Shown here: positions 1-64,000 of the stretch, piece by piece | Numbering within the stretch: the stretch's first letter is position 1 | Layout: the number at the start of each line of letters is the position of its first letter | From: Histomonas meleagridis 2922-C6/04-290x | Lineage: Eukaryota > Protista > Parabasalia | Length of the DNA stretch: 64,000 nt | NCBI GenBank assembly: GCA_020184695.1 | Contig: JAANOX010000098.1 | Location: forward strand, 248,001-312,000 | Direction: 5' to 3' | Made by a program: the position numbers and the translations under genes | Notes under the pieces: model-generated | Database searches by the model: none | Seen by the model: only the letters and a program-made list of their open reading frames with translations | Told to the model about the DNA's origin: nothing

Positions 1-3000
1 TTGTATTTTATCTACTTGTGTTGATTGTAATGATAATTCAGTCATTGTTTTAGATATATTATCCATTGCTTCTTTAGCACGTTGTTCTTTTTCTTTGACT
101 TGTACTTGTTGTGATTCTGCTTCTATTGATAATTGATTTACTTTATTCGATACAGAATTTAATCTAAATAAACCATCACTTAAAAACTTTTTACGTGTTA
201 TTAATGATTCTGATTTATCTTTAGATAATTTAATAAATGAAGATATCATTAATTGAAAATCAGAAGTTTTCATTTCTAAGTTTTTATGGATTTTAGCAAA
301 TGGAAGTTTTGATATTGTTTCATCATTAATTTCATATTTATTTAATATAAATGGTATCATGTCATTTAATGTATTCTCTGTATATTCATTAACATATAAA
401 ATTGTACATTGTGACTTTAATAAAGGTTGAGATTTCAATGTAATTTGATATGTAGGTGATCTCGGATCAATTATAAAAACAATTTTGAAGTTATTTTGTA
501 TTAATTTTATGAATTCATCATATGAAATATCATTTAATTGTTGTAAAATAGCTTTTAATTCTTCTGGCGTATATAAATTAGAAGGTAAATGATTCGTTAA
601 AAATGAATTTATATATTCATAAAAATTATCATCAATAATTTGATATTCTTCAATACATAAAATAGTTAATTGATTTTGTATTGTAGCATTAGATAAACAT
701 TCTTTTAAATCATTAATAAAATGTCGAATTGAATAACCATCGAAAGTTGATAAATTATAAAATTTACTTTTCATTGCATAAGTTGTTAATTTTAATACAT
801 CTTTAACATTACAACCAGTGATAGCTATTAATAACAAATGATTATTCGGTAATGTTAAAGCTCTATTAATTTGTGATGAAAGTTTTATAATATTTGATTG
901 TATAAATATTTCAAGTGAACCAATTTCTCTTTCATAATTTATCAAAACAGAATTTAAATATTTCTTAATTGTAGAAATATCTGTTTTATATAATTTATTA
1001 TCATTTTGATTAAATGATGTATATACACCCATCTTACCTGAAATATATTTAGTTAAAATTTGATTAAATTCTTTTTGTAATTTACTTGAGTTTAATTGAT
1101 CACTAAATATTCGACATGCTTCATATAAAAGGATTTGATTTGGTTGATCATTAGAATATCTTTCTAAGCCAATTATCCATTTAGTTAAATCTTTTGGAGT
1201 GAAACCATTTCGTTGTAAAAATTGATCATAAATATTAACAATTGATTTCGATAATTCTAAACAAACATTTGGTGAAAATTCTTCGTTTTTACTTAATATT
1301 TGTGAGATATATTCATTATAAATAAATCGAAGATTTTCACTTGATAAATAATCAATTACTATAATTCTAAATTGTGATATTACTCGATTGGATATTGGTT
1401 GAATTGATTCATTCGGATTAATAGTTGCTACAATATTAATATTCTTTAATTCAACCCATTCTAAACTTTCATTCATAAATCCATTTAATTGACATAATTG
1501 TCGTATAAAACTATGTAATTCAACTGTATCGAATTTATCCGATTTAGGATTTTGTATATTTTTAAAGAATAATGTTAAGTTTTTATTAGTTTTAGGTTTC
1601 ATTATAATACCATTCGAACTTGGTGATACTGAACATAATTCATTTAACATCGAAATAACTTGTTTTGAAGTTGTTAATGAATTACAATATATTATTTCAA
1701 TATCATTTTGATAAAGTTTTTGTATTAATGTAGTTTTACCACAACCTTTAGGACCAATAATTAAAAGATTTTCATTTGTATATTTGATTGCTGATGTATA
1801 ATATTTCATTGATTCTGGCGTAATTACAAAAGGAGGTTTTAATGTATTAAATTCATTTTCTTTAAGTTTCTCATATTCAAATTGTTGAATTTTATCATTT
1901 ATATAATCATTTAATAAAACATTTTTATTTTGGAAATTAATTTTACATCCACAAACTTTACTTGCATGATTTATATAATCATATGCAAATTTCTCTTGTG
2001 ATGAAGTTGATAATAAAGAAGAACAAGAACGTGCTATACCTAAAATGAATGGTATAGGTTGAACTATGTTATTAACATGAGGTAAAATATTCCTAAGTAT
2101 TTGATAATCAGAGAAATTAAATACGAAATTTGTTGAATATTTTTTAATGATTTTAAATGCTAAAGGAATTAATGTATTAAATAATTTCTTAAATTCATTA
2201 CTTCTTTCAAATAAAATATTCGGAAATGTTAATTCGATATTAAAATCATCTTTGTTAACAAATAAGACGCCCATTCGAGAAACAGTTGCAGGAGAAGCGA
2301 ATTTTAATGAATTAGTTTCAAAGATAAATTTAACATTTTTGTCAAATTGAATTCGTTCACCTGTAGGTAATGTTAATAATCGATTATCATCTAAAACAGA
2401 ATTTAATGATTCGATCCAAACAGGATCTACATCACCATCACAAACTATGAAACCAATTTCATTCGATGGTAATCTTGAAGCAGCTCTTGCAGCTTTAATT
2501 AATGTACCATCAGTCCATTCTCTTGTATCGACGTCAATTGAACCCATTAAACTTTCGATAGGTATAGCTTTAGGTATTATATGCCAAATCGTAGTTTTCT
2601 TTCCATATTCAGTTAAAGCTTTAGCTAAAACTTCCCATAAAGTTGATTTACCACAACATGAAGGACCTACAATTACTACGCCAGTTCTATGTTGTATTAA
2701 TTGATATAACAAAGAAATTTTTGTAAGTTGATTTTCATTTTTATCATATTTTAATTTTTCTAATATGTTTAATATAATTGGTTTTAATTCATTGTCATTA
2801 TTTTGATTAATATTTTCATTAATTTGAAATGTGTCATTAACTATATCCATAAATAATCGTTTATCTTTATCATTAAGTTTCCCTAAAGTATCAAATAATA
2901 ATGCGCGTATAATAATTTGTTCTTCACTTTCATTATTCGTATTATTTAATAACCATTGTCCTGCCATATTTAATACTGTTTTTTGTGCTCTTAAACCCCA

Positions 3001-6000
3001 ATCATAATGTTTTTGTTTAGATAAAAGTTGATCAGATAAATTAAATATTGTAACAATTCGTTGAGCTAATTTTTCACTATCATGAAACCCTTCACTATAA
3101 AGCATTACTTGTGCTATTAATTGTTTATCTGGTGATGACATTGATATTGATCTAAAAAGTGCTTTCAAGTTATTTGGTAATTTAGAACGTCCTTGATAAC
3201 CTTTACTTGCAGGATTTAATGTAATAAATATTCCTGACTTCAAATTTAATGGAATATTTCGATTTAATAGACTTACTGAGTTTTGTTTCTTTAAAATTGC
3301 TGTTTGAATTGCTTGAATTTGTTGTGATACTGCAGAAAGTACTAATTCATCTAAACGATTAAATTCATCAAAACATCCCCATGCACCACATTGTATTAAA
3401 CCTATAAATATTCGACAAATAGATTTAATATCAATTCCATCTCCACAATTAAATACTAATACTTGTCGACCCATAGCTTGTCCTAAAGCTTTTACTGATT
3501 CTGTTTTACCTGTCCCTGCAGGCCCATAAGGATTACCAGCAAATCCTAAATGCATACCTTCACATAAAGTGGACCAACATAAATCAGTTAATGGTGTATG
3601 AACAAGTTTTTGAGAATTACCTTGATATTCATAACCATAATCGAATGTAGCGTCACACATTCTAATTATACATTTATCATCTTCATAATAATATTTAAAT
3701 CTACGAATCCATTCGAATGATGTTAATTCATTTATGTTCTTTTTCTTTAAATCTTTAATGATCGAATTATAATTAACTAAATCCATAATTAAACATTTAA
3801 TTAAATGCGTTTCACTTAAATCATTTGTTTCAACTTTAATTGTTGATTTATTATTTTCATCTATTTCTAATGGATTTGTTCTAAATTTGGATAATTTTAA
3901 TAATTTGTTTTGATAATTATTTAATAATTCATTTAATGAATTGTTTTTTATTGCATTTTCTGTATCTTTTGTAAATTTTATTCCTTTGCCTACTTGTACT
4001 ATTTGTGATGGATAATTTTTAGTGGTGAATTCTTCATTATTAACATAATCTTTTAATAATAATGTTAAAGTTTCTTGCATTTGATTACAAAGTTCATTTA
4101 ACCAATTTTCGACATTTTGATTTGCTAAAATTGGTTCTTTCAAAAATATCTTTTCATTTATTGCTGACATATATGCAACAATTTGGTTTTCTGTATTTAT
4201 ATCAATAGTTTGAATTCCTTGGAACAAATTCTTTAAATGCGTTTGTACAATTGAAGGATTCTCTTTAACTTTACCAAGAATTTCTAATAAATCATAATCA
4301 CCAATAAAATATAATCTTGGAAATCCTTGTCTTTTATTTTCCAGAAATGTAATTAAAGCTGATTGACAATTATCTAAACCATCCAAAATATTTTTTAATG
4401 TTGAAACTATTTCAAACTTATTTAATAATGATGTAACTTGTGGATCTTTCTTAATATCAAACATAATCCCTTTAAATTGTGAGTCAAGATTATTAAATTT
4501 TTCAATATGTGAAGGTAAAGCACCAGATGAAAATATTGGTGCTAAATGTAACCATTTACGTTGAATTTGATTAAGCAACAAAAGTGCCTCGTGTAAAGTA
4601 TCGAATTTTGACGTCCACAATTGAATTTCATTTTCAAAAGAGCTAGCGTACTGTAAAGTAGTCAATGATTGAATCGTCGATTGAATGTCGTTAATTTGAG
4701 TTAATAAATCTTTCCATTCTTTAATGATAGGAACACCTTGTTGTTCAGTTAAAATAAAATCACTATGCATATTCCATTCACGTATTTCTCTTAAAGCAGA
4801 TCTAATAGTAGCCTCACCTTTCGCTTTTTCATTTAATTGTTTAATTAATTGTACATTTTGATGTATTTGAGCTGAATAATTTAATATATTTTCTAATTTT
4901 AACTCATTAATTTTCATAGGCTTTGGATATTGTAATATAATACCTAATTCTTCCCAATTTTCAGATGTCCAATTATCACCTCTAACTAATATAATATCAG
5001 GATAATAATTAATTAAGTCATGAATCTTCTCTAATAAATATATTTGTATATCTGATTGTTCAACTTTTAATGTGTATTCATTCCAATTCTCTAAAAAGTC
5101 TTTTAAGTCATAGATATGTGTTCGATATGTTAACCATTCTTCTTTACCTATTTCTTCTAATTCCGTTTGCCATTTATCTAATAATAACCAAGTCGATTCA
5201 AATGATTTTAATGAATTTGTTATATCAATAATTTCTTGGAATTTTCTTTGGTTCTTAATACCAAATCCTTTTTCTTCTTCGAGAATTAATTCTTTCTCTT
5301 TCTCAAAGTCTTCTAAACCTATTCTTGTTTCTTTTACTATTTGTATTGCATGTTCAACTTCTTTTTGATTCTTAAAATCGACATTTTTTGGTTTTCTTTC
5401 TTCCCATTTTAATTTAAATTGACTTATTCGACGTTGGAAATCTTCTGCTTTTTGACTTGTTAAAGTTCGTAAAGTTTTAAGTTGTTGTTGAACAATTTTA
5501 CTTTGATCTGTTAATGTGCCTTTAAATATCATCCAATGACTTGAAATAGAATCGATTTGGAATTGTAATGATTGTCGAATTTGTGGGTCATGAATCATTA
5601 ATAAATTTGATTTATTATGTATTAATTTAAATGTCTTTTGGAATTCATTTATTTTGTTGTTTAATCCCATTATAGTTTCACGGACATTTTTAACTTCTTC
5701 ACTTGTTTGAACATTAGTTTGTATTAATGATAATGAATTATTTATGAAATCCATTACATTCGATATATCATTTTCTAATGATTTACGTAATAAATTACAT
5801 ATCGAGCGTTTATATTCATTAATTAATCGACGAAATGAACTTTTTATTAATACATATGAAACTGTAATATATTCGAATTTTTCTTGATCGGGAATTTGAT
5901 CTATTTCTGATTCATGTAAACTAATTGAGTTTAAATTTGTTAAGAATTGATTCGGTTCAGTAATTTTTTGTTGTAATAATTCATCAAAGTCATTAACTTG

Positions 6001-7854
6001 TCCTAAAATTAACCAATTTTTAAACTTAATTGTACAATTTGATATTTTATTTAATAAAAGTTCTGTTCGTTTATATAATTCTTCAATTGAAGTCAGATGA
6101 TATTTAACAATTGATGAAAATTGTGATTGGAATTCATTCGATTGGAATGAAATACCTCCGAAATGTGTTGGAATCGAAATTAATTTTGATATTTGTGAAT
6201 ATAATTGTTGTCTTAAAACAGATAATGAAGGCTCAAATATAATAATATGTGGTCTATTATAAGTTAAATTTATCGTTTTTTCTTGTACATCATTTTCCAT
6301 TGTTTGTAATGTTTGTTCAAATTGATAATCTAAAGCTTTATAAATTTGCGCGTTTAAATGTTTCACCCAATTCTTTAAATTAGTTTTACCATTTTTATAT
6401 AGTTCTGCTAATTTAGATTTAATATTTACAAGTGTTTCTTTCCATTTCTTTTCAGATGAGATCAAAGAACAATTAAAAAGTTCCGCAATATCAGAAATGA
6501 ATTTATGATGAATAGTAATTAATTGTTGATTATTATTATATAAATCATTTGCTGCTTTAAATACATTTGATATAAAACTTTCGACGTCAGCTTTCGATGA
6601 AAAATTAATTGAAGAAATTGATGAAAACGTTGATAAAAATGAATCAACATAAGGAATATTTAATGGTCGTAATGGTCTAATTATGGATAATATTGTAGTG
6701 TTATAATAATCTGAAGCTTGTTTTAATGAACAATAATATTGATATTGTTCTCTTAAGTTTCGGATTTTATTATCTAATTCATGTGGAACTTTATAATTAA
6801 GTGATAAATATCGTGAAAATTGATCAATTATGTTTTCTTTATCTTCCGGAAATTTGATTGTTAATATTTTCGTCTTTTGATCAATTTCATATGTAATTAA
6901 TGTTTCATCAAAATCAATTTTATTTATTAATGTCAATATGGATTTTGCCCATGAAATTATCATTTTTTCGATTGACTTTTCAAATTCTTCAACAAGTTCT
7001 TTATAAATTGTGTTTATTTGCTCAGTTTCTGGACATTTCCTCTTAAATGATTTTGAATACCGTAACTGATTTGTAAACCATTCAAGTGAATCAATGACTC
7101 CGTTTGGATCATCAACTTCAGTGTTAAAGCGTGAATGCATTTGTTTCTTTACGAGTTCTAAATATGATATAAATTGATTGTTTCGTTGTGTTTCATATTG
7201 TGACATAATTTTTGAAATTCCTTCAAATTGTCGTAAAAATGATAATGATGCTAGTTCATCTGCTAACCCATTTTGATTGTCTTTGATCTTTCTTAATGTT
7301 TCTGATATCGAATTTGAAACTGAATTTGACAATGATTCTAATGCGGGAATTATTGTATTTTGAAATTCATCCCAATTTGATTCATCACATGTAACATATT
7401 CTTCAATTGATTCGATTTTTGGAGGTAAATATGATTCTGTATATTGAGCACAATAAAAAAATGATTTTTGATAATTATCAAAAAATTCAAGTCGCTTTAA
7501 AATATGTTCTAATGAGGAAGATTTATATATGCCCTCGCTCCATTTTCTATTTTGATAATTTGGCCATAATTTAGATGTAAATTGTATTGTTTGATGAATC
7601 CATTTTTGTAATAATTTAGTGCATAATGTTAACATACGAGGCGAACCACTTAAATCAAATAAATCAAAACCTTGTAACTCATCTAGTAGAAAATTTTGAA
7701 GTTCTTTTGATATTAAATCTAATAAATGTATTATTTGTTCTTGTGAATATTGCGGACAACGTGTCCAAAGTCTATCTACTGCTTGAGAAGTAGCATCAAT
7801 AATACTAAATGCCTCAGCAAGTGATCCTATTGATGACTTATCAAGGCGACTCAT
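1..7854 (-). CDS. DYNC2H1: Cytoplasmic dynein 2 (IFT dynein) heavy chain, 5' part; runs off the window edge
   Basis: ATG at 7854 (MSRLDKSSIG...). In-frame AAA1 motifs AGNPYGPAGTGKTESVKALG (~3540-3481), GAWGCFDEFNRL, TLNPASKGYQGRSKLPNNLKALFR and HYDWGLRA; AAA2 GPSCCGKST (~2670); AAA3 GPKGCGKT (~1750). The NPAxKGYxGRxKLP motif is DHC2-type. Absent from the ORF track, which is consistent with no stop before position 1. Confidence 0.9.
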   Translation of the reverse strand, partial: MSRLDKSSIGSLAEAFSIIDATSQAVDRLWTRCPQYSQEQIIHLLDLISKELQNFLLDELQGFDLFDLSGSPRMLTLCTKLLQKWIHQTIQFTSKLWPNYQNRKWSEGIYKSSSLEHILKRLEFFDNYQKSFFYCAQYTESYLPPKIESIEEYVTCDESNWDEFQNTIIPALESLSNSVSNSISETLRKIKDNQNGLADELASLSFLRQFEGISKIMSQYETQRNNQFISYLELVKKQMHSRFNTEVDDPNGVIDSLEWFTNQLRYSKSFKRKCPETEQINTIYKELVEEFEKSIEKMIISWAKSILTLINKIDFDETLITYEIDQKTKILTIKFPEDKENIIDQFSRYLSLNYKVPHELDNKIRNLREQYQYYCSLKQASDYYNTTILSIIRPLRPLNIPYVDSFLSTFSSISSINFSSKADVESFISNVFKAANDLYNNNQQLITIHHKFISDIAELFNCSLISSEKKWKETLVNIKSKLAELYKNGKTNLKNWVKHLNAQIYKALDYQFEQTLQTMENDVQEKTINLTYNRPHIIIFEPSLSVLRQQLYSQISKLISIPTHFGGISFQSNEFQSQFSSIVKYHLTSIEELYKRTELLLNKISNCTIKFKNWLILGQVNDFDELLQQKITEPNQFLTNLNSISLHESEIDQIPDQEKFEYITVSYVLIKSSFRRLINEYKRSICNLLRKSLENDISNVMDFINNSLSLIQTNVQTSEEVKNVRETIMGLNNKINEFQKTFKLIHNKSNLLMIHDPQIRQSLQFQIDSISSHWMIFKGTLTDQSKIVQQQLKTLRTLTSQKAEDFQRRISQFKLKWEERKPKNVDFKNQKEVEHAIQIVKETRIGLEDFEKEKELILEEEKGFGIKNQRKFQEIIDITNSLKSFESTWLLLDKWQTELEEIGKEEWLTYRTHIYDLKDFLENWNEYTLKVEQSDIQIYLLEKIHDLINYYPDIILVRGDNWTSENWEELGIILQYPKPMKINELKLENILNYSAQIHQNVQLIKQLNEKAKGEATIRSALREIREWNMHSDFILTEQQGVPIIKEWKDLLTQINDIQSTIQSLTTLQYASSFENEIQLWTSKFDTLHEALLLLNQIQRKWLHLAPIFSSGALPSHIEKFNNLDSQFKGIMFDIKKDPQVTSLLNKFEIVSTLKNILDGLDNCQSALITFLENKRQGFPRLYFIGDYDLLEILGKVKENPSIVQTHLKNLFQGIQTIDINTENQIVAYMSAINEKIFLKEPILANQNVENWLNELCNQMQETLTLLLKDYVNNEEFTTKNYPSQIVQVGKGIKFTKDTENAIKNNSLNELLNNYQNKLLKLSKFRTNPLEIDENNKSTIKVETNDLSETHLIKCLIMDLVNYNSIIKDLKKKNINELTSFEWIRRFKYYYEDDKCIIRMCDATFDYGYEYQGNSQKLVHTPLTDLCWSTLCEGMHLGFAGNPYGPAGTGKTESVKALGQAMGRQVLVFNCGDGIDIKSICRIFIGLIQCGAWGCFDEFNRLDELVLSAVSQQIQAIQTAILKKQNSVSLLNRNIPLNLKSGIFITLNPASKGYQGRSKLPNNLKALFRSISMSSPDKQLIAQVMLYSEGFHDSEKLAQRIVTIFNLSDQLLSKQKHYDWGLRAQKTVLNMAGQWLLNNTNNESEEQIIIRALLFDTLGKLNDKDKRLFMDIVNDTFQINENINQNNDNELKPIILNILEKLKYDKNENQLTKISLLYQLIQHRTGVVIVGPSCCGKSTLWEVLAKALTEYGKKTTIWHIIPKAIPIESLMGSIDVDTREWTDGTLIKAARAASRLPSNEIGFIVCDGDVDPVWIESLNSVLDDNRLLTLPTGERIQFDKNVKFIFETNSLKFASPATVSRMGVLFVNKDDFNIELTFPNILFERSNEFKKLFNTLIPLAFKIIKKYSTNFVFNFSDYQILRNILPHVNNIVQPIPFILGIARSCSSLLSTSSQEKFAYDYINHASKVCGCKINFQNKNVLLNDYINDKIQQFEYEKLKENEFNTLKPPFVITPESMKYYTSAIKYTNENLLIIGPKGCGKTTLIQKLYQNDIEIIYCNSLTTSKQVISMLNELCSVSPSSNGIIMKPKTNKNLTLFFKNIQNPKSDKFDTVELHSFIRQLCQLNGFMNESLEWVELKNINIVATINPNESIQPISNRVISQFRIIVIDYLSSENLRFIYNEYISQILSKNEEFSPNVCLELSKSIVNIYDQFLQRNGFTPKDLTKWIIGLERYSNDQPNQILLYEACRIFSDQLNSSKLQKEFNQILTKYISGKMGVYTSFNQNDNKLYKTDISTIKKYLNSVLINYEREIGSLEIFIQSNIIKLSSQINRALTLPNNHLLLIAITGCNVKDVLKLTTYAMKSKFYNLSTFDGYSIRHFINDLKECLSNATIQNQLTILCIEEYQIIDDNFYEYINSFLTNHLPSNLYTPEELKAILQQLNDISYDEFIKLIQNNFKIVFIIDPRSPTYQITLKSQPLLKSQCTILYVNEYTENTLNDMIPFILNKYEINDETISKLPFAKIHKNLEMKTSDFQLMISSFIKLSKDKSESLITRKKFLSDGLFRLNSVSNKVNQLSIEAESQQVQVKEKEQRAKEAMDNISKTMTELSLQSTQVDKIQ

Positions 7855-8399
7855 TTGAAGATAAACCATTTCTATTTCAACAAGAATTTGCGACATTTGA
7901 TCCCTTTGGGATTTGTCTTGCGCTCTATCAACCATTATACACCAATTACGAAATTCCTTAAAAACCGAATCTGCTTTTTTCATCTGATGGAATTATTTAA
8001 CGAACACTATAACGTGCAAATCCACATTATAATAAACTATTCAATTTTCCTCATCATATGAAGTTGCAATTTTATGTTTAATTAAAGATATCTATAAATC
8101 TTTTTAAAAAGCAAAGAAATTTACACCAAATGTTTAGAAATATAGATTAATGCTCAATGTCATATGGTTCATTAAGATATTAATTCAATTTTTTAAATTT
8201 GCAAATGAAAAAAATTTATAAAGGAAAAACTTAAGTTAACAAAGTAAATGACCTTCGAGTTGAGCAAAAAGAAAAATACACAGAATCAATATTTTTTGAT
8301 TTAACTGGTGTAAGATTGAAGAAAGTTCTGCTTATCAAATAATATACATATACAAAAAGAATTTCTTTAAAGAGCGAATAACCATTAAATATAAATGAA

Positions 8400-8700
8400 T
8401 ATATTTCAATGCAGGAGGTAATAATTTCTCTTATTTAAATATTATTAAAATTATTTTTGGTTTAAAATTGAAATTTAGAAATTCATCAATTTATTCGAAA
8501 CAGCGCTTATAAGAGCATCTACATATGATTACACATAAGGATATTGTTATAAACATCCAAAATGTTTTTTAGATTTTATCAATTGATATTTCAAAATTCA
8601 ATTTGAATTTTATAAAATTCTGAAATGCACTTCATTTAGCAATTGTAAATAGTTATACTGAAATAGTTCATTGAGCTCACTTCAAGAAAAAGAGTAATGA
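8400..8700 (+). pseudogene. Decayed spacer-interrupted ankyrin remnant (locus E)
   Basis: TTA TTC GAA ACA GCG CTT ATA AGA GCA (F-E-T-A-L-I-R-A) at 8491-8520. Donor-like AAT GTT TTT TAG at 8561, then a 51-nt spacer, then TTC TGA AAT GCA CTT CAT TTA GCA ATT GTA AAT AGT TAT ACT GAA ATA GTT (N-A-L-H-L-A-I-V-N-S-Y-T-E-I-V). Internal stops and a deletion. Confidence 0.6.
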
Positions 8701-8914
8701 CTTTCCCTCTTATTAACTGTCATTTAATGATATGTTTCCTAAAAATTATTAATATAAAAGTATATTTTAGTATACAAATCTAAAATGCGAAAAAAGTTTC
8801 GACAAAATTCATTGAAATTTTTTCTGCCTTTAAAAAATAATTTGCTTATTACTATACAAAGAAAAACCACTTTTAACTTTCAACAATTTGTATTCAAAAA
8901 GATTTATTCATTAA

Positions 8915-11900
8915 TTAAAAATTGAAAAACTCTTGTGCGTCATTAAATTCTTCATTTTCATCATTAACTACCTCATTTTCCACTGCATTATCACTCAAAA
9001 TTACATCATCATTAGGATGATCAACATCGACGTCGGATTCATCTGACAGCATAAGATTACTAATTGGGATTGTCATGCTTGCTACGTCAGAGAATACGTC
9101 ATCTCTTTCCCTTATAAATTTCTCAGAAGTTTTTGTATTGTTTTGTTGCTGTGTGTGTTCCACTTCTTCGACTGGAATGAAATAATCTGCGAATATTCCA
9201 AGTTTACCAATGATATCGATATATTCTTCTTCTGTACAATTCTTCGGCATATTTTTATGGACAGAATTTTGTAACATATAAACTAATTGCATATTATTTT
9301 GTAATATCATTGGTAAGTTTGCGATTTGTAATGTATGTTTTTCATTGAAATGTTCGGAAAGTATATTAAAAATCTTTTGTAAAGGTTCTGGTAAATAATA
9401 CACAAAATCGATATGATGATTATTAATACAATTAATGAATTCGGTTAATGCTATTTCTGGATCATCAGAAGTTACACATTTCTCAAATGATTCATCACCA
9501 AGTGCTATACAATTTGATCTGAGGATATTAAATTCATATGATAATATTAATGGTCGATAATTATCTAAAACTTTCGAAAGATCTCTACAAAACATTGAGA
9601 ACAATTTCATCAAATTTTTGTCTTGGAATTTGTTAAATGGCTTTTGGATTGTGTTAAGTATAATATCATAAGTTGTACATAAATTTATAAATGTTTCAGG
9701 TTCATCATCTGTTTTATTATTAATGTTCTCTTTACAGATTTGTATTGCATAAGTCTTAAGTTTATTTAACATGTTTTTATATGATTCAAAACATGTTTCA
9801 TAAAATTCTCGATTTTTAATAATGAAAATTGTTGCGAATCTTAAAAATGTCGAATTATCTTCACTAGGATTAAATTCATTTAATCCTTTCACTAGAAATG
9901 GAACAATTTTCTTCGGAAGTACTGAAAACAAATCAGATTTAGTTAATATCGCAATAGTTAATTCGATTATATTATTATTATTTGATATTAAATTAGGTAA
10001 AATATATAAATCAATGATTTTCTCATAAACAATTTGAAATTCTTTTGGAATTATTAAGTTAAAACCATTTGGAATTGGTTTATAATATGATACAATATAT
10101 GTATTTGGTGAATTAGAAAACATTTCTTGGAAAATTGGGTTTTTAGATTTCAATTTATTACACATTGATAAATTAATTATTTGACAAAAGAAAGCCGAAA
10201 TTTCATTCGAATTATTTTTATAACATTGATTAAATATATCAAATATTACATCCAAATTTATATTTGTAATATCATTTCGAGCAAACTTTAATATTAAATA
10301 ATAACATAAATTAGCAATAATATATTTCTTTACATTAATTGTTGAATTACTTTTACTTAAAAATGAAAGAAAATCAAATGATTCTTTAGGTATTGGTTCA
10401 CCTACAATTAATGGATTTAAACATAATGATATTATTGATTCTAAAAATCTATCGAATATTTTCATATTATTTTGTTGTAATATTTGATGAATAATTTTAG
10501 GTAATATTCGTTGTGTAACTATAAGTGTATAATTGTCATTTTTCTCATATAAAATATCTTTCGATGCTGAAAACACGGGAGATGTCATTGCAATTAATAT
10601 TTGATCAATATCTTCTGATAAATAAATTGCTTTAAAGAATGTTTTATCATTTTCTCCAATTCGATCATTAGCTTGTTTAATATTAATTTTACAAAACTTC
10701 TTTAAATTGTTAAGTTTCCCATTAATTCGATATGTTAAATTCGATAAATTTTTAATCCATTGATATATTTGTTTATATGTAACATCTTTATTACCAAATT
10801 GTTTCTTTAAATCATCTGTCATTAAATCATTTAATAATAAATCAATAAGTTCTGTAATAGTTGATTTAATTTTAGTTTTATCATAATTAACATTTTGTCT
10901 TAATGGTAATTTATTAAATGAATTATATATTTTATTATATGATAATAATGTATCCATTGATAAATAAGATGTATATATTTCTTTTGCATCACATTTATCA
11001 ATTGCTTCAATAAATCTTAAAAATGATATATCACAAAATCCATAAGAAGACATTTTTTTTAATTCTTCAACATCATTAAATTTCTTTTGATAATTAAAAT
11101 CAATTAAAGCATTTTGATAATATTCTTTATTATTTTTAATGTATGGAAGTTGTTTAAATTTATTTTGTATAATATAAAAATCATATGTTGTATTATCAGT
11201 TTTTTTGATATCATTTATAAGTTTTTGATTAATAACATTCAATATTGAATTATGAAATTCTTTTTCATAGGAAATATTATTTGATTCTTCATGTCTAACA
11301 AAATTAATATTAAAAATAATTCCATCAAATTCATTTATTACTTTTGGTGCTTTATCATTATAAAAATTAAATTTATAAAATTCTTTAACAATTTCATAAT
11401 TTTCATTTGTATATAATATTTCATTCCATTCATTAAACTCTTTAAGTAATGGGAAGTAAGCAGGATTATATAATAATTTATAATTTACGTCTTTATATAA
11501 ATAAAAATTAGTTTCAATTGTTGGCTTTTCAAGTGTTACTTTGGTATAAAATAAATATGATGAAATACCTCGAATTAATCTTTGTAATGACATCATCATT
11601 ATAGTAAGATTAGTATTATATAATTTAGAATTATAAATTTTTATATAATTATTAACAAATTTTATAAGTTCAAGCCAACATTCACATGAAATATTATAAT
11701 AAATTTCTTGAAATTCAATTATTTCTGTCTTTGGTTGATTATAACTTATATGTATAATATCTGTAGTTAAAAATTCATTACAAACTTCTGCTACTTTATT
11801 AACGTTACATTTATTTAATTTATACTTAATACATTCTTTCCAATTATGACTAATTAATGTATTATTTTCATTTTGATTATAAAGAATTGTTGAAATTTCA

Positions 11901-13894
11901 GGAAATGGTGTTTTGTCTTTAGGATAATTATTTAATAAATCAGGTATAGGTGATTCATAAAGATATTGAAGAATTACATTTAAAGCTTTCGAAGAAGGTT
12001 TATCTAAATTAAACTTTTTAATATGAACATTAGAATGAAATATTAATTTTATAATTAAAGTTTCATAATATTTAACAGGTATTAATTTAACATATTTTTC
12101 AGTTAATTTTTTCGAATAATTTTCATCAATTTTAGTTCCAACTATTAAAGCTAAAGGATCTAAAATATATTTTGTTATTAATTGATATCTTTGACTAATT
12201 AAATAATGATTATTATTTTCTAATAATAATAAATAACATAATCTTTCATATACTTCGATACTATATTTTAATAATTCCAAATCATTTTCTTTTATTAATG
12301 ATTCCATTAATATTTTATGTGTAAATAAATAATATGCATTAAAACCATTAGTTAAATAATCCGAATTATTACTTTTCCAGAATTTCATTTTTAATAAATA
12401 TGTTTCAATGATATTTAACATTTGTTGTTTGTTTTGTTTTAAGAAATTACTTTTCATGAAATTATATTTATTTAATTTTTCTTTCTTATCTTCAGTAAGA
12501 ATTAATTGTATATCTTCAATAGAATCCAACAAACATAATAAACATACTAAATATGAAGGATTATGTGTCATTATGAATTTAGAAAACTTTAATTCATCTG
12601 TTGGATGTTTAATTGCACCAACGACAATTTTATTACGAATATCTTTATTAAGAAATAGAAATGGAGTTTTATCAGCCAACAATGGATTAAATAAATCTTT
12701 TTCATTCGAATAATTCGTTAACAATTGAATAAGTCTCAAACAAATTTCGGGATAATTTAATGCATTTGAACTAATTTTAGCTAAAATTCGATTAACAAAT
12801 TCTTCAAGATATTTTATAGCTTCTTCAAACGTAGGTCGATTTTGAATTTCTTTATTATTTAATCTTAATGAATCAATGATATAACTTAAATTATTCGAGT
12901 TTCCTGTTTCAATAATCTCTTTAACGGAATTATCGATTGATAACTCAAGTAATTTCTCAAATATTCCATCATCAATTGAACGAATGTATAAAAGATTTTG
13001 ATTATTCCAATAAAAATCTTTTGGTACTTCTTCAATGAACTTTTCAAGATGATTCTCAATTGACAATTTAAAGAAATAATAATAATCAGAAATGCTTTCA
13101 TATGGTTTTATCTTTTTCCTACCATATACAACATGAATAACTTTTTGGGGATTAATTTTCCCAATATTTAATGAACGAAATGCTTCTTTAAATTTTCGTT
13201 GAAGTTCTTCATATTTCGGGTCCCCTTTTTTACAAAGAATTGCTTTGAATTCGCTATCTTTAAAGATATTCTTAAATGGTTTAATAATATTTGTATAAAG
13301 TAAATTTAATTTGGTATCATTCGCATCAATAGAATTAATGAATTCATTCGCTTTTTTGTACTCTTGAATTACCATTAACAAAGAGGAAATTTTGTTCGGA
13401 TTAAATGGAAGATTACAATAACATTGTGTAAAATCTTTCCCAACTAATTGCTTATAATGATACTTTCCGCTGAGGATTTTGGTGATCTTTTCTTCTTGTG
13501 TAAAAGTTGAAAGTTCTTCCATCGGAATTCTAGCTTGTAAAAAAATTTCCAATTTATCATCTGGAATGCATGTGTACGCCAGGTCAGAAAAATGATGTTG
13601 ATATGGATTTGAGATAATGTTATAAGCAATTGTACTAAATCGAGGATCAGTTTCGCAAAGCCTTGAGATTTCTTGGAAAATAGGTAAATGATATTGTTTA
13701 TTTGAGTCAACAAATCTAATGACTTGTTCGTTATTCATTTGCGCAAGAACTGTTCTGATATTTTCTGAATTTGAAAAAAATCGGGAAATATGATCTTGAT
13801 ATTCAAGATCATTCCCAAGCTCAATAAATCTATCCCAATCCTTTGTTGTTAAAATCTTTTCAAAAACGCCTGCCGAAAGCTCGTTGCTTGACAT
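8915..13894 (-). CDS. Large hypothetical protein (1659 aa, predicted helical, acidic C-terminus)
   Basis: Uninterrupted 4.98-kb ORF with ATG start; no family recognised. Confidence 0.85.
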   Translation of the reverse strand: MSSNELSAGVFEKILTTKDWDRFIELGNDLEYQDHISRFFSNSENIRTVLAQMNNEQVIRFVDSNKQYHLPIFQEISRLCETDPRFSTIAYNIISNPYQHHFSDLAYTCIPDDKLEIFLQARIPMEELSTFTQEEKITKILSGKYHYKQLVGKDFTQCYCNLPFNPNKISSLLMVIQEYKKANEFINSIDANDTKLNLLYTNIIKPFKNIFKDSEFKAILCKKGDPKYEELQRKFKEAFRSLNIGKINPQKVIHVVYGRKKIKPYESISDYYYFFKLSIENHLEKFIEEVPKDFYWNNQNLLYIRSIDDGIFEKLLELSIDNSVKEIIETGNSNNLSYIIDSLRLNNKEIQNRPTFEEAIKYLEEFVNRILAKISSNALNYPEICLRLIQLLTNYSNEKDLFNPLLADKTPFLFLNKDIRNKIVVGAIKHPTDELKFSKFIMTHNPSYLVCLLCLLDSIEDIQLILTEDKKEKLNKYNFMKSNFLKQNKQQMLNIIETYLLKMKFWKSNNSDYLTNGFNAYYLFTHKILMESLIKENDLELLKYSIEVYERLCYLLLLENNNHYLISQRYQLITKYILDPLALIVGTKIDENYSKKLTEKYVKLIPVKYYETLIIKLIFHSNVHIKKFNLDKPSSKALNVILQYLYESPIPDLLNNYPKDKTPFPEISTILYNQNENNTLISHNWKECIKYKLNKCNVNKVAEVCNEFLTTDIIHISYNQPKTEIIEFQEIYYNISCECWLELIKFVNNYIKIYNSKLYNTNLTIMMMSLQRLIRGISSYLFYTKVTLEKPTIETNFYLYKDVNYKLLYNPAYFPLLKEFNEWNEILYTNENYEIVKEFYKFNFYNDKAPKVINEFDGIIFNINFVRHEESNNISYEKEFHNSILNVINQKLINDIKKTDNTTYDFYIIQNKFKQLPYIKNNKEYYQNALIDFNYQKKFNDVEELKKMSSYGFCDISFLRFIEAIDKCDAKEIYTSYLSMDTLLSYNKIYNSFNKLPLRQNVNYDKTKIKSTITELIDLLLNDLMTDDLKKQFGNKDVTYKQIYQWIKNLSNLTYRINGKLNNLKKFCKINIKQANDRIGENDKTFFKAIYLSEDIDQILIAMTSPVFSASKDILYEKNDNYTLIVTQRILPKIIHQILQQNNMKIFDRFLESIISLCLNPLIVGEPIPKESFDFLSFLSKSNSTINVKKYIIANLCYYLILKFARNDITNINLDVIFDIFNQCYKNNSNEISAFFCQIINLSMCNKLKSKNPIFQEMFSNSPNTYIVSYYKPIPNGFNLIIPKEFQIVYEKIIDLYILPNLISNNNNIIELTIAILTKSDLFSVLPKKIVPFLVKGLNEFNPSEDNSTFLRFATIFIIKNREFYETCFESYKNMLNKLKTYAIQICKENINNKTDDEPETFINLCTTYDIILNTIQKPFNKFQDKNLMKLFSMFCRDLSKVLDNYRPLILSYEFNILRSNCIALGDESFEKCVTSDDPEIALTEFINCINNHHIDFVYYLPEPLQKIFNILSEHFNEKHTLQIANLPMILQNNMQLVYMLQNSVHKNMPKNCTEEEYIDIIGKLGIFADYFIPVEEVEHTQQQNNTKTSEKFIRERDDVFSDVASMTIPISNLMLSDESDVDVDHPNDDVILSDNAVENEVVNDENEEFNDAQEFFNF

Positions 13895-13956
13895 TTTAAT
13901 TATTCACTTTTTGAATTATGTGAATCAATTCAATTTATAAACAACATTTTGAGAAA

Positions 13957-13964
13957 AAACCGTT
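13957..13964 (-). promoter_or_regulatory. M3-like core promoter motif (AACGGTTT)
   Basis: Matches the Trichomonas M3 consensus [AGT][AG]C[GC]G[TC]T[TAG], about 60 nt upstream of ATG 13894. Confidence 0.45.
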
Positions 13965-13965
13965 G

Positions 13966-15364
13966 TCATAAATACTGAAAATCATTAGAGGATGTGTCAT
14001 ATTCTAAAAAATTATTTTTAACTGCTATATGAAGTACTATTCCGAATTATTAAAACAAATGAATATTTTTTGTATTGACATCAATTCCTTCTTTATATAA
14101 AATATATGTCACAAGTTCAATATTTCCTGATTCTGATGCAAATGGCAAAATATTTTTTGGAATGTGAATATTTTGAAGGAAATATTGAACGAGATATAAA
14201 TTTACATTTCTTGTTGATTTATTTTATGTTATCAGCATTAACATTAATCCCTTTTTCTTCCAATAATACTAAAATTTCATAATTTCCACTTATGATGCAA
14301 AAGCATCGCAAATCATTAATGTCACTTTATTTTATATTTGCATTCAATCGCTTGTAAATGTTGATTTGCTTTTATTTCCGTAAACTTGATAATTTTGTAC
14401 ATTATTTTTATGTGATTGATTATCATAAAGATATCATTCCTATGAAACAAAATTGCTGTTTCATATGCATCTTTGATGTATTTGTTACATTTGAATTATT
14501 CATAAGTAAATATTTAAAACATTTAACTGAAGAAAAAAATGCTGCATAATCAATTAATGAAACATTTTTTTTATTAATAAATGAACATCTCATAAAGTGT
14601 TGGTTCAATTGTTTGGTTAATATCAAAATTTGTTTGTGATGATATTTCTTGAAGTTTTTCTATTTCATCATTCCGAATTATTTGCGCATTTTCACTTGGA
14701 TTAACTCCTTCTTGAATATACTTCTTATGAAGCTCCCAATCATTCTTGGAAAGTTCTTCATAATGATCACGAAAGTATCTTTCTATTGGATCATTTCCAT
14801 TAAACCAAAATGGCAAATGATTTTGGTTTTAATTTTCTTCTTTTGCTTTATAATGAGAAAAATATTTTGAATTAATATTTTTATCAATTAGATTTTGTTC
14901 AATCATTTTCTCGATTAAATAATATGATTCTTGTGTTATTTGTATATATACGTTTGATAAAAATTGAAATTAGTTTAAAAATATTTTGATTAAATTCTTC
15001 TTTAGTTTGAAGTTCTTTTAAAAAATTTATGTAAATCTCAAATACTTGCTTTGGTGTGAAAATGCATTATAAATGATGTTACTTATAATGGTAAAAATGT
15101 GTAGGGAATATTTGAATTGAATAATTTCAATATTTTTTTAACGGACGGCTGGAAGTTTTCTTCTGTTAAACTGAGTATCGCTTTCTCAAGTTCAATTAGT
15201 AATTTCAAGCAGGATAATAAATTATTCAAATTTTTATCTCCTGTGTTTGTGATGGTGGTATCATCATTAGGCATGTGATTAATTAAGTATGTGGTTGTAT
15301 TATTCCAACTATTTTTCAAAACGTGGTGTACTTCCATTCGAACTGATTTGATATGTAGTGGCAT
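13966..15364 (-). pseudogene. DUF3447-ankyrin pseudogene (locus D) with a 15-nt minimal spacer
   Basis: ORF fragments 15364-15083 (LIELEKAILSLTEENFQPSV, like the N-termini of the paralogs), 14816-14574 (KNDWELHKKYIQEGVNP..IIRNDEIEKLQEI) and 14626-14423 (SLIDYAAFFSSVKCFKYLL) are joined by frameshifts. Downstream: ...ESGNIELVTYILYKEGIDVNTKNIHLF**FGIVLHIAVKNN. Confidence 0.8.
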
Positions 15365-15458
15365 TACATCAACAAATATGGAAAATTAAAACAATATGAA
15401 TTGAAAAGATAAAAAATTTTTATTATATTTAAAAAAAAGTTACAAACAAATTTGGATT

Positions 15459-16856
15459 TTACGCAATGTTTTGATTTCCAAGAAATTTAGCCACACCGCT
15501 TCTGTATACTTTAACCATTAATGCGGTGAAAAGTGTGTAAAACACCCAAATCAAAATTGCTGTAATTATTGTTGAGTATAAAAATGAAAGTATATTATAT
15601 GACAATGATCCATCTGTTGTTAAACCATAAAACACATACACAGAATCACCAAATATCACACTTAACATTAGCTGATATAAATCAATGAAGTTCTGAGTAG
15701 TCTCCATAAAGAATCCGAACAAAAACACACAAACAAACATTAACCCCATTAAAACTGGCGCAAAAATAGAAATCAAAAAACATAGTTTCTTAAATCCTTG
15801 TCTAATTACAAGTGCAACTGCATAACACCTTGGAAGAAATGTTAGCCATTGAATTGTGCTGGCCGATACAAATAAACCGGCAAAACCAAACAAAATCATT
15901 GAATTTAACGTTGGAAACTGAGTCATCGTCTTCGAGCATTGAATTAGGAACACGCTCGAAATGATCATGATGACATTAGAGAAAAAATTGAATATTTGCC
16001 AGAAGCCAACTGAATAATGAAATTGCTCATATGTACTTAAGTCTTTATACTTAGGATTGGTTCGAAGTAATTGATGATGAGAATTAAACGATTTGACAAG
16101 AAGTGATAATGTGGTAATAAAATAAACAACAGAGATTTCTATTAAACGTACACCAGAAATAAGAGTGGGTTTGGTAAATGAAATGCTTTCTGGTGAAAAA
16201 AATTCAATGATATCCGATTTAGAACAACTTGAGCGAACAAGTGAAGACGAGCCTTTGAAAAGAAAACTGCCTTTTTGAAGTTCTACATGAAGCTGGGCTT
16301 CCCATTGTGTACAACCAGATATTTCAGAATCATTATTTGAGATTGTGAATTCACTGGAAAAAACAATCGCTGAGACATGTCGAAAAAGTTCCTGAGAAAT
16401 GTTGATTGGAGTGTTAGTTGTTGTGCCGTTTAACCATTCGTAAGTCGTTACAACTGTTTGACTTGAATTAGTAAATGCAAAATGATGGAATGAATCTGTT
16501 TTTAGATCGATAAGTGATTCAGAAAATTTATCAATCGCAGAATAAAGATCATCGAATGAAGAGAATAAAAAATCATCTTCTTTTGGGAAAAGATAGTCAT
16601 TAAACATTTCTCTTATTTGATAAATGTTAGTTGTTGACCTGAGAATTAAAGTTGCATAAACATATAACACATATATGAATTGGGCTAAATGAAATAATAA
16701 TGGCCATGGTGGAGAATAATGTTCACGCCATTTTTCAAAATGACGTGATCTGAAATCAAATAACGAAAAATGAGAGAAATGAGAAACGAAATGAATTCGA
16801 ATTCCCATTTCCTTGATTTTTGTAAAATCTAACGAGGATGAATTAGGGTGCCCCAA
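15459..16856 (-). CDS. Mucolipin/TRPML-like (polycystin family) cation channel
   Basis: N-terminal PPWPLLFHLAQFIYV (mucolipin KPWKL.LQI.K-like), large luminal loop, C-terminal multi-TM block, and pore-like QLMLSVIFGDSVYVFY. Confidence 0.7.
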   Translation of the reverse strand: MGHPNSSSLDFTKIKEMGIRIHFVSHFSHFSLFDFRSRHFEKWREHYSPPWPLLFHLAQFIYVLYVYATLILRSTTNIYQIREMFNDYLFPKEDDFLFSSFDDLYSAIDKFSESLIDLKTDSFHHFAFTNSSQTVVTTYEWLNGTTTNTPINISQELFRHVSAIVFSSEFTISNNDSEISGCTQWEAQLHVELQKGSFLFKGSSSLVRSSCSKSDIIEFFSPESISFTKPTLISGVRLIEISVVYFITTLSLLVKSFNSHHQLLRTNPKYKDLSTYEQFHYSVGFWQIFNFFSNVIMIISSVFLIQCSKTMTQFPTLNSMILFGFAGLFVSASTIQWLTFLPRCYAVALVIRQGFKKLCFLISIFAPVLMGLMFVCVFLFGFFMETTQNFIDLYQLMLSVIFGDSVYVFYGLTTDGSLSYNILSFLYSTIITAILIWVFYTLFTALMVKVYRSGVAKFLGNQNIA

Positions 16857-17385
16857 TGACTATTCACTAATAAAAAAAATTTATCTGCATTGGGCTTTAG
16901 ATGATCTATTGTTTAATTTCATGCACACACATAAGAACCAATTGATTTTGAACAATAATGGTTGCTTAATTATTTCGTGTTAAATTAGAATCAACCCCAA
17001 AATTCTCAAATGAGAATTCACAAAAAAATTGCTTTTGACACAACACTCTCGCACAAGAAGTCAAGAGAAATACGTGGTTTAAGGCTTACAATCGCAAAAA
17101 CTTCAAAAATAAAAAATTAATATGAAAAAAAATGATAACCAGATTATTCCAAAAACGCACAAGCTCTGAACTCACTTTTAAAGAGAATTTTGTTCATTCG
17201 AATATTTGGAAATTTTGGATTCAGCATATATTAATCAAACATTTGCTGCAGGTAAACAGAAATTTGTTAGGAGTGGCCTGTGGCAAAAGATGGGATTGAC
17301 ATAAATTAATATCCAAGTTGAGCTATTTATGCAAATTCGGCTTTACATAATAAACGGTCATTAAATAACGAACTTTTGAAGTTGG

Positions 17386-20300
17386 ATGAGTGTAAACACT
17401 GCTGTTGCTTCTGAGTTATTGGACATAAGTGAGAAGAAAAAAGCGTATCAAAGGCATGCACTTGCTCTTGATGAAATAGCTGCAAAAAGATGTGTAGTTG
17501 ACACATCACCACCACCAAAAGTTCCTAGATTAGTTGAATATCAAAAAAATAAAGAGAAAAACAGAGCAATCCAACTTCAAATAGAAAACGAAAATATTAG
17601 AATGATTTCAGCCATGCGTCAAAATCATAAAATTCGAGCAATCAAAACACCAAATCCACCACACGTCACACAGAATTGGGTTGGTAAACTTCGGGAGTGT
17701 GAGTTACAACTTTCGTTATTGCAACAACAAGCTTCAAAGAGTAAAGAGCGAATTATTCATGATGATGGAATGACAGTAATCGACACTAAACCAAGCAACA
17801 AACTTGAATCTTCCAATTTTAGAGTCACTAAATCAAGGCAATCACATACTCCTAAGAAAAATCGGAAATATTCATATGTTTCATCAAAGAAAGAAACACC
17901 GAAAGAATCACAAGCAATTGTTTTACCTAAGATTAACAACAGCAAACAAACAAGAGCTAAGACAAATCAATCAGTTCGAAGAATTTCAGTGAAATCTAAT
18001 TATCAAAAAGAGCAAAATGAAGAACCAAAAATTAGTGTTCCATCAGTAGAAATGCCAACGACACGTAAAACAAGAAGAACAGGGACCAAACTTAATAGTC
18101 CACAAATCCAAACGCATAAATCTAAGCAGGAAACAAAAGAACAAAAACTTAAATTAAATCTGTTTGCAAAAGAAAACAGTACAAAGTTCGAAAGCGAATA
18201 TAGCAAAAAGAGTATTAGCAGTAAATATGAAAAAGAAGATTTCGAAAGTGACTTCAGTAAATCCAATAAAACATCAAAGAAGAGCTCAAGTAAACATAGC
18301 AGTGAAAGTGACAAAGAATCAAAGGAAAGCAAAAGCAGTAAATTCGATAAAGATTTCGAAAGCGATTTCAGTAAATCCAATAAGGAATCACGCGAAAGCA
18401 GCGAATATAGTAAGAAGAGCTCCCATAAATCACGAAACAGTTCAAAAGAAGAATTCGAAAGTGACTTCAGTAAATCCAATAAAACATCAAAGAAGAGCTC
18501 AAGTAAACATAGCAGTGAAAGTGACAAAGAATCAAAGGAAAGCAAAAGCAGTAAATTCGATAAAGAAGATTTCGAAAGTGATTTCAGTAAATCTAACAAA
18601 GAGTCACGCAAAAGCAGTAGTGAATCAGGTAAAGAATCAAAGGAAAGCAAAAGCAGTAAATTCGATAAAGAAGAATTCGAAAGTGACTTCAGTAAATCCA
18701 ATAAAACATCAAAGAAGAGCTCAAGTAAACATAGCAGTGAAAGTGACAAAGAATCAAAGGAAAGCAAAAGCAGTAAATTCGATAAAGAAGATTTCGAAAG
18801 TGATTTCAGTAAATCTAACAAAGAGTCACGCAAAAGCAGTAGTGAATCAGGTAAAGAATCAAAGGAAAGCAAAAGCAGTAAATTCGATAAAGAAGATTTC
18901 GAAAGTGACTTCAGTAAATCCAATAAAACATCAAAGAAGAGCTCAAGTAAACATAGCAGTGAAAGTGACAAAGAATCAAAGGAAAGCAAAAGCAGTAAAT
19001 TCGATAAAGAAGATTTCGAAAGTGATTTCAGTAAATCTAACAAAGAGTCACGCAAAAGCAGTAGTGAATCAGGTAAAGAATCAAAGGAAAGTGAAAAAGA
19101 ATTGTCAAGCAAGAAGAGCGAAAGCAGCAGTAAATCTGATAAAGATGATTTTGATAACGATTTCGATGAATTCAACAAAGAGTCAGATAAGGAATCAAAG
19201 AATAGCCAAAAAGAATCATCAGAAAAAAGAAGCGAAAGCAGTGATAAATCTGATAAAGAGAAATCAGACAAAAAGAGCGAAAGCAGTAGTAAATCTGACA
19301 AAGATTTCGATGACTTTAATAAGGAATCAGATAAAGAATCAAAGAAGAGCGAAAAAGAATCATCAAGTAAAAAGAGCGAAAGCAGTGATAAATCTGATAA
19401 AGATTTCGATGACTTTAAAAATGAATCAGACAAAAGCAGCAGTAGTAAATCTTATAAAGAAGAATCAAATGATTTCAACAAAGAGTCAGATAAAGAATCA
19501 AAGAATAGCCAAAAAGAATCATCAGAAAAAAGAAGCGAAAGCAGTGATAAATCTGATAAAGAAGAATCAAATGAACTCAACAAAGAGTCAGATGAAGAAT
19601 CAAAGAAAAGTGAAAAAGAATCATCAGACAAAAAGAGCGAAAGCAGTTATAAATCTGATAAAGATTTCGATGACTTTAATAATGAATCAGACAAAAGCAG
19701 CAGTGAAAGTAAACATAGCGAAAAGTCTGATGAAAGCTCAAACAAAGAGACAAAACTTAGTATCAAACTTAACGAACAAGATAAAGATGAAGAAAATGTC
19801 AAAGAAAGAAGTATGAATCAAAACGAATCTGAAAAAGAAAACAAACATAGAAATGATAATGAAGAATCTGATGAGAAAACGAGAAGTGAAAACGAAAAAG
19901 ATAAAGAATCAAATAGTAGTAAATCTAATTCAGAAAGTGAAAGGAAATCAAATCGTGACGAAATGCCAAAACTTAAAAAAGACATAAATAAGAGCGAAAG
20001 TGATATTGATGATTCTGATAAAGGAAATGAAAGCAGTGAAACATCAGACAAAGAATCACCAAAACTTAGTGTTAAACTTAAATATAATAAAGACTTAGAA
20101 AATGAATCAGACAAACAAAATAAAGAAAGTTCAGATAAAAAACAAAGCAGTGAATCAGATAAAGAATATAAGAGCAGTGACAGCAGTGGCGAAGAAAACT
20201 CTAAATCAAGTAAAAAGAGCAGTGAATCAGATAAAGAAAATTCTAATTCAGATGAAATACAAAGCAGAAGTAATAGTGAATCAGATAAAGAAACGCCAAA

Positions 20301-22388
20301 ACTCAGCTTAAATTTTGGTAATAATCAAAAAAAGATAACAACGATGACTTTGAAAATGAAAACAATCAATCAGATAAAAAAGAAAATAAGAGTAGCGAAG
20401 AAAGCTCTAAATCAAGTAAAAAGAGAGCAGTGAATCAGATAAAGAAAAATTCTAATTCAGATGAAATACAAAGCAGAAGTAATAGTGAATCAGATAAAGA
20501 AACGCCAAAACTCAGCTTAAATTTTGGTAATAATCAAAAAGATAACAACGATGACTTTGAAAATGAAAACAATCAATCAGATAAAAAAGAAAATAAGAGT
20601 AGCGAAGAAAGCTCTAAATCAAGTAAAAAGAGCAGTGAATCAGATAAAGAAAATTCTAATTCAGATGAAATACAAAGCAGAAGTAATAGTGAATCAGATA
20701 AAGAAACGCCAAAACTCAGCTTAAATTTTGGTAATAATCAAAAAGATAACAACGATGACTTTGAAAATGAAAACAATCAATCAGATAAAAAAGAAAATAA
20801 GAGTAGCGAAGAAAGCTCTAAATCAAGTAAAAAGAGCAGTGAATCAGATAAAGAAAATTCTAATTCAGATGAAATGCAAAGCAGAAGTAATAGTGAATCA
20901 GATAAAGAAACGCCAAAACTCAGCTTAAATTTTGGTAATAATCAAAAAGATAACAATGATAACTTTGAAAGCGATGATGATAAATCAGATAAAGAAAACA
21001 AAAACAGTGAAAGCGAAAGATCAGATGAAAAACAAGGCAAAAACAGCAGTGAAACATCAGATAAAGAAGGAAAAAGCGAATCAGACAATGATTCACCAAA
21101 ACTTAATAACAACAATGAAGAACTAGAAAAAGAAATCAATGAATCACATAAAGAAAGCTCAGATGAAAAGCAAAGCAAAAGTGAAAGTGAATCAGATAAG
21201 CAAAACAAGAGCAGTGACAGTAGCAATAACGAGGACTCTGAATCAGATAAAGAAAATAATAAAAACGAAAATTCTAATTCAGATGAAATGCAAAGCAGAA
21301 GTAATAGTGAATCAGATAAAGAAACGCCAAAACTCAGTTTAAATTTTGGTAATGATCAAAAAGATAATAACGAAGACTTTGAAAGCGATGATGATAAATC
21401 AGATAAAGAAAAAGAAAAGAAGAGTAGTGACAGCAGTAGCGAAGAAAGCTCTAAATCAAGTAAAAAGAGCAGTGAATCAGATAAAGAAAATTCTAATTCA
21501 GATGAAATACAAAGCAGAAGTAATAGTGAATCAGATAAAGAAACGCCAAAACTCAGCTTAAATTTTGGTAATAATCAAAAAGATAACAACGAAGACTTTG
21601 AAAATGAAAGCAGTGAACCAGATAAAGATAAAGAAGAGAATGACAGTGCTAAAGAAAAATCAAGTGAGAAACAAAGCAAAAGCAGCAGTGAATCAGATGA
21701 AGAAACGCCAAAACTCAGTTTAAAAATTGGTAATGACAAAGAAGATAACATTAGTGATGAAGAACGTTCAGACAAGAAGCAAAGCGAAAACAGCAGTGAG
21801 TCGGACAAAGAAAAAGAAAAAAGCGAAACCTCAAACAAAAATGGTGAAAGTGAATTGGATAAAGAAAAAGAAGATAAAAGCGGCAGTGAATCAAACAGTA
21901 AATCTGATAAAGGACAAAAAAGCATTGAAACGTCAGACGAAGAAAACATTTCACTTGGTAAAGCAAGCGCAAATAATGATGAAGAAGATATCGACAACGA
22001 AAACTCAAATTCTGATGACAAAATGAGCAAAGAAAACAGTGAAACAAAACATGAACAAGAAAATACGAGTAATGATTCAGACAACGAAAATCAGAACAAT
22101 GAATCTGTTGAAGAATCGCAAAAACTTAATAATTCTGATAAAGAAAGAGAAAGTAATGACAATGACTATAATGACTTCGAATCAAATAGTAATAATAATG
22201 ATAAAAAAACTATTGAACGTGAAGCTAATGAATATGCAAAACTAAATGGAGAAAATGATGAATATAATGACGAATATGATTTCGGAGAAGAAAAAAATTT
22301 CTCTGATATACAAATTATTGACTATGATGATCCAAATAACAAAGAAAACTTTGATGATTTCGATGACGGAAAAGATCCTTTTGATTAG
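17386..22388 (+). CDS. About 1,665-aa Ser/Glu/Lys/Asp-rich low-complexity protein with a CFAP97/hemingway-like N-terminal domain; frameshifted at ~20327-20450
   Basis: ORFs 17386-20433 and 20430-22388 carry the same repeat. The first 204-bp repeat copy is 209 bp (+2 A, +AG, +1 A), which breaks the frame. N-terminus: YQRHALALDEIAAKRCVVDTSPP...IQLQIENENIRMISAM. Confidence 0.75.
18448..19090 (+). repeat. Coding tandem repeat, ~3 x 222 bp (74 aa EEFESDFSKSNK...SSKFDK)
   Basis: Unit starts at 18448, 18670 and 18892, spaced 222 bp apart; partial copies upstream from ~18235. Confidence 0.9.
20200..20960 (+). repeat. Coding tandem repeat, 204-bp (68 aa) unit ...QSRSNSESDKETPKLSLNFGNNQKD...
   Basis: The anchor ATGAAA recurs at 20252, 20461, 20665 and 20869 (spacings 209, 204, 204); further dispersed copies to ~21730. 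Confidence 0.9.
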
Positions 22389-22909
22389 ATTTTTGTCATA
22401 TCGAAAATTGTTCAATTAAAAATGTGTGATAAAACTTATAATCTGCTTGTAGTTAGCAAAATTTGTAATGTATCTTAAGATTACTTTTTTGGAAAGATAA
22501 ATAAAAAAATAAAGTTTTTATTGAACTATCGATAGTTACTAATTCATGAATAACTATTAATATACATAGAATTGGAATAGAAATTATAAATGACATTCAT
22601 TAAAATGCTTTGTAGCCATCTATTTGATATGCAATGATTTGTTTCATGTTCCAGAAGCTCTTCTTTGTTGTTTTTTCTTTCAAAGCATTGCTTAGAAATG
22701 ATTATTTTTTTTTTTTAGTATTAAAAAGGTATAAAATGCATGGAATATAGAAGAAACAATATAGGATGGATTCAATAACTGCAATGACAAATGCATTGTG
22801 GAAGCCAGATGCATATTCTTCTTGGTAAAAAGACTCATTATTATTATACGAAAAAAGTATTGGTAAAATAAAGAGGGAGATTTATAAATTTATGAAAACA
22901 ACGTCTTAT

Positions 22910-23245
22910 TTAGTTTGATTCAGAGACTGAATCTTGTTGAGTGTTAGAAAAAAGATTTTCAGGAAAAAGAGATAAAGAAAGAGGAGCACCAAACTCGCGA
23001 ATTATTTCATTTTGTACTTTATAGAATAACATTCTTAAATCACTTAATGGAATTCTGATGTGAAATTGATCCATCCCGAAGAATACAATTATTTCGTTTA
23101 TCTTGTGATCTTTTACCATCGCCATCAAAGCTCTTTCTTGTTCTTCAAGTGCAGTCTCTTCATGGTATTCAAATTGTGATTCTGGTACTATATTGCTTGT
23201 TTTTGTAATCGGTGGGATATCATTTGGCTTTGGTTTCATGAACAT
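22910..23245 (-). CDS. Small hypothetical protein (111 aa; frame stays open ~30 codons upstream without an ATG)
   Basis: Protein-like composition and higher GC than the flanks; no family recognised. Confidence 0.5.
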   Translation of the reverse strand: MFMKPKPNDIPPITKTSNIVPESQFEYHEETALEEQERALMAMVKDHKINEIIVFFGMDQFHIRIPLSDLRMLFYKVQNEIIREFGAPLSLSLFPENLFSNTQQDSVSESN

Positions 23246-24189
23246 ATCATAAAGTGTTGGTTGCTTTGAGTCCTTCTTTTTTGCACCATTACGCCCATTT
23301 TTATTTGTTTTTCTGTATCCTTTCTTGAAAATTGTAAAATGGTGAAGTCACTCGGACGTTAAATGTTTACTTGCGAACCGTTTATTTTGGCGTATTTTTT
23401 GAAAAAGTGAAATTGAAATTTTTATGGGAATCACTTCTTCTATACTATATTGATATATTGAGCAAATCTCTTCTGATAATGGAAAACATCGATTTGATAA
23501 TGATTAACTCTATGATTCGATTTTTTTATTTTTTACAATGTATTCAAGACAATTTCGAAATTAACAATTATCACACATATACCATCAGATGCAAAAGAAT
23601 AATAATAATAATCAATGAACAAAATTTATCAAATAATATGTAATATTTTAATTTCGTATGATATGAAGAAAAAAATAATACAAATCAAATTTATACAATA
23701 AATATTGATAAAATCAAAATAAATAACAGATATGAGAGATTTCTTTATTTATATTTTTTGATTAATTGTATTTGATTCTATTAAAATTCAACCATCATAC
23801 TTTAATACCAATACATAAAAATAGCTGTCAATTATTATATTTAGCATATACTATATACAAAATTACTTAAATTGACCAATCGAATAAATCTTTGCGATCA
23901 AACATATATATCATTCAATTATCCGCCTCACTTTGCCGTAAAATATATTTTCCAGTAATTCTAATTAAATTAAAAAGGTATTAATTGAATAACAAAAATA
24001 ACATATAAAATGATGTTATAATTTACAAATATTAATTAAATAATTATCAAATTATAAAGATATTTTCATTTGTAGATTTCATCTAGGTTTGAATGCATTC
24101 AAATATTTTGGTGCAAAATTGAACGATCGTATACAAAAAGTTTTAATTGACGATAAATTTTCAATGTGCTGATTTGTTTTTCTTTTACT

Positions 24190-24194
24190 TCACT
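24190..24194 (+). promoter_or_regulatory. Inr-like element TCACT
   Basis: Matches the trichomonad initiator TCAY(T/A), 11 nt before ATG 24206. Confidence 0.5.
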
Positions 24195-24205
24195 TTATTT
24201 CTAGA

Positions 24206-25387
24206 ATGTCACAACATTGGTTCTGGAACAATAGCGTACAAGTTGCTTTTGGTACTGGTTGCGTCAAGCAATACATTCCTAAGTTTGTTAAACCAAATAG
24301 CAAAATCCTCTGCACTTTTGGAGGTGGTTCAATCGATCATAACGGTGCTAGAAAAGATGTCACTGAAGCCCTCGCTTCATTAAGCTGTGAGGTTCGTTGG
24401 GAAGGAGGTATTCCAGCAAATCCTGAATATGATAGGTTAATTGAAATAGTTAAAGTTGTCAAAGAATTCAAGCCAGACCTTCTTCTTGCAGTAGGTGGTG
24501 GTTCAGTTCTTGATGGAACTAAGTTCATTGCCCTTGCCTCTAAACTCGATGATAGTCAAGATCCCTGGCAAATTGTTATTGGTCAACTTGCACCTAAAGA
24601 AGCATATCCTCTTGCCTCAGTTATGACTATTCCAGCCACTGGAAGTGAATGGAACTGTGCCTTTGTTGTTAGCCGTAGATCAATCAAAGCTAAAAAAGGA
24701 AATGTTTCATTCCTTGTCTATCCAAAGTTCTCTCTTTTGGATCCACAATATACAATGACATTGCCACAACGTCAACTTCGCAATGGAGTATTTGATGCAA
24801 TTTGTCATATCATTGATCAAGTCATGACACCAGCCGAAAATCCATTAATGGACAATTTCCTCCTCTCTGTTCTCAAAGAACTTGTTGACATTGGCCCCGA
24901 AGTTGTCAAAGAAAATTCATCAATTGAATTACATGAGAGATTAATAGTTGCTGCATCATTTGCACTTAACCTCATTCTTACTCTTGGAAAAGAAACATGT
25001 TGGGCCATCCATAAGCTTGGTCATCAACTTACCGTTGAGTATGGAATTGATCATGGCGCATCACTTTCAATTGTGACACCAAATTTCCTTGAGAACCAAT
25101 TTGAGCCAAGGAAGAAAATACTTGCGAAAGCAGGTGCATTTGTTTTTGGCTTACAAGGAACGGAAGATGAAAGAGCGCATGGATTTATTTCAGAATTAAG
25201 GAAATTCATTGATAAAATTGGTATTGCAGCTAAAGTTACTGACTGGGAAGGAGCTCAAATTAAGGATGGTGACTTGGAGAAGATCACAAAGATGGTTATG
25301 GAGTCAATGGGTAATAAACCATTTGGGTTCAGAGGCACAATTGATGAAAACGTTGTCAGAGAAGTTTTAAAGAAATGCATCGTCTAA
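24206..25387 (+). CDS. Iron-containing alcohol dehydrogenase (YqhD/butanol dehydrogenase-like, probably NADPH-preferring)
   Basis: Motifs FGGGSID, GIPANPEY, AVGGGSVLDGTK, TIPATGSE and the metal-binding HKLGH...DHG. Confidence 0.92.
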   Translation: MSQHWFWNNSVQVAFGTGCVKQYIPKFVKPNSKILCTFGGGSIDHNGARKDVTEALASLSCEVRWEGGIPANPEYDRLIEIVKVVKEFKPDLLLAVGGGSVLDGTKFIALASKLDDSQDPWQIVIGQLAPKEAYPLASVMTIPATGSEWNCAFVVSRRSIKAKKGNVSFLVYPKFSLLDPQYTMTLPQRQLRNGVFDAICHIIDQVMTPAENPLMDNFLLSVLKELVDIGPEVVKENSSIELHERLIVAASFALNLILTLGKETCWAIHKLGHQLTVEYGIDHGASLSIVTPNFLENQFEPRKKILAKAGAFVFGLQGTEDERAHGFISELRKFIDKIGIAAKVTDWEGAQIKDGDLEKITKMVMESMGNKPFGFRGTIDENVVREVLKKCIV

Positions 25388-25449
25388 GTAATAAAAGAAA
25401 ACAAAAATAACAAATTTATATATATTTATTTTGCTGTGAGTTGTGCAAT

Positions 25450-25610
25450 AAATATTTCTTTATAGTTCTTGAAGTAACTTAACTATTTCTAAATGACCAT
25501 TTGAACCTAAATAAGTGTTGTATTGAGTATTTCAAATGATTTTCAAATATTATTTTGAAATACGAAATTATAAAAATAAATTTTAAATAAAAAAAAAATA
25601 AATATATCAA
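25450..25610 (-). pseudogene. Decayed spacer-interrupted ankyrin remnant (locus F)
   Basis: Minus strand: TAT ATT TAT TTT (25606-), a 73-nt spacer containing AATAATATTTGAAAATCATTTGAAA, then L-N-T-T-L-I, a frameshift, and S-N-G-H-L-E-I-V-K-L-L-Q-E. Confidence 0.65.
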
Positions 25611-26992
25611 CTGAAGGAGTTTCATCATTCATTTATTATAAGTTAATATCAGTTCCATATTTATATTTCTCATCTATTAAAGTTGTTTGTACTGGTGCTA
25701 ATGAAAGAGTTTGGGTAAATACTGCTTCATCTGCTGAATGTCAACCTGATTAATTACAACATTTGCATTTATTAGAAGCACATTAATCCGAAATAGAACG
25801 TGACGAAAGTCAAATTATATTAAATGATGGAAAAATAATATGTTATGATTACTAATTTTATTAACTGCAAAAGAAGGTGAAATCGCTGATATGTGGATGG
25901 CTAAAAACTTTATTGAAAGTACACCGCCACCAGTATCTTTTGTAAATGATACACTTGTAGCGTATTGTACCTTTCTCATTATCCTGGCTGCGCACATATT
26001 GTACATAATTCTCGATTTTAACAGGAGGGTACTCTTTCAACGAAATTTCCAAATAGTATTGTAGCTTTCTCATTTTTTGATTGAATCACATCAAAACTTT
26101 TAGAAAAATAAAATCAATCTTTTACGCTTTAGGGTTTCAAGGAGTTTGAGCATATTTCCTAATGTTTACATATAAAAAATATGTGCCTTTGTGGGCAGAG
26201 ATCTGCCCAAGATGAAAAACCCTAATTTATGGATAATGTTTTCCATTAACATGATTTTTTTTAAGGGTTTTTCAACCAGTTTACAGAAATAGTAAAAATT
26301 TCTTCTTGAACAAAAAGGGATTGATATTATGCTCCTGGCATTTGTATATTTTATTCAGTATTTATTTTAATAATTTCAAATTTCAAAACAATATTTGGAA
26401 TATTAAATTAATGTATCCAGCAGCTGTGATGGTATCTTAGGGTGGTCATACAGAAATTGATAAATTATTTCTTTGGGAAAAAGCAATTCGTTATGATGGA
26501 GTTATTTTTATGTTAAGTTTAAATAATAAAAAAAATGGAAATAGATCAATTTTTACATCAATAACAAAGAAATGATAAAAAAGAAAAAGTAACAAAAAAA
26601 TCTTCCGTGAAGGTTTGTCTGATATTTTAAAAAGTTATAGTTGAATTTTAAGATATTTTTGTTTTGTGGTTTGTTTATAGATATCTATCTCGATTTTATG
26701 AAAGAATAGCACATTATGAAAAAGGATATTTTTTGATCGATAATACGAACAATAGATTAATAGATTAAAATTCTACTTATATCTGTTTTGATTGGTTTGG
26801 AAGAGGCATGGGAAAATCCAAACCTTAAAAAAATGATACATCATCAAAATTATAAACACAAAAAAACAGTAACGATTTAAAACGATACAAATGTCTATCG
26901 TAAAATACCGATACGTTCAAAACATTCAAATATATGCGGTTATTAAACCACCCCAAAATTCGCTTTCGACCACGAATGGATTGAAAGTGTAT

Positions 26993-27000
26993 TACGGTTA
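26993..27000 (+). promoter_or_regulatory. M3-like core promoter motif (TACGGTTA)
   Basis: Consensus match 20 nt upstream of the importin ATG. Confidence 0.5.
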
Positions 27001-27020
27001 AATGACTTCACCAAATTTTA

Positions 27021-30000
27021 ATGGAAAACATCTGTAATCAAATTTTACAATTATGGTCACAAATGAGAGATAATTCAAATCCAATCCTTGCACAAAGTGC
27101 AACAGAACAACTTCAACAAATTATTTTAAATCCTGATTCAATTTATCCCTTGATATCAATCACAGAAAATATAAAGGACGAAAATGTCCAACATTTTACA
27201 GCTACATTTATCTATGTTTGGACAAAGCATTTTTATAATAGTATTAATAACGAAAAACTCCTTGAGATTTTACCAAAAATTTTACAATTTGCTTGTGTAT
27301 CTCCAAAACCAAATGGACGTGAAATTCTCTGCGATGCTGCTATTATGATTTGGAATCGAGTTCAAATACCACCTCAGCCATTCTTTGAATTATTGAATGC
27401 ATATTTCCAAAATCAAAATACAATTGGTACTGGATTTTATTTAGCTTCAATCATGATACCAAACTTTGAAGCAATATTTTCTTCTATGACCGACTTTTTC
27501 AACCAAGCAATTTCTATTTCAGCAAAACTTTTAGAAACAGATACCACTGATAATATTATAAACGTATACGATTTCTATGTATCTCTTTTCCAATCACCAG
27601 ACTTATCCAAAAGATATTCTGAACAATTATCTTTTATTTCAAATGGAATTCATAAACGCTTCGAATATTTGGTGACTGTTAGTCAGGATTCTTTTGAGGC
27701 TTCAAGGTTCTTTTTCATGATATGCCGTGCCATTCAATTCTTACCAGAATTTGTTCATTCATGTTTAGTTGATCTTTTCCCAGCCACTGTTGCTGTTTTA
27801 CACAATGATCAATTAGATTCCATGATTAGGATTTCGGCTTTTACCATTTTTGAGTCTGCTATTGAAAATGATCAATCATTATTATCAGGTAATATTCAAG
27901 ATTATCTTAACCACTTTACTCAGTTCTCACTTCTTCTTTGTCGTGAGTCATATGAAACTGATGAATATTTAGCTCCATCACATTTCTTTGAAGTTCTCTC
28001 CAAAGAAGCCGATGAAGAAACGGTTATTTCACTTTTTGTGCCGATCATTGAAACCTTAACGAACTCCAACGATCCATTTTCATATTTAGTATGCATTATG
28101 ATCATTAATTCTATTTTTGAATCAATAGAAGCAGAAATTATGGATATTTTTGAAGCATTTGAACAATTAGTTGGTAAATCACTTGTGTCAGGTAATAAAG
28201 TACTTATTGATAAATCATGTAAATTAATTGATAAATTCATATTAACTGATGAATCATTATCCGCTCAACTAATTGACGTTTTTGAAGGTTGTCTACTTCA
28301 AAATGTTCCAATTTCTGATAATGCTATCCTTACACTTACAAATTTATATGATAAATCTTCAAAACAACCGAAAAATATCGAACAGACATTGTCAATTTTA
28401 TATGAACAATTTAAATCTTCTACAGATCCTTATCGCATTGAAATCTTATGTCAACTCATAGCTCAAATAGCGGTTGCTACTACAGGAATCCAAGGGAAGT
28501 ACTACGAAGCGATTCAACCATTTCTTTCCCAATTACTTAAAATGGGAGATTCATCTTACGAAGTAGCAGTTTTAGCGTATTGTTCTTTTGCATTTAGTAA
28601 CCCTCTCTTACTCCGAGGTGAAATTGGATCACTTTGTACAATAATATTTAATGGATTATCAAATCCTGATGACCATCATATGATACTTACTTGTGCTACG
28701 CAAATTCAAAATCTAGTTGACATATACACCATTTCCATAGCTCCATTTATTGGGCAATTTTTCAATAGATTTATTGAATTATTTACCAATAAGTCAGAGT
28801 TATTTTCACAGGACGTAGAGATCGAAAATGAAGAAGAAGAAAAGGAGTATCTAAAAGTTTTAGCTACATATACTGAAATGCGTGGACAAATTCTGATGAC
28901 AATTGCGACCATTTTTAACTTTTATCATGATCAATTTATACCGAGAGCAGACGAAATCAAAGAACTTATTCGAATATCAATTAATGATGAGCAAATTAAT
29001 TGTTATGCAATTCGATCATTTGAAGGGGTTATTTCCGGCTTTGTTAAATCCAACCTTGACGTAACAGAGCTTATGCAATTGCTTGTCATGTCTATATCGA
29101 ATGCTGAAAGTTCTGATGAACTTAGTGATATCTGGGATGTAATGACCACTGTTATATCATTGTTAGGGAAACAACTTCTTGTTCAATATGGCGATGCAAT
29201 TGCGACGCAAATGATTATTGGACTTAAAGTTGAAAATCCGAATTATCGAGAATCGAATAAGAAGAATATTCTTAATCGAAGAATTGTAACGCCATTAATG
29301 AACTCCGTTATTCGTTTCTTTCTTGAATATGGCCGTGATGGGGTCCAATATATTGAACATATATTAAATTCGCTTGTAAGTATTGTTAATGGAAGAAGTA
29401 AATATTGTAAAGGACAAGCGATTAAAGCAGTTGCATTCTTGTTAACTGTATTTCCAGAGTTTAAAGAAAGTCTTTACAATATGATATTTGTCGGAAGTAT
29501 GTCAATGATCAAAGCTTCATTCACGGATAATAGAACGTGTGCATTTGAAGCGTTAAATTACTTGCTTTATGTCGATCCTAATCCAATATTTCCACAATTA
29601 CAAATAATTATGAATTCAATTGGCGAAGTTATACAAAACGATTCACATTTCCCAAATGAGTTAATCGATGCTGCTATCATCTTATGGTATTCAAGTGTAA
29701 TGATATATCAAATTCAACCTCAAGAAAATGAATTCGATGAAATGATAAAATTCTTAACGACTAAAATGAATAATATAAATGTGAAGTTCACCGCACGGTT
29801 TATAAGGTTCGCTTCACAAAAGTGGCCAGTGAAATTCACCGGTGAAGATATGTTCCTTTATGCAGCTGGATTCTTCGCTTCGGATGATTACGTCATAAGA
29901 GCTACTGATCAAGAAGATGCAGCTTTCCTTGCACAGTTCGTGATAAATGTGCCATTGGAAGAAATATTACAGAGAACTGGGTTCTATGAATCAACAATTT

Positions 30001-30041
30001 CATTAATACAAAAGCATTTGTTAATGTATCGACAACAATAA
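27021..30041 (+). CDS. Importin-beta/karyopherin family HEAT-repeat protein (importin-4/5-like)
   Basis: 1006 aa, all-helical HEAT-like. IBN_N-like N-terminus (QSATEQLQQIILNPDSIYPLISI...VQHFTATFI) and an acidic internal loop. Confidence 0.7.
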   Translation: MENICNQILQLWSQMRDNSNPILAQSATEQLQQIILNPDSIYPLISITENIKDENVQHFTATFIYVWTKHFYNSINNEKLLEILPKILQFACVSPKPNGREILCDAAIMIWNRVQIPPQPFFELLNAYFQNQNTIGTGFYLASIMIPNFEAIFSSMTDFFNQAISISAKLLETDTTDNIINVYDFYVSLFQSPDLSKRYSEQLSFISNGIHKRFEYLVTVSQDSFEASRFFFMICRAIQFLPEFVHSCLVDLFPATVAVLHNDQLDSMIRISAFTIFESAIENDQSLLSGNIQDYLNHFTQFSLLLCRESYETDEYLAPSHFFEVLSKEADEETVISLFVPIIETLTNSNDPFSYLVCIMIINSIFESIEAEIMDIFEAFEQLVGKSLVSGNKVLIDKSCKLIDKFILTDESLSAQLIDVFEGCLLQNVPISDNAILTLTNLYDKSSKQPKNIEQTLSILYEQFKSSTDPYRIEILCQLIAQIAVATTGIQGKYYEAIQPFLSQLLKMGDSSYEVAVLAYCSFAFSNPLLLRGEIGSLCTIIFNGLSNPDDHHMILTCATQIQNLVDIYTISIAPFIGQFFNRFIELFTNKSELFSQDVEIENEEEEKEYLKVLATYTEMRGQILMTIATIFNFYHDQFIPRADEIKELIRISINDEQINCYAIRSFEGVISGFVKSNLDVTELMQLLVMSISNAESSDELSDIWDVMTTVISLLGKQLLVQYGDAIATQMIIGLKVENPNYRESNKKNILNRRIVTPLMNSVIRFFLEYGRDGVQYIEHILNSLVSIVNGRSKYCKGQAIKAVAFLLTVFPEFKESLYNMIFVGSMSMIKASFTDNRTCAFEALNYLLYVDPNPIFPQLQIIMNSIGEVIQNDSHFPNELIDAAIILWYSSVMIYQIQPQENEFDEMIKFLTTKMNNINVKFTARFIRFASQKWPVKFTGEDMFLYAAGFFASDDYVIRATDQEDAAFLAQFVINVPLEEILQRTGFYESTISLIQKHLLMYRQQ

Positions 30042-30104
30042 TTAATTTATTAAGTGAATAAAAAAAATATATATATGTTATATATAATCTTTTAAAATGT
30101 AAAA

Positions 30105-31630
30105 TTAGTTTATTGTACAACGACTTGAAGTTTCTTTTTGTTCAGGAAGTATTTCACTTGTTTCGTTTTGATTGTTTTCAGATGCAACAATCAGTGCCGT
30201 TTTAAATAGATTTTTGGAATATCAAAATAATAAAATAAACATTAAATCAAAATAAAAAAAATTTTTGGCATTGATATCAATTCCTTGCTGCTCATTAAGT
30301 AACTTGACTATTTCTAAACAGCCGTATTTAGTTGCCATAATAACTGCTGTATTAAACAATTTAAATAATTTCCAATTATTATTTTATAACATCGAAACAT
30401 TAAAACAAAATTTAATTAAAATAAATGAAAATCTTTAGCATTGATATTCACATCATTTCGTTTTAAAACATATTTAACAAGTTCAATGTTTCCAGATTCT
30501 GATGAAAAAATTAAAATTTCATTTGGAATGTGATAATTTCGAAGAAAATATTTAACAAGAAATAAGTTACCAATTTTTGCTGATTCGTTTATAATATTAT
30601 CATTAATTTTCATTCCTTTTTCAAGTAAAAATGATAATATTTCATGATTATAGTAACGAATGCAAAGAATTCCTAATTTTTCTATATCAGAAATTTCTTC
30701 AAATTTATTTTCATATATATATTTAAATATATCATTTTTGTGGTATTTAATTGCTGTTTCATATGCATCTTCAAATGATGAATGATTTTGTTCACATAAA
30801 TGAATGATTTCTTCATTTCCACCTGCAATTGCATATTTACCTGTATTTTTTACATTTGCACCATTCATAAGTAAATATTTAAAACATTTAATAGATCCGA
30901 AAAATGCTGAATAATCAATTAATGTACCGCCATAACGAGTAAAAAACGAATACTTTTCATGAAGTGATGGTGTAATTTCTTGATTAAAATCAAAGTTTTC
31001 TTCTGACAATATTTCTAGAAGATTTTCATCATCATCTTTTCGGATTGCTTTTGTTGCTTCTTCTTCGATTATTTCCTTATGTTTTTCACCATTTTTTGGA
31101 TCATCTTCATGATTGAAATCATTTCCTTCATTGAGTTCTTGGCCTATGAATCCATCTTTATTTAGTTTTACTCGAACAACAAAACAAGAATCTAATATTC
31201 TATTAGATTCTTCTAGTTCTTCAGGTGTAATATAACGCGCTTCATAAAGTGTTTTATTAGGTTTCATAAAATTAGTTTTATTGTTTAATTTCTCAAGGAG
31301 ATCATTTGATTCTTTTGTGTCTTCTTGAAAATGAAGGAAATCTCGAAATACAACAAAAATTTTAGATGTACTTTTGATTTTTTCTTCTAATGATTCAACT
31401 TCTTTTAAAAAATTTAAACATATTTTATAATCTTTCTTTTTCATGACAAAACGTGAGTATATAATTTGACTTAAAATTAAGTTAAAAGATATTGGATAAT
31501 TTTTATCAAATTTATCAATTATTGACTTTGCTGAATCAGCAACATTTCCGTCGTGTAGACCAAAAATTATTTGTTCTATTGACAGAATTGCTTCAAATTC
31601 ATTTGAATCTATGTAATCTGGACTGTTCAT
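30105..31630 (-). CDS. DUF3447-ankyrin protein (locus A), intact apart from two non-canonical spacers; segments 31630-30428, 30356-30258, 30206-30105
   Basis: DUF3447-type core (IRKDD..LIDYSAFFGSIKCFKYLL..KYAIAGGNEEIIHLCEQ). After NAKDF: 71-nt spacer, FNTAVIMATKYGCLEIVKLLNEQQGIDINAKNF, 51-nt spacer, FKTALIVASENNQ...SSRCTIN*. Confidence 0.8.
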
Positions 31631-32221
31631 ATTTCAATGTGATGTCATAACCTCCCATGAACTATAAGAACTCTGATTTATAAGAATGTGTTATATATTG
31701 AAAAAAAAATTTATAAAAATTTATTACACATTAAATTTATTAATTGAGTGATTTTAGGCATAAAATTTTTTTATTTTCTTTACATTTTTTTAACATACAC
31801 CGAAAAATGTTATGATTTTTTCTTAGAAAATTACTCAATTCATATCGTGTTAAAGAGGATGTATTTTTGATTTTCATTTTTGGCAAAAATTTAAAAGTTT
31901 ATACAAGATTATATTACTTTTAAATCATTAATTTTTTTGTAATAAAATGAATCGAGATTAAATGCTATTCATATGATAAATATCTTGAGTATGAATAAAA
32001 GAAGTCAATTAAATATTATTATATTGTCCACGCCCATATACTTTAATAGTTATCATAAAAAACAAAATAGTCAATTTCCACATATTATAAATATGAAACA
32101 GATTGTCGTTACTTCGAAAAAATTATCTCGAGCATTTAGCACTCCAAATGAAAACTTTTTATATAGTTTACATTCTTTTTCAAAATAAAAAGTGTCATCT
32201 GGTCATATCACATATAAATTC

Positions 32222-33622
32222 ATGTTGACTTTTTTACCAAAATCAGCAAAACCTTCATTACATTATCGAATGTTTTCCTCTTTTACACGATTTTTTAGTA
32301 AAGAAACAACAGATTTTGTTTCAGATAAACAACAAATCCGTGAAATGATCAAAGTTGCTTCAAAAGAGCTTAAAGACAAAGCAGACAATGGAGACGCCAA
32401 ATCTCAGGCTGCTTACGGAGAGTTCATAGAAGCTGGAAAGCTTGGAAAAAAAGATCCAAAATTAGCCTTTAAGTATTACAAAATGTCAGCCGACCAAAAG
32501 GACCCAGATGGACTCTACAACCTTGGTCGTTCATATCTTGAAGGCATTGGAGTTGAAAAAGATGTTAAACTTGGTATCCATTACTTGAACAATGCTTCAG
32601 GCCTTAATCACCAAGGAGCACAATACCTCCTTGCCAACACCTATTTTAATGGTGCTGAAGGTATTCCAGTCAACAAAATATACGCCGCACGATATTTCAA
32701 ATTAGCAGCTGACAATGGTCTTAAAGCTGCCCAAAATAGCTACGGCTTCATGCTTCTCAATGGTGATGGTGTTGACAAAAATGAAGAAGAAGCCATGAAA
32801 TATTTCAAGATGTCAGCTGATCAAGGAGATCCTGATGGTCAATACAACTATGCACGAGGTCTTAATAGTTCTACTGATACTAAGCAAGCTATTGAGTATT
32901 TTGAAAAATCGGCCAAAAATGGGGTACCCCAATCCCTTGTAGCACTTGCGATGATATATTCGAATGGTCGCGGGATTAAACGCGATGAGAAAAAAGCATT
33001 TGAATATGCCAAACAAGCCGCGGCTACGAATGATCCCAGCGGTCATTTTATTTATGGGTATTTTCTTCAAGTTGGTCTTGGCACTACACAAGATCCTAAA
33101 TCGGCAATCCAACACTATAAGATTGCAGCTGATGGAGGGAACATTGTAGCTCAAGGAAATTTAGCCCGAATGTATCAATTTGGGGAAGGCACTCCAGTTG
33201 ATTTAACTTCTGCAGTTAAATACTTCAAAATGGCTGCAGATAATGGCGACATGAATTGCGCTAATTCATATGCATTTTTGGTCAGTAAGGGGATGGGAAC
33301 TAAATTGGACATGAAGGAAGCGATGGAATACTTCAAGAAGGCAATTGACGCTAAAAACGTAACAGCTATGAATAACGTTGGAATAATATATCTGAAAGGC
33401 GAAGGAGGAGTAAAACAAGACACAAAAGAGGCGCTGAAGATGTTCGAAATGGCAGCTGATTACGGAGAGCCTTTGGGGTACTGCAACATGGCATTTGTGT
33501 ATGAAAAAGGCATCGGAGTTAAGGCTGACTTGGAGATGGCAAGAAAGTACTACAAAATGGCCGCCGACTTGCATTACCCATTCGCACAGAAATGCCTCGA
33601 TAGAATTAATAAAATGAAATAA
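32222..33622 (+). CDS. Sel1-like repeat protein with candidate hydrogenosomal presequence
   Basis: Many Sel1 repeats (AFKYYKMSADQKDPDGLYNLG, AQNSYGFMLLNGDGV...). ATG at 32222 or 32270; the ORF track used an upstream GTG. Confidence 0.92.
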   Translation: MLTFLPKSAKPSLHYRMFSSFTRFFSKETTDFVSDKQQIREMIKVASKELKDKADNGDAKSQAAYGEFIEAGKLGKKDPKLAFKYYKMSADQKDPDGLYNLGRSYLEGIGVEKDVKLGIHYLNNASGLNHQGAQYLLANTYFNGAEGIPVNKIYAARYFKLAADNGLKAAQNSYGFMLLNGDGVDKNEEEAMKYFKMSADQGDPDGQYNYARGLNSSTDTKQAIEYFEKSAKNGVPQSLVALAMIYSNGRGIKRDEKKAFEYAKQAAATNDPSGHFIYGYFLQVGLGTTQDPKSAIQHYKIAADGGNIVAQGNLARMYQFGEGTPVDLTSAVKYFKMAADNGDMNCANSYAFLVSKGMGTKLDMKEAMEYFKKAIDAKNVTAMNNVGIIYLKGEGGVKQDTKEALKMFEMAADYGEPLGYCNMAFVYEKGIGVKADLEMARKYYKMAADLHYPFAQKCLDRINKMK

Positions 33623-33853
33623 ATTTGTCTAAAACTGTTTCATTGCAATACATTTGTACATAAATTCCTCTGTAATGAATGGACAAATGTCTTTGGATGA
33701 ATGCGAATGTATGAAGGATTGGACAAAAGAAGCAGAAAATAACGATAGTTGTTGATTAATTCATGAATTGGATAGAGAAATCACTGAACAATTTAGAATG
33801 TAAATCAAATAAAAAAAAATTATTTTCATTATAACGTTTTTACAAACAATTTG

Positions 33854-36400
33854 TTAATTTACAACAAGTACTTTTCTCCAAGTTGATTCTTCTTCATACT
33901 CTTCGAGTAAAGCGAATTGTTCAGATACTTCTTTAGCTTCATCATAGATACTTTTTACTATATCATTTAATTCATCATCGCTAATGCCATTTTCACTTAT
34001 TAAATTATTACTAATAATTTCTTTTAACTTTTCAATATTTAACATTGCGATATCATTTAATGATTGTATTCCTTCGTCGTATAAGATTCTAGCAAAATCT
34101 TTTCTCATTGCCGAAATTGACATCAAACCAATTAATTCTGCTTTAATACCATAACTTAATCTTTGTCTAAATTGCTGTATGGAAGCTGCCAAAGGAAAGT
34201 ACCCAAGTGCCTCGGTAAATCTCGTAATTTGTCCAGCAAAAGAAGCTGCGTTAGATTGAAGAGCTTGAATTGTCCCCCTATCGGTCTTGTAAACGGTTTC
34301 GACGATATTTATCGGTTTCTCCTCAATAATTTCTAAAAGAATTGAAGCAGAATAAATACGTTCGAAAACGTTAATTTCGGTTAAATTCAGTTTACGATAA
34401 CCGCCAATCGAATTTATAAAAATTTTTTGTAGCTCTTGTTTCGAGTAATTAGTGATTAAATGTATGGCTTTCCAATGCGAATTTATAATTTTATCCCATA
34501 TTTGCTCATTAAAAGAAGGTATATAAACGCCTGTTTGTGATGGTGTACATAAATATACAATATGTAAATCATCAACTAAACACAAAGAACTCATCATTTT
34601 GTCAATGATGTCATACAACATAAGCCCTTCTTCAATAGAAAAATTAGCAACAGTGATAGCATTGCCTAAAATTGTGGTTTGAAGATGCTTGGTTTCAATG
34701 AGCTTTTGCGATATAAGTCGATTTATTGCCGATTTGATGAGTTCTATGTTTTGTTCGTTTAATGATAATTCGAACGATGTCGAGATATATGTATTCAATG
34801 TGTATAAGTCAGTTGCCAATCCTAAGGATAACGCTTGTAATATGGCCGAATCTATTTTGTCAGTTTCTTTAATAATTGTTGTTAAAGATGGAATTGGAGT
34901 ATTTAACATTTGTTGAATTTCGGTAAATTCTTGTGAACTTCGTGAAATTACGATTACATCTCCATTAATGCCTTGGATTCGACCGGCCCTACCTGACATT
35001 TGTGAAAAAAGTGAACTTGTTATTAAAATTTTTTTGCCATCTGTTTTTCGATATGGAGAATGTATTATTACTCGTGATACGCTATGTATATTAATACCGG
35101 CACTAAGTGTTGTGGTTGCTACTACAACTGAAAGTGCTCCATTTTTCATGCCAGATTCAATTATTTTTCGTTCTTCTAGTAATAACCCTGCATGATGAAA
35201 CGCAACACCTTTTGAAATACATGAAGCAAGATTATTATCTCTGCCTCCAGGAGATTTTGTTAATTCATGAATTAATTGGTTACGTATATCAATTATTTCT
35301 TGCGGTGGATTGTTAAACTGTTGCATTCCTTCTAAGTTATCTGTTATATGTCCTGAAATAAATAATGCAATTCTTTTTGCATCATTACGTGTATTTGCAA
35401 ATATTAGAACAGATGGGTGTGAACGATGCTGAAGAAGTACTTCACGAATCATCGGAAGTATATAATCATGATCTTGACGAATATTTTTAAGTGCTCGAGC
35501 AAAAGTTGTCGTTCCATCGGAATTGCATTGAAAAAGTTGACCGTTATTAGATATGAAACGTTGGAGATCAACAGAACGAAGGGAACAAAAATAATGATAA
35601 CCATGAATACACGTGGAAAGTTTACGGGCATCAGTCTCATTTAACGTGGCAGTGAGAGATATAATTTGTGGAGGATGACGCATTGCCATTAATTTCATGA
35701 AAAGTGACTCTGCAACAGTACCACGTGAATCATCACCGATCATATGTGCTTCGTCGATAATAACAAGTTTAATTTTATGATCATAACGGTATTTAATTGA
35801 GGAGTTTAGAAGTGAATGTGCTTTCTCATAGGTACATATTGCTATAGAACCACGTGAAAAATCACTACCTCCAATGTTTTGGAAGTATGGTTTTACTTGG
35901 TATTGAGGAAAACGTGTTTTGAAGTCGTTATATTTCTCTGATGCAAGTGCAACAAATGGAAGGGCGTATATAGCTTTGGAATATGGTTCATCTTCAAGAA
36001 GCTGTGCAATCGCAACTTCGGCCACGAGAGTCTTGCCACCAGATGTTGGTGCAACTATTACACAATTTTTCTTATTTGACCAATCTTCTGTAGATAAAAC
36101 ATCAACTTGCCAATCACGAAGCTTGGTAATCGGAGGATCGCCATGGATGTAAGAATGTTGAAGAAAATCTGGTATTAATAAATTTCCCATTTCATCTGTA
36201 GTGTCATAATCAATTGGTTCTTGTTTGTTTTGTTCTGTAGTTTCTTTTTTGGTCTTTTTGTTGAGTTTACTTTGTAATTTCTTCATGTAAGAGCCAATAA
36301 CAAATACTTCACTTCTGAAGTGAAGGAAAATCTGTACGTTTAAACCAGAAAAATCATCACCATGATCTAAAAGAAAGTTTTGCTCATGAACAACATCCAA
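33854..36400 (-). CDS. HELQ: HELQ/POLQ-helicase-like Ski2-family DNA helicase
   Basis: APTSGGKT, DEAH, GVAFHHAGLLLEERKIIE, ATTTLSAGIN, QMSGRAGR, and HELQ-like DRGTIQALQSNAASFA. Start could be the Met at ~36286. Confidence 0.85.
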   Translation of the reverse strand: MDVVHEQNFLLDHGDDFSGLNVQIFLHFRSEVFVIGSYMKKLQSKLNKKTKKETTEQNKQEPIDYDTTDEMGNLLIPDFLQHSYIHGDPPITKLRDWQVDVLSTEDWSNKKNCVIVAPTSGGKTLVAEVAIAQLLEDEPYSKAIYALPFVALASEKYNDFKTRFPQYQVKPYFQNIGGSDFSRGSIAICTYEKAHSLLNSSIKYRYDHKIKLVIIDEAHMIGDDSRGTVAESLFMKLMAMRHPPQIISLTATLNETDARKLSTCIHGYHYFCSLRSVDLQRFISNNGQLFQCNSDGTTTFARALKNIRQDHDYILPMIREVLLQHRSHPSVLIFANTRNDAKRIALFISGHITDNLEGMQQFNNPPQEIIDIRNQLIHELTKSPGGRDNNLASCISKGVAFHHAGLLLEERKIIESGMKNGALSVVVATTTLSAGINIHSVSRVIIHSPYRKTDGKKILITSSLFSQMSGRAGRIQGINGDVIVISRSSQEFTEIQQMLNTPIPSLTTIIKETDKIDSAILQALSLGLATDLYTLNTYISTSFELSLNEQNIELIKSAINRLISQKLIETKHLQTTILGNAITVANFSIEEGLMLYDIIDKMMSSLCLVDDLHIVYLCTPSQTGVYIPSFNEQIWDKIINSHWKAIHLITNYSKQELQKIFINSIGGYRKLNLTEINVFERIYSASILLEIIEEKPINIVETVYKTDRGTIQALQSNAASFAGQITRFTEALGYFPLAASIQQFRQRLSYGIKAELIGLMSISAMRKDFARILYDEGIQSLNDIAMLNIEKLKEIISNNLISENGISDDELNDIVKSIYDEAKEVSEQFALLEEYEEESTWRKVLVVN

Positions 36401-36925
36401 AGTTTAAAGTGGATTTGAAACAATTCAAGAAACCAAAGAGAAAAGAAAAAAAAAACAATTTTTCCAAAATAATTAAAATAATTTGTCATAAAATTTATGT
36501 AGCAAATCATTACATGTAAAAGGGTTTCCCCAAAGTCATCTTTTTTCATACAGACTTCAAAAAAAAAAAAATATGATATATTTGAATATATTTGATTTAC
36601 TAAAAAGTCTAAATATAAATGTTTTCTAAAACATGCTTAATCATGTTTTTCTTTCCAAGAAAAAATAATCTATAAAGCTTATGAAGATTAATACGCATTA
36701 ATACATTCTACAAATTTTCAATTTTTACGAAAGATATCCTTTACTGTCATGAAGACACCATCGTCAAATATTAAAAACCCCAAAAAATCAAATAACTTTG
36801 GCCAAAGGCCGCAGATCGGTGTTAATGTCTTAACGTTCGCCATTGGTTTTATTACCTTCAACAGAAACAGAACATTTCAAAAACCATCTTAAAATTCAAT
36901 TTCGACCTGCTGAAAGTATAACTTT

Positions 36926-37567
36926 TTGATCAAGTACAATCTTCAGCATTCAATTCCAAATCCACTCCATTGGATGGGTAACTTCATGTCATTGGTCCAA
37001 AGCATCTATAAACAGAGATTTAGCAAACAAAAACCATCGCTTGTACTCGATCTTGATCACATTTTAATCATTAAAACACAATTAAAAACAAAAAATTCAG
37101 ATTTTTTTGTAACTGGGAAGAGAAAAACTTACGTTCAAATACGTCCTGAAGCCACTTCATTCCTGAAGAAAATATCCAAATATTATACGGTTTATTTTTT
37201 TACATCGGATGATAAAGATATCTCTCTTAAAATCATTCACAAAATTGCACCTTTTATATCTGACAAACAGTGTTTCTTCAAGGACAGCTGTCTTTTCGCT
37301 AAAGGGTATCCTATAAAAGATTTACGATTGATAGGTAAACCACTTTCAAATATTGTTATGGTTGACACTATCATTGGTTGTGCAATGCTTCAGCCGTTTA
37401 ACTGTATAGGAATTGCTTCATGGGATGGTGAAGCCCGAGATGATGTATTAATAAGTGAATTATTACCTCTTCTTATTGATCTTCAAAAGAACAGCAACAT
37501 GCAAGAAGCCATCAAGCAAAAGCCATGTAGCTTTTCTCATAACTTTTTCTACTTCAACTGTTTATAA
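36926..37567 (+). CDS. NIF/FCP1-like (CTD small phosphatase family) HAD domain protein; 5' end unresolved
   Basis: LVLDLDHILI, VQIRPEATSFL, YFFTS, KDLRLIGKPLSNIVMVD. An upstream in-frame ATG at 36749 is separated by two stops or frameshifts. Confidence 0.75.
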   Translation: MIKYNLQHSIPNPLHWMGNFMSLVQSIYKQRFSKQKPSLVLDLDHILIIKTQLKTKNSDFFVTGKRKTYVQIRPEATSFLKKISKYYTVYFFTSDDKDISLKIIHKIAPFISDKQCFFKDSCLFAKGYPIKDLRLIGKPLSNIVMVDTIIGCAMLQPFNCIGIASWDGEARDDVLISELLPLLIDLQKNSNMQEAIKQKPCSFSHNFFYFNCL

Positions 37568-37578
37568 AATTTTCTGAT

Positions 37579-39105
37579 TTAGTTTTTAACTTTCATTTTT
37601 TTCAATGGCGATACGTTAATTTCAGATTTTGACTTCTGAATTTTTTTGAGCGGAACGCCCATTTTCAGAATATTGAATAACTCTGTTTGAATTCCAATTG
37701 ATTCACAATCAGTTTTTTGGTTTTTCCTTTTTTCATGATGAATAAGTGAGAAGTCGCGAACTATTACAAGATCATTAAATGGAGAAATTGTTTGTGTCAT
37801 TACAGATGAAAAATTTACGTTTGGATTTGGTTTGCTTTCCATCATTCTTCTTGCAAAATAAACAATTTTTCTAGATGCAGCATATGGATTATTATTTCCG
37901 CTTAAAATAGTCAAGAAAGATAAACCATTTGAGAACAACTCTATTGATTCAGGTTCATGATTTAATAGTTCTTGAAGATTAGAAAATTTTTGTTGATATT
38001 CAGATCCATTCATTAGTTTTATAAGTGCTTTTAAAAGAGGAATTATGTCAGAAACAGTTATAAATAGTTCTGAACGTTCTCCTCTTGATATATATTCATA
38101 AAGCCTTAACATTTCGGCTTCATCATCAACAGCATTTGTACTTGATGAACGAATTAGTTTTTGTTTCTTGGGAACAGGTTTGAAAGATTTTTTTCGATAT
38201 ACTTTTGATGTTTGAGGTTGTGCCATTTGACAAGGAGAAGGAATTTGTGGAACATTTAACTTTGGAATAGGTAGTTTTGTTTCGTTAATACGAGGAGTAA
38301 TGCTTAAATTTGTTTGTTGTTCGATTTTAACAAATTTATGTGCAGTTTGTTGAGCAATGTAGAAAATGTCTGCTAAAAAACAAAGTAAAAGATGAGAAGA
38401 AATTGGAAAATGTGTTGGAACAAATGCACCAAAATCTTCTAAAATTGGTTTGATAAGATTCCAATTAGAATTTACTTCTTCAGAAGTAAGATTGGTACTC
38501 TTAGAAATCGATGTTTTAGGAATACGAGTAGGATAGCAACGAGAAAAAACAGCTGCAATATGAATCCCTTTTGGAATATCTTTTTCAATATCTTCTAGAT
38601 CTGGAATTCCATAAATGCATGGAAACTTAGAAAACCAAATTCTAAAGGCATCTTCTACATCTTTTGGATAACATCTTAAAACAAAAAATGATCTGGGAAT
38701 TCTTCTAATGTTCTGAAGTAGATTTTCTGTTGTGATGGATTTTTCTTCGACTACAAATTCTATAACATAGCAAAGGTTTAAATGAGAAATTTGATCTCCG
38801 TTGTAAAGTTGAAGTGGTGAACATGGTTCTTGTGGCTTATATCCAATATCATTTAAAATTTTTAAAACATTTTCAAATGTAATAATGGGATCATCAAAGT
38901 TGAAAACAACTCCCTTAAGCGATGAAGCTATAATACCGTAACATATTCCATTTGAAAATTCTTTTAATGTGATTTCATTTGATAATTGAATTCCAGAATA
39001 ATTTGGTATATTTTTTAAAAATGTTAAACAAAGCATGTTATTTTTGCTTAAAATTCTTTGTGCAATTTCATGAATCCAATTAAAATGTTGGATGATATCA
39101 TCCAT
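37579..39105 (-). CDS. Hypothetical protein with a CAMSAP-type calponin-homology-like domain
   Basis: AFRIWFSKF..DLEDIEKDIPKGIHIAAVFSRCYP..I...S....VNSNWNLIK resembles the CH (CAMSAP_CH) consensus. Confidence 0.6.
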   Translation of the reverse strand: MDDIIQHFNWIHEIAQRILSKNNMLCLTFLKNIPNYSGIQLSNEITLKEFSNGICYGIIASSLKGVVFNFDDPIITFENVLKILNDIGYKPQEPCSPLQLYNGDQISHLNLCYVIEFVVEEKSITTENLLQNIRRIPRSFFVLRCYPKDVEDAFRIWFSKFPCIYGIPDLEDIEKDIPKGIHIAAVFSRCYPTRIPKTSISKSTNLTSEEVNSNWNLIKPILEDFGAFVPTHFPISSHLLLCFLADIFYIAQQTAHKFVKIEQQTNLSITPRINETKLPIPKLNVPQIPSPCQMAQPQTSKVYRKKSFKPVPKKQKLIRSSSTNAVDDEAEMLRLYEYISRGERSELFITVSDIIPLLKALIKLMNGSEYQQKFSNLQELLNHEPESIELFSNGLSFLTILSGNNNPYAASRKIVYFARRMMESKPNPNVNFSSVMTQTISPFNDLVIVRDFSLIHHEKRKNQKTDCESIGIQTELFNILKMGVPLKKIQKSKSEINVSPLKKMKVKN

Positions 39106-39472
39106 TAATTTTCTTTTAACGTATTATTAACGTGCGACAATCGGATTCTGATTTTCTTTTCTAGGTATTGAAGAAAATCTATAAACATAACACCACAATG
39201 TACTACTACTCAGATTAGTTTTATCTATGTTAAATTAAAACAATGATCATTGTTGATAATTAAAATAATTTATTCAAAAACATTTTTTTCCCCTGAATAT
39301 ATTAAAGAGTAAACTCGTGAAATTAAAAAAGGAAATTATTTATTATTTAAAAGCGTATTTATTTTGAGCAATTTGTTGTTAAAACCAGACAATGTTTGCA
39401 TTTATTAACAAATTAAATCATCGGTTTTATATTCAAAAACTGAAGTTTGAGAACTTTGGAATCGTGTGGTAA

Positions 39473-39480
39473 AACGGTTA
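39473..39480 (+). promoter_or_regulatory. M3-like core promoter motif (AACGGTTA) upstream of ankyrin locus B
   Basis: Consensus match 27 nt before ATG 39508. Confidence 0.5.
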
Positions 39481-39507
39481 TGTTGTTTTCTTTCTGGCAA
39501 TTTTTTG

Positions 39508-42059
39508 ATGAAAAAGATAAAAAAACATATTCATATTCATAAAAAACAAGTGCCAGATCAAAAAGATGTTTATATTTCCGAATTGGTTTCTCTTGAACAA
39601 GTTATTTTTAATCTAGATTCGGAAAATATTAATGAATCAGTACAATCTTTGATTTATTTGGCCAAAATTATCCATATTCAATTTTTAATATTACAAGCCA
39701 ATTAGTATATTCATCATTTGTTTCACAGAAGAAAGATTTTAATATATATTTTATCTTTTTAATAACACTTCAAAACAAATATCAAAATTTCACTGAATAT
39801 AATATAATACCCATTTTTACAGAGTACATTGTATCATTAGATACACAAGAATCAAATTATCTCATAGAAAAGTTAGTTGAACAAGGTTTTGTTAATAAAA
39901 ATATAATATCACAAAGGAAATCTTTATATTTTATTCAATATCAAAAAACTGAAGAGATTTTAAGAATATTACCACAAACCGAACTTGAAAAACTTCGAAA
40001 AGATAATTGGAAACTTCATTATCAACTTTGTAATAAAGGCGAAAATCCAGATGAAATTGCAAAAATAATTCGAAAAGATGATATTACTAAACTTCAAGAA
40101 ATATCAACAAATTTAAGTTTTAATTATGATCAAATAATTAAGCCATCAGTTTATGAAAGATGTACATACATTAATCAAAAAGATGTATCATTAATTGATT
40201 ATGCAGCATTTTTTGGTGCTATTAATTGTTTCCGTTACTTATTTTTAAATCATGCTAAAATGGATAATGTTGGAAAATATGCTATTGCTGGTGGGAATCT
40301 TGAAATAATTCATATTTGTGAACAAAATCATGTTGTCTTTTATGGATCTTATGAAGCTGCAATTGAATTTCATCAAGTTGAAGTATTTTTATATCTTATA
40401 GAAAATAAAATTATTAAAACAATTGACATAAAATCTTTAGGGAAACATTGTATTTTACATAATTCGTATGAAATTCTTTCTTATTTATTAGATAAAGAAG
40501 GATTACAAGTTGGTGATAGTATCATTCATGAATTAGCAACAACAGGGAATTTATTTTTAATAAAATGTTTTCCTGATGAATATCAATTTGCAAGTGATAC
40601 ATTTGTTTCTGCTGGTATTTCTGGTAACATTGAACTTATTGAATATTTTCTTAAAAATAAAAAAGTTGATGTAAATGTAAAAAATATTTTAAAATTTAAT
40701 AAGGAATAAATATAAATGATTTTATATTTCACAATAATATTTGGCGACTTTATTCGTTATTTACAACAGCATTAATATATGCATCTAATTTTGGGCATTA
40801 TGAATGTGTTAAATTCCTTCTTAAACAAAGAAAAATTAAAATTAATGATAAAGATATTAATTTTGTTTTATTTAAAGCTTCTTTATAAAAATTGAAATTT
40901 TGTAATAATATTTGGAAATTATTTAAATTATTTAATACGGCACTTATGAGAGCATCTGAAAAAGGACATTTAGAAGTTGTTAAATTACTTATTGATAATA
41001 AACATATTGACATTAATGCTATAACTATTTATTTGAATAATTTGGTGAGTATATTAATTTAAAAATTTTTCTGATTCAATAAAATATTTGGAAATTCTTT
41101 AAATTTTTTAATGCAGCACTTATTAATGCATGTAGAAATGGTTATATTGAAATAGTTAAATTACTTTTAGAAAAAAAGAATATCAATGTTAGTATTAAAG
41201 ATGTTTATTCATTTTGTTTAAAGTCTATTTAGATAATTTAAAAGATTTAAATGGTTAATTTTGAATTTTCCGATTATTTCATGGAGCACTTGAGGTTGCA
41301 GCAGATAATGGTTATACAGATATAGTTAAAATTTTATTGGAAAGAAAAGATGTTCGTCTTAATCCAATTTAATTTATTATTTTCGTGTTTATTTCAAAAT
41401 TTTCTTATAGATAACGAAAGATTTGGTATTTATTCAAATCATTTGATACAGCGCTTTTGCTTGCAACTGAACATGGATATATTGATACTGTTAAATTCCT
41501 TCTTCAACAAAGAAATATTAAAGTAGACGTTCATGGTATTTATTTATATTATATCATAATTATTTTAATATTTTCTCGTATCAAAATAATATTTAATAAT
41601 TATTTATATTATTTTTTACACCAATAATGAGAGCAGCTGAAAAAGGATATGTAGAAATAGCTAAAATGATTTTAGAAAGAGGAAAAGTTGATATTAATGC
41701 AAAAAATATTTTTTATTAAAATTTAATATTTATTTTATTATTTTTATATTTCAAAACATTTATTGGAAATTATTGAAATCATTTCAAACACCACTAATAT
41801 TAGCAACTATGAATCAACATCCTGAAATGGTTAAATTACTTCTTGAACAAAAAAATATTAATATACTCATTGCAGATATTTATTAAATGAAATTGAAATT
41901 TACTTTAATTGCTTAAAATATAAAAATTATTTTTGGATTTTATTCAAATAATTTTATTCACCAATAACATTAGCAATTTTGAAAAATAACATAGAAATTA
42001 TTCGGATTCTTTTACATCACATCGGAGTTGAATATCCTGCTGATGGAAATATTTATTAA
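39508..42059 (+). CDS. DUF3447-ankyrin gene (locus B) with eight spacer-interrupted repeats; one A-run frameshift at 39664-39667 and one possible in-module stop at 41370
   Basis: ATG 39508; the frame resumes as KNYPYSIF..SQLVYSSFV; DUF3447 core ~40050-40400. Modules 40760-40858, 40931-41029, 41107-41205, 41277-41375, 41442-41540, 41612-41710, 41782-41880 and 41952-42059 each encode an ankyrin repeat. Confidence 0.75.
40689..41951 (+). other. Eight non-canonical intron-like spacers: 40689-40759, 40859-40930, 41030-41106, 41206-41276, 41376-41441, 41541-41611, 41711-41781, 41881-41951
   Basis: Lengths 71, 72, 77, 71, 66, 71, 71, 71. Each follows an NTT codon and precedes TTT-NNN-(T/S/G/A)-(A/P)-(L/I). 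No GT-AG ends. Shared 3' motif ~AATAATATTTGGAAATTATTTAAA-TnA. Confidence 0.85.
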
Positions 42060-42262
42060 TTATATTTCCTGTTTATTTCTATTTTAGAAAGAACCTATCT
42101 CTTTGCCCTTTAAAGTTTACCAAGGATTACGCTTAAAGCTCCGCCCGAATGCTCTCAACAGATTTCGTATCAAATAAAACTTTTCAGAAAATTTGAATTT
42201 ATTCATTTTTGAGAAAAATTAAATAGTTTATTTTCGAGAATTTTTGTATAAACATTTATTCA

Positions 42263-42358
42263 AAATTTCACTTTATATTTCTTTATTATTAAATATCACT
42301 TTATATTTCTTTATTATTAAATTTCACTTTATATTTCTTTATTATTATTATTATTATT
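42263..42358. repeat. 3 x 28-bp tandem repeat (AAATTTCACTTTATATTTCTTTATTATT) plus (TAT)n, directly 3' of the VPS13 stop
   Basis: Units at 42263, 42291 and 42319. Confidence 0.85.
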
Positions 42359-42366
42359 AATATATA

Positions 42367-45300
42367 TCATTCTTTTGTTCCTATTATTTGCATTTCATGC
42401 ATTGTCTTAATTTCTTTATAACCTCTTTCAGCGTCACTTAAAGTACCGAATTCGAAACCTATTCTATTATTATTATTCAGCACGAAGACCATTGTTTTAT
42501 TTGTTAAAATGATCTCCTTTATGTTTGACACGTTCAACAACGTTATTCTTTCGATTTTATTATTCTCACAACCGAACAAAAACAATGACAAGTTCGTTAC
42601 ACATAAACATTTTCCATTAAACTCAAAGAAATCTAACAATATCTCAGTTGGTCTTTCTCTTCTTAACAATATCATGAATTCCAGAGCTCTTTTTGTTCGA
42701 TCGAAAGTTTGGATCTTATGTAATGGGTAAGTCCTTGATTCTCTTGGTCTATTTTCGATTGGCTTCACTCCATTATATATCTTAAATATCGAACTTTTAA
42801 TAACTGATTTAATTTGGTCGAGAATTTCTTGAATTATTGGGTTTAATACATGTGCCATTAAATAGTTATTACTAATAATTTGATTATCTTTTTGGATGAA
42901 ATCAACATTAAATTGTAATGGCGCTGATATCTTTGGTATATATTTAAACCATTTAAACATAACAGGATATAAGTTCGGCCGACTTGAATTACCTTCGATG
43001 AAAACATTAATTTTAATTTTACTGATGAATAAATTCTTTAAAAATATTTGTGATGAATTATAACCTGTTAACTCATTACTTGGTATAGGCATATCGATTT
43101 TATCCATTTTTTGATATCTTGGTGTTAATATTAAGAAATAAAATGAGATAATATCAGATAAAAATGATAAATCTGCAATGACATTAATATCATTCATACG
43201 GAAATATATCGAATTGATTGATGAGAATAAAGATGAATTAGAATCAACTGAAACAAATAATTGTAAAAATGGTAAATTCGAAAATGGATTACATATAATT
43301 GGTGTTTGTATTGGCGCTTTTGAATGTAAATCATGAATACGCATTGAGTTAATATTAAAATTAATTTTTTGTAGTTCTGGATGTAATTCATAACTAAAGT
43401 TAATATCATTTAATAAGATTAAACAAAACTCAAGATAATTATAATCAATTAATGAAACTTCGATTTTCGGAATTATAAATTTAAATATTTTCGAATAATT
43501 TTTAGTCTCTTTAGAATTAATAAATTGTAATATTAATTTCATGTCATCACATATTATAATTGATTTAGTTAAATCTTTGTTTATACGATTAAATACATAA
43601 ATGTTTTTCTTGTTAACTAAAAAGCCCATTTTAGAATCAACAACTTTTAAGTCGATTTCAAATTCTTGTTTTTCGATTTCGATGATTAATTTATTTGTTG
43701 AATAAGGTTTCTCGAATCCAAAAATTGAAGTAGTTTCAGGTAATATATTAATTTTAATTGTACTATTCTTAAATTGTTTTGCAATGAAATTAGTTTTAAG
43801 ACAATTCGATATCATTATTTGTTGTGGGAACATTGGATTATTTAATTTAATCATCATTTCATGATTAATTTCTTCGATTATTAATTCGACAAATATTAAT
43901 TGATTATTATTTAATTGTAAGACAAATGTCGAACGAATTTGTTTATTAGCATTTAAAACTATAAAATTCTTCGAATTTTTCATAAACACTTTAAATGTTA
44001 ATTTCATTAATGACATAGATATTGGAATAGTTTTATCTTTCACTAATAAAACATTATCACCATATTCAGTATTAGTAATTTCATCAAAAGGTTTAATGAT
44101 CAAATCATAATTAGTATTATTTAATACTTTAACTTTAGTATATAAATTAATAATTGTTGAATTAGAAAATGTACCTGCATTAGTAATTTTATATTTCAAA
44201 TGTAAAAATAAAAATTTCCGATTCGCATAAGGGATAAATATATCACCAAAAGTACTTTCTAAACAACTATCAATCGGACTTGAATATATTTGTTTCTCAG
44301 CATTCTTAAGTGTGAAATATGTATCAAGTCGAGATTGTTCATTATTAAAATAAGAATCAGCACCCCAAAACGCTAATAAATGTTTTGGGATATCTGCATA
44401 ATAAGAATCTTGTCGACATATTAAATCGAAGTCAGTATTATTAAATATAATTGTTGGCGGATAAAATGTTATAATTAATTGTCCATTATATTTAGTAATT
44501 GTAATAGCAATTAATACTTTCGATGAATTACATTGGAAACAATAACGTTGAGGTTTCTCATGTTCTAAACTAATGAAAATGTTTTTTCCTTCTTTTTCTA
44601 TATTCGATATTTGTACATTTAATTGTACACGTGTATCTCTAGAGTTAATTAATGAAGCCATATGATCAATGCCTGGCATAATTCGATATGTTTCATTACC
44701 ATATTTAATGATTAAATCAAATAATAATCGATTCTTAATAATAGTTAATGGCATTATATTAATCATAAAAATATTTGTATGACGATCATATTCGGCATTT
44801 AACAAAAGTTTTGTTAATATTTCATTGTTTTTAACAACTATTGATATATTACCTTTTTTAAGATCATTAATTGTAAATTTCGATTCAAATGATTTATTAT
44901 TTGTAGTAATAATTCCAAATGTTTGTGTAAATGATGATGTTATAGGTATAGGTACTATAGTATCAGGTTTAAGTTCTATATAATTAATTTTATTATTATT
45001 AACATGATCAACTAAAAATAAATCGATACTTGATTGATTATATATCTTTATAATTGATGATAATATATAATCTCTTCGATCGATTTTATTTTGTTGATAA
45101 AACATTACTTTATTTGTAGCTATAAATGGATTCGTTGCTTCTTCAGGTCGAATCCAATTAAATAACATTGAATCAGTCGAAATTTTAGTTCCCATTTTTA
45201 ATTCTAATTTTTGATCTTTTTTAAGTATAATTTTATTACTTTGATTTTTATCGACTTCTTTGATTAATAACGTTAAATTTGAACCTGTTTCATTTATTAA

Positions 45301-48300
45301 GTTCAAATGTTTTTGTATATTTTGTGGTGGATTAGAGATTTGTCCAATATAATCTATTAACATTTGAATTGTATTAAATGATATATTTATACGTAAAGGA
45401 TCAGGAATTTTAATTGAAAATATTTTATTTTTAGTTAAATCAATTTCAAGTTGAATATTAAATGGTTCAATTATATAATCATAAAACCCATTAATTGGAT
45501 TTAATACTTCTAATCCATTAATGTTTAATGTATAATTAAATTTTTTATTAATTTTCGTTTCCATTTTCATTATATAATTATTAGTCTTAAATAATATTAT
45601 AGGTTTATAACCACCGAATTGTATAACATTACCATTTAATATAATTGAAATTGGTTTAATATTAATATCAATTGAATAATTATCAATAATTTCAACTGCA
45701 GCATATTCATCACTTTCAAATGATATTAAATTCTTTAATTTTGTTATATCATTATTAATGAATTGACGAATATAATATATATCAATGATAGATAATAATA
45801 AATTAAGTTGTGAAGATTCAACTATAATGAATTTTTGTTTTGATTCTAATAATGTATTATATTTAAGGTTAAAATTCTTTAATAATTGATGTTCATTTAT
45901 ATTTAAAAATGAACAAATGAAATTCAAATTAAACATTGAAGGTTTCGATAAATATAATAATGAAAACTTCGTTTGAATTTTATATTGTGTTTTAGTAATT
46001 GGGAATGTTATTTGACTTGATTTAATATCGATTAACATTTCTGGTTCAATTCCATCATTAACTTCAGGTTTAGGTTTAAAGTATTCATGTGTAATAAAAG
46101 GTGATTCTAATAATGTTGGAACTAATTGATTTAATTCATCATAATCAATGTTTGCATTAAATGAATTAATTACTAATTTTTTATATTTATTTTTCATAAT
46201 GAATTTTATTGATTTTTCTTTTTGTAATGAATTAATTTTCGAATTAATTGAATAACTTCCAATTAATAATTTCATTTTCTCAGATGTATAATTAAATATT
46301 ATATTATTTAATATAATGTTTTCGACATTTAATACTTTACCATTAAATGTTTTAGCATTAAAATTAACAATGATTTCAAGACAATATGGACTTATAACAT
46401 TAGGATCATCTTTAGGTATCATTGATGAAATAACTTGACATAATATTTGTGACATCTTTCGATCATAAATCATTTTAATATCATCAAAATTACAATCGAT
46501 TTTCATTCCACGTAAATATAAATCTTTTTTATCTTTAAATGGCTCAATATATTTTACTTCTTTCTCAAAGCCTTTATTCATTTTCGGTAAGTTTTCATTA
46601 ATATCCCAATACATTGGAATACATAAATTATTAAAATCAAATAAATCCCAAATTTTCCCTTTAAATATTGAGATAATATGTTTATGACCATCTTCAGATT
46701 TAAATTTAAATTGATTTAAGTTAATTGGTAAATATGTTATTACTCGACTTAATAAATTACCTTTAATATTATTTATGGTTACATCATATGTAAATATTGG
46801 CATTGTAATTGGTGCTGAGAAACTATAATTTGTTGGTGTTGAATAAATTATTGATATACTATGAATTACATCCATTAAATAATCATATTGGAAATCAGTT
46901 TCTGCTTCATTAATAGTTACTAAAATATTTGATTTATATAACTCAAATTTAAAATTAGTTGCAAATAAAAATGGATGTAAGAACTTAGGATTAATAAGTT
47001 TCGTATTTAACATTTCAATTATAATTTTCGTTTCTTTTTCCATTAATATATTAAAATGAAATTCATTAAAGTCAAATATCGTTGTAATCTTTTCATCATA
47101 TATTTTACCTGTTAAATCTTTAGAATGAATATTAAATTTAAATGTACTATTTGATTCTTCATTTTTATTGTTATTATTTTCGTCTTTTTGTTTGTTTTCA
47201 TTAAGTGTGAAAAAGTCAAGAAGATTTCGTATCTTTTGTGGACTTATTAAAAGTTTTGTTTCAGGTAATATTATATTAATTTCATTTAAATTATTAATTC
47301 CAATTGTTAATTTACCATTTGGAGAAATTATATTTTCGGAATTACATTCCAAGTTTAAATTGTCAATTAAACATTTTCCATTAGAAATAGTTTCAAATGT
47401 TAAAAATATATTTTTTGTTATTAAATTATAAATATCTTTTTGTTTAGATAACTTTGTGTTTAATGAATATAACTTAAAATCAATATCAAAGTTTAACTTA
47501 TTATTATTAATTTCTTTTGTATTATTATTTTGTATTGGTTGTGATTTAGGTAATAAATCAGTGATGTTTTTAATTGTTGTGAAAATGTTTTTATATTGTT
47601 CATGTGTCATGTTAAATATTATATCTTTAATTGAACCATTAACTAAACAATGATTTTCTTTGATTAATTTCATTGTTGCTATAAATTCCGATAATTTAAA
47701 TAATGTTTCCGTTTCAATATAAAACAAAATATTCGAAATGTTATATTTATCATTAACGTTATTCTTTAAAAGAGAAATATTTTCAATAACAATTCCATAT
47801 TTCTCTTTATCTTTAACAGATACGGAAATTTTATTAAGATCTAAAGAAAATGTTAAAACTTTTTCATTATTATTATCATTAACATTCACATTTTGTTGTT
47901 TTTCTATAATTTCTTTAGATGTTTCATTTTGAATTTGATTATTATTATTATTATTATAATTAAAGAATTTTATCATTGATTTAACCCAATCGATATCTAA
48001 ATCGACAGAAATTTCTTGAATTTTACTATTAAAATCAAATTTATTATCAATAAATGAAACATTAAATTTAGTTTCTGTTTCAAGATTAAATATATTACTT
48101 TTAATGTCATTATTAGATTTAGTACATAAAATACTTTTCATTAATAATTCCATATTAGTTAAACCATTATTCATATTATTATAAATGATATTAAATCCAT
48201 TTAATTCGAAATCTGTTTGATACTTTAATTCTTCTTCGATTAAATGGAATGAAAATTGTTCGAAATCGGCGTTAATTTCGATATTTGTTTTAATATCATT

Positions 48301-51300
48301 TTCATTTATATTATTAACATTTTTAGTTTCATTTATTACTTTTTCGGTATTGTTAACATTATTTTCGGATTGTGAATTAAGTTTTGGTATTTCAGTGGAT
48401 ATAAAATGAAGTAACTTTTGGAACTTTTGGAATTGAACATTACTTAAATTTAAGTCAACTTTAGACATTTTCAAGAAGAATTTTTGGTTTGGAATTTCAT
48501 TACATTTAACAAATGAATTTTCAAATTTAATCGACGTGTTAATAGGTATAATTAAAGGTATATTATTTAATGATATTTGGAATTGTTTCATATCGAAATC
48601 AAAAATATCATAATAAGTTTCATAATTATCAATATTACGTGGAATTTTTTCTGGTGTTTTAATTGTAACTGAGTTAAATGATATACAAATTGTTTCTTCC
48701 CAAGGTATAAATATCTCTGTTTTCCTTTGTTTAATAGATATTTTAATATAAGGATAATATTGAAGTCTTTTTTCTATTGCATATCTTGTTAATACATTAG
48801 TTGTATTAACATTTGTTAGTGTTGTTGTTTCTATTTGTTGTTGTTGTTTCTGATTCGTTTCACGTTTAATTGGTTGTATGAAATAATTAATGATCTCAAT
48901 GATTAATGGAATGTTTAAATATATTTGTGATGTAGAGTTATCGAGGTTTATATTTAATACATTTTTGTTTGTGATTTCAGATAATATATTTGCTGTAATT
49001 GCATTAGTTTTATCATCGCCTTTGAAATTAATTAAACTTTTCTCTTTAGAATTCGCAATAAATGACTTTAATGAGAATTTCGATTCGATTTTACTTTGAA
49101 GTCCATAAATGGAAAAGTCGACATCATTAATACCAATTTTTAAATCGATTATATCCAAGAAATTAAATGAGAAATGGTCAAAATTAATATGAACATTAAA
49201 TGAAACTGATCTTGGTGTAAATTGTTGTTGTTGTTGAATTGGATTTTGTTTTTCTTTTTCTTTTTCATTATTATTATTATTCGTATTACTTTTAGGTATT
49301 AAATCAATTAATTCAAATAATGTTAAATAATCTTTTTGATATATATTAAATATCATATTTTTCACATTAATATCAAATGAGTTCATAATGATTGTGCTTT
49401 TCTGTATGAAACTATGTTTAATTCCCATTTGTAACTCAACGACTTTATCACATAAGTTATGATTTCCAACTTTAATTTGGAATCCTTTAATGGAAAATAA
49501 GAATTTATCATAATAAGTTTCTTCATTATGAATATCTCTTTCGATTTGATAATCAATTGATTTAATATCGAATTCACCGAAATTAATTATTAAGTTTTTT
49601 TTTGTAGGGAATATAATCATTGGTGTATCCATATGAGCTCTTAAATCGATTTTCTTATGATTCGAAATTAAGTTTTGTATTTCTAATATTGTCGAATCTC
49701 TTTTTACTTTCTCTTCTAATGTTAATACACTTCCAATATCACGAATCATTTCCATTCCTTTCGTAAAGAATTCTTGTACACGATTAAAGAAATTAAAGTC
49801 AACATTTAATATTGGCGAACCAATATTTAAATTGAGTTGAAGAATTTGCGTTTGTTTATTAGAGTTCATAACAAATGACATACATTCATTACTTAATGAT
49901 TGTTTTTCGAAATAAAAAACTTTATTCGAATTTAATGAGTTAATTAAACTTAAATCTTTAATCGATGAGTGAATGATAATATTTGTTTTACCATTTTCGA
50001 AATCACCAATGATATCATTTAATGATATTTGTGTTAATTGGTTATCTTTATCATATTGTATTATTGCATTCATTTTGTTGATCTTAAACTTCATTAATAA
50101 GTTACCATCATCTGTTTCTAAATTAAAATCTTCAAAAGTTTCTGTTTCTTTCGATTTTTGCTTTTCAATAAGTTCTTTCTTCTTTAAAAATGTATAATAA
50201 TTGATAAGCATTGATGTCAACTCAACGCCATATTTATCTTGTAAATCCATTTTTTCGGTTTCATTTCCATTATTTAATATGTTTAAGACATATTCTTTCT
50301 CAGTATTTCGTTTCTTTAAAAACTCTATTGCAGTTCCAACTATAAATTCCTTTTTAATTCGTTTCTTTCGTGCGGTTCGATATGAATAATGCCACCAGCC
50401 ACGTAAATCTCGTCGTCGTTGAAAATTAGGACGCCCACAATTCTCAAAAAACATAATACGTGAAAATTTGTTATATCGGGATTGAATCTCTTGAATGCCT
50501 TTCCATTGGGCTGAACTGAAAAAGAGATTTATAGCTTTGATTTGCATATCAAAGATTTTGTCAGCGGTTGAATGGTTTACAGGAATTTCCATAATGCCAT
50601 CGAAATTAAGATCTTGAAGAATGAATTGATGATCATTTTTCATGCTTTCTTCCATCGTTAAAACAAATTTGCTTTGATCGGTGGTATCAATGGGTTTACA
50701 TGAAGTATCTAAATATATGGAAAATCCTGACAAAACAACTTTTTTGTATAAAACATCTGGTGGGTTGGTGAGAGTAACAGGATTACCATCTTTGTCAACA
50801 GTAAAAAGATCAATTTTGGGAATAAATATTCCAAATGATGTTAAATCTTTTTCAGCTAACTCAATTCGAAGATGAACATTTGTCACCCTTGCTTGGAGAT
50901 TAGTGGCTATCTTAAGTGTAGTGCCTGCAAGGCCAGAACCATTTGTTTCTTCATCTAATCCAATTTTTGTCAATAAATCATATTGCTGAAGAAGGCCTTC
51001 GATATCTGTTTGAATAAGTGTATTCCCAACAATCTTACCTTTCATGTAAATTCCATCAACAAAAAAAATTGATGGCTCTGAACCAAGATTTCTCCAAGGA
51101 AATGAAATTTCGATTGACTTTACCACACCTTTAACAACTTCAACAGGGATTCTGTTTGATATGAGAGCTTCGGATTTTATTGAAATATCTGCTAAATAAG
51201 CTTTTCCACTTAATATACTTGTGCGTAATTGCTTCCTACTTACAGAATATATATATTTGTGGAGGAATCTGGATATTACCATAGAAAGAACTTTGTCAAT

Positions 51301-51312
51301 AATCGCACTCAT
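42367..51312 (-). CDS. VPS13: VPS13 (chorein) family lipid-transfer protein, 2981 aa
   Basis: Chorein_N-type start (SRFLHKYIYSVSRKQLRTSILSGKAYL..IPVEVVKGVVKSIEISFPWRNLGSEPSIFFVDGIY), WWHYSYR motif, and a long beta-rich repeat region. Confidence 0.9.
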   Translation of the reverse strand: MSAIIDKVLSMVISRFLHKYIYSVSRKQLRTSILSGKAYLADISIKSEALISNRIPVEVVKGVVKSIEISFPWRNLGSEPSIFFVDGIYMKGKIVGNTLIQTDIEGLLQQYDLLTKIGLDEETNGSGLAGTTLKIATNLQARVTNVHLRIELAEKDLTSFGIFIPKIDLFTVDKDGNPVTLTNPPDVLYKKVVLSGFSIYLDTSCKPIDTTDQSKFVLTMEESMKNDHQFILQDLNFDGIMEIPVNHSTADKIFDMQIKAINLFFSSAQWKGIQEIQSRYNKFSRIMFFENCGRPNFQRRRDLRGWWHYSYRTARKKRIKKEFIVGTAIEFLKKRNTEKEYVLNILNNGNETEKMDLQDKYGVELTSMLINYYTFLKKKELIEKQKSKETETFEDFNLETDDGNLLMKFKINKMNAIIQYDKDNQLTQISLNDIIGDFENGKTNIIIHSSIKDLSLINSLNSNKVFYFEKQSLSNECMSFVMNSNKQTQILQLNLNIGSPILNVDFNFFNRVQEFFTKGMEMIRDIGSVLTLEEKVKRDSTILEIQNLISNHKKIDLRAHMDTPMIIFPTKKNLIINFGEFDIKSIDYQIERDIHNEETYYDKFLFSIKGFQIKVGNHNLCDKVVELQMGIKHSFIQKSTIIMNSFDINVKNMIFNIYQKDYLTLFELIDLIPKSNTNNNNNEKEKEKQNPIQQQQQFTPRSVSFNVHINFDHFSFNFLDIIDLKIGINDVDFSIYGLQSKIESKFSLKSFIANSKEKSLINFKGDDKTNAITANILSEITNKNVLNINLDNSTSQIYLNIPLIIEIINYFIQPIKRETNQKQQQQIETTTLTNVNTTNVLTRYAIEKRLQYYPYIKISIKQRKTEIFIPWEETICISFNSVTIKTPEKIPRNIDNYETYYDIFDFDMKQFQISLNNIPLIIPINTSIKFENSFVKCNEIPNQKFFLKMSKVDLNLSNVQFQKFQKLLHFISTEIPKLNSQSENNVNNTEKVINETKNVNNINENDIKTNIEINADFEQFSFHLIEEELKYQTDFELNGFNIIYNNMNNGLTNMELLMKSILCTKSNNDIKSNIFNLETETKFNVSFIDNKFDFNSKIQEISVDLDIDWVKSMIKFFNYNNNNNNQIQNETSKEIIEKQQNVNVNDNNNEKVLTFSLDLNKISVSVKDKEKYGIVIENISLLKNNVNDKYNISNILFYIETETLFKLSEFIATMKLIKENHCLVNGSIKDIIFNMTHEQYKNIFTTIKNITDLLPKSQPIQNNNTKEINNNKLNFDIDFKLYSLNTKLSKQKDIYNLITKNIFLTFETISNGKCLIDNLNLECNSENIISPNGKLTIGINNLNEINIILPETKLLISPQKIRNLLDFFTLNENKQKDENNNNKNEESNSTFKFNIHSKDLTGKIYDEKITTIFDFNEFHFNILMEKETKIIIEMLNTKLINPKFLHPFLFATNFKFELYKSNILVTINEAETDFQYDYLMDVIHSISIIYSTPTNYSFSAPITMPIFTYDVTINNIKGNLLSRVITYLPINLNQFKFKSEDGHKHIISIFKGKIWDLFDFNNLCIPMYWDINENLPKMNKGFEKEVKYIEPFKDKKDLYLRGMKIDCNFDDIKMIYDRKMSQILCQVISSMIPKDDPNVISPYCLEIIVNFNAKTFNGKVLNVENIILNNIIFNYTSEKMKLLIGSYSINSKINSLQKEKSIKFIMKNKYKKLVINSFNANIDYDELNQLVPTLLESPFITHEYFKPKPEVNDGIEPEMLIDIKSSQITFPITKTQYKIQTKFSLLYLSKPSMFNLNFICSFLNINEHQLLKNFNLKYNTLLESKQKFIIVESSQLNLLLSIIDIYYIRQFINNDITKLKNLISFESDEYAAVEIIDNYSIDINIKPISIILNGNVIQFGGYKPIILFKTNNYIMKMETKINKKFNYTLNINGLEVLNPINGFYDYIIEPFNIQLEIDLTKNKIFSIKIPDPLRINISFNTIQMLIDYIGQISNPPQNIQKHLNLINETGSNLTLLIKEVDKNQSNKIILKKDQKLELKMGTKISTDSMLFNWIRPEEATNPFIATNKVMFYQQNKIDRRDYILSSIIKIYNQSSIDLFLVDHVNNNKINYIELKPDTIVPIPITSSFTQTFGIITTNNKSFESKFTINDLKKGNISIVVKNNEILTKLLLNAEYDRHTNIFMINIMPLTIIKNRLLFDLIIKYGNETYRIMPGIDHMASLINSRDTRVQLNVQISNIEKEGKNIFISLEHEKPQRYCFQCNSSKVLIAITITKYNGQLIITFYPPTIIFNNTDFDLICRQDSYYADIPKHLLAFWGADSYFNNEQSRLDTYFTLKNAEKQIYSSPIDSCLESTFGDIFIPYANRKFLFLHLKYKITNAGTFSNSTIINLYTKVKVLNNTNYDLIIKPFDEITNTEYGDNVLLVKDKTIPISMSLMKLTFKVFMKNSKNFIVLNANKQIRSTFVLQLNNNQLIFVELIIEEINHEMMIKLNNPMFPQQIMISNCLKTNFIAKQFKNSTIKINILPETTSIFGFEKPYSTNKLIIEIEKQEFEIDLKVVDSKMGFLVNKKNIYVFNRINKDLTKSIIICDDMKLILQFINSKETKNYSKIFKFIIPKIEVSLIDYNYLEFCLILLNDINFSYELHPELQKINFNINSMRIHDLHSKAPIQTPIICNPFSNLPFLQLFVSVDSNSSLFSSINSIYFRMNDINVIADLSFLSDIISFYFLILTPRYQKMDKIDMPIPSNELTGYNSSQIFLKNLFISKIKINVFIEGNSSRPNLYPVMFKWFKYIPKISAPLQFNVDFIQKDNQIISNNYLMAHVLNPIIQEILDQIKSVIKSSIFKIYNGVKPIENRPRESRTYPLHKIQTFDRTKRALEFMILLRRERPTEILLDFFEFNGKCLCVTNLSLFLFGCENNKIERITLLNVSNIKEIILTNKTMVFVLNNNNRIGFEFGTLSDAERGYKEIKTMHEMQIIGTKE

Positions 51313-51970
51313 CTTTGATGATTTTTTGACTAAATTTTCTATGCTGACCGTTAAGTGGAATGTAAAATTTTACAATTGATATTTTCCTACAACTCATGGA
51401 TATTAATAAACGTGTAGAGCAAACCATATGCCACGTAATTTTAGATGAATTCATTCATTTATTTTTAAGATATTTCTATTTTTTGAGTTCGAATAAATGT
51501 TTCACAAAAAGTGATAAATCGAATTCCAAAGAGTTGACTCATTGAAGTGAAATACTTTTTCAAGACAAATTGCAACATACGCAACATAATATAGAGAATA
51601 CCAGTAACATTTTCGTGTAAGAAAAAGGCAGAGGCAGCGCTTGTGTGCAAGATGTTGTTGAATAAGACAAACTTTCAATTGATTCAAAAAAATTCGAGAG
51701 TATTTAATTTTCAAACGCACGGAACTTTTGAATGAGGCCTCATTCTGAACTCTTTTTGATTGAATGCAATGAAGTGTCAAGTAATATCTATTCGAGCATA
51801 GCAACACGTATTTCTTAAGATAGTAACCAAGAGAAAGATATTATTATTAATAGTTTTCTATATTATTTAAATATAAAAAAACATATGTTGGCAATTATCA
51901 TGAATAAAATGATTTTATGAGAATTCATATATTAAGATTGGCAAACTTTACATGAAACATTATTTTTTTG

Positions 51971-53744
51971 ATGGAACTCTCGAATGAATAAGAGTAGAAT
52001 CAATTGTCTTCAATCTCAACGAAAAAAATTTCGAAACTTCAGTTCAAGCAACAATTAATTTATTTGTTGATAAGCTACCATATACATTTAACTCTCTTGT
52101 TTCCAGTATTATATATTCAGATTTTGTTTCTCAAACTCATAATGCTAATACATATATTAAATATTTATTTATATTAAAAGCAAAAGAAGAAGAAAAATAA
52201 AAAACAAAAGTGAAACTGAAGCGAATCTTGTTCAAATATTTCGTAAATATTTACTCGGGATAAAAAAGCAAGAATCATATTATCTTCTTGAAAAGATGAT
52301 CGAAAAAGAAATAATTGAACCATCTTCAGTAAAGAACATGAACACATTATATTTTTCTAAATTTAAAACAAAAGAAACAAAAATTAAATTAATAAACAAA
52401 TGTCCAGCACTTAATGAATTATCAAAAGATGGCTGGAAGCTTCATATGCAATATGTAAAAGAAGGAGTTAATCCATTAGAAATTGCAAAAGTACTTCGAA
52501 ATGATGATTTAGAAAAGCTTCAAGAAATATCATCACATAATGAGTTTGAATTTAATCAAAAAATTAAACCATCACTTTTTGAAAGATGTTCATTTATTAA
52601 TACTAAAAATGTTTCATTAATTGATTATTGCGCATTTTTTGGTTCGATTAAATGCTTTAAATATTTGTTATTAAATAATTCGAATATAAAAAATAAATCC
52701 AAATATGTAATTGCAGGTGGAAACTTAGAAATTTTTCATTTATTTGAACAAAATAATTCATCATTTGAAAACGCATATGAAACAGCGATCGATTTTCATC
52801 GAAATGATATTTTTCGTTATCTTTATGAAAATAAAATTGGAAAAATTTCGAATGAAAGAAAAAATTCATCTTTAATGTTTTCTATCCAAAATTTATCTTC
52901 ATTACTTTCTTTCACGAAATTCGATTCCAATATCGAAAGTCAAAATAATTGTAAATTAAGTGAAGAAAATTTAATTTATCTTGGAAGAAAATGTATATAA
53001 TTCAATAATTATGAGATCTTCTAGTTTTTAGAAAAAGAAGGAATGAAAATAAATAATGAAATCATAGAAAATATAGCGTCAAAAGGAAATACATTTATAA
53101 TAAAAGGTGTAATAGAAAGTCAACAAATTCCAAAAACAATTTTACCATATTCAGTTGAATCAGGAAATATAGAAATTGTAAACTTACTTTTAGATAAAGG
53201 AATTGATGTTAATGCAAAAACTATTCATTTGAATAATTTGTAATATGTTTTAATAATTTGGAATATGTTTTAATAATTTGGAATATGTTTTAATAATTTG
53301 GAATATGTTTTAATAATTTGAAACAGCACTTCATATAGCAGTTAGAAATAATAATATAGAAATAGTAAAATTACTTTTAGATAAAGAAGGAATTGATGTT
53401 AATGCAAAATATATTCATTTGAATAATTTTATATATGTTTTAATAATTTTATATATGTTTTAATAATTTGAAATATGTTTTAATTATTTGAAATAGCACT
53501 TCATATAGCAGTTAAAAACAATTATGAAGAAATTATAAAATTACTTTTAGATAAAGAAGGAATTGATGTTAATGCAAAAACTATTCATTTGAATAATTTA
53601 TAATATGTTTTAATAATTTTATATATGTTTCAATAATTTGAAACAGCACTTCACATTGAAATTGCTCAACAGTTAGGCTTCAGAGAAATAAAGCAATTAC
53701 TTAGGGAAAAAGGTGCAAACAACAATGGGTTATATCTGATTTAA
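51971..53744 (+). pseudogene. DUF3447-ankyrin gene (locus C) with three minisatellite-like spacers; frameshifts and in-frame stops in the 5' half
   Basis: ATG 51971; single-A deficits at ~51987 and ~52197; DUF3447 core in ORF 52296-53000; stops at 52998 and ~53022. Spacers 53226-53316 (91), 53416-53486 (71) and 53586-53636 (51); 99-nt modules FETALHIAVRNNNIEIVKLLLDKEGIDVNAKYI etc.; capping repeat ends at TAA 53744. Confidence 0.8.
53226..53636 (+). repeat. 20-bp minisatellite (TAATAATTTG GAATATGTTT-type) making up the locus C spacers
   Basis: 4, 3 and 2 units give spacer lengths of 11+20n. Confidence 0.9.
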
Positions 53745-53768
53745 CATTTACATTTTAAAAATTAAATG

Positions 53769-53786
53769 ATAGCACTATAGTGCTAT
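53769..53786. other. 18-bp perfect palindrome ATAGCACTATAGTGCTAT between convergent loci
   Basis: Self-complementary by direct inspection. Confidence 0.8.
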
Positions 53787-53955
53787 ATTAAACATAAATT
53801 TTTTTAATGATCTTAATAAAATTTTCCGAGTGATACCAAATCATTATCTTCACCAAAAATTGAAAAAAAAATATCGAAACAAGAGTTGATATAAACATTG
53901 GTCATTTTTCCTAACCATAAGATTTCATTTAATATAATATATATATTTATGTTTT

Positions 53956-55060
53956 TTATAATCTATACAAAATAGAATAAAAATCAGAAACGAAAACTTT
54001 ATTTAGACTTGTTTCCATGCATCTTCTCAATGAAGTTATCTTGAAGCATCCAACTCCTTGTAAATCCAAATGATTGTTCAGGAGTTTTAGTATCAAAGTA
54101 TTTTGTTGCAGGGAAAAATCAGTAATTTTCAAAGCTTTGCTCACAGCAGTGAATGGAAGACCACGGAATGAAGTAATTGATATTGCAAGTGATCTAACAT
54201 TCGATGGAATTCGTGCAAGTTCAATCCTAATAACTTCAGCATCTTTATCAGTTGAACTACTACCAACTTGATTATCACCACAATGATGAGGGGCACCATT
54301 GAACGCATTTGATTTCCTAAACAAAACTGAATCAACCATTTTTAAGTCTTTGTCAAATGCAACAACTGTGTATCAAGATCATTCTTTGTAAGCTAATATT
54401 AATTGTTCTTGGGACTTTTCTGACTTTTTCATGGTGGAACTTCTGTTTCAGGAACAGCGTGTGATTCATTTTTCTTATGATCAATAAGGGTGCATTCTTG
54501 TTGGTTATCACATGCACATTCATAAGTATATTCCTTACAATAGAAAACAACATCATGTCCATCATGACAGTACTGTGCACAGTTCTCACATATTTTCTTG
54601 TTGCATGTTTTGCATTCAAATGAATATATTTTGCATTAACGTTGGTCCTGCATTTATGGCCATGGGCATGCCATTGCCTCCTGTTCCCATTCCAAATCCG
54701 ATGAATCGAAGTGATGTAAACAATAAAATAATTAGGATAATCATTTAGTGGCCTAATATGGAAAACATGAATAGTTATACACAATTAAATTGATGATGTC
54801 ACTAAAATTGAATGCACCATGGTTTTCATGAATTTTGTCCTGTTCAAATTGAGAAAAATTCACAGAAACAGTCACCATCCTCAACGAAATTATTTCCTTT
54901 CAAAATGACAATTTGTGTTTACAAACGATAATCAATTTCCCAAGAACCCTTCCACACACACAAGCACCTATTCACAGCATAAAGAACGAACAATCGCAAT
55001 AAGTTCTTCCTTATAATTATTTTTCTGATTTAGATTCTAATAAACTCCCATTTTCATAAT
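53956..55060 (-). pseudogene. Frameshifted UBR-box-like zinc finger(s) + TerD-domain gene
   Basis: ECKTCNKKICENCAQYCHDGHDVVFYCKEYTYECACD (54617-54507). DLD (54380), then a 1-nt shift, then VVAFDKDLKMVDSVLF...HCGDNQVG...DAEVIRIELARIPSNVRSLAISITSFRGLPF (TerD consensus). Several stops and frameshifts; 5' limit uncertain. Confidence 0.6.
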
Positions 55061-55210
55061 AGATTTCTTTTATTTTTACGAAAATAGTTCCGTTTTGAAT
55101 TTGTTACTTTTCCTTATCTTGGGTCTAATTTAGGGTTCATGAATTAAGACACCGATTGAAAGATAAGGTCGAAATTTGGGAGTGATCGCCTTGAATTGTC
55201 ACATAAAAAG

Positions 55211-55218
55211 TGCCGTTT
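55211..55218 (+). promoter_or_regulatory. M3-like motif (TGCCGTTT) upstream of H3
   Basis: Consensus match ~55 nt upstream of ATG 55273. Confidence 0.45.
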
Positions 55219-55272
55219 AAAAATTTATTCTCAAAGATACGAATTGAGAACAAAACGTACTCCATAATTTAA

Positions 55273-55689
55273 ATGGCTCGTACAAAACAAACAGCACGTA
55301 AATCTACCGGTGGTAAGACTCCACGCAAGTCACTCGGTGCTAAGGCAGCTCGTAAGTCAACACCAGTTGTTGATTCACAAGGTGCTAAGAAACAACATCG
55401 TTTCAGACCAGGTACTGTTGCTCTTCGTGAAATCCGTAAATATCAAAAGAGCACAGATCTTTTAATCCGTAAGCTTCCATTCCAACGTCTTGTTCGTGAA
55501 ATTGCATCTGGATTCCGTGGTGATCTTCGTTTCCAATCATCAGCAATTGCAGCTCTTCAAGAAGCATCCGAAGCTTACCTTGTTGGTCTCTTTGAAGATA
55601 CAAACCTTTGTGCTATACATGCAAATCGTGTTACAATTATGGAACGTGATGTTCAACTTGCACAAAGAATTCGTGGTGAACGTAACTAA
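55273..55689 (+). CDS. H3: Histone H3 (parabasalid-type tail)
   Basis: [76 protein letters not shown]. The stop forms TAAA, the trichomonad poly(A) signal. Confidence 0.98.
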
Positions 55690-55884
55690 AAGAATAACCA
55701 ATTAATCTTTATTTAATGAGATTTTAAACAAAGGTGATTTTTGAGGCTTTTTGACGCCTAAAAATTTTGTTTCTTGTTTTTGATTGAAAAAGGTTTGTGT
55801 ACAAAATTTTGAGAGAGTTATTTTTGGCAAGGCCGTTCAAAACTGATTAAATTCAGATCCCATAGGTGTATCGTTCTGTTCAAC

Positions 55885-58800
55885 ATGAAATTTCTGAATA
55901 GTTTTCAAAAAAAAACTTTTTCTTCAAGTAAACTATTCAAGTTCATTATGAGCAATGCCTTTCTATCGCACACAGCACCAGTGATTGAACGGATTGAACA
56001 GCTGCAAAAACTTGAAATGTCGACATCAATTCATTGTTCTAAAGCCAACTCTCTTATTCGGACTTTTAATTTACTTCCACCATTTTTGTCAATATCACCA
56101 CCAAATTTCAAAGTTAACCATAAATTCATTGACGCCATGAACTCTATTGTTAGTTCAATTGACCATTTAATTCAACTTTGCATTCAATGTAATCGTGAAT
56201 CATGTTTTCAATTTATCTTAATGACTTCTTTACACGAAGTTTTTGATCAATTTTTAGAGATACGACAAAAAGTTATTGCTGATCTTAGGTCAATAGGTTT
56301 TGATTCTGCCGCAGATTTATTTAAATTATCACCAGACGAATTATTATCACAAGATCAAGTTGACCTAAAGTTAATTGGTATTTTTATGATGCAAATGCGT
56401 TCCAGGAACGATGTTGTACGAAGACCAGATATCAAAGAAAAAATCAATGATCGTTTAAAATCAATTCAAAGAAAAGGCGTCAAAATAGAAACTGATGAGA
56501 CAGACCTAGGTGGTATCCTTACAGTTCCTTCTCTTCCTCCCAATTTAAATCTTGTCTTAGAACATGAACAACTAGTATTTGGAGATTCCATTGGAAGTGG
56601 TCGAAGTGGTCGCGTTTTTAAAGGCAAAATTAGTGGCAGTTCACAAGTCGTTGCTATCAAAGTTCTTCATTGCAGACAACTCTCGCCAAGCGAACTTGAA
56701 ATGTTTTGCAGAGAGATTTTCACCCTATCGACTTTGAACCACCCCTCGATATTGAAACTTTTAGGGTACACCAATCAACCGCCGTTTTGTTTGGTGACTG
56801 AACTCCTTTCAAACGGTTCACTTTTCCAATTCCTTAAATCTCATCCAGACGAATTAACACCTACAGATAGAACAGCTATCGCGATTGACGTTGCAAGAGG
56901 CATGAGTTACATGCATCAAAGAAATATTATTCATCGGGATTTGAAAAGTTTAAATATTTTACTTGATGATAATAAAAGAGCTAGAATATGTGACTTCGGA
57001 CTTGTTAGACTTAAGTCATATGCTCCAATGACAGGATTAATTGGTACAACTCAATGGATGGCACCAGAAATTTTAATGTGCTCAACTTCTTATGATGTTG
57101 CAGCTGATGTTTATTCTTTTGGAATTGTTCTCTGGGAACTTCTTACTGGTGAAATTCCTTATAAAGATGTAACAACAGGAAATTTACCATATCTTGTTGT
57201 TCAAGAAGGTCTTCGTCCAACAATTCCTAGTGGAACACCCAAAGATCTAGAGAATCTTATTACATCATGTTGGTCGCAAGATCCCAAGAAAAGGCCACCA
57301 TTTTCATTAATTGTCAAACTTTTTAACAATCCCAAATATCACTTTCCAGGCACTAATGCAGATGCTCTTTGGGCTCGTATTGGTGGTAAAAAACGAAAAA
57401 CACCTTCAGCAAGTGATCCATTAAAATTCTTTGATAATCAAAAACGTCTCAATCAATATGAAAAGAACAATCTATGGATTCCTGTTAGCCAAGTTGATCA
57501 TGTATTAATGAAATTTACAGAAGCTATTCGCACATCTAATTACCTATCAATCGACCGTTATCTAACCGATGTCAGAGCTCTTGGCAAAAGCGGTTTGTTA
57601 ACGTCCACCGACTTTATACCGAAAGTTATTGAATTAATTCGAAGTACCACCGATAATCAATGCCAACTAAAAATCCTCAAAATGTTATCAGAGTTATTAA
57701 TTAACAAAGTATTATTTGAACAATTTATTAATTCCGATGGCTTACATCTCTTATATGATTTAATGCGTCGTGGTAACAAAGATATTGCAGAAGCATCATT
57801 AATAATATGTGCAGATCATATCCAATCGGAAATTATCTCAGTCGATTTAATCAAGGCATTGTTGGTCTTTAATGGAGCTACAAGTGAAGGCACACGATTA
57901 CTTGCATTAACATCATTGTTCAAAGTTATTGACTTGAAATTTGATTTCTTATGCTCAATGCCAACATTTATATATCATTTGTTATTGTTTTCTGTTAAGC
58001 CATTATCAATTAAAGTATTTGAGAAACTATTAACTATAGTATCGCGATTCCTCGATCATATTAAGTCATTTCCAGAAGACGTATTGTCACAACTTATATG
58101 GCTACAAACTAATGTGCCACAAGAACTTAAATCATTAGCAATTGAATGCTTAACTAAGTCATTAAAGTTCCATAACGCACGTGAACAATTCCCTTCTTAT
58201 TTCTGGGAGAAAGTTGTTACCTCTATATCTGATTTTAATATGTATTTACCTATATATCAATCATTCGTGAATTATTTGCCGCAGAAATATCATGAATTAT
58301 TGATTAGTTTACGCGTGTTTGCCAAAGAAGATATAAACGCACTCAATTTGCTCGTTGAATTCTCTAAAAATTTGAGATGTGCTAAATTCATCTCGACTCA
58401 GTTGCCAATTCAAAATTTGCATTCGCCGGCACTTTTGTTTCAATTGTATTCAAACATCTCAAAAATTGAAGGAGTCAGCTTAATTATCGGCCAAGAAACC
58501 GAATTTTATATCGTGTGTAAACTTGTCATTTCTTCAAAGTTCAATTCACAAGCTTGTCAATTAATTCGCAGGGTAGAACTTAGCCCTGTTTTACTTGTCG
58601 ATACGGGTTTGTTGGCTCAAATTGTGGGATTATTCAATATTTCAAACGACACCGATGAAATTTTCAATTTAATGTCGGTTATGTATACAATTTCATTGAA
58701 TCGATATTTTCAATTGTTTTCGTTCGTTGTGCCGAAAATGATTTCACTACTTTACGATAGCAAAGAATCAATTGATGCGGTGCCGAGTTTGAAGGAAGGA

Positions 58801-59121
58801 GCTTTCTTGTGTTTGGTAAACTTCTCAGCAAATGCGGATGAAATAGATAAGTTTAAGTTAATGAAAGAGACAGCAAAGTTCGTATGCAATTCGAAAGAAT
58901 CAATTCAAACAATTTGCGTAAATTTTGCGAAAAAATATTTGAAGAAATTGACTGATGAAGAAATGAAAGTAGTTGCAAAGATATTTGTGGAAGAATATAA
59001 TGACAAAAAGAGTTCGCATAAGGTAATCGAATTCGCAAATTGCGTTTACTCGGCGACAAAGGATAAGCCAAATATGGATATGCAAGTGCTGATGACTCTG
59101 CACAAGATGTTAAAGAAGTGA
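55885..59121 (+). CDS. TKL-family protein kinase with C-terminal ARM/HEAT-like helical region
   Basis: IGSGRSGRVFKG, VAIK, HRDLKSLNILL, DFG, GTTQWMAPE, DVYSFGIVLWELLT. Start may be Met 55948. Confidence 0.92.
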   Translation: MKFLNSFQKKTFSSSKLFKFIMSNAFLSHTAPVIERIEQLQKLEMSTSIHCSKANSLIRTFNLLPPFLSISPPNFKVNHKFIDAMNSIVSSIDHLIQLCIQCNRESCFQFILMTSLHEVFDQFLEIRQKVIADLRSIGFDSAADLFKLSPDELLSQDQVDLKLIGIFMMQMRSRNDVVRRPDIKEKINDRLKSIQRKGVKIETDETDLGGILTVPSLPPNLNLVLEHEQLVFGDSIGSGRSGRVFKGKISGSSQVVAIKVLHCRQLSPSELEMFCREIFTLSTLNHPSILKLLGYTNQPPFCLVTELLSNGSLFQFLKSHPDELTPTDRTAIAIDVARGMSYMHQRNIIHRDLKSLNILLDDNKRARICDFGLVRLKSYAPMTGLIGTTQWMAPEILMCSTSYDVAADVYSFGIVLWELLTGEIPYKDVTTGNLPYLVVQEGLRPTIPSGTPKDLENLITSCWSQDPKKRPPFSLIVKLFNNPKYHFPGTNADALWARIGGKKRKTPSASDPLKFFDNQKRLNQYEKNNLWIPVSQVDHVLMKFTEAIRTSNYLSIDRYLTDVRALGKSGLLTSTDFIPKVIELIRSTTDNQCQLKILKMLSELLINKVLFEQFINSDGLHLLYDLMRRGNKDIAEASLIICADHIQSEIISVDLIKALLVFNGATSEGTRLLALTSLFKVIDLKFDFLCSMPTFIYHLLLFSVKPLSIKVFEKLLTIVSRFLDHIKSFPEDVLSQLIWLQTNVPQELKSLAIECLTKSLKFHNAREQFPSYFWEKVVTSISDFNMYLPIYQSFVNYLPQKYHELLISLRVFAKEDINALNLLVEFSKNLRCAKFISTQLPIQNLHSPALLFQLYSNISKIEGVSLIIGQETEFYIVCKLVISSKFNSQACQLIRRVELSPVLLVDTGLLAQIVGLFNISNDTDEIFNLMSVMYTISLNRYFQLFSFVVPKMISLLYDSKESIDAVPSLKEGAFLCLVNFSANADEIDKFKLMKETAKFVCNSKESIQTICVNFAKKYLKKLTDEEMKVVAKIFVEEYNDKKSSHKVIEFANCVYSATKDKPNMDMQVLMTLHKMLKK

Positions 59122-59885
59122 TTTTCGTTGTTTTGTTATTATAGAATAAAGATTTTGTGTTTTAATTTTTTTATTGACTAAATGTTTTATGAAGAAAAGG
59201 GAAAACATTTGCAGAAGAATGAAAAGTGAAAATTTTTTAAATAAAAAAATTATTCATAAATTGTGCTTTAAAGCAAACAAATTTAACCATTTCGTTATTT
59301 AATACCTTTGTTTTGTGCAAACAAAGAAATTTTATTGTAATAAATAACTAATATTTATATTCCATATGAAGATAGCTTGTCATTAAGGGTAGTGCTGCAA
59401 TAATTTCGAATAATCAGCTTGGTGGTTAAATGCCGATTGTTTTCACAAATTCAAATATCTCACTAAAAATCGAATATAGTTCATCAGAAACATCTTTAAA
59501 TATGATTATTTTTGATGTTCTTTCTAATTATAAAAAAATATTATTATTCATAAACCTTTTATTTCTAAAGGAAATTCGAGTGATTATTCCAATTTTTTAT
59601 CTAATGAAACACATCAATACCATTATAATTGCTTTATTTGCACCACATTAATTTTGATTTGGGTTCTCATTCTCAATATAATTAATCAATTGCACAAAAA
59701 TAGAACATTCGAATGTTCGAAAAGTGGTCTTATATCTGGTCGGCCTCAAGGGCACCGACACTTTTTGTTTACCCAAAATTTAGAGGACTGCCCCAATAAC
59801 TGCCGTCGATACGATAGGAGCTAACTCCAAGTTTTGTAAATCACTGAAAACACATCGCAAAATTTTAAATTATATTGCAATAAAG

Positions 59886-60842
59886 ATGTTTCTTTTCTTG
59901 TTCACTTTGTCACTTAGTGATACTATAAATATTGGTGATCAAAAATTTGGTTCATTACTAATTCATTCAAATGATCAAATACTTACAAATTTCGAAGATG
60001 GACATGAATTATTTTTAATGTTTTCTGAAAATATGCAAAAACATATCAAGTTTACTATTGCAAAGAATGATTCACGTACTTATACACCAAATATGATTGA
60101 CAATGCTTATGCTTTTTCATTTATAGAAAATACATCAATAGAATTCATAAATTACAATAATTCTGTCTACCTCCAATACTGGGTTATTCCTTCTACCATC
60201 TGTCCCACCCATGCGCTTTTTTTCATGGCAGGTAAAGAGATCAAATACAAGTTTGATGCTAAAGATGATTCTTTTTTACTTTGTCTTTTCTCACCTTTAA
60301 GTAATCTCCATAAAGTCGAGCTTGAATTTGGTTTTACATCTGTTGAAGGCACTGCAATCTCTTCACTTTACACATCTCGTTCAACATCCACTCCAACGCG
60401 TACGTGTCGCAAGCGAAAATGTGAAGCTGATGTCACCAGCTCATTTTTCATTGCTTATAATAAGAGTGGGTCAGGTGGAAGTCTTTATTTCGAGCGCGAG
60501 AATGATGACGATGACGAAGAAATTCGCGATGAATATTATTCTAAGTGTGAGCACTCGTTCTTTGCTCACGTTGGTTATGATGACGGAGTTTCCGTTCAAG
60601 CGCTCGAAGGCGAAGAAGCGAAATACAAATGCAAACAAGCGAAAAGTGACAAAGATAAAAAAGTTGATGAATACGAGCCAATAATATTTATTGGGCTCTC
60701 AGTGATAATATTAGTTGCGGTAGTTGTGTTCTCTGTAATTATATTAAGAAAATGTATGTCAAGAAGAAAGAACTATAGTATGAAAATCGATAATGAAGAT
60801 GAAGACGATGACGAATACCAACAAGTGTTGATAAATCTTTAG
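59886..60842 (+). CDS. Type I single-pass membrane protein (signal peptide, ectodomain, TM, short acidic tail)
   Basis: N-terminal MFLFLFTLSLS; TM IIFIGLSVIILVAVVVFSVIIL followed by RKCMSRRK. Confidence 0.85.
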   Translation: MFLFLFTLSLSDTINIGDQKFGSLLIHSNDQILTNFEDGHELFLMFSENMQKHIKFTIAKNDSRTYTPNMIDNAYAFSFIENTSIEFINYNNSVYLQYWVIPSTICPTHALFFMAGKEIKYKFDAKDDSFLLCLFSPLSNLHKVELEFGFTSVEGTAISSLYTSRSTSTPTRTCRKRKCEADVTSSFFIAYNKSGSGGSLYFERENDDDDEEIRDEYYSKCEHSFFAHVGYDDGVSVQALEGEEAKYKCKQAKSDKDKKVDEYEPIIFIGLSVIILVAVVVFSVIILRKCMSRRKNYSMKIDNEDEDDDEYQQVLINL

Positions 60843-61073
60843 CTGAGAAAACTTTTGATTTTAACTGTTTAATTTGATTTTAATTAAAATTCAGATTTGT
60901 TTTTGTCATTGGCTCATGTTCATGTAATTTGAAATTGAATGATCTCATAGAAATTATTACGTGGTTTATATTGCTTTGAAAATAAAAAATTTGATAACAT
61001 GATTTAAAAAGTGACTGTTTAAACACAATTGCAATTCACCATATAGAAAATCGAAGTGAAAATTTAGTTAGAT

Positions 61074-61673
61074 TCAGCATTTGCAAGGATTGTCTTGCTT
61101 AGTGTTTTCTTCTGGCTTGAAAGGTGACGTTTTTGGAACAGAAGATGACTGTATTTGACCAGTACTTACACGATTTGCAATTTCGTAAGCTAATCTTGTG
61201 AAAGATTCCATGACATTTTGACCTGATAAGGCAGATGTTTCCAAGTACTCAAGGTGGTGCTTTTCACCAAAATCTTTGGCTTGCTGAGTTCCAACTTCTC
61301 TTTTATCTTCAAGATCAACTTTATTTCCTACAAGAATAATGTAGGCATTTGGATTGCAAAGTTGCTGAAGGTCTTGAAGCCAATTTTCGAGATCATCAAA
61401 TGAACTCTCGCTAGTGATATCGAATACTAGAACAGCACCAACAGCATTTCTAAAATATGCTTTGGAAACAGACCTGAATCTTTCCTGTCCAGCAGTGTCC
61501 CATATTTGAAGTTTAACTGGTTGATTATCCTGTGTTTGACATGTAAAAGATTTAAACTCAACACCAACTGTACTTTGTCCTTCTTCCCTAAATGTACCAT
61601 CAACAAGTCTTTGAACAAGAGCTGATTTTCCAACACCTGATGCACCAACAACAACAATCTTGTAGCTAGACAT
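61074..61673 (-). CDS. Rab family small GTPase
   Basis: GASGVGKS, TVGVEF, WDTAGQERFR, GNKVDL, ETSA; C-terminal CKC (CXC prenylation). Confidence 0.96.
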   Translation of the reverse strand: MSSYKIVVVGASGVGKSALVQRLVDGTFREEGQSTVGVEFKSFTCQTQDNQPVKLQIWDTAGQERFRSVSKAYFRNAVGAVLVFDITSESSFDDLENWLQDLQQLCNPNAYIILVGNKVDLEDKREVGTQQAKDFGEKHHLEYLETSALSGQNVMESFTRLAYEIANRVSTGQIQSSSVPKTSPFKPEENTKQDNPCKC

Positions 61674-62031
61674 TTTGTCGTGTAAATAATTGAATTATAG
61701 ACACTTTTTGATCATTTAACGACCTACTAATTGGGCAGATAATAAAAATTTTAAGTTAAGAATTTCTCTGTATCTCATTTGTAAACTTGGTGGTTTTTTA
61801 AACACATTTTTGTGTTCAATTAACTTTAAGTTTGAGAGGGGAAAAAACCATTTTATTAAGCAATGATTACAATGCTTATTTTGCAAAACTTAAGTACATC
61901 AAAATATTTTCAAAAACAGTATTTTAGATGAGAGATTGTTGGAAAGAATTAAAAAAATAAAATTATTTCTGTCTTGGAAGACAAACAACTGTTTCATTCC
62001 GAACGGACTTTGTTAAAAAAAATCGTCATTT

Positions 62032-62039
62032 TACGGTTA
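62032..62039 (+). promoter_or_regulatory. M3-like motif (TACGGTTA)
   Basis: Consensus match upstream of ATGs 62094 and 62115. Confidence 0.4.
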
Positions 62040-62114
62040 TAATACGAGCAACTCAAATATTACCAATATTAATTGAATTTCGTCGATTGTGTTATGTTCA
62101 TAAAAAAATTGCAC

Positions 62115-63638
62115 ATGTTTTCGATTTTACTAGCTATAACATATTCCATTGAATCGCTTGGAATTGATCAACTCCCTGAATTATTTGCAAGTGTTGATAT
62201 AAGTATTGGAAAAGCAACAGTCGACTATCCTCTTGTGGATAATTTATACAAAAGTTTAAATAATCAAGATAAAGAACCAGATGTAATTCAAATTAATGCA
62301 AATAAAAAAAATTTATTCATGCCTAATAGCTTATTGCTTTCATACACAAATTCATGGGAACCAGGTGATACAATTGGTGTATTTATAAAAGGAAATATAT
62401 CCAATGTTCCATTTACCACGACATCAAATAGTTTTTTTAATTCATCAAAAAAGTATAGATTTGTTTATGGTACATTATTAGATGTATATTGCTATTATCC
62501 ATATAATTTAAAAGCAAATTTTTCGGAGTTGTTAGTTCAAGATACAAGCAATCAAAATTTGATGAATCAAAAAAAATTCGATTTTATGCAAGGACAAAAA
62601 CTTTCCTGGATGGAACCGCCTGGATACCAGTATTGTAGCTTGGCACTTACGCATAAAATGACATTCTTAAATTTAAACATACATGGTAATTCCATATTCA
62701 ACACAAAATTTTCTTCAGTTCAATCAATTTTTATAAATGGAATAAAACATAATGGAACATTTGATATATTTAATGGAACAGCATACATTAATAATGGAAC
62801 GCTTCCGCTTGAAAATTGGAACATTACGAAACTTTGTAATTTTAACGATACCGAAACAATTGACTGCGAAATGGTATTATTTCCACAAACATTTGAAGAA
62901 GCAATTGAATTAATTATTATAGCATCTGAGAAAACTTATAATATAACACTTCCAATTGAGGAATTACAATCAGGTTATTCATATACATATTACTATGATT
63001 TAAACCTTAGCACCAATACATTCACGCAGAGTAATACATTAACAAACAGTAATACGTTCGCACAAAGTAATACATTCACGCAGAGTAATACATTTTCACG
63101 TAGTAATTCATTTAGTAAATCAAATACATATTTACAGAGTGATGCATATGGAAACATAACATATTCCATTACATTATCAGCATTTACAATTGCAGAGACA
63201 TTTATTATCGATAATTCATTTCTAACGAATTCGTATTCTTTAACATATATAAATTTAACATATATTTTTACGCAAATGGAATTTATTTATTACGAATATA
63301 CAATTATTCAATATACTATATATCATTCATATTATTTAAAATATTATTTTAATATCGAAACGAATGATGTCTCCAACCAAAATGATAATCAAACGACAGT
63401 TATTGTTGTTTCTGTTGTTTGTGTTATTATTGTCGTATTAATTATATTATTAATTATTGTTTTATTAATTCGTAAACGAAATTCCAAAGAAAACGAAACA
63501 AATTCCGAAAATGAACTTACAAAATCAGAAGAAACTGAAAATGCAAATAATTTCTCAGCAGGAATCAACATTCCGCATGTTGAAGAAGATCCATTTGCTA
63601 AAGATTTCAAGGAAGATAACATCATTGATCACATTTAA
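62115..63638 (+). CDS. Surface protein: signal peptide + fimbrillin/Mfa-like domain + FTQSNTF stalk + TM + acidic DPF tail
   Basis: MFSILLAITYS; WEPGDTIGVF..SNVPF..DVYCYYPYN..QDTSNQ..DFMQG..LALTHKMTFLNLNI..VLFPQT..LQSGYSYTYYYDL; repeats (F/L)TQSNT; TM VIVVSVVCVIIVVLIILLIIVLLI; tail EEDPFAKDFKED. Confidence 0.85.
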   Translation: MFSILLAITYSIESLGIDQLPELFASVDISIGKATVDYPLVDNLYKSLNNQDKEPDVIQINANKKNLFMPNSLLLSYTNSWEPGDTIGVFIKGNISNVPFTTTSNSFFNSSKKYRFVYGTLLDVYCYYPYNLKANFSELLVQDTSNQNLMNQKKFDFMQGQKLSWMEPPGYQYCSLALTHKMTFLNLNIHGNSIFNTKFSSVQSIFINGIKHNGTFDIFNGTAYINNGTLPLENWNITKLCNFNDTETIDCEMVLFPQTFEEAIELIIIASEKTYNITLPIEELQSGYSYTYYYDLNLSTNTFTQSNTLTNSNTFAQSNTFTQSNTFSRSNSFSKSNTYLQSDAYGNITYSITLSAFTIAETFIIDNSFLTNSYSLTYINLTYIFTQMEFIYYEYTIIQYTIYHSYYLKYYFNIETNDVSNQNDNQTTVIVVSVVCVIIVVLIILLIIVLLIRKRNSKENETNSENELTKSEETENANNFSAGINIPHVEEDPFAKDFKEDNIIDHI

Positions 63639-64000
63639 TTAAATATTATATATATGTATATGTCATTTAGCGATGTTTCATGATGCTCAATGTTTTTTAT
63701 ATGAGAAAACAAAGCATTTCATGGAAATATCTGTTTTTGGCGTTTACGTAATGATTTTGAATACATTTTCATATTTAGTAAATAAAATATATAAATTTGT
63801 GATTATATTTCAATAAAGAATTTCATTTGAAATTTTCATTTGGTTAAATTAAGATGAAAAAAAAATTGAAAAAAGTTTTCTTGAAATTTTTTTATAGAAA
63901 CATTTACATTTTATCAATTATTTATTCTTTTTCATGAAGTATTTCATATATTTTATCATCATAATTTTCTGCTGCATACATAATTGCTGTCCAAAATATG

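Follow-up and report, generated by a model that had tools for sequence, protein, structure and literature searches.

Introduction

Type V pilins, which have been described as unique to the class Bacteroidia, are lipoproteins whose anchor strand is cut at an arginine, after which the C-terminal donor strand of one subunit fills the groove of the next; in the type V pili known so far, this acceptor groove opens solely after the anchor strand has been removed (PMC13655056). The type V subunits of Porphyromonas gingivalis function in adhesion to bacteria and to host molecules (PMC13655056). The FimA and Mfa subunits of this organism polymerise by protease-triggered strand exchange. Two structurally characterised Bacteroides proteins, BACOVA_04980 (PDB 3ufi) and BACUNI_00621 (PDB 4k4k), both designated “putative cell adhesion proteins”, belong to the Pfam family PF13149 (Mfa_like_1) and have a two-lobed beta-sandwich fold. 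Proteins of this type are lipoproteins of ~280–330 amino acids, with a lipobox cysteine, an arginine that follows the anchor strand, and an I..W motif at the end of the C-terminal strand.

That bacterial adhesin domains reach the surface proteins of parabasalids by lateral transfer is a known theme. In the BspA-like and “bacterial Ig-like” proteins of trichomonads and Histomonas, a parabasalid type I membrane anchor carries a bacterial-type head made of leucine-rich repeats or Ig-like domains. Both families have been discussed as adhesion proteins (PMC8529796, PMC2843621). Histomonas depends on gut bacteria, and neither treatment nor prophylaxis is available against it (PMC8529796).

Here, we describe a gene of the poultry parasite Histomonas meleagridis (Parabasalia, Dientamoebidae) that joins a head of the former kind to an anchor of the latter. 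The gene is located in a 64-kb window (64,000 nucleotides, the whole stretch of DNA that was analysed), for which an earlier note, made from the letters of the sequence, had proposed that a Bacteroidetes-type, Mfa1-like fimbrillin domain was captured into a protist surface protein.

The Gene and Its Genomic Context

The open reading frame (ORF) extends on the plus strand from a TTG codon at 62073 to 63638, with the first ATG at 62094 and the stop codon at 63636–63638. The motifs from which the fimbrillin domain had been proposed are all present, in the expected order and in a single plus-strand frame, between residues 88 and 303 (62355–63002), and are enclosed by the span of 62180–63010 that had been assigned to the domain. 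The features of the gene and its product are collected in Table 1.

Table 1. Positions of the features of the pilin-head gene and its product in the 64-kb window (aa, amino acid residues of the predicted protein).
Feature	Position (nt)	Strand	Basis
Probable transcription start region	62053..62067	+	X1/X2 RNA-like contigs begin at 62056 and 62067
Complete coding sequence, 514 aa, stop codon included	62094..63638	+	Intact ORF and translation
Predicted eukaryotic signal peptide, basic start and 11-residue hydrophobic core, aa 1 to ~20	62094..62153	+	Sequence, hydropathy
N-terminal extension, aa 21–62, ~40 aa, no bacterial counterpart	62154..62279	+	Alignment; pLDDT 47–52
Counterpart of the pilin anchor strand (beta-1, aa ~63–71) and following loop, no Arg	62280..62345	+	Model strand 48–53; alignment
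Fimbrillin-like head (PF13149, Mfa_like_1), two-lobed beta-sandwich, type V pilin fold	62346..63020	+	Pfam, model, Foldseek, VIA-align, ESM Atlas
Head motifs WEPGDTIGVF (aa 88–97), SNVPF, DVYCYYPYN (130–138), QDTSNQ (149–154), DFMQG (163–167)	from 62355	+	Translation
Head motifs LALTHKMTFLNLNI (aa 183–196), MVLFPQT (260–266), LQSGYSYTYYYDL (291–303)	ends 63002	+	Translation
Hexapeptide stalk, T/S-F-T-Q-S-N type	63009..63146	+	Tandem repeat
Membrane-proximal module, Tyr/Thr/Ile-rich, aa ~352–435	63147..63398	+	Aligned with P0001; cassette-only matches P0002–P0008
Single transmembrane helix, aa 436–459, followed by Arg-Lys-Arg	63399..63470	+	Hydropathy maximum of 4.1 at aa 441–459
Cytoplasmic tail, 55 aa, with acidic E-E-D-P-F motif at aa 497–501 (63582–63596)	63471..63635	+	Motif invariant in P0001, present in P0003

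An ORF 100% identical to the one in the window is found in the public assembly GCA_020184695.1 (contig L008), and no gene is called at 62094–63638 in the public annotation of that assembly. The neighbouring Rab protein, too, is present there without a single difference, and a protein named by NCBI as one of H. meleagridis is part of the same assembly, which identifies the genome as that of this species. The exact 514-residue protein was not found among ~15 billion collected proteins. Neither of the two protein searches, one of which compared a profile with 1.84 billion representative proteins, returned a near-identical protein, and a word search with the head alone as a query produced zero matches.

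The missing gene call and the absence of the protein from so large a collection are the findings one would cite if the ORF were a bacterial contaminant, an assembly chimera or a dead relic. The properties of the locus speak against this. The ORF is intact, identical in contig L008, and in frame with a parabasalid-specific stalk, transmembrane helix and tail. Its base composition (GC 0.27, GC3 0.20) and its codon use are within the range observed in the genes around it. In two sequencing runs, individual DNA contigs cover the adjoining Rab GTPase gene and the intergenic region and continue over the initial 590 nt of the pilin-head gene, and RNA-like contigs cover the ORF. We therefore consider an artefact or a relic to be extremely improbable.

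The surroundings of the gene are eukaryotic. Genes coding for the Rab GTPase, a protein kinase and a PolQ-like helicase flank it, and the named relatives of the helicase are all parabasalid. The window is AT-rich and contains long uninterrupted eukaryotic genes; a second fimbrillin-like ORF was not found in its 64 kb.

The RNA-like contigs come from two runs, X1 and X2, and cover the gene from 62056 or 62067 to 63857. They are restricted to gene bodies, with zero depth in intergenic regions, the one upstream of the pilin-head gene included, and one of them carries a poly(A) end 12 nt past the stop codon of a neighbouring gene. It is from this coverage pattern that X1 and X2 were taken to be RNA. 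Since the run type is thus a guess, the evidence that the gene is transcribed is good but not final. The probable transcription start region opens with a TCA trinucleotide (62053–62055) located 39 nt before the ATG, which we take to be an initiator-like motif of the kind present in parabasalid promoters.

The Head Is a Member of the Mfa_like_1 Family

The comparison of the excised head (62280–63035) with the PF13149 profile produced a match with an E value of 1e-27 and a score of 98.2 bits, compared to a gathering cut-off of 27. The match comprises residues ~85–309 and profile positions 5–237 out of 246. The family is detectable only when the excised head is used as a query: scans of the whole protein with Pfam and NCBIfam did not report Mfa_like_1 and retrieved weak matches to generic single-pass transmembrane families only. 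A search of PDB sequences pointed to the same family, with 3ufi at an E value of 3e-7 and 4k4k at 1e-3 when a single sequence was used, and at 3e-11 and 1e-6, respectively, when a two-sequence profile was used. In the ESM Atlas, the nearest 20 clusters, which come from Bacteroidota, all (20/20) belong to PF13149. The parasite head is of the same size as 3ufi and 4k4k and has the motifs W..GD.IG, YYPY, DF[LM], F.H.M, G....GTF, [IL]..PQ and G..Y.Y in common with them. Clearly, the resemblance to Mfa_like_1 proteins is far beyond chance.

An initial AlphaFold model, built from an alignment of 6 sequences, was too shallow (pLDDT 54) and was superseded by a model built from 103 sequences. The latter has a mean pLDDT of 78 and a pTM of 0.75, with pLDDT values of 81–98 over model residues 70–295 and low values, ~50–67, in the anchor strand and the last strand. 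The top 35 PDB matches found for this model by Foldseek are all fimbrial or “cell adhesion” proteins of Bacteroidales, with a best E value of 1e-14. In structural comparison by VIA-align, the best 26 matches all belong to the type V pilin superfamily (Z scores from 22.1 to 8.1), which is characterised by an N-terminal and a C-terminal beta-sandwich domain arranged in a transthyretin-like manner, and the first unrelated fold appears at Z 6.6. The nearest structures are 3ufi (Z 22.1, rmsd 2.9 over 249 residues) and 4k4k (Z 19.8, rmsd 2.6 over 234 residues). Since an alignment of bacterial fimbrillins served as the input to the model, the fold match supports homology and is not independent of the sequence.

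P. gingivalis FimA, Mfa1, Mfa2, Mfa3 and Mfa4 have the superfamily fold in common with the parasite head and are far more distant from it than 3ufi and 4k4k, with Z scores of 8–12; the Mfa1 shaft pilin is at Z 8.4. The two matches that the earlier note had named as checks, one to Pfam and one in structure, are thus both positive, and the proposal stands as regards family and fold, with the qualification that the modelled head, while adopting the type V pilin fold, is nearest to short Mfa_like_1 proteins, not to Mfa1 itself.

Ten N-glycosylation sequons are present between residues 101 and 304, nine of them inside the head.

The Head Is Mounted on a Parabasalid Anchor

The earlier note had also suggested that the lipoprotein signal of the bacterial protein was replaced by a eukaryotic signal peptide, a stalk and a transmembrane anchor, and this is what the predicted protein looks like. 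Compared to proteins of the 3ufi/4k4k type, it starts with a predicted eukaryotic signal peptide, has a 40-residue extension in front of the head, lacks both the lipobox cysteine and the arginine, and continues after the head into a stalk, a transmembrane helix and a tail. The predicted topology is type I, with the head outside.

The stalk is encoded by a tandem repeat at 63015–63112, with a period of 18 nt and 5.4 copies. The same hexapeptide repeat is present in eight proteins (P0001–P0008), named H. meleagridis proteins included. The first stalk repeat was modelled, with low confidence, as the last strand of the head. The membrane-proximal module that follows is conserved across the proteins that have this cassette and does not match any Pfam family; for the transmembrane region, Pfam gives generic single-pass families only. 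With its stalk, Tyr-rich module, single transmembrane helix and tail, the predicted protein is built in the manner of the modular surface proteins of parabasalids.

Over its C-terminal 35–39%, the protein can be matched to surface proteins of H. meleagridis of the BspA-like and “bacterial Ig-like” kinds, which carry other heads. The window protein and these proteins have a homologous stalk, module, transmembrane helix and tail, with 33–37% identity over the C-terminal third, and the heads differ, being composed of leucine-rich repeats or Ig-like domains as opposed to the pilin-like beta-sandwich described here. The E values of matches confined to the cassette range from 1e-21 to 2e-5 for H. 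meleagridis proteins and reach 2e-29 for metagenomic BspA-like proteins. In DNA runs, the sequence coding for the tail motif is present at ~26x single-copy depth. Given this depth and the other heads found on homologous C-terminal thirds, the pilin-like head is one among several alternative heads placed on a common parasite cassette.

The N-termini of two metagenomic relatives, P0001 and P0129, are hydrophobic as well.

Relatives of the Head and Its Bacterial Origin

The profile search of representative proteins retrieved 293 matches at E ≤ 0.001. Among the 150 matches listed, the stalk is present only in P0001 and P0129, both of which come from metagenomes of one study and which are the only two that closely resemble the parasite protein. 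P0001 (E 5e-155) is alignable over the full length and has the stalk, the transmembrane helix and the tail, and it scores 83 bits with PF13149; the sequence of P0129 (E 6e-33) ends just after the start of the stalk. A lipobox-like cysteine is located near the start of 129 out of 149 listed relatives (P0001 left out), many of which have typical Bacteroidota lipoprotein signals, and five metagenomic loci retrieved by a pattern search likewise code for lipoproteins. At one of these five loci (L002), the matched ORF, the only one there that was checked with Pfam, stands in line with four further ORFs of similar size, all five of them on the same strand. Searches of bacterial genome contigs produced no confirmed relative with a two-sequence alignment as a query and no relative with a single bacterial sequence.

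When 90 heads were placed in a maximum-likelihood tree, the window protein, P0001 and P0129, which are the three copies with a stalk, formed one clade with an SH-aLRT support of 99 and a stem of 1.03 changes per site. Pairwise, the three are 36–41% identical, with the core fold motifs kept. A single clade at this level of identity implies an old transfer and a fusion to the stalk that is older than the divergence of the copies. No specific bacterial sister or donor group stands out in the tree, and the protist clade is not nested in any named bacterial group.

Bacterial origin is supported by the distribution of the family, since the relatives are mostly lipoproteins and only two other stalk bearers occur among the matches listed. 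Together with the single stalk-bearing clade and the host-like base composition, this upholds the suggested lateral transfer from Bacteroidetes, with the qualification that the tree contains no identifiable donor lineage. As judged from these comparisons, the derivation of the head from a Bacteroidota-type lipoprotein family by lateral transfer is solid; the label “Bacteroidota” itself is based on the PDB relatives, the ESM Atlas clusters and the lipoprotein features. We considered naming a donor from the tree and rejected this in view of the long stem and the lack of a specific bacterial sister. An assignment of the three stalk-bearing copies to three host species was also rejected as unproven, since the metagenomic copies could be paralogues from one organism.

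Features Required for Pilus Assembly

The conservation of assembly features was assessed in a 103-row alignment consisting of 100 bacterial rows and the three stalk-bearing copies. The column of the lipobox cysteine is 99% conserved in the bacterial rows and is occupied by Ala, Leu and Val in the stalk-bearing copies. The arginine of the cleavage site, 93% conserved in bacteria, is retained in P0001, while the window protein and P0129 both have a gap at this place. There is not a single arginine among residues 1–100 of the window protein. Two lysines are located 15 residues upstream of the conserved tryptophan, and a lysine-specific cut at this place may formally be possible, judging by the sequence. 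At the C-terminal end of the head, stalk residues of the three copies align with the two columns of the I..W motif (89% and 95% conserved in bacteria). The PF13149 match of the window protein misses the last nine positions of the profile, compared to four out of five scanned bacterial relatives that reach position 246. The head is followed by ~200 residues, through the transmembrane helix, so that no free C-terminal donor strand is available. The gene is not arranged as part of a fimbrial operon either, its neighbours being the Rab GTPase gene and unrelated eukaryotic genes.

A comparable truncation is observed in a bacterial protein. L004, a metagenomic lipoprotein, has an N-terminal Mfa_like_1 module that matches profile positions 6–234 (5–237 in the parasite protein) and a C-terminal Endonuclease_NS domain. 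Its carrier is a bacterial lipoprotein and its partner domain an enzyme, whereas the parasite head has been provided with a membrane anchor instead. Since this nuclease fusion stops at the same point of the Pfam profile, the head can be used as a module without its last strand.

The parasite protein thus lacks the features that FimA and Mfa subunits require for polymerisation. Since the cysteine and the arginine are absent and the stalk takes the place of the I..W motif, the formation of a pilus by the window protein would be unlikely. One could nevertheless imagine that donor-strand exchange still allows the protein to polymerise or dock, so that it would build a pilus-like fibre on the surface of the parasite or capture, by way of their donor strands, the pili of Bacteroidota, with which the parasite shares its habitat. 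Both the fold and the position of the anchor strand are retained, the head has no C-terminal strand motif of its own (the stalk repeat is modelled there at low confidence), and P0001 keeps the cleavage-site arginine. Against this, a C-terminus tethered by the transmembrane helix cannot act as a free donor strand, and the opening of the groove in known type V pili requires a cut of the anchor strand (PMC13655056), for which the window protein offers no arginine. We regard strand exchange by this protein as very improbable.

Copy Number and Variation of the Head

The DNA depth over 62520–63425 is 2–4x that of single-copy sequence, and a second near-identical copy or allele was detected; within 50 nt, it has five differences, of which four change an amino acid in a loop. 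The raised depth of the head region and the second copy with its five differences fit a small gene family.

These observations, and the fact that the stalk-bearing copies are just 36–41% identical, would also be in line with a head that serves mainly as a variable coat protein among diverging copies, giving rise to antigenic diversity or acting as a decoy display with no specific ligand. We think this unlikely, since the core fold motifs are preserved at such low identity, i.e., a maintained structure is combined with variable loops, as in adhesins. At the same time, the two readings are mutually compatible.

Proposed Function

We consider it probable that the gene codes for a type I membrane protein of the parasite in which a bacterial pilin head, obtained in one old acquisition, is carried on the parasite’s own cassette and works as a monomeric adhesin or receptor. 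In this reading, lateral transfer from a Bacteroidota-type bacterium brought the fimbrillin-like head (residues ~63–305) into the parasite in a single ancient event, and the head was fused to the parasite cassette, with the signal peptide ahead of it and the stalk, module, transmembrane helix and tail behind. The comparisons show the homology, the architecture, the origin and the loss of the assembly features, from which we infer the surface exposure, the monomeric state, the ligand and the coupling to endocytosis. With the loss of the assembly features, the head would stay a closed, self-complemented monomer, held off the membrane by a probably glycosylated stalk. Exposed in this way, it would most likely recognise a ligand carried by gut bacteria or by the mucosa of the caecum, and the DPF-type motif of the tail may couple binding to uptake. 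This motif presumably resembles the motifs by which endocytic adaptors are bound in other eukaryotes.

An adhesin or receptor role is what we infer from this build of the protein, whose head would most likely act as a single unit. A ligand on bacteria is as plausible as one on the host mucosa because H. meleagridis lives among, and depends on, caecal bacteria. A more specific mode of binding can also be envisaged, in which the head accepts free C-terminal donor strands of Bacteroidota pilins or of fimbrillin-like lipoproteins at the cell surface and thereby locks bacteria onto the parasite, with the DPF tail driving their uptake. Such donor-strand capture is conceivable because the stalk repeat is only loosely placed at the position of the last strand, and we rate it as highly improbable. 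If true, the parasite would have turned a disarmed pilus subunit of its own prey into a receptor.

A literature search for fimbrillin, Mfa1 or PF13149 in conjunction with parabasalids (Trichomonas, Tritrichomonas, Dientamoeba and Histomonas) found nothing relevant, and a fimbrillin-like domain is not mentioned in the H. meleagridis genome paper or in the surfaceome paper. What is new is thus a type of head for parabasalid surface proteins and a variant of the type V pilin that would not polymerise; the system as such is not of a new kind. The window protein places the type V pilin fold in a eukaryote, with a changed secretion route and a changed anchor and apparently without polymerisation, and extends the set of bacterial adhesin domains displayed by parabasalid parasites. 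It is also a candidate surface molecule for the contact of Histomonas with bacteria or with its host.

As the public annotation lacks the gene, published proteome and surfaceome studies could not have detected its product if that set of proteins was the one searched. The gene, together with any paralogues that were missed, should come to light when the genome is re-annotated with scans of domain-sized pieces.

Annotation of the Surface-Protein ORF and Detection of Its Domain

The ORF encoding the surface protein (62094-63638) is present, intact and 100% identical, at L008 2036-3580 (-), a contig of the NCBI assembly GCA_020184695.1. The record of this assembly has no gene call at that place, and the Rab and kinase genes nearby are called. 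In a Pfam scan, PF13149 was not reported for the full-length protein (62073-63635), and a match with an E value of 1e-27 was obtained once the head was excised. The match in the full-length protein is apparently masked by the low-complexity stalk and the TM region, because of which automated annotation may be prone to miss the whole family of such proteins.

Features of the Head and Its Second Copy

Both Cys248 and Cys258 have conserved counterparts in P0001, a metagenomic relative with the same stalk, and the loop between them is missing from the bacterial relatives in a six-sequence alignment. All three stalk-bearing copies share a conserved W-N-I-T glycosylation sequon located just ahead of the two cysteines. 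The cysteine pair and the sequon may represent a eukaryote-specific disulfide and glycan.

The two DNA runs and the two RNA-like runs all contain, at approximately half depth, a second contig which differs from the window at five positions in part of the head. Of these differences, four change the protein (G198V, F206L, Q210P and S211L), all inside a 14-residue stretch. This contig represents a recent paralogue or else a divergent allele, and it too is apparently transcribed.

Positions of features in the window
Feature	Position	Details
Cys248 and Cys258	62835-62867	aa 248-258
Second contig	62656-62765	differences at 62686, 62709, 62722, 62725, 62735
DNA coding for tail motif E-E-D-P-F-A-K-D-F	first part of bin 63577-63727, up to 63635	
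Start of 3' UTR	remainder of bin 63577-63727, after 63635	

Transcript Ends and DNA Depth

A contig of RNA-like run X1 terminates in 22 A at 60851, 12 nt past the stop codon of ORF 59784-60839, which indicates a very short 3' UTR for this ORF and is the best sign that the X1 and X2 runs are RNA. In contigs of both RNA-like runs, 63857 is joined to 63902 via 9-10 other letters, immediately ahead of the ankyrin gene; contigs of the DNA runs do not show this joined form.

In the DNA runs, depth over the bin that spans the end of the tail reaches ~13,000-16,800 versus ~500-620 in single-copy flanks (~26-fold). The bin, in whole or in part, is common to many loci in almost identical form.

Metagenomic Relatives

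P0129 (L007 331-1314, on a metagenomic contig with 38% GC) consists of the head and two stalk repeats; its frame then stops, with no TM helix, and the protein is a secreted form or else a truncated copy. The metagenomic bacterial lipoprotein at L004 644-2365 is a fusion that has an Mfa_like_1 head (profile 6-234) at the N-terminus and PF01223, a DNA/RNA non-specific endonuclease domain, at the C-terminus.
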